From the NCBI RefSeq assembly GCF_000143415.4, contig NW_003314372.1, positions 1 through 10,949 of the forward strand: a DNA stretch of 10,949 nt, read 5' to 3'. The notes under the pieces were generated by a model. The model searched no databases. It saw only the letters and a program-made list of their open reading frames with translations, and was not told the origin of the DNA. The DNA is from Selaginella moellendorffii (taxonomy: Eukaryota > Plantae > Lycopodiophyta). Both the position numbers and the translations under genes were made by a program. Numbering within the stretch: position 1 is the stretch's first letter; the number at the start of each line of letters is the position of its first letter. Below are positions 1 through 10,949 of the stretch, one piece after another.

Positions 1-24
1 GTTACTTCATTATTGAAGCGGAAG

Positions 25-1650
25 AACTTTGTTAATCGTATTGTTCAATGGGCTTTGAAGCTTTAGACATATGATTTTAATATTGTTCATCGCCCGGGGA
101 GTTCTATGGCTGATGCTAATGCCCTTTTTGGAGCTCCTCTTCCTTCTTCACTCTCTTCTCATGTTTTTGAAGAGCCTGTTGTTTTAGCATCTGTGGATTT
201 TCTAGATAAAGATTCTGTGCCTAGGGAGTTCTATGGCTGATGCTGATGCCCTTTCTCGAGCTCCTCTTCCTTCTCCACTCTCTTCTCATGTTTTTGACCA
301 GCCTGTTGTTTTAGTATCTGTGGATTTTCTTAATGAGGATTCTGTGCCATCGGTAGTTGTTGTACTTGATGTTCAATGTCCACAAGGCATAGAGCAAGAT
401 CTACCTTCTCTTGATGAGGTTTGCAAGGCTCAAAAGATTGAGCCATGGATTCAAAGGCTTCAAGATGGGTTTAAGAATTTTGTATCACTTACTAATGACT
501 TGCCATTCTGGCATTTGCATTCTCAATATCACCTTGAAGATAGCCTTCTTTATTTTGTGGGGATAGATCCTGATGATCATTTATGGCTGGTGGTGCCTTC
601 CATCTTTATTCCACGGTTTCTTCATACCTACCATGATTCTCCTATCCTAGGCGGGCATATGGGACATCGTCATATGACCAAGAAGCTGTGCAAGTCTTTC
701 TATTAGCTAGAGATGCAACATAATGTTATCCGGTATGTGCATAGCTATGTTTGGTGCCAAGCTCATAATACTCCCCTTCATTCTGCAAAAGGATAGTTAG
801 AGTCAATTGCAGTTTCCTGTCCATTTGAGTTAATGGCATTTAATCTTATAGGACCTTTTCCATGATTAACTACTGACAATGAATATGTTATTATTGCTTC
901 TAACTATTTGACTTGTTGGGTGGAAGTTGGTGCTCTTGCTAGCACCTATGCAATTACTGTTGGATACTTCTTCCTCAATCGAGTGGTGTTCTAGTATTCT
1001 TGTCTAGAGCAAATTCTTTCGGATAATGGTCCCGCATTTATGGCTGAAGCATTTCATGTTTTGACCTCTCGGTTGGGGATATACCACACTTTCATGAGTG
1101 TTTATTATCCATAGTCAGATAGTTTGGTGGAACGGCTCGTTTGGCATTCAAAGAAATGATCGCAAAGTATGTGAACTTTTAGCATTCGGATTGGAATGGT
1201 TATTTGCCATTTCTTCAATATGCATATATCACAAGGGTGCAAAGTTCTATTGGTGCTTCACCATATAAACTTTTATATAGTCATAATCTAATATTACTAA
1301 TGGAAATGGGTTTATCTTTGCGATTGCCACGAGCTATTGATGCTAGGTCGTGGGATCAGTATTTGATGAGCTTTCTTCCACTTATCCAAAAAGAGTTTGT
1401 TGAACACTTAAGCCAGATACAATTGGGACAATAACGGCATTACAACTCCCATCATCATTCACCTGCAGAGTACAAAGTGGATGACTTGGTGTTAGTCTAT
1501 TTTCCATATCTTATGGTACATGATTTATCTAAAGGGCTCCATGCTCAGTGGAAAGGACCATTGTGGCAAGTTGGATCACAAGTTTATAAGGTTGGACATG
1601 ACATCTAGCAAGCCGATCCTCCAGAAATTGTGCGTAGTGGTTGAAACACT
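25..1650 (+). mobile_element. Degenerate Ty3/gypsy LTR-retrotransposon pol remnant (RNase H C-terminus, integrase Zn-finger, integrase core, GPY/F tail)
   Basis: Manual translation gives RIVQWALKL*TYDFNIVHRPG..ADALSR (RNase H end), YHDSPILGGHMG..FY*..YVHSYVWCQ (HHCC-like), PFELMAFNLIGPFP, ILSDNGPAF, YP*SDSLVER, LPFLQYAY..SIGASPYKLLY and QWKGP. Many in-frame stops and frameshifts. Confidence 0.93.
97..350 (+). repeat. Imperfect 127-bp tandem duplication inside the pol remnant
   Basis: gggagttctatggctgatgct...gattctgtgcc occurs at 97-223 and again at 224-350 with scattered substitutions. Confidence 0.9.
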
Positions 1651-1768
1651 TTGTATAAAGGGATTATGAACAACTGATACCACCTACAGATCCGCCGATG
1701 CCTCCTCCTAACATTCCTTTAGATCCAGGCCCATCTACAAGAGAACCCTGATAGTCTTCCATTATTCC

Positions 1769-1790
1769 GAGAGAAGGGGATGATGTGAGG
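1769..1790 (+). other. Probable polypurine tract and start of the 3' LTR
   Basis: GAGAGAAGGGGA (1769-1780) followed by TGA-TGTGAGG, about 130 bp after the integrase tail. The LTR end cannot be defined from this window. Confidence 0.55.
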
Positions 1791-3062
1791 TCCAAGTGTA
1801 TGGCTACAATATTGTATATTATAATTAGCATAGTGGGATTTTGGTAGCTGTTAAATTGGTTGGCAAAGTTCTTTCTTTCCTTTCAATTTAGCTTTGATCC
1901 ATGCATGTTTCTATTGCTAGACAACTGATACAAACAAACTTGTCGACGAATGCTTGTAGTCTTGTGCCTCTCCTGAATGTTGCCTCACTGTGTAAGAAGA
2001 AATCATGCTTCTTTGCTTCATTTATAACCAAAAATTCATTCAAAGACCAATGCCCCTGATTTCCAATTGGTTTCAGAAGCTTTGGTGGAGTGGGAGTAGT
2101 AAAATTCCCCTTGCTGAATTGAGAACCATCATACAGAATCTTGCTGACATTGAGTGGAGAACATGATCTCCAAGTCATTTGGCTGCTGCTCTCCCATTTT
2201 GCTCAAAACCCTAAAACCAAGAATTGACACATCAGCAATAGTGGCAGGAGGAAATAATTGACATATTAGCATTTTAGCCTGCTTGCAAGTTTGACAGTGG
2301 TCAATTGGCTGGGCCGGTTTTGAAAAACATTCAAATTGATTTCATTGTCACAATGCCACTATTAAAAAAATGACAGTGATGGTGACATGTACTAGGGCAA
2401 CATCACTTCAAATTGCTGATGTAGCCATCACAATTTGACTATGATGGTCAGATGTGCAGCATCTATTAAGATGTTGGAAGCTTTAGAATTGCACTTCAAG
2501 CTCCTGTCCTTTCACTTTTTGGGTTGTACGAATCACTCCATGCTGTTGTCCTTTTACTTCTTGGGCTATATGCTTGGGAGTGGTTTCATGCTTTGGTTTT
2601 TTACGCTCTTTAGCTATATGTTTGGGAGTTTCATGAGTGGTTGCTTTTTCTGTAAAAGATTTTTCAGGATGGTGTTCAAGTTGACAACCATGAGATGGTC
2701 ATTTCACCTCTGAATGTGAGTGTGATTTTGTATTTGACACTTGATAGATTTGACAAGCTCCATCCCTTTGTGTGGTGGCCTAAGGCTCTGAACTTGGGTT
2801 CCGCTCCACTGCCCTTGGCCCAGGTGGCTAAGGGTTACAGTTCCGCTTTGTAGTTATCCTATTGTAAAACACCATATAAAAAGTGAAAACCACGTGTGAT
2901 ATATTTGCAAAGCATATATAAAGGACTTTAAAGCTCTTGAGTGGAGAGACAAATACGTAAATCAAGCATGTAAATGAGGTGATGGAGGATGTATTATACT
3001 GTAGCATTCACCAAAAAGAAAATTACATTGATCTTCTAAACAAACTTGATTCAGATGTGGTT

Positions 3063-3366
3063 GATTTGGCCACCATGGTATGTAAGTAAAATTTGCAAGT
3101 AGCTCAAGAAAGGGTATAAAAGCTTGCTAATAAGCATTATTAATTTTGGGAATATAAGGTGGGAGACCTCGTTTTTGTGCAAATAACTTTCCATCAAATG
3201 AGTGATAAACATTTTAGGGTTTTTGCAAAGTGGGATAAGTGATAAACTTTTTCACAAATATATTGGTCCATAAAAAGTGTTGGAGTGCATTAGTTAAGTG
3301 GCTTATCAAGTGTGGCTACCAGCTAAAGTGAAAATTCATCTAATATTATATGTTGGTCAATTGAAG
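3063..3366 (+). mobile_element. Second degenerate Ty3/gypsy integrase C-terminal fragment (GPY/F region)
   Basis: Translates to NLQVAQERV*KLANKH..EYKVGDLVFV, KLFHKYIGP*KVLECIS*VAYQVWLPAKVKIH and VGQLK, matching the KL.PKYIGPY.I..RI..VAY.L.LP...IHPVFHVSQLK consensus. Confidence 0.8.
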
Positions 3367-3751
3367 TGTGTATTATTTTGGAATGAAAGGACCTTCTAGA
3401 TGTATATAGTTATAGATGATGGATCATGAATTTGAGTAAAGTTCCCTAAAAAAGGTGATCATCAATATGACTTATCTTTAAGATAAAGACTTTGTTGGGG
3501 GAAGAATTTTTACATGGTCAATAGGTAAGATTAAGGCATGGTAGAGCTTTTGAGGTAACTTGGGGGTGCTTAAGTGGTAAAGAATTTCAAAATGTTACCC
3601 AAACAAGGTTAAACCTCTTTATATTTGTTATTTAGCTCCAAATCTTAACAATATATCCATCCCTCTCATGCTTCAGGGTGAGCATTGCAAAACTTTCAAA
3701 ATAGTATATAATCTTTAATATTTTCTTATTTGAGACATTTGATTTGAGATG

Positions 3752-4717
3752 TTAATACCAAACAAAGTGACACTCTAAGAGCCAGTGGCAGACTTCTCCC
3801 ACACCAAGGTTCATGTGTAGCACTTTGAATGAAATGTGGGATGGGTCAAAGCCTGAGGTGTCCAAGTGACAAACTGCAGGAACCTCCACAAGCTTGCTGC
3901 AAGATTGTGAATATGGTTTCAGTGTCACCATAAGCGAATTGTATGGCACATGTAGAGTGCATATGGAAATGTCATGGGATGACAAGCTAGAGTCCCATCT
4001 GTAGCAACCATAGCCTTTTCTACCACCTCAAATTCCCCTCCACATCGCTCACAGTGTTTATGACATGCTTCAAATCGGGCCTGCTGACTATTGAAGACGC
4101 TTGCTCCAGGATAGTCTTCACGGAGACATGGCACGCCTTGATCTCGTCCTTGATGCTGGCATCCATAGAACACATGCTCAAGCTGTCCCACATTGCCTTT
4201 GATACAGAAGACTGCATCAGGATTTGCATCGTTGGCAGCAGTCGTGAGAAACCATGGTTCCAAGAACTGGCTCAAGGAGTGAATGCATGAACATACTGGG
4301 AGGAATTGAGTTGTCCCAGAGGAGAGGCGGTGGCAGCCGACAAGCATGTTCATCTGGAAGAAAAGCTTGGGGGATCAAATTCCAAGGTTAGATTCCATTG
4401 CACTCCTGGCAAGGTGATGATGCTGGCGGTGATGATCAATGTGGTGGCACACAGGAAGCCGGCTTTTTTTGCACGACTCGAGTGACATGGTGCCGGAAGC
4501 ATGGATTTCCCGCTTGATGCGCATTTTGGAGGCATCATCCAAGGGCGACAGCCTCTCCAGTATTGAGCCAGGAAGGAGACACCCCTGCGTCAAAAACAAA
4601 AGTAAGAGTTGAGAATGAGCGAGAGCTCATGACTAAGAGGCTCTTGAAGCTGACCACATGATGCACGAGAGAAATCGCAAGCAAGATACGTAGCAAAACG
4701 TGACCGCCAATAGACAT
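3752..4717 (-). pseudogene. BURP-domain protein (stand-alone burpitide cyclase-like), secreted; frameshifted as assembled
   Basis: Exon 1 4717-4655 (MSIGGHVLLRILLAISLVHHV, signal-like), 70-bp intron 4654-4585 (GTCAGC...TTTTTGACGCAG), exon 2 4584-3752. Joined frames give LSPLDD..SCKKAGFLC, LPG..LTLEF..SFLPDEHA, AMWDSLSMC..IKDEIKAC, then ACH-PMTFPYALYM-CH..VEVPAVCH-LDTSGFDPSHISFKVLHMNLGVGEV-CH-WLLECHFV-W. This is the CHx10CHx~24CHx25CHx8W BURP signature. About five frame changes are needed (near 4467, 4362, 4350-4270, 4036, 3938). Confidence 0.93.
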
Positions 4718-4845
4718 GGAAATGATAAAGGCTTTTGCCTACGCCCGTTCATTTATTCAATTTCAAAATAAATGTAGTTTAATAAAGCAGAGTTTCGTTT
4801 AACAGCTTGTTAACAAGAGAAATAGAGATTCGGTAAACAATACAA

Positions 4846-5835
4846 TCAATACTTGAGCATGGACACAAGGATTTTGCGAGTAGGCTCGAGCTTGGAAGTG
4901 GAATGTCTAGAATGGAGCACATGAGAATTTTCCAGCATGAGCACGTCCCCTTGCTCCCACTGCACAGCAAATTGTTTCTCCTGCATGATTTCACAGGCGG
5001 CTTTGATAGCATCCGTGGGCATGGCTGTCTCGTCTCCAAACTCAACATATGGCTCGCTAGAATCACGGACGTAGCTTGATCCAATCGCATTAAACCATGC
5101 CTTCTTGCCGCTTGGAAGCTGCTTGATTGCTGGGCAAGGCCCAAGGTAGAGCTTCACGAGTCCATTCTCAAGCTGCTTTCTCTTGTACCCATTCATATTG
5201 CTGAAGGAAAGAAATCTCATATAACTATCCATTGAAGAAGAATGTGGTGTGGTACCTGCCATATTTTGGTTGCTCCGATGCTGGCACGGTGAAGCAATAT
5301 ATCGCTCCCTTGTCCTCCAAATCTTGAAGAAAGCTAGGGAATTTTTTGGACAAGTCCTCGTAGACATCATCCCCTCTCACAATGCCCGTCGCGCCACCAC
5401 ATCCTTGGGGCGGTGCAACCTCGCAGTAGAAAACAAGCACGTCGGGAATGACGGGCATCTGCAAGGAAAGCTTCACGACTGGCAAATTTCTCTACTGTCC
5501 AAGCTTACATAAGTAATTTCGTTGTGGAAGCCGATTGGAATCTCGAGAGGGAGGTCGTCATTTGCTGTGTAAACCGAGCCTTTGACGTGTTTCCGATCTT
5601 GGCTCCCAAAGTGATCATGCAAGATCTTGTAGTCCAGAGCTTTGATAACTTGATCAAAATCCGCTGCGTCTTTCACCGGAAATCCTCTTAAGAGCAATGC
5701 TCCATTGCGAGCGAGCTTGTCATGGATCCAGGCTTTGTGCTCCTGGACCTTGGATATGAAGTCATCCAGCGGCAACTCTCGTTCGTCTGGATTTGGCACC
5801 ACAACAGCAGGGAACTTACCAAACTGGTCCTCCAT
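4846..5835 (-). CDS. Clavaminate synthase-like / TauD-TfdA family Fe(II)/2-oxoglutarate dioxygenase (At3g21360-like), 3 exons, 294 aa from ATG 5835
   Basis: Exons 5835-5509, 5458-5256 and 5200-4846 splice in frame (885 nt). Introns are 5508-5459 (50 bp, GTAAGC..CCTTGCAG) and 5255-5201 (55 bp, GTACCA..CCTTCAG). Motifs: FPAVV, GALLLRGFPV, VYTAN, IGFHNE (HxE, 5526-5518), FYCEVAP..GG.T, WFN, FGD, WEQGDVLMLEN..VLHSR..R. The true start may be ATG 5894 if one A is missing from the A5 run at 5883-5879. Confidence 0.93.
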
Positions 5836-5861
5836 AAGTGCCGGCGGCGGATGCAAGCGAG

Positions 5862-5881
5862 AAACCCTAACGTTAGGGTTT
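5862..5881. promoter_or_regulatory. Perfect 20-bp palindrome made of two inverted telo-boxes
   Basis: AAACCCTAAC|GTTAGGGTTT. Each arm contains the plant telo-box AAACCCTAA and the centre is AACGTT. Regulatory function is inferred. Confidence 0.6.
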
Positions 5882-6036
5882 TTCCCGTCGCCATGGAGGA
5901 CTAATCGATTGTCAACTCATCAAATTATAATAAAATCATGTCAGAAACCATAAATATCTAGAAAATGTCATCTGAAGCATTCTAGAGCTATATGATTGAT
6001 GCAATACCTTTAAACCTAAAGCCAAGGTAACCAATC

Positions 6037-6046
6037 TATTTATATA
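6037..6046 (-). promoter_or_regulatory. Candidate TATA box for the dioxygenase
   Basis: TATATAAATA on the minus strand about 140 bp upstream of ATG 5894. Confidence 0.35.
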
Positions 6047-6420
6047 TTTTATAATATATGGACTCTGAGTTAGATGCTTTATTTTGTCCACTACTATGTG
6101 AGTTGTTCATATGTCAAGTTGGCACCATGATCCAATGCTAGTTGGTGTGTCATTATTCAACATGTGGTCATTATAGTGTGTCATTATTCATTCTGATACA
6201 GTGGGCCAGGCTCGAAGAAATATTGTCTTTTGATAGAACTTCACGACAAAATTGTTCATTTATCAATGAACAGTTTTCCTCTTTTCCAAAAAGAAAAATA
6301 AAATGAGCTGAATTAGAAGTTTCTTTGTAGTTCAGTAAACATATGCAAACCTAAAGTTGGCCATGAATTGACTTTTCACATGATATTTTACTCTGGTCTT
6401 TGCGCTTTCTGGCACCAACA

Positions 6421-6429
6421 CTATTTAAG
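6421..6429 (+). promoter_or_regulatory. Candidate TATA-like box for the precursor peptide gene
   Basis: CTATTTAAG about 40 bp upstream of ATG 6464, followed by an A/C-rich leader (atacaaaacactcATG). Confidence 0.35.
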
Positions 6430-6463
6430 AAAGTGGCTTCATATTGTAATATACAAAACACTC

Positions 6464-7113
6464 ATGCAATTTCATTTGTTCTAGTGTTGTTCTTCACTGT
6501 AAGTTTTACAGTTGCTCTAGATGCTCTTGACATTGTCTATTTCGTTTTTCAGGCGACTTTAGCTCTCCGAATCGAAATAGATGCTGTTGAACAATCAACA
6601 ACGAACCCAACATCTATTCTGAAGGAGGTTACAGAAACGAAGGCTAAAGAAGAGAACACAACTCCAGAACTCAAGCAATCAATCAATCCCGAAGCCCCGT
6701 TATTCTATGCCAAGCAAGCAGTGAATCCCGAAGCCCCCTTACTCTGTGCCAAGCAAGCAGTGAATCCCGAAAGCCTGTTTTTTTATGCCAAGCCAGCAAT
6801 GAATCCCAAGGTCCCCAAGCAAGCAGTGAATCCCGAAAGCCTGTTTTTTTATGCCAAGCCAGCAATGAATCCCACCCCAAGCAAGCAGTGAATCCCGAAG
6901 CCCCCTTATTCTATGCCAAGCAAGCAGTGAATCCCGAAGCCCCCTTACTCTATGCCAAGCAAGCAGTGAATCCCGAAAGCCTGTTTATCTATGCCAAGCC
7001 AGCACTGAATCCCAAGGTTCCCAAGCAAGCAGTGAATCCCGACAGCAATGAATCCTGAGGTCCCCAAACAAGCACTGAATCCTGAGGTCCTGCTTCTCTA
7101 TGCCAAGCAGTGA
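6464..7113 (+). CDS. Secreted multi-core repeat peptide: putative split burpitide (cyclopeptide alkaloid) precursor; frameshifted as assembled
   Basis: Exon 1 6464-6498 M(A)ISFVLVLFFT (ATG is 1 nt out of frame, ATGCA vs ATGGCA). A 54-bp phase-0 intron 6499-6552 (GTAAGT..TTTTTCAG) follows. Exon 2 gives ATLA-LRIEID.., an acidic leader, then repeats AVNPE-xxxxY-AKQ ending at TGA 7111-7113. It is interrupted by a 4-bp deletion at 6874/5 and an inferred 23-bp deletion at 7042/3. Confidence 0.85.
6673..7110 (+). repeat. Coding tandem repeat with 39-bp core-bearing units and 27-bp coreless units
   Basis: Constant AAGCAAGCAGTGAATCCCGAA flanks variable 15-bp cassettes at 6694, 6733, 6772, 6838, 6900, 6939, 6978 and 7087. 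Unit lengths are multiples of 3. Confidence 0.95.
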
Positions 7114-10100
7114 GTATGAATGTATGTGAAACTGGATTTCTTTTTCGTGTGTGTGTAACCACCAACGTCCTGAAGTTTCAAAATAAAAATGATATTATGA
7201 AATATTTCGAATGGGGTTGAGGCTGTCAACTTTATAAGACCAACTTTAGCAAACTCTAAATCCAGATGTATGATATATTAGTTAATTGTCGACAGTATGT
7301 AAGATGATATTTTTTGGTATCTTTTTGCTAAAGGAATCCCAATGGAAATGAAAATAGCATAACTTAAGCTGAAAGGCATGTAATTAAAGTGTGATGAGTC
7401 AAATAATGATGGAGGTGTGGAAGTATCAGTAATGAATTGTAAAACTTGACAATTATGAAACAACTAAGCAAAAGGTGTAACACAATTGATTGAATTAGTA
7501 AAAGTTAACTACCCAAGACTTTTTATTAGGATAAAAAAGTTAAATATATATCCCACGAGGGGATAAATTGTTTATGTTGTGATATAGTAAGTCAAATGTC
7601 ATAAAGGGAAATGCTCATTTTCAAAGATTTTCATTATTAGGACACCTAAACACTCTAAAACAACAAAAAGTGGTGTTTAGTGTTATAAGGGCATTAAATA
7701 ACGCCCAAGGGACTAAGTCCCTAACGAATAATGGATAAAAAGTGTTATTCAATATTTAAAGTTGCGGAGACAAGAAAAATCCATCTATCTGGACAAAGCC
7801 AAAAAAGATTTTGGCAAGGCTAGTGACAGGTATATAAAGATATGTAAGTAACAATGTTAATCCCAATGTGTGGGATTACAAGGTGAGCATATCCGAATTG
7901 AGGAACCACTTCCAAAGGTATCGCATAGGTTCATCCCTAAGAATACTTATTAAGGCATGATAGAAAGTGCAAAGTTATCCTCTTAGTCTAGAGGAGAATA
8001 ACTGAAAGAAATGTTTAAGACCAAAAACAAGTAGTAAAGGGATAAAATTGAACTATAGTAATCGAAAAATAACCGAGAGTGGTTATGCAAGTTGGGAGTG
8101 AAGAATTAAGTGGGTGCTCGAAAGTGTTGTTATTGTCAACCATAATGCCATGGAAAGTTTAAGATATGGAATTGTTCATGTTAAACTGTATAGCAATTAA
8201 AAAGCTTGCAAAAGGAGAGGCTTTAGGAAATTAAAGGACAGAGTCCCTTCAAAGTTCTCAAAGACAATTTTAGGTAGATTAGTACCTAAAAAGACAAATA
8301 TAAATAGTTCATAGAATGCAAGAAATCAAAGTGGTACAGTAGAAGTGTGGTTATTGAAGCTTGCCATGAGGTGAGGCTATAAGGTTGAGGAAATAGTTTT
8401 TGAGTGTTCAAAGAATGGCTTTGAATGAAACTCAATAGTTAAGGACTTTCATGCTTATGCATGAAACCATGTTACACTAATCAGATGGCTTGCTAAGCGA
8501 GATTAGCAAATCAGGGGAACAAAGACCCTAGTTGAAGGTGTTGACTTCAAAAGGGGTGGCCCATAGGGCCAAGTATAGACAAATCCATGCATGATCATAA
8601 ATTTGTTAAGTGAGAAGATTTGGTAGTTTAGAGGAAGTAAGTTCTTAAGTTGTGATCCATAAACCGTTTTAGGTATAAGTTGGTGCATCAATATAGGGAA
8701 TCATGCCAGGCATCATATGTGATGCCATTCGTAGATGCATATATGGAGGTTAAATTTGAGTCCCAACCCTATAGTGCTTGGGTTCGAGTCTTAAATCAAT
8801 AGGGCATAGTAATGGTTTGGAATATGAGGACACTTATTTTTCGGTGGTCATAGACTTTTAATAAAGAGACTAGTTTGGGCACACCGCCAAACAAGGGATG
8901 CCCCAAAGTTGTGATGCACAGTTAGATTGCTTAATGTGAAAGCTTAGCATATATAACTTAAACACCTTGATGCAAGTGGCACCAAGGACGTGGTGAATGA
9001 GATAGGGACATCTAGTCTTAGTTGTTATGGACCCTTGGTTGAAAGGGCTGGCTTGCGTGCACTGGCAAGTGTGAAGAATGCCCCCGAGGTCATAGTCAAC
9101 AAGTTAAAGGTCTGGAAGACCTAATGCCTATTAGTAAACCTGTTAAGGTGTCAAAGTTAAATCACTAGATTATCTTATGGCTAAACAAGGATAAAGTCCT
9201 TGTGAATTTTCTAGTTCAAAGTGTTGATTTGAACTATTGGTAATCGTATGGCTTGGTCAAAGTGACCAAGTGAGAAAGACACCTAAAGGAACTGAATTGT
9301 AACAATACAATAGTATGGTGAGTCCAAGAAAATAGTCCCTAAGAAAAAGACTTATGGGTAGGTCTCATGAATAGAGCCCAAATGTTAAAGATACCTATTA
9401 TGGGTAAACACCCTCTAGACTTGGCAAAGCAGAGCTTTTGCTATGAAATGAAAAAGATATCTCAAGGATGGAGGTAGTGATTTTATGTTGCATGGTGCAA
9501 CAATCAAAGGATAGGAGCAAAAGATTAGTGGCTGAGATTAGGCCATAGAAATCATTAGAAGGAATCTAAATAGAAAATTTAAGCAATGCTAATGAATTGT
9601 GGGAAAATAAATATGTTTCCAAGGATGAATTCCTAAATGCTCCAATTTGGCGAAGGTAAAAGCTTTAAAATATATGAAGTGGTAAAGTAGCTAAATGATA
9701 GGGCCATGGATAGGCCTAGTATGAGTTATGGATAAGTGGAACTTAGTGCTAACGGTGGCATAAAATGAAAGAGAAGATGATGATGGCCTCTAGTAAAGAA
9801 CTTCCTATAACCGGTGCAATACAAAGTGTCAGACACACATAGGAAATTGACTCGAGATGTCAATATTAAAGCTCTAGAGTGCAATGGTTATGTTAGTAGA
9901 AGCTGAGACTACTCTTGAATGACTAGTAAAATTGAAAACAAGTTTAGCATGAACTAAATAAACAAAAAAAAGGGGGGGAAGGACCACCATCAGTGGTCTA
10001 ATGAGTCTTTAAGTTGGAAAGACTATGCTCTTTAGAGGATAGACAAAGCATAGTGAGCCTTTGGTGTCAAACCATTGATAGATATTGGTTGGGTGCCAAA

Positions 10101-10423
10101 GATGAAAAGTGGTAATCCATGATAGGTTACTTTATAAAATGGTTTATCATTCAATGAGGATATTGAGCTTCATTTATAGGTGGTGGAATTATGAGACATA
10201 AATCCCTAATCCCCAAAGTAGAGCCGAAAGGGTGCCACATGGTGGTGGCCAACGCAGAAGCTAAACGAACGTAACATGTTTGGACTAAAAGCTTTGATTT
10301 GAAAAGTCGAAAGCAAGAGTGGAACTCCCAACAAAGGGCTTTAGGAATAAGCATGAACAAGCAATAAGTGAGTCTCTAGAAAGTGGACATAAAAGGACTA
10401 ACACATGACACGTGGAAGAGTTT

Positions 10424-10746
10424 GAGATGGAGTCTAAGATGGACCTAAGATGGACCCGAGATGGAGTCTAAGATGGACCCGAGATGGAGTCTGAGATGCA
10501 TCCGAGATGGACCCAAGATGGACCCGAAATGGAGTTCGAGATGGAGCCGGAGATGGACCCGAGATGAAGTCCAAGATGGAGTCTGAGTGGACCTGAGATG
10601 GAGTTTGAGATGGACTTGAGATGGAGTCTAAGATGGACCTGAGATGGAGTCCGAGATGGACTCGAGATGAACCCGTGATAGAGACCGAGACTAGAACTAA
10701 GACCGAGTTTGAGTCCAAGTTTGAGTCCGAGTCCGAGTCCAAATCT
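10424..10746 (+). repeat. Minisatellite of 11/12-bp units (RAGATGGACCY / GAGATGGAGTCY) grading into GAGTCC-like hexamers
   Basis: About 20 units over 10424-10675, then gagacc gagact agaact aagacc gagttt gagtcc aagttt gagtcc gagtcc gagtcc over 10681-10746. Confidence 0.9.
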
Positions 10747-10949
10747 ACAAGTTGTGGGGTGAAAGCCCAAAGTGATTGTCCCCTAGGGGGCCTGTAGAGG
10801 TTTCAAAAGTATAGTAGGCAGAATGTGAGGTTACACTCTAATGGAACTAATTTAGCTAGAAAAGGCTAGTGTGGCCCAAAAATGCTATACCCATGTGTTG
10901 GGTGATGATATAACCACTTGGGAGGTCAACGAGCCAGTTGCTTGACACT

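What the first reader, a model, noticed from the sequence alone, without database searches (positions are those of the whole stretch)
3752..7113. Compact three-gene split burpitide cluster: multi-core Tyr precursor + BURP cyclase + TauD-type 2OG dioxygenase
Seen: within 3.4 kb there is a secreted BURP gene with all four CH motifs and no core repeats of its own, a clavaminate-synthase-like dioxygenase 128 bp away, and a divergent secreted repeat peptide whose variable cassettes end in Tyr. Known: BURP domains are Cu-dependent peptide cyclases of plant RiPPs (lyciumins, moroidins, cyclopeptide alkaloids), in fused and split forms, and split precursors are often found next to BURP genes. The characterised Selaginella kraussiana enzyme for the selanines is a fused type. 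Inference: this is a physically clustered pathway for 14-membered cyclopeptide alkaloids that includes its own tailoring oxidase. I do not know of a described precursor-BURP locus with an embedded CAS-like/TauD enzyme, particularly in a probable lycophyte. ORF callers miss it because of short introns and indels.
Basis: partly seen in the sequence, partly recalled or inferred. Interest (0 to 1): 0.93.

Follow-up and report, generated by a model that had tools for sequence, protein, structure and literature searches.

The report
Decayed clubmoss cyclic-peptide gene cluster
This is a real three-gene neighbourhood in the spikemoss Selaginella moellendorffii (peptide cyclase, multi-core peptide precursor, iron/2-oxoglutarate oxygenase), but the cyclase and precursor are broken by frameshifts, so it is a relic of a cyclic-peptide pathway, not a working one.

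Summary
On the minus strand lie a BURP gene (3752-4717) and, 128 bp upstream, a TauD/clavaminate-synthase-like gene (4846-5835). A repeat-peptide gene with eight x-L/F-x-Y cassettes (6465-7113) is transcribed divergently from the TauD gene. The lycophyte guess was right: the window is colinear with S. moellendorffii scaffold GL377640.1 and about 99% identical across the genes.

The BURP gene has sensible short introns and all four CH motifs. However, a 1-nt frameshift directly after the second CH motif is shared with the reference copy, and each copy carries further private lesions. The precursor's ATG is out of frame with its signal-like peptide, and two repeat-unit deletions shift the frame, again in both copies.

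Only the TauD gene is intact (294 aa, introns at the same positions as in a paralogue). It is a long-branch, lineage-specific paralogue. Its link to the peptide pathway rests on adjacency alone. Seven other lycophyte CAS-like loci have no BURP or precursor neighbour, and I could not search other Selaginella genomes.

A 2026 preprint already shows a 2OG-dependent decarboxylase (ZjuDC) in cyclopeptide alkaloid biosynthesis. It is unlinked to its cyclase and probably belongs to a different 2OG subfamily.

The parts
3752..4717 (-). BURP-domain gene (split-type, no cores of its own), a pseudogene. Exon 1 is 4655-4717, intron 1 is 4585-4654 (70 nt), exon 2 is 4404-4584, intron 2 is 4354-4403 (50 nt), exon 3 is 3752-4353.
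   Evidence: Pfam PF03181. The spliced model is open for 114 codons and then needs three frame changes. It is not annotated as a gene at the homologous reference locus.
3938..3942 (-). 1-nt frameshift directly after the second CH motif. In the upstream frame it leads to a stop at 3925-3927, before CH3 and CH4. It is shared with the S. moellendorffii reference copy.
   Evidence: The sequence here is identical in window and L001. The Pfam profile coverage is contiguous across the break (46-153, then 149-215), so no sequence is missing and this is not an intron.
4253..4254 (-). Window-only 1-nt deletion in a G run (frameshift in BURP exon 3).
   Evidence: Alignment with L001; frames.
4038..4039 (-). 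Window-only 1-nt deletion in a G run (second private frameshift in BURP exon 3).
   Evidence: Alignment with L001; frames.
3785..3990 (-). The four Cys-His copper-site motifs: LACH 3979-3990, YMCH 3943-3954, AVCH 3866-3877, EVCH 3785-3796. The X8-W end (ECHFVWY) is at 3755-3775.
   Evidence: Coordinates; spacing read.
4718..4845 (-). 128-bp spacer between the TauD stop codon and the BURP ATG. It contains an AATAAA about 35 nt before the BURP ATG.
   Evidence: Sequence. There are 0 differences from L001 over the 128 nt.
4846..5835 (-). Intact TauD/TfdA-family, clavaminate-synthase-like Fe(II)/2OG oxygenase gene of 294 aa. Exons are 5509-5835, 5256-5458 and 4849-5200, with the stop at 4846-4848. 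Introns are 5459-5508 (50 nt) and 5201-5255 (55 nt). Metal ligands lie in FHNE (5518-5529) and VLHSRH (4903-4920).
   Evidence: The spliced translation matches SELMODRAFT_425605 (P0002) at 287 of 294 residues. Introns have the same positions and phases as in paralogue P0117. PF02668 scores 107.8 bits for P0002. PDB 1y0z matches at E=7e-44. The AlphaFold2 model has pLDDT 90.8 and TM 0.86 to 1y0z.
5836..6464 (.). Head-to-head intergenic region shared by the TauD and precursor genes. It is the most diverged part of the locus. A TATA-like CTATTTAAG lies at 6421-6429.
   Evidence: 5.8% substitutions and 7 indel events against L001; sequence.
6465..7113 (+). Multi-core repeat-peptide (precursor) gene, degraded. 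The ATG at 6465-6467 is out of frame by 1 nt with the signal-like AISFVLVLFFT (6469-6498). The intron is 6499-6552 (54 nt). The repeat array is 6672-7113.
   Evidence: Frames. TRF gives 39-, 66- and 206-nt periods. The only homologue is RefSeq LOC112341075 (P0001), at 79% identity. That model uses the same 54-nt intron and borrows an upstream ATG.
6697..7101 (+). Eight core cassettes: PLFY 6697-6708, PLLC 6736-6747, LFFY 6775-6786 and LFFY 6841-6852 (frame 0); PLFY 6903-6914, PLLY 6942-6953 and LFIY 6981-6992 (frame 2); LLLY 7090-7101 (frame 0).
6868..6891 (+). Shared frame-shifting deletion (about 4 nt missing compared with neighbouring repeat units), followed by a stop at 6889-6891. It cuts the frame-0 ORF after four cores.
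   Evidence: Identical in window and L001; frames.
7033..7045 (+). Shared deletion of most of one repeat cassette (about 23 nt). It returns the reading to frame 0 for the last core and the terminal stop at 7111-7113.

Best explanation
The window holds a lineage-specific, decaying split-type burpitide locus of Selaginella moellendorffii or a very close relative, probably the second haplotype of the reference.

Originally a secreted copper-dependent BURP cyclase would have cross-linked the C-terminal Tyr phenol to the beta-carbon of residue 2 in each x-L/F-x-Y core. The cores sit on a separately encoded, secreted multi-core precursor. Proteolysis would then release 14-membered, selanine-like cyclopeptides.

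In this genome the pathway is dead. The cyclase gene is truncated before CH3 and CH4 by a frameshift that is shared by both copies. The precursor has lost the frame of its start codon and is interrupted twice. Both genes keep collecting private lesions at the neutral rate.

The clavaminate-synthase-like Fe(II)/2OG oxygenase gene between them is intact and folds normally. Whether it ever acted on the peptides is not established. I put that at about one in three. If it did, the most plausible chemistry is hydroxylation or decarboxylation-assisted desaturation at the C-terminal Tyr.

Shown: gene identities, gene structures, lesions, species. Inferred: the ancestral cyclisation chemistry, secretion, and any role for the oxygenase.
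For: - Species and synteny: the window is colinear with GL377640.1 over its whole length and about 99% identical across the genes.
- BURP: PF03181 is matched and all four CH motifs have canonical spacing. The three-exon model with 70- and 50-nt introns is typical of this genome and is open for the first 114 codons.
- BURP lesions: the 1-nt frameshift after CH2 is identical in both copies. The window also has two private 1-nt deletions. L001 has a private TGA and a 5-nt deletion that removes the intron-2 donor site. No BURP gene is annotated at the reference locus.
- Neutral decay: BURP divergence between the copies is 1.46%. This equals the synonymous divergence of the TauD gene (pS 0.016) and the intron divergence, so BURP is drifting neutrally.
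- Precursor: eight cassettes resemble the SkrBURP cores VLFY, ILLY and FLLY and the ArbA LLLY core (PMC11253845, PMC12186524). The out-of-frame ATG and two frame-shifting deletions are shared; further private indels occur in L001.
- TauD: intact, with introns at homologous positions, the H-x-E...H triad and the Arg retained, and a confident fold.
- Published precedent: truncated, non-functional BURP copies occur inside characterised split clusters, for example ArbB1 (PMC12186524).
Against: - The two window-only deletions lie in G homopolymers and could be sequencing errors. That would leave only one BURP lesion, the shared one.
- The frame-0 precursor ORF still encodes four cores. RefSeq models a 146-aa product with a borrowed start and an internal hydrophobic stretch, so residual expression of a short precursor cannot be excluded.
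- I had no expression data.
- I found no close BURP homologue, so the subfamily and the N-terminal 45 profile positions are unresolved.
- I could not search other Selaginella genomes, so I do not know whether an intact version of this locus exists.
Confidence: 0.72

Rival explanations
1. One reading: a working, physically clustered three-gene pathway (precursor, cyclase, TauD-type tailoring oxidase) for 14-membered cyclopeptide alkaloids. On this reading the apparent indels are assembly errors.
For: All parts are present and tightly packed: a 128-bp spacer and a 629-bp head-to-head promoter region. The window-only BURP deletions are in G runs. The TauD gene is intact. TauD-fold enzymes such as IsnB and PvcB perform decarboxylation-assisted desaturation of N-substituted tyrosine, and they appear among the fold neighbours.
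Against: The BURP frameshift after CH2 and the precursor's start-frame loss and two deletions are identical in two separately assembled copies. The reference copy adds a nonsense codon and a lost splice donor. The reference annotation has no BURP gene at this locus.
Confidence: 0.06
2. The TauD gene is a bystander. It is an ordinary member of the expanded lycophyte CAS-like family that happens to lie between a dead BURP gene and its dead precursor, and it acts on an unrelated small molecule.
For: - S. moellendorffii has at least six CAS-like paralogue groups.
- Seven other CAS-like loci in two lycophytes have no BURP or precursor neighbour.
- Genes in this genome often lie 1-3 kb apart.
- Known Selaginella cyclopeptides (selanines) keep a C-terminal carboxylate and carry no extra oxidation (10.64898/2026.01.20.700549).
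- The characterised cyclopeptide alkaloid decarboxylase ZjuDC is unlinked to its cyclase (same paper).
Against: - It is the only CAS-like paralogue next to a BURP gene.
- It is the fastest-evolving one: stem 1.07 substitutions per site against 0.2-0.6 for its paralogues.
- It has lost a near-invariant GRGW segment.
- Omega between the two copies is about 0.64 (7 nonsynonymous to 3 synonymous; omega of 0.1 is rejected at p about 0.005). This fits a gene orphaned when its partners died.
- It shares a promoter region with the precursor.
Confidence: 0.55
3. The BURP gene and the repeat protein never made a RiPP. On this reading the BURP gene was a non-catalytic stress or cell-wall type BURP protein, the repeat gene encoded a secreted structural repeat protein, and their adjacency is coincidental.
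For: The precursor does not match PF10950/DUF2775, the family of angiosperm split precursors. The angiosperm recognition feature, a Phe at -7 flanked by charged residues (PMC12186524), is not evident in the QAVNPE[A/S] spacer.
Against: The variable 4-residue cassettes sit in invariant flanks, and 7 of 8 end in Tyr with Leu or Phe at position 2. These are the residues cross-linked in selanines and in the arabipeptin-type LLLY core (PMC11253845, PMC12186524). All four copper-binding CH motifs are retained.
Confidence: 0.08

Closest known systems
SkrBURP / selanines (Selaginella kraussiana fused burpitide cyclase; PMC11253845, 10.64898/2026.01.20.700549)
   Same: Same genus. Both have a BURP domain with four CH motifs. 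The cores are of the same type (SkrBURP: VLFY-PSY, ILLY-PSY, FLLY-PY; here PLFY, PLLY, LFFY, LFIY, LLLY). These imply a Tyr-O to residue-2 C-beta ether link and a 14-membered ring.
   Different: SkrBURP is fused: 525 aa with eight cores in its own N-terminal domain. Here the cores are on a separate, divergently transcribed gene and the BURP gene (about 283 codons) has none. Here both genes are broken. The cores here lack the PSY extension needed for the second ring. I could not compare sequences directly because I had no SkrBURP sequence.
Angiosperm split burpitide loci: ArbA2/ArbB2 (Coffea arabica), ZjuPrec-FPIY/ZjuBURP (Ziziphus jujuba), CamB1 (Ceanothus) (PMC12186524, 10.64898/2026.01.20.700549)
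   Same: A separate secreted multi-core precursor lies next to a roughly 280-290-aa BURP gene without cores. The cores are 4-5 residues ending in Tyr, and an LLLY core occurs in Coffea. Dead BURP copies occur in such clusters (ArbB1).
   Different: - The precursor here has no PF10950/DUF2775 match.
- Its repeat units are much shorter (13 or 22 aa).
- It lacks the Phe(-7) recognition feature.
- Those three points suggest an independent origin of the split layout.
- It comes from a lycophyte, not a seed plant.
- A CAS-like gene is embedded.
- The cyclase and precursor are pseudogenes.
ZjuDC, the Fe(II)/2OG-dependent oxidative decarboxylase of cyclopeptide alkaloids (10.64898/2026.01.20.700549)
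   Same: It is a non-haem Fe/2OG enzyme acting on cyclised x-L/P-x-Y peptides.
   Different: ZjuDC is on chromosome 1, unlinked to ZjuBURP and its precursor on chromosome 9. The paper compares it with GA2ox/DAO-type plant dioxygenase structures, so it is probably DOXC-type (PF03171) rather than TauD-type (PF02668). That is my inference; I had no ZjuDC sequence to test.
At3g21360 clavaminate-synthase-like family, and bacterial sulfoquinovose dioxygenase SqoD (PDB 1y0z; 9yut; PMC12951627)
   Same: Best sequence and fold match: 1y0z at E=7e-44 and TM 0.86; 9yut at E=4e-30. The H-x-E...H triad and the Arg are the same.
   Different: The sulfoquinovose-binding Gln120 is Tyr here, and the loop carrying Trp253 is deleted. 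The near-invariant GRGW segment is missing. The gene sits on a long branch inside a lycophyte/fern clade. It is therefore not a sulfoquinovose dioxygenase by these residues.
IsnB / PvcB (TauD-fold enzymes that convert tyrosine isonitrile to a vinyl isonitrile by oxidative decarboxylation)
   Same: They have the same fold (Foldseek E about 1e-12 to 1e-11). Their chemistry is analogous to converting a C-terminal Tyr into a hydroxystyrylamine.
   Different: Only 14-17% identity and TM about 0.55, no closer than many other TauD-family members. This shows that such chemistry is possible on this fold. It is not evidence that this enzyme performs it.

Membership tests
BURP domain / burpitide cyclase | Match to Pfam PF03181 above the gathering score | tested here: met
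   55.1 and 27.3 bits for window ORFs; 60.9 and 53.1 bits for the reference copy, against a cut-off of 27. Profile positions 1-45 were not detected.
BURP domain / burpitide cyclase | CH-X10-CH-X23-27-CH-X23-26-CH-X8-W copper-site motif | tested here: met
   LACH-X10-YMCH-X~24-AVCH-X25-EVCH-X8-W. The second spacer is read across the frameshift.
BURP domain / burpitide cyclase | Uninterrupted coding sequence | tested here: not met
   Three frameshifts in the window, one of them shared with the reference. The reference has an extra TGA and a lost splice donor.
BURP domain / burpitide cyclase | Copper- and O2-dependent cross-linking activity | not testable with these tools
   Needs biochemistry.
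Split burpitide precursor (ST protein, PF10950/DUF2775) | Match to PF10950 | tested here: not met
   No hit at E<=1 for either window ORF or for P0001.
Split burpitide precursor (functional definition) | Signal peptide followed by repeated recognition-plus-core units ending in an aromatic residue, encoded next to a BURP gene | tested here: inconclusive
   The repeats, the cores and the adjacency are present. However, the ATG is out of frame with the signal-like peptide and the array is interrupted twice. I had no signal-peptide predictor.
Split burpitide precursor (functional definition) | Hydrophobic residue flanked by charged residues about 7 positions before the core (PMC12186524) | tested here: not met
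   The spacer is K-Q-A-V-N-P-E-[A/S]. The Val at -5 is not flanked by charged residues.
TauD/TfdA Fe(II)/2OG oxygenases, CAS-like At3g21360 group | PF02668 match, 2-His-1-carboxylate triad and 2OG-binding Arg | tested here: met
   107.8 bits for P0002. H and E of FHNE, H of VLHSRH, and R275/R285 align with near-invariant columns. The window protein differs from P0002 at 7 of 294 residues, none of them among these.
TauD/TfdA Fe(II)/2OG oxygenases, CAS-like At3g21360 group | Double-stranded beta-helix fold like 1y0z | tested here: met
   AlphaFold2 pLDDT 90.8; Foldseek 1y0z E=1.6e-30, TM 0.86. This was done on P0002, which is 98% identical to the window protein.
Sulfoquinovose dioxygenase (SqoD) | Sulfoquinovose-binding Gln120 and Trp253 | tested here: not met
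   Gln120 is replaced by Tyr, and the Trp253 loop is deleted.
ZjuDC-type cyclopeptide alkaloid oxidative decarboxylase | Sequence homology to ZjuDC (XM_048464910.1) | not tested
   No ZjuDC sequence was available in the tools. The literature context suggests a different 2OG subfamily.
Plant biosynthetic gene cluster | Conserved co-localisation in other genomes, and co-expression | not testable with these tools
   Only the S. moellendorffii reference locus could be fetched. I had no plant-genome search and no RNA-seq. Seven other CAS-like loci lack BURP and precursor genes.

The most novel reading that the evidence does not exclude
The locus is the fossil of a lycophyte-specific split burpitide cluster that arose independently of the angiosperm ST/DUF2775 systems. 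In this reading it had recruited a clavaminate-synthase-like (TauD-fold) Fe/2OG enzyme as a dedicated peptide-tailoring oxidase, for example an IsnB-like decarboxylative desaturase or a beta-hydroxylase acting on the C-terminal Tyr. Intact versions would then survive in other Selaginella species. That would add a second, unrelated 2OG enzyme family to cyclopeptide alkaloid tailoring. It would also be the first burpitide cluster with its tailoring enzyme physically linked.
Probability: 0.25. Interest if true: 0.8.

Novelty: new variant of a known kind. Interest (0 to 1): 0.45.

Why it matters
Burpitide cyclases and their precursors are being mined for drug-like cyclopeptide alkaloids. The only characterised lycophyte system, SkrBURP, is fused.

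This locus shows that a split layout also existed in Selaginella. Its precursor is unrelated to the angiosperm ST/DUF2775 family, which bears on how often the split and fused architectures arose.

The locus also points to one fast-evolving CAS-like oxygenase as a cheap candidate to test on cyclised xLxY peptides. The N. benthamiana SkrBURP platform for that test already exists.

For annotators, it is a worked example of a cluster-like neighbourhood that is largely pseudogenised. Automated BGC calls or hand 'repair' of the genes would over-interpret it.

Tried and rejected
1. A 32-nt GT..AG 'intron' (about 3896-3927) would restore the BURP frame after CH2. I rejected it for three reasons. It is far below the 50-70 nt of the real introns here. 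It would cut the CH2-CH3 spacer to 13 residues. The 'intronic' codons match the BURP profile.

2. I looked for alternative splice donors that would rescue the precursor ATG at 6465. None gives an open frame (sequence).

3. I considered that TauD 'intron 2' might be a disguised lesion, because the unspliced reading GRYHTTFFF recalls the family's GRGWxSTF. I rejected this because the intron has the same position and phase as in paralogue P0117 and a strong polypyrimidine/CAG acceptor.

4. I considered reading the high identity of the gene block (98-100%, against 88-90% in the flanks) as purifying selection on BURP. I rejected this because synonymous sites, introns and the 128-bp spacer are equally or more conserved. 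The block simply coalesced recently, or was homogenised.

5. I considered assigning the TauD gene as a sulfoquinovose dioxygenase. I rejected this on the substrate-binding residues.

6. These searches found nothing:
- A word-index search with the 123-aa BURP piece.
- Exact look-ups of ten ORFs.
- A PDB search with the middle BURP piece; AhyBURP matches the C-terminal piece only at E=0.026.
- Rfam on the window.
- Pfam on nine flank ORFs.

7. The length filter of the homologue search meant that fused BURP proteins such as SkrBURP could not be retrieved. The BURP subfamily is therefore undetermined.

Full report
**What is in the window.** The sequence is about 40% G+C and eukaryotic in character. 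Pfam places BURP (PF03181) matches on two minus-strand ORFs between 3752 and 4353. It places TauD/TfdA (PF02668) matches on three minus-strand ORFs between 4846 and 5856. On the plus strand, 6400-7113 holds a tandem array with 39-nt and 66-nt units nested in a 206-nt higher-order repeat. The array encodes NPE[A/S/V]-core-AK cassettes. The cores are PLFY, PLLC, LFFY, LFFY, PLFY, PLLY, LFIY and LLLY. The TauD stop (4846-4848) is 128 bp from the BURP ATG (4715-4717). The TauD ATG (5833-5835) and the precursor ATG (6465-6467) are head to head, 629 bp apart.

**Where it comes from.** A protein search with the precursor ORF returned a single hit: 'uncharacterized protein LOC112341075' of Selaginella moellendorffii, at 79% identity (P0001). 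Its locus is GL377640.1:577,613-598,652 (L001). There the gene lies next to an annotated 294-aa TauD gene, SELMODRAFT_425605 (P0002). The window is colinear with L001 over its full length. Identity is 98-100% from 3500 to 5835, about 98% across the precursor, 94% in the TauD-precursor spacer and 88-90% in the flanks. The reference assembly carries both haplotypes; other CAS-like genes appear as near-identical pairs on two scaffolds. The window is therefore most simply the second haplotype or a very close relative.

**The TauD gene is intact.** Splicing 5509-5835, 5256-5458 and 4849-5200 across 50- and 55-nt GT..AG introns gives a 294-aa product. It is identical to P0002 at 287 positions. Both introns have the same position and phase as in the S. 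moellendorffii paralogue P0117: after FHNE(I/M)(T/A)Y, and within the codon that precedes the conserved C-terminal exon. The metal ligands (H and E of FHNE, H of VLHSRH) and the conserved Arg residues are present. An AlphaFold2 model of P0002 is confident (pLDDT 90.8). It superposes on Arabidopsis At3g21360 (1y0z) with TM 0.86.

**The TauD gene is an outlier in its family.**
- Its nearest relatives anywhere in 1.8 billion representative proteins are S. moellendorffii paralogues at 36-44% identity.
- In a tree it sits inside a lycophyte/fern CAS-like clade on a stem of 1.07 substitutions per site. Its paralogues have stems of 0.2-0.6.
- It has lost a segment carrying a near-invariant GRGW motif.
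- The best-characterised relative of the At3g21360 family is bacterial sulfoquinovose dioxygenase (PMC12951627). Its sulfoquinovose-binding Gln120 is Tyr here, and the Trp253 loop is deleted. That function can be set aside.
- Between window and reference there are 7 nonsynonymous and 3 synonymous differences, giving omega of about 0.64. Omega of 0.1 is rejected at p about 0.005, omega of 0.15 at p about 0.03, and neutrality is not rejected.

**The BURP gene is broken.**
- A three-exon model is open for 114 codons. It runs: exon 1 4655-4717, a 70-nt intron, exon 2 4404-4584, a 50-nt intron, exon 3 from 4353. The product starts MSIGGHVLLRILLAISLVHHV|GCLLPGS... and includes a His-rich stretch.
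- Exon 3 then needs three frame changes. These are 1-nt deletions in G runs at 4253/4254 and 4038/4039, and a 1-nt shift at 3938-3942 directly after the second CH motif.
- The first two are absent from L001. The third is identical in L001.
- In L001 the Pfam match runs over profile positions 46-153 in one frame and 149-215 in the next. Nothing is missing at the junction, so it is a frameshift and not an intron. In the upstream frame a stop follows at 3925-3927, before CH3 and CH4.
- L001 has its own lesions: a TGA where the window has the Trp codon of PPLLWDNS, and a 5-nt deletion that removes the intron-2 donor site.
- No BURP gene is annotated at the reference locus.
- BURP divergence between the copies is 1.46%. 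TauD synonymous divergence is 1.6% and the TauD introns differ at 1 of 105 nt. BURP is therefore drifting at the neutral rate.
- Read across the breaks, the product would be about 283 aa, with no cores of its own. It would have a canonical CH-X10-CH-X~24-CH-X25-CH-X8-W motif. That is the size and layout of split cyclases such as ArbB2 and ArbB3 (PMC12186524).

**The precursor is also degraded.**
- A TATA-like box (6421-6429) precedes the ATG at 6465.
- That ATG opens a seven-codon frame. The signal-like AISFVLVLFFT that follows is one nucleotide out of register.
- A 54-nt intron (6499-6552) is also used by the RefSeq model. That model has to borrow an ATG lying antisense in the TauD 5' region.
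- Compared with neighbouring repeat units, about 4 nt are missing near 6868. This puts a stop at 6889-6891 after four cores. About 23 nt are missing near 7036, which brings the last core (LLLY) back into the original frame.
- The start-frame defect and both deletions are shared with L001. L001 adds private indels and one extra repeat, and the window has a Tyr-to-Cys change in one core.
- The precursor has no PF10950/DUF2775 match.
- It also lacks the Phe(-7) recognition feature of angiosperm split precursors (PMC12186524).
- Its cores closely resemble the S. kraussiana selanine cores VLFY, ILLY and FLLY (PMC11253845) and the Coffea LLLY core (PMC12186524).

**Is the TauD gene part of the pathway?** The evidence in favour is circumstantial:
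- its position between the two genes;
- the promoter region it shares with the precursor;
- its being the only CAS-like gene next to a BURP gene;
- its long branch and its relaxed constraint.

The evidence against is as follows. Seven other CAS-like loci (four in S. moellendorffii, three in Diphasiastrum) have neither an annotated nor a cryptic BURP or precursor sequence. Genes in this genome are often 1-3 kb apart. Known selanines carry no modification that would need such an enzyme. I found no paper connecting TauD/CAS-like enzymes with BURP loci. Fold neighbours include IsnB and PvcB, TauD-fold enzymes that oxidatively decarboxylate tyrosine isonitrile.

**Comparison with what is known.**
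- Split BURP-plus-precursor loci are well described in angiosperms and are now catalogued by the thousand (plantiSMASH 2.0).
- The characterised Selaginella system is fused.
- A January 2026 preprint established a Fe/2OG-dependent oxidative decarboxylase (ZjuDC) and an N-methyltransferase for jujube cyclopeptide alkaloids. It states that the pathway is not fully clustered: ZjuDC is on chromosome 1 and the cyclase and precursor are on chromosome 9.
- ZjuDC is compared there with GA2ox/DAO-type structures. It is therefore probably a DOXC-type enzyme rather than TauD-type. That is my inference; I had no ZjuDC sequence.

**Verdict.** The locus is a new variant of a known kind. It is a lycophyte split-type burpitide locus with an unrelated precursor family and an embedded CAS-like oxygenase, preserved only as a relic. 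It is worth a specialist's follow-up in other Selaginella genomes and a quick enzyme test.

**Limits.** I had no tool to search plant genomes or RNA-seq. I retrieved no close BURP homologue, so the subfamily is unknown. Secretion signals were judged by eye. The selection test rests on ten substitutions.

Noticed in passing
window 1-1445 (ORFs 106-240, 233-706, 1204-1434): Degenerate LTR-retrotransposon pol fragment: Integrase_H2C2 at E=2.7e-4, just below the Pfam cut-off. A short N-terminal segment is duplicated: MADA(N/D)AL... occurs twice, and window 199-348 also aligns to L001 4933-5083. It is colinear with L001 4873-6306 at 89% identity.
   Followed up: partly
window 3500-5835 versus flanks; L001 7016-11699: Divergence from the reference copy is very uneven. 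It is 0-1.5% across BURP, the spacer and TauD, including introns and synonymous sites. It is 5.8% in the TauD-precursor spacer, 15% just upstream of the TauD ATG and about 11% in the flanks. This suggests recent gene conversion or a younger coalescence of the gene block, rather than selection. It remains unexplained.
   Followed up: partly
L001 11699-17650 versus window 7494-7647: The reference copy has about 6 kb that the window lacks. Part of it is a 74-77% identical duplicate of the downstream flank (window 7325-9664 and 9678-10731).
   Followed up: no
window 10434-10797, both strands: Low-complexity repeat region giving long ORFs rich in Ser, Gly, Pro and Leu (for example ...SISGPS...). 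No Pfam match.
   Followed up: partly
window 5855-5890 (+) / L001 about 9995-10030: The first exon of the RefSeq model LOC112341075 (P0001; MQARNPNVRVFP) lies antisense in the 5' region of the TauD gene and is joined over an intron of about 540 nt. It looks like a predictor's workaround for the out-of-frame native ATG.
   Followed up: partly
P0003 (SELMODRAFT_449058) versus P0117: P0003 is nearly identical to P0117 but lacks the segment that contains the FHNE metal-binding motif. It is probably an older mis-modelled version of the same gene.
   Followed up: no
L005 10001-12345 (S. moellendorffii GL377566.1): Two CAS-like TauD genes (323 and 326 aa) lie tail to tail, 117 bp apart. This shows local duplication in this expanded family.
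   Followed up: no
window 6672-7046: The 206-nt higher-order repeat (1.8 copies, 94% match) is not a multiple of three. The second half of the core array sits in a different frame from the first, consistent with this unit length.
   Followed up: partly

What the first reader, a model, noticed from the sequence alone, without database searches (positions are those of the whole stretch)
4846..5894. CAS-like dioxygenase as candidate C-terminal Tyr oxidative decarboxylase (styrylamine formation)
Seen: the HxE...H iron triad (HNE, LHSR) and downstream Arg are intact. The substrate-side segments differ from the conserved plant At3g21360 type as I recall it (ILHDHFGSQDR vs LPYVGGAAPR, HNEITY vs HHEMAQ, WFNAIGSSY vs WFNSMVAAY). 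Known: classical cyclopeptide alkaloids end in a p-hydroxystyrylamine formed by decarboxylative desaturation of Tyr. Bacterial TauD-fold enzymes IsnB, AmbI3 and WelI3 perform decarboxylation-assisted desaturation on Tyr/Trp isonitriles. I recall a non-heme Fe/2OG enzyme being reported for this step in Ziziphus, but its subfamily needs checking. Inference: this is a neofunctionalised paralogue that performs that step, or a beta-hydroxylation, on the clustered cores, possibly by convergent recruitment.
Basis: partly seen in the sequence, partly recalled or inferred. Interest (0 to 1): 0.8.

Follow-up and report, generated by a model that had tools for sequence, protein, structure and literature searches.

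The report
Spikemoss TauD-type oxygenase beside dead cyclase
This is a real, transcribed and correctly spliced iron/2-oxoglutarate oxygenase gene of the spikemoss Selaginella moellendorffii, lying between a peptide-precursor gene and a broken peptide-cyclase gene. Nothing beyond its position links it to the peptides, and nothing supports the proposed tyrosine-decarboxylase role.

Summary
The gene is real. It lies on the minus strand, runs from ATG 5835 to stop 4846, and has three exons and two GT-AG introns of 50 and 55 nt. RNA contigs from three studies remove exactly these introns. The product has 294 aa and is 97.6% identical to SELMODRAFT_425605 of Selaginella moellendorffii.

It belongs to the At3g21360/SqoD branch of TauD-fold Fe/2OG oxygenases. 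The iron triad H104/E106/H273 and the 2OG residues R81/T133/R285 are intact. It is not the housekeeping orthologue. It is one of at least six paralogues, in a Selaginella-only clade.

They map to the sulfoquinovose-binding Gln and Trp of SqoD. Changes specific to this gene are a polar lid loop and loss of 16 codons that hold a ≥90%-conserved Trp.

The context weakens the interpretation:
- The BURP cyclase next door is frameshifted in both haplotypes and barely transcribed.
- The precursor is truncated by a frameshift.
- No other lycophyte paralogue examined lies near a BURP gene.
- Known Selaginella cyclopeptide alkaloids keep their C-terminal carboxylate.
- The known decarboxylase, ZjuDC, appears to be of the DOXC class.

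The decarboxylase reading is unsupported (about 7%). A tailoring role of some kind remains possible (about 25–30%). The scan had already noted this three-gene locus on the same DNA.

The parts
5509..5835 (-). Dioxygenase exon 1 (codons 1-109, start ATG 5835-5833). It holds the lid loop ..HDHFGSQDR.. (R81), and iron ligands H104 (5526-5524) and E106 (5520-5518) in HNEITY. The 5' UTR reaches at least 5884.
   Evidence: Translation; RNA contigs; Pfam TauD; mapping to SqoD/At3g21360
5459..5508 (-). Intron 1, 50 nt, GTAAGC..TTGCAG, phase 0 after HNEITY. The position is shared with all four paralogue genes examined.
   Evidence: Joint 5458/5509 in RNA runs X4, X5 and X12 but not in DNA run X1; paralogue gene structures
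5256..5458 (-). Dioxygenase exon 2 (codons 110-176 plus 2 nt). It holds the GGATG motif with 2OG-binding T133.
5201..5255 (-). Intron 2, 55 nt, GTACCA..CTTCAG. The acceptor is at the paralogues' position, but the donor lies 16 codons upstream of theirs. The first 30 nt read R-Y-H-T-T-F-F-F-N-G-stop in the exon-2 frame, weakly like the family's GW.S.F.T.D segment, so this may be former exon.
   Evidence: Joint 5200/5256 in three RNA runs; alignment; intron positions
4846..5200 (-). Dioxygenase exon 3 (last nt of codon 177 to the stop at 4848-4846). It holds WFNAIGSSY, H273 (4914-4912), R275 and R285 (4878-4876). The 3' UTR reaches about 4752.
3752..4717 (-). Neighbour: BURP-domain cyclase pseudogene. 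Domain positions run on across three frames with no room for introns. One frameshift just after the second Cys-His motif is shared by both haplotypes, and two further 1-nt deletions (about 4254 and 4039) are specific to the window's haplotype.
   Evidence: Pfam profile coordinates; haplotype alignment; L001 ORFs; RNA runs hold at most 0.20 of its words and it has no RNA contig
5851..6891 (+). Neighbour: multi-core precursor gene, head-to-head with the dioxygenase. By analogy with RefSeq protein LOC112341075 the exons are 5851-5886, 6430-6498 and 6553-6891. Its ATG is 15 nt from the dioxygenase ATG, on the other strand. Cores are PLFY, PLLC, LFFY, LFFY. A stop at 6889-6891 follows a frameshift shared by both haplotypes.
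   Evidence: P0167; sequence; RNA contigs over 6779-7183 in X5 only
6892..7058 (+). Out-of-frame continuation of the core array (PLFY, PLLY, LFIY). It is the second copy of a 206-nt tandem unit, a length that is not a multiple of 3.

Best explanation
Shown:
- This is an expressed, correctly spliced 294-aa Fe(II)/2-oxoglutarate oxygenase of the TauD fold, in the At3g21360/SqoD branch.
- It is a lineage-specific paralogue in Selaginella moellendorffii.
- It keeps the complete catalytic core: iron ligands H104, E106 and H273, and 2OG ligands R81, T133 and R285.
- It lacks the two side chains that bind sulfoquinovose in SqoD. Gln120 is replaced by Tyr109, and the Trp253 segment is deleted.
- It has a more polar lid loop and has lost 16 codons at the end of exon 2.

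Inferred mechanism:
- It most likely binds Fe(II) and 2OG and forms an Fe(IV)-oxo species.
- It then abstracts a hydrogen from an sp3 C-H of a substrate other than a sulfosugar. Hydroxylation is the default outcome.

Context:
- It sits inside a degenerating split-burpitide locus. It is head-to-head with a multi-core xLxY/xFxY precursor and 130 nt upstream of a BURP cyclase that is now a pseudogene.
- I put about 25-30% on the neighbouring cores being, or having been, its substrate. That rests on position alone.
- C-terminal decarboxylative desaturation is only a small part of that share.
For: Gene model and expression:
- Splicing and expression are seen in three RNA studies, and about 0.7 of the gene's words are held by 17 RNA runs.
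- The model is 97.6% identical to SELMODRAFT_425605.

Family and fold:
- Pfam TauD matches at E 1e-30.
- PDB sequence hits are 1Y0Z at E 7e-44 and SqoD (9YUT) at E 4e-30.
- The AF2 model has pLDDT 91.5 and TM-score 0.85 to 1Y0Z.
- 24 of the 25 invariant or ≥90%-conserved family positions are kept, including all catalytic ones.

Paralogue status and residue mapping:
- The gene falls in a Selaginella-only clade (SH-aLRT 96) inside a lycophyte/fern clade (97).
- Residues were mapped onto SqoD using PMC12951627.

Neighbours:
- describe the BURP and precursor genes.
Against: - No assay was possible, so activity is inferred.
- The lost segment contains a Trp conserved in at least 90% of 61 family members. 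The enzyme may be impaired.
- Haplotype pN/pS is 0.64 (7 nonsynonymous, 3 synonymous). That fits relaxed constraint, though other paralogues show similar allelic protein divergence.
- In runs X4 and X12 the oxygenase contig is present without any precursor or BURP contig, so co-expression is not evident.
- None of the seven other lycophyte paralogue loci examined has BURP-like or precursor-like sequence within ±10 kb.
Confidence: 0.55

Rival explanations
1. The enzyme carries out decarboxylation-assisted desaturation of the C-terminal Tyr of the clustered cores, giving a p-hydroxystyrylamine. It would have been recruited convergently with ZjuDC and would work like IsnB/PvcB.
For: - It lies next to a precursor whose cores end in Tyr.
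- TauD-fold enzymes can do this chemistry on Tyr isonitrile, as IsnB and PvcB do (cited).
- After 1Y0Z and SqoD, IsnB is the next best PDB hit of the family profile, at E 5e-13 over the N-terminal half only.
Against: - From the enzymes its authors compare it with, ZjuDC is of the DOXC class, and it is unclustered.
- IsnB and PvcB align at TM 0.57 and 14-16% identity, the same level as TmpA, BBOX, KDO1, AtsK and TauD.
- Selanines from S. kraussiana keep the C-terminal carboxylate, and decarboxylation is described as typical of Rhamnaceae.
- The local cyclase is a pseudogene.
Confidence: 0.07
2. The enzyme is an active oxygenase on an unrelated small molecule, as the other lycophyte paralogues presumably are. 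Its place between BURP and the precursor is an accident of a very gene-dense genome.
For: - The family has expanded to at least six loci in S. moellendorffii, and the other loci examined sit among unrelated genes.
- The oxygenase contig occurs in runs without precursor or BURP contigs.
- The protein has no N-terminal signal peptide, whereas BURP and the precursor have hydrophobic N-termini.
- Neighbouring loci show genes every 1-3 kb.
Against: - It lies between the two parts of a known two-gene cassette. Its start codon is 15 nt from the precursor's, on the other strand, and its stop is 130 nt from the BURP start.
- It has gene-specific changes in the lid loop over the active site.
Confidence: 0.35
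3. The gene is a transcribed relic. The whole three-gene locus is decaying, and the oxygenase is crippled by losing the conserved Trp-helix segment. It still has an ORF only because the damage was rescued by a cryptic splice donor.
For: - BURP carries a shared frameshift plus haplotype-specific ones.
- The precursor carries a shared truncating frameshift. Each haplotype also has a different dead core: PLLC in the window and a broken LFF core in L001.
- The oxygenase has lost 16 codons, including a ≥90%-conserved Trp, and the start of intron 2 looks like former exon.
- pN/pS is 0.64, and an omega of 0.1 is rejected at p = 0.005.
Against: - All catalytic and 24 of 25 conserved positions are kept despite only about 43% identity to the nearest paralogue.
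- There are no indels in 885 nt of CDS, against three in 966 nt of BURP.
- Both splice sites are conserved in both haplotypes.
- Expression is strong and widespread.
- The predicted fold is confident.
- Allelic protein divergence (2.4%) lies within the range of the paralogues (0.6-4.5%).
Confidence: 0.25

Closest known systems
At3g21360 (PDB 1Y0Z), clavaminate-synthase-like protein of Arabidopsis, function unknown
   Same: It shares the TauD fold and the same branch: E 7e-44, model TM-score 0.85, about 33% identity. The HxE...H triad and 2OG-binding Arg/Thr are the same.
   Different: - HHEMAQ has become HNEITY.
- GGAAPR has become FGSQDR.
- The YTGW.D.RN segment is absent.
- 16 further residues (GW.S.F...AE..A) are missing.
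- It belongs to a lycophyte-specific expanded clade, not the slowly evolving canonical clade.
SqoD, sulfoquinovose dioxygenase of Marinobacterium aestuarii (PDB 9YUT; PMC12951627)
   Same: It is the closest relative with a known reaction (E 4e-30 to P0001; family profile E 2e-122). The iron triad and the lid-loop Arg (R92 = R81 here) are the same.
   Different: Sulfonate-binding Gln120 is Tyr109 here, Met118 is Ile107, and the segment holding sugar-binding Trp253 is deleted. A sulfosugar substrate is therefore unlikely. Canonical plant At3g21360 proteins keep both residues.
ZjuDC, Fe/2OG oxidative decarboxylase of cyclopeptide alkaloids from Ziziphus jujuba (PMC12871766)
   Same: Both are soluble Fe/2OG-dependent enzymes of a plant that makes, or encodes, Tyr-ether cyclopeptide precursors.
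   Different: Its authors compare ZjuDC with DAO/GA2ox, DPS and H6H, so I infer it is of the DOXC class. It is on a different chromosome from its cyclase and precursor.
IsnB / PvcB / AmbI3, TauD-fold decarboxylating desaturases of bacterial isonitrile pathways
   Same: They share the superfamily and fold and act on a Tyr-derived carboxylate.
   Different: The relationship is only at superfamily level: TM 0.57, 14-16% identity, and a profile E of 5e-13 (IsnB) or 3e-6 (PvcB). Their substrate is a free amino-acid derivative, not a peptide.
Split burpitide cassette (precursor + BURP cyclase, e.g. ArbA2/ArbB2 of Coffea; Lima et al. 2023, PMC10107690)
   Same: A separate multi-core precursor with Tyr-terminated 4-residue cores is co-localised with a stand-alone BURP gene.
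   Different: - The host is a lycophyte, where only the fused type (SkrBURP) has been described.
- A third gene sits between the two.
- The BURP gene is frameshifted.
- The precursor matches no Pfam family and has no relative other than its own allele.

Membership tests
TauD/TfdA Fe(II)/2OG oxygenase superfamily (PF02668) | Significant match to the family profile | tested here: met
   Each exon piece scores above the gathering score. Full-length P0001 scores E 1.2e-30, 107.8 bits.
TauD/TfdA Fe(II)/2OG oxygenase superfamily (PF02668) | 2-His-1-carboxylate triad and 2OG-binding Arg/Thr | tested here: met
   H104, E106, H273, R81, T133 and R285 fall in invariant or ≥90%-conserved columns of 61 relatives. 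They align with the SqoD and At3g21360 residues.
TauD/TfdA Fe(II)/2OG oxygenase superfamily (PF02668) | Double-stranded beta-helix fold of the TauD type | tested here: met
   The AF2 model has pLDDT 91.5 and pTM 0.91. Foldseek gives TM 0.85 to 1Y0Z and 262 PDB matches at E ≤ 0.001; every match listed is a TauD-fold enzyme.
At3g21360/SqoD branch | Closest sequence and tree placement with At3g21360-type proteins | tested here: met
   It lies inside the plant clade, in a lycophyte/fern subclade with SH-aLRT 97.
Sulfoquinovose dioxygenase (SqoD function) | Sulfonate-binding Gln120 and sugar-binding Trp253 | tested here: not met
   Tyr109 stands in place of the Gln, and the Trp253 segment is deleted.
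Single-copy housekeeping At3g21360 orthologue | One copy per genome, canonical motifs and a short branch | tested here: not met
   S. moellendorffii has at least six loci. The stem branch is 1.19, against 0.16-0.26 in the canonical clade.
Cyclopeptide-alkaloid C-terminal decarboxylase (ZjuDC type) | Homology to ZjuDC | tested here: inconclusive
   The ZjuDC sequence is not held here. The paper's comparators (DAO/GA2ox, DPS, H6H) place it in the DOXC class, a different fold family.
Cyclopeptide-alkaloid C-terminal decarboxylase (ZjuDC type) | Conversion of the C-terminal Tyr to a styrylamine (-46 Da) | not testable with these tools
   This needs an enzyme assay. The literature reports C-terminal COOH in Selaginella selanines.
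IsnB/PvcB decarboxylating desaturases | Specific relationship beyond superfamily level | tested here: not met
   TM 0.57 and 14-16% identity, ranked among TmpA, BBOX, KDO1, AtsK and TauD. Profile E is 5e-13 for IsnB and 3e-6 for PvcB, against 6e-142 for 1Y0Z.
Burpitide biosynthetic gene cluster (tailoring member) | Co-localisation with precursor and BURP cyclase | tested here: met
   BURP lies at 3752-4717 (-) and the precursor at 5851-6891 (+), with the oxygenase between them.
Burpitide biosynthetic gene cluster (tailoring member) | Intact, expressed cyclase in the cluster | tested here: not met
   One frameshift is shared by both haplotypes and two more occur in the window. RNA runs hold at most 0.20 of the BURP words.
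Burpitide biosynthetic gene cluster (tailoring member) | Co-expression with the precursor | tested here: inconclusive
   X5 holds both. X4 and X12 hold only the oxygenase. These are contigs, not counts.
Burpitide biosynthetic gene cluster (tailoring member) | Association repeated in relatives or paralogous loci | tested here: not met
   Seven other lycophyte paralogue loci have no BURP-like or precursor-like sequence within ±10 kb. The precursor has no relative other than its allele.

The most novel reading that the evidence does not exclude
The enzyme is, or until recently was, a tailoring oxygenase for the neighbouring Tyr-ether cyclopeptide cores. It would hydroxylate or desaturate xLxY/xFxY peptides. 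That would make it the first TauD-fold enzyme in plant RiPP tailoring. The locus would be the first burpitide cluster to carry its own tailoring gene, caught in a lycophyte while it decays.
Probability: 0.25. Interest if true: 0.75.

Novelty: new member of a known kind. Interest (0 to 1): 0.38.

Why it matters
Three things would follow if the enzyme acts on the cores:
- A second, unrelated Fe/2OG fold would join plant peptide tailoring.
- A compact biocatalyst for cyclopeptide alkaloids would become available.
- Burpitide genes would be shown to form true clusters with tailoring enzymes as early as the lycophytes.

As it stands, the value is more modest:
- The gene model is corrected and backed by RNA.
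- The At3g21360 family is shown to have expanded in Selaginella and to have lost the sulfoquinovose-binding residues there. Canonical seed-plant members keep them, which hints that At3g21360 itself may be a plant sulfoquinovose dioxygenase.
- The locus is a documented example of a RiPP-like cluster in decay.

Tried and rejected
1. Reading the frame changes in the oxygenase as pseudogene frameshifts. Rejected: three RNA studies splice out exactly 50 and 55 nt and restore one ORF.
2. The ATG at 5894 as the start codon. Rejected: it is in the wrong frame and outside the RNA contigs.
3. A sulfoquinovose dioxygenase function. Rejected on the binding residues.
4. A specific kinship with IsnB/PvcB. 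Rejected.
5. A search for the same association at other loci. Four other S. moellendorffii loci and three Diphasiastrum loci have no BURP or precursor nearby. The Adiantum locus returned no DNA.
6. A search for relatives of the precursor, to find sister clusters. Only its own allele was found.
7. Haplotype pN/pS as a test of constraint. The result was inconclusive: 0.64 from 10 substitutions, with allelic protein divergence similar in the paralogues.
8. A 32-nt "intron" that would rescue the last BURP frameshift. Rejected: it is too short, it would cut the CH2-CH3 spacing to 13 residues instead of 23-27, and the skipped stretch still matches the BURP profile in the other frame.
9. P0005 and P0003 could not be located on contigs.
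10. The bacterial-type promoter scan is not meaningful for a plant.
Full report
**Observation**

The minus strand between 4846 and about 5890 carries a TauD/TfdA-type gene. A six-frame listing shows the homologous sequence spread over three frames.

Reading the DNA gave this model:
- The start is ATG 5835-5833.
- Exon 1 runs to 5509 and ends ..HNEITY.
- Intron 1 is 50 nt, GTAAGC..TTGCAG (5508-5459).
- Exon 2 is 5458-5256.
- Intron 2 is 55 nt, GTACCA..CTTCAG (5255-5201).
- Exon 3 runs to the stop at 4848-4846.

Logan contigs of three RNA studies (X4, X5, X12) each contain one contig that skips exactly 5459-5508 and 5201-5255. The DNA run X1 is colinear with the window. Seventeen RNA runs hold about 0.7 of the words of this stretch.

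The gene is therefore expressed and spliced into one 294-codon ORF.

**Organism and identity**

The spliced product differs at 7 of 294 residues from SELMODRAFT_425605 of Selaginella moellendorffii (P0001). The GenBank scaffold region L001 aligns with window 2829-7013 at about 95% identity, so it is the allelic haplotype. The very short introns fit this lycophyte.

**Family**

- Pfam TauD (PF02668) matches at E 1.2e-30.
- Among solved structures the best sequence hits are At3g21360 (1Y0Z, E 7e-44) and 9YUT (E 4e-30).
- 9YUT is the sulfoquinovose dioxygenase SqoD. Its authors name At3g21360 as its closest structural homologue.
- An AF2 model built on 61 relatives is confident (pLDDT 91.5) and superposes on 1Y0Z at TM 0.85.
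- PvcB and IsnB appear only at TM 0.57 and 14-16% identity, level with TmpA, BBOX, KDO1, AtsK and TauD.
- A profile of the family gives 1Y0Z at 6e-142, SqoD at 2e-122, IsnB at 5e-13 and clavaminate synthase at 1e-10.
- In the 61-sequence alignment the protein keeps 24 of 25 invariant or ≥90%-conserved positions. These include H104, E106, H273, R81, T133, R275 and R285.

**Paralogue or orthologue**

S. moellendorffii has at least six such loci: P0001, P0002/P0005, P0003, P0011, P0013 and P0020. P0020 also has a tandem TauD-family neighbour.

In a maximum-likelihood tree of 60 proteins the window gene falls in a Selaginella-only clade with P0013, P0002 and P0003 (SH-aLRT 96). That clade sits inside a lycophyte/fern clade (97) and is separate from the slowly evolving canonical clade of seed plants.

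Its stem branch (1.19) is longer than those of P0002 and P0003. It is similar to those of P0013 (1.38) and P0011 (1.19), and shorter than that of P0020 (1.83).

**What the changed motifs mean**

SqoD binds the sulfonate with Gln120 and backbone amides of Ala89 and Met118. It binds the sugar with Trp253 and the carbonyl of Ala185.

By alignment, canonical plant proteins keep both side chains (HHEMAQ, YTGW). All lycophyte paralogues have HNE..Y and lack the YTGW segment.

Changes specific to the window gene are:
- Ile107-Thr108 in place of Met-Ala.
- A polar lid loop (FGSQDR against AGAAAR).
- A three-residue insert after HSRH.
- A missing stretch of 16 residues.

**The missing stretch**

All four other paralogue genes examined have the same two intron positions. 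In the window gene the acceptor of intron 2 is at the homologous place, but the donor lies 16 codons further upstream in the alignment.

The first 30 nt of the intron read RYHTTFFFNG-stop in the exon-2 frame. This weakly resembles the family's GW.S.F.T.D segment.

I infer that a deletion destroyed the old donor and a cryptic one is now used. This is inference, because the similarity is too short to be significant. The lost segment holds a Trp conserved in at least 90% of the family.

**Neighbours**

*BURP gene.* Downstream on the same strand lies a BURP-domain gene (3752-4717). Pfam profile positions 57-112, 119-153 and 149-215 are found in three different frames. The junctions leave no room for introns.

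The allele L001 has one extra base at window positions 4254 and 4039. It therefore has a continuous 123-codon ORF there. Both haplotypes share the shift just after the second Cys-His motif.

The best RNA run holds only 0.20 of the BURP words and most hold none. No RNA contig covered it.

*Precursor gene.* Upstream and divergent lies the precursor. The RefSeq protein of the allele (P0167) begins MQARNPNVRVFP. In the window this is encoded at 5851-5886, only 15 nt from the oxygenase start codon and antisense to its 5' UTR.

The window allele encodes cores PLFY, PLLC, LFFY and LFFY, then stops after a frameshift shared by both haplotypes. Three further cores follow out of frame. The array is a 206-nt tandem unit. 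Each haplotype has a different dead core. The precursor has no relative in the protein collection other than its allele.

**Does the association recur?**

No BURP-like or precursor-like sequence lies within ±10 kb of four other S. moellendorffii loci (P0002, P0013, P0011 and P0020 with its tandem neighbour) or of three Diphasiastrum loci.

**Constraint**

Between haplotypes the CDS has 10 substitutions (7 nonsynonymous, 3 synonymous; pN/pS 0.64) and no indel. BURP has 14 substitutions and 3 indels. An omega of 0.1 is rejected (p = 0.005), but 0.2-1 is not.

Allelic protein divergence (2.4%) lies inside the range of the paralogues (0.6-4.5%). This test is inconclusive.

**Literature**

- The styrylamine of jujube cyclopeptide alkaloids is made by ZjuDC, an Fe/2OG enzyme. 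Its authors compare it with DAO/GA2ox, DPS and H6H, so I infer it is of the DOXC class. It lies on a different chromosome from its cyclase and precursor.
- Selanines of S. kraussiana and arabipeptin keep a C-terminal carboxylate.
- Oxidative decarboxylation is described as typical of Rhamnaceae.
- The split-cassette paper mentions neither Selaginella nor a dioxygenase.

**Verdict**

The gene is a catalytically complete, transcribed, lineage-specific paralogue whose pocket no longer fits a sulfosugar.

Its only tie to the peptides is position. That tie is tight: the gene lies between the two cassette genes, head-to-head with the precursor. But the locus is degenerate, and the association is neither repeated elsewhere nor backed by co-expression.

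My estimates:
- About 25-30% that the cores are or were its substrate.
- About 7% that the reaction is decarboxylative desaturation.
- About 35% that it has an unrelated substrate.
- About 25% that it is a relic.

These readings overlap, so the figures are not meant to sum to one.

Noticed in passing
window 3752-4717 (-) and L001 11119-12081 (+): The BURP cyclase gene is a pseudogene. One frameshift after the second Cys-His motif is shared by both haplotypes. Two extra 1-nt deletions (about 4254 and 4039) occur only in the window's haplotype, and a 5-nt indel at 4400-4404 also differs. There is almost no RNA support.
   Followed up: yes
window 5833-5886: The start codons of the oxygenase (5835, minus strand) and the precursor (5851, plus strand) are 15 nt apart. 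Precursor exon 1, as in RefSeq LOC112341075, is therefore antisense to the oxygenase 5' UTR. The first precursor intron would be 543 nt, which is long for this genome. No RNA contig confirmed it.
   Followed up: partly
window 6672-7058: The core array is a tandem duplication of a 206-nt unit (94% identical). That length is not a multiple of three, so the second copy (PLFY, PLLY, LFIY) is out of frame behind a stop at 6889-6891. Each haplotype carries a different dead core: PLLC here and a broken LFF core in L001.
   Followed up: partly
alignment (not in the window): Canonical seed-plant At3g21360-type proteins keep the sulfoquinovose-binding Gln (HHEMAQ) and Trp (YTGW) of bacterial SqoD. At3g21360 may therefore be a plant sulfoquinovose dioxygenase. 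No S. moellendorffii member among the hits keeps them.
   Followed up: partly
window 97-348 and 233-1434: There is a 127-nt tandem duplication, and ORFs with a weak integrase zinc-binding (Integrase_H2C2) match. This looks like a retrotransposon remnant. It aligns with L001 at only about 87-89% identity.
   Followed up: no
window 10424-10742: A minisatellite with units of about 23, 57 and 80 nt (GAGATGGA..-type) produces overlapping Ser/Leu/Gly-rich ORFs on both strands.
   Followed up: no
L005 10001-12345: Paralogue P0020 has a second TauD-family gene (326 aa) tail-to-tail right beside it, showing local tandem expansion of the family.
   Followed up: no

What the first reader, a model, noticed from the sequence alone, without database searches (positions are those of the whole stretch)
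6464..7113. Unannotated multi-core precursor encoding a small library of xLxY / xFxY cyclopeptide-alkaloid cores
Seen: a signal peptide, a roughly 35-aa acidic leader, then a constant AKQAVNPE linker with cassettes APLFY (6694), APLLC (6733), SLFFY (6772, 6838), APLFY (6900), APLLY (6939), SLFIY (6978) and VLLLY (7087). The residue two before Tyr is always Leu or Phe. Known: 14-membered cyclopeptide alkaloids carry an ether from the Tyr phenol to the beta-carbon of Leu, Phe or Pro at that -2 position. From memory, LLLY and PLFY match the franganine and ceanothine-B skeletons, and selanine cores contain a similar hydrophobic xLxY. Inference: one gene encodes both beta-hydroxyLeu-type and beta-hydroxyPhe-type macrocycles, and NPE / AKQ are recognition or cleavage sequences.
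Basis: partly seen in the sequence, partly recalled or inferred. Interest (0 to 1): 0.85.

Follow-up and report, generated by a model that had tools for sequence, protein, structure and literature searches.

The report
Decayed cyclopeptide-precursor gene cluster in Selaginella
The repeated xLxY/xFxY cassettes are real and lie beside a BURP-domain cyclase gene, as plant cyclopeptide-alkaloid precursors do, but in this clubmoss locus both the precursor and the cyclase are broken by frameshifts, so it is most likely a dead relic and not a working peptide library.

Summary
They do not form one ORF. The ATG at 6464 is one base out of frame and stops after six codons. A 4-nt deletion (~6875) and a 23-nt deletion (~7043) put three cassettes in another frame, and one Tyr is now Cys.

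The window is Selaginella DNA, syntenic with S. moellendorffii GL377640.1, which carries the same three frame defects.

A BURP-domain gene (3752-4717, minus) and an intact TauD/clavaminate-synthase-like 2OG oxygenase gene (4846-5835, minus) lie directly upstream. This is the "stand-alone precursor + split BURP cyclase" layout known from eudicots (PMC10107690). The BURP gene is also broken: its Pfam profile is spread over three frames, and 71 nt separate CH motifs 2 and 3. The reference copy has different private lesions, and substitutions run 9 nonsynonymous to 3 synonymous.

A search of 1.84 billion proteins found one real homologue, the reference allele XP_024516312.1.

Verdict: a decayed, lineage-specific, split-burpitide-like cassette. 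The chemical reading is plausible for the ancestor. The "one gene, small library" reading is not supported for this sequence. Interest is moderate.

The parts
6464..7113 (+). Precursor-like gene relic: signal-peptide exon, intron, acidic leader and eight-cassette repeat array. Not a continuous ORF.
   Evidence: the homologous reference allele has the same defects
6464..6466 (+). The only ATG at the expected start. It is one base out of frame with the hydrophobic exon (frame 1, stop at 6482-6484). A TATA-like TATTTAAG lies at 6423-6430.
   Evidence: identical in L001
6499..6552 (+). Putative 54-nt intron (GTAAGT...TTTTTCAG). Its length is a multiple of 3, so the unspliced reading also stays open.
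   Evidence: spliced out in XP_024516312.1
6553..6693 (+). End of the signal peptide plus an acidic leader, ending in the first linker-like KQSINPE.
6694..6888 (+). Cassettes still in frame with the leader: APLFY, APLLC (TGT 6745-6747; the reference has TAT), SLFFY, SLFFY.
6870..6891 (+). First internal lesion: a linker 4 nt shorter than its two sister linkers (gap at about 6874/6875), giving the premature TGA at 6889-6891.
   Evidence: shared with L001
6900..6992 (+). Cassettes APLFY, APLLY and SLFIY, readable only in frame 2.
7030..7058 (+). Second internal lesion: a 23-nt gap relative to the sister unit removes one whole core cassette (at about 7042/7043). TGA at 7056-7058.
   Evidence: shared with L001
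7078..7113 (+). Last unit NPE-VLLLY-AKQ plus the stop, back in frame 0 (-4 and -23 sum to -27). AATAAA follows at 7182-7187.
3752..4717 (-). BURP-domain gene relic of the short 'split' type, with a signal-peptide exon (4717-4634) and no core repeats. The N-terminal exon model (introns 4633-4585 and 4403-4354) is tentative.
3785..3984 (-). The four CH motifs: CH1 3984-3979, CH2 3948-3943, CH3 3871-3866, CH4 3790-3785. Spacings are 30 nt, 71 nt (not a multiple of 3, so a frameshift, shared with the reference) and 75 nt.
   Evidence: direct count; profile 120-153 in one frame, 149-215 in another, in both copies
4035..4038 (-). Window-private 1-nt shortening of a G run (4 G here, 5 in the reference), which shifts BURP profile 57-112 and 120-153 into different frames.
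4252..4253 (-). Window-private 1-nt shortening (GG here, GGG in the reference), a second frameshift inside the BURP domain.
4846..5835 (-). TauD/clavaminate-synthase-like Fe(II)/2OG oxygenase gene. It has three exons (introns 5508-5459 and 5255-5201) and is an intact 294 aa, with H-x-E (FHNE) and a distal His (VLHSR). It lies between the two relics.
5836..6463 (.). Divergent spacer between the oxygenase and the precursor relic, AT-rich. It contains the palindromic telo-box pair AAACCCTAACGTTAGGGTTT at 5862-5881.

Best explanation
The locus is the decayed remnant of a small Selaginella gene cluster of the split-burpitide type. In its working state (inferred), the plus-strand gene encoded a secreted precursor: a signal peptide, an acidic leader of about 40 aa, and about nine short cores ([A]PLFY, [A]PLLY, SLFFY, SLFIY, VLLLY) separated by conserved ...AK(Q/P)A..NPE linkers. 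The neighbouring copper-dependent BURP-domain cyclase would have joined the phenol oxygen of the terminal Tyr to the beta-carbon of the Leu or Phe two residues upstream (or of the Leu three upstream in the SLFxY cores). Proteases would then have released the cyclic tetra- or pentapeptides. The TauD-like 2OG oxygenase between the two genes may have been a tailoring enzyme (speculative). In the sequence as it stands (shown), the precursor has lost its reading frame at the start codon and at two internal deletions. One core in each known copy has lost its Tyr. The BURP gene carries one frameshift shared by both known copies plus different private lesions in each. The cassette was therefore already non-functional in the common ancestor of the two copies and has kept decaying.
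For: Array and coordinates. Frame defects in the precursor. The same three defects occur in the independent S. moellendorffii copy, together with private core damage in each copy (Y->C here; a 2+1-nt loss destroying the third core there). The BURP neighbour has its Pfam BURP profile segments 57-112, 120-153 and 149-215 in three different frames of the window, whereas the reference copy holds 46-153 in one frame and 149-215 in another. There are 71 nt between CH2 and CH3. The reference has private lesions: TGG->TGA, a 5-nt deletion, and D->H in CHLDTS. BURP substitutions between the copies are 9 nonsynonymous (one a nonsense) to 3 synonymous, about the neutral ratio. Precursor plus split BURP cassettes and xLxY Tyr-O-Leu chemistry are established (PMC10107690; PMC12871766; PMC11253845). 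Only six BURP genes are reported in S. moellendorffii (PMC9121072), so a BURP gene within 2 kb of a Tyr-terminated hydrophobic repeat array is unlikely to be chance (inference). No other homologue was found among 5.8 and 1.84 billion proteins.
Against: NCBI's pipeline does predict a 146-aa protein from the reference allele, so a transcript may exist; I could not inspect RNA-seq. Substitution divergence between the two copies is lower in the three genes (1.1-1.5%) than in the spacers (3.9-10%). That is unexpected for long-dead genes, although the 128-bp non-coding BURP-TauD spacer shows 0 changes and the N:S ratios look neutral. There is no outgroup, so the 'ancestral' start and frame are inferred from internal logic only. 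The exon structure of the BURP N-terminus is ambiguous. No product chemistry is known for this species from the literature I could search.
Confidence: 0.7

Rival explanations
1. The gene is still a working but shortened precursor. It would be translated from an upstream or non-AUG start (as in the NCBI model) up to the stop at 6891, giving three or four cores that a BURP cyclase encoded elsewhere in the genome cyclises in trans.
For: The reference allele has a Gnomon protein model ending at the same stop. In jujube, ZjuBURP acts on a precursor encoded on another chromosome (PMC12871766). The leader and first linkers are well conserved between the copies (3 substitutions in 221 nt).
Against: The borrowed exon lies antisense in the 5' end of the oxygenase gene, with a weak GTCGCC donor and an intron of about 540 nt in a genome whose neighbouring introns are 49-55 nt. 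Within the still-open part each copy has lost a different core (APLLC here; SLFF-MQDS in the reference). Two of the three leader substitutions are nonsynonymous. No transcript-derived homologue was found in the protein collections.
Confidence: 0.12
2. The array was never a separate gene. It is the detached N-terminal core-repeat domain of a formerly fused, SkrBURP-like autocatalytic BURP gene, separated from its BURP domain by inversion and insertion of the oxygenase gene.
For: The only characterised Selaginella pathway is fused (SkrBURP, cores VLFYPSY/ILLYPSY/FLLYPY). The short 8-aa linkers and the lack of a Phe(-7) recognition element resemble fused systems more than split ones.
Against: Both genes have their own signal-peptide exon followed by an intron, and the precursor has its own TATA-like box, stop and AATAAA. 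HMMER with the leader and repeats found no fused BURP protein. The two genes are on opposite strands with a complete gene between them.
Confidence: 0.08
3. The array is not a RiPP precursor. It is the remnant of a repetitive secreted structural (cell-wall-type) protein that happens to lie near a BURP gene.
For: There is no Pfam or database family match for the repeat protein. BURP proteins are often cell-wall associated, and many Tyr-containing repeat proteins next to BURPs have no known small-molecule product (PMC10107690).
Against: The variable blocks are four to five hydrophobic residues ending in an invariant Tyr with Leu/Phe at -2, set between near-invariant linkers. This is exactly the multi-core RiPP pattern, and it matches the xLxY specificity shown for a Selaginella cyclase.
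Confidence: 0.05
4. The frame defects are sequencing or assembly errors and the locus is intact in the plant.
For: Several differences are homopolymer-length changes (GG/GGG, GGGG/GGGGG, ATG-G/CA).
Against: The start offset, the 4-nt and 23-nt deletions and the CH2-CH3 frameshift are identical in two independently assembled copies that differ by 1-5%. The 4- and 23-nt gaps are not homopolymer errors.
Confidence: 0.03

Closest known systems
Split burpitide cassettes of eudicots (stand-alone precursor + split BURP cyclase: ArbA2/ArbB2 of Coffea arabica; Ceanothus americanus and Ziziphus jujuba cyclopeptide-alkaloid precursors)
   Same: A separate gene with a signal peptide, a leader and repeated linker+core units ending in Tyr. 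It is co-localised with a short BURP gene that has no embedded cores. Cores are 4-5 hydrophobic residues, and PLFY, PLLY and LLLY are isobaric after processing with ceanothine B, ceanothine C and frangulanine/adouetine X.
   Different: No sequence homology: no PF10950 hit, no Ax6YWx7PMP motif, no Phe(-7) recognition element, and Asn/His core borders replaced by NPE...AK. The host is a lycophyte, whose BURPs belong to a different subfamily from the dicot-only BNM2 type (PMC6102523). Both genes are broken.
SkrBURP / selanines (fused burpitide pathway of Selaginella kraussiana)
   Same: Same genus. The core rule is the same, xLxY with a Tyr-O to Leu-C-beta 14-membered ring, and the cores are hydrophobic, such as VLFY, ILLY and FLLY.
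   Different: SkrBURP carries its cores in the same polypeptide and they continue as ...PSY for a second ring. Here the cores are in a separate gene and are followed by AK. HMMER found no similarity between this leader/linker and any BURP protein.
Extinct burpitide cyclase of Nicotiana attenuata (PMC12037056)
   Same: A precedent for lineage-specific loss (pseudogenisation) of a BURP-based cyclic-peptide pathway (abstract seen).
   Different: A different peptide class and plant lineage. I did not read the paper beyond its abstract.
ZjuDC, the 2OG-dependent cyclopeptide-alkaloid decarboxylase of jujube
   Same: An Fe(II)/2OG oxygenase associated with a cyclopeptide-alkaloid pathway.
   Different: ZjuDC is compared by its authors with plant dioxygenases such as hyoscyamine 6-beta-hydroxylase, which makes it DOXC-type by my own knowledge. 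It is not clustered with its pathway. The gene here is TauD/clavaminate-synthase-like (PF02668) and has no demonstrated link to peptides.

Membership tests
Stand-alone (split) burpitide precursor peptides | N-terminal signal peptide on an intact ORF | tested here: not met
   A hydrophobic AISFVLVLFFTATLALR is encoded (mean Kyte-Doolittle 2.2), but no ATG is in frame and two internal frameshifts follow.
Stand-alone (split) burpitide precursor peptides | Repeating recognition sequence + core units with a conserved C-terminal Tyr | tested here: met
   Eight units. Seven end in Tyr and one in Cys (Tyr in the reference copy)..
Stand-alone (split) burpitide precursor peptides | Sequence membership: Ax6YWx7PMP motif after the signal peptide, or a PF10950-type profile | tested here: not met
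   No Pfam hit. The motif is absent from the leader. HMMER finds no relatives except the allele.
Stand-alone (split) burpitide precursor peptides | A hydrophobic residue (Phe -7) flanked by charged residues in the recognition sequence | tested here: not met
   The linker AKQAVNPE has no such residue (against PMC12186524).
Stand-alone (split) burpitide precursor peptides | Co-localisation with a BURP-domain gene | tested here: met
   BURP relic at 3752-4717, 1.7 kb from the precursor start, with one gene between them.
Burpitide cyclase (BURP domain, PF03181) | BURP domain with CH-x10-CH-x23-27-CH-x23-26-CH-x8-W | tested here: inconclusive
   All four CH motifs and the x8-W are present, with x10 and x25 spacings. 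CH2-CH3 are 71 nt apart, so the motif exists only across a frameshift. There is a weak match to AhyBURP 8SY2 (E=0.021).
Burpitide cyclase (BURP domain, PF03181) | Intact ORF and catalytic activity | tested here: not met
   At least three frameshifts in the window and a nonsense codon plus a 5-nt deletion in the reference. Activity is not testable here.
Cyclopeptide alkaloids (product class) | Tyr-phenol ether to the beta-carbon of another residue in a released 4-5-residue peptide | not testable with these tools
   Only the predicted masses could be computed.
ZjuDC-type peptide oxidative decarboxylase | Homology to ZjuDC, or demonstrated decarboxylation | not tested
   The ZjuDC sequence is not held. 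The family assignment (PF02668 against a DOXC-like enzyme) is indirect.

The most novel reading that the evidence does not exclude
Lycophytes independently evolved a split burpitide pathway. It would be a three-gene cluster of a sequence-novel multi-core precursor, a short BURP cyclase and a dedicated, fast-evolving TauD/clavaminate-synthase-like oxygenase acting as the tailoring enzyme (for example beta-hydroxylation or C-terminal oxidative decarboxylation). Its cores would be the same as those of Rhamnaceae cyclopeptide alkaloids. This locus would be a recently silenced copy, with living versions in other Selaginella lineages or accessions.
Probability: 0.12. Interest if true: 0.7.

Novelty: new variant of a known kind. 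Interest (0 to 1): 0.42.

Why it matters
Split burpitide cassettes have been described as a eudicot feature, and the one characterised Selaginella pathway is fused. A stand-alone, sequence-unrelated multi-core precursor beside a short BURP gene in a lycophyte would show that the split architecture, and Rhamnaceae-like cores such as PLFY and LLLY, arose more than once. This holds even for a relic. It would also give a dated example of pathway loss. The intact, highly diverged TauD-like oxygenase in the middle of the cluster is a testable candidate for a new tailoring activity. For genome mining, the case is a caution: motif-level reading of raw DNA can assemble a 'library' across frameshifts.

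Tried and rejected
1. I looked for intact relatives of the precursor. A word-indexed search and a full HMMER scan of 1.84 billion representatives returned only the reference allele. P0002-P0005 are unrelated repeat proteins matched through repeat bias.

2. I used the oxygenase as an anchor to find sister cassettes. The nearest paralogues are 36-42% identical. The one context retrieved (L002) holds ordinary genes and no BURP or cassettes. P0010 had no contig on record.

3. I tried to place ZjuDC in a family. No supplementary files are held, so only an indirect inference was possible.

4. PDB sequence searches with BURP pieces gave nothing for the frame-a piece or for the reference 123-aa piece, and a weak AhyBURP match for the C-terminal piece.

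5. I considered a 32-nt intron (3930-3899) as the explanation for the CH2-CH3 frame change and rejected it. It would leave only 13 residues between the CH motifs, and the region matches the BURP profile as coding sequence.

6. I first suspected that the second oxygenase intron hides a stop codon. It has canonical GT..AG ends and a pyrimidine tract, and the profile is continuous across intron 1, so I treat the gene as intact.

7. Rfam and tRNA scans of the window found nothing.

8. A full-length BURP homologue search was not possible. The pieces are too short for the length window of the word-indexed search, and references that read through stops are not accepted.

Full report
**1. What is in the sequence**

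The region 6464-7113 contains a real tandem array. Tandem Repeats Finder reports periods of 39 and 66 nt, both multiples of three, and a higher-order period of 206 nt at 94% identity.

- APLFY at 6694
- APLLC at 6733
- SLFFY at 6772 and 6838
- APLFY at 6900
- APLLY at 6939
- SLFIY at 6978
- VLLLY at 7087

The residue two before the terminal Tyr/Cys is always Leu or Phe. The leader is acidic, and an AATAAA signal follows the final stop.

**2. What is not there**

The cassettes do not lie in one reading frame.

- The ATG at 6464 is in frame 1 and reads MQFHLF-stop.
No in-frame ATG lies upstream.
- After a plausible 54-nt intron (6499-6552, GTAAGT..TTTTTCAG), frame 0 carries the leader and four cassettes and then stops at 6889-6891.
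- Aligning sister linkers shows the cause: the linker at about 6875 is 4 nt shorter than its two paralogous linkers.
- The next three cassettes are readable only in frame 2, which stops at 7056-7058.
- There a 23-nt gap relative to the sister unit has removed a whole core.
- The last unit (VLLLY-AKQ-stop) is back in frame 0, because -4 and -23 sum to -27.
- The second core ends in Cys (TGT) instead of Tyr.

**3. Where it comes from, and the second copy**

The leader-plus-repeat piece has one real database relative: XP_024516312.1, 'uncharacterized protein LOC112341075' of Selaginella moellendorffii. Its locus is GL377640.1, fetched as L001. It is collinear with the window over BURP, oxygenase and precursor. 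Substitution divergence is 1.1-1.5% in the genes and 4-10% in the spacers.

The window is therefore a second copy of the same locus, either the other haplotype or a very close accession. That copy has the same out-of-frame ATG, the same 4-nt and 23-nt gaps and the same premature stops.

The NCBI model obtains a start codon only by borrowing an exon that lies antisense in the 5' end of the neighbouring oxygenase gene. It ends at the first premature stop.

Each copy also has private damage inside the still-open part. Here it is Tyr->Cys in core 2. In the reference, small deletions turn core 3 into SLFFMQDS.

**4. The neighbours**

*(a) A BURP-domain gene at 3752-4717.*

- It has a signal-peptide exon and no Tyr-containing repeats, so it is the short 'split' type.
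- Its four CH motifs are at 3984-3979, 3948-3943, 3871-3866 and 3790-3785.
- The spacings are 30 nt (x10), 71 nt and 75 nt (x25), followed by x8-W.
- Seventy-one is not a multiple of three. Accordingly, BURP profile positions 120-153 and 149-215 fall in different frames in both copies.
- The window also has two private one-base shortenings of G runs (4252-4253 and 4035-4038). These put profile 57-112 in a third frame, whereas the reference holds 46-153 in one frame.
- The reference has its own private lesions: TGG->TGA, a 5-nt deletion at window 4399-4403, and D->H in the conserved CHLDTS.
- The twelve coding substitutions between the copies are 9 nonsynonymous to 3 synonymous, which is the neutral expectation.
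- The exon structure of the N-terminal third is ambiguous. One reading uses canonical 49- and 50-nt introns. Another frame shows a YW...MPP string reminiscent of the conserved N-terminal BURP motif. I therefore treat only the domain from about profile 46 onward as secure.

*(b) A TauD/clavaminate-synthase-like Fe(II)/2OG oxygenase gene at 4846-5835.*

- It has two canonical introns of 50 and 55 nt and an intact 294-codon reading frame.
- It keeps the H-x-E and distal His residues.
- It differs at 7 residues from SELMODRAFT_425605.
- It is a strongly diverged paralogue, only 36-42% identical to the other S. moellendorffii family members.

**5. Interpretation**

A stand-alone multi-core precursor beside a short BURP gene is the 'split burpitide' cassette established in Coffea, Ceanothus, Ziziphus and Hibiscus (PMC10107690). 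In those plants the copper-dependent BURP cyclase makes the Tyr-O to C-beta ether of cyclopeptide alkaloids.

In the genus Selaginella the fused cyclase SkrBURP makes exactly this link on xLxY cores (PMC12871766 and PMC11253845).

Only six BURP genes are reported for S. moellendorffii (PMC9121072), so chance adjacency is improbable (inference).

- [A]PLFY, [A]PLLY and VLLLY fit 14-membered Leu-linked rings.
- SLFFY and SLFIY could give Phe-linked 14-membered rings. Alternatively, by analogy with the FLWGY core of arabipeptin, they could give Leu-linked 17-membered rings.
- The computed masses of processed PLFY, PLLY and LLLY equal the published m/z of ceanothine B, ceanothine C and frangulanine/adouetine X. 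This is agreement in composition only.

The sequence as it stands cannot express that library. The start is out of frame, half the cassettes are out of reach, cores are eroding, and the cognate cyclase is frameshifted. The shared lesions show the cassette was already dead before the two copies diverged, and the private lesions show continued decay. Loss of burpitide pathways has a precedent in Nicotiana (PMC12037056, abstract).

**6. Relation to known families**

Functionally and architecturally this works like, or once worked like, a split burpitide cassette. It is not a member of the known precursor family by sequence:

- no PF10950 match
- no Ax6YWx7PMP motif
- no Phe(-7) recognition element
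- core borders of NPE...AK instead of Asn...His

Lycophyte BURPs are also a different subfamily from the dicot-only BNM2 type that supplies the known split cyclases (PMC6102523).

The oxygenase is not of the ZjuDC kind as far as can be judged. ZjuDC is compared by its authors with hyoscyamine 6-beta-hydroxylase-like enzymes and is unclustered. Any role for the oxygenase in this cassette is speculation.

**7. Caveats**

- I could not look at RNA-seq, so expression is unknown.
- The lower divergence of the genes relative to the spacers is not fully explained. The non-coding 128-bp BURP-oxygenase spacer is also unchanged, and N:S ratios are near neutral. This points to regional rate variation or alignment difficulty in AT-rich spacers, not to selection.
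- There is no outgroup sequence, and no tool here can scan other plant genomes by DNA.

**8. Verdict**

- Observation: partly confirmed.
- Interpretation: partly supported.
- Best explanation (confidence about 0.7): a decayed, lineage-specific split-burpitide-like cluster.
- Novelty: a new variant of a known kind.
- Interest is moderate. It lies in the evolutionary point, a split-type cassette with Rhamnaceae-like cores in a lycophyte, and in the clustered TauD-like oxygenase as a lead. The locus is not a working peptide library.

Noticed in passing
window 4846-5835 (-): An intact TauD/clavaminate-synthase-like 2OG oxygenase gene (294 aa, introns of 50 and 55 nt) lies between the BURP and precursor relics. 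It is only 36-42% identical to its nearest S. moellendorffii paralogues, so it is a fast-evolving lineage-specific copy. Between the two locus copies it shows 7 nonsynonymous and 3 synonymous changes and no indels.
   Followed up: partly
window 5862-5881: A palindromic pair of telo-box-like elements (AAACCCTAACGTTAGGGTTT) lies in the divergent spacer and 5' end of the oxygenase gene. The NCBI model of the reference precursor allele takes its ATG from just beside it, on the antisense strand.
   Followed up: no
window 97-706 (+) and 1204-1434 (+): A retrotransposon integrase fragment (Integrase_H2C2 match, below the Pfam cut-off) with a 127-nt tandem duplication at 97-348. The flanks of the locus are only about 89% identical to the reference copy.
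   Followed up: partly
window 10424-10742: A satellite-like tandem repeat array (periods 23, 57 and 80 nt, 74-77% matches) that creates long spurious ORFs on both strands.
   Followed up: no
L001 11699-17650 against window 7494-7647: The reference copy carries about 6 kb of extra sequence downstream of the precursor relic that the window lacks. This is probably a transposon insertion or deletion polymorphism.
   Followed up: no
P0004 / L004 10001-11965 (ENA ERZ25073846 contig): The HMMER search picked up an unrelated 654-aa eukaryotic protein with a signal peptide and many repeats of EQHSFHFY(Q/D)KAAKQDD. The motif (aromatic-x-Tyr followed by KAAKQ) superficially resembles the SLFFYAKQA units. 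Its neighbours include IFT54/MIP-T3 fragments and no BURP gene.
   Followed up: partly
window 6694-7101 (cores): After cyclisation, oxidative decarboxylation and N-methylation, the tetrapeptides PLFY, PLLY, LFIY, LFFY and LLLY have the same calculated m/z as the published ceanothine B, C, A, E/CAM555 and frangulanine/adouetine X of Ceanothus americanus. The match is in composition only.
   Followed up: partly
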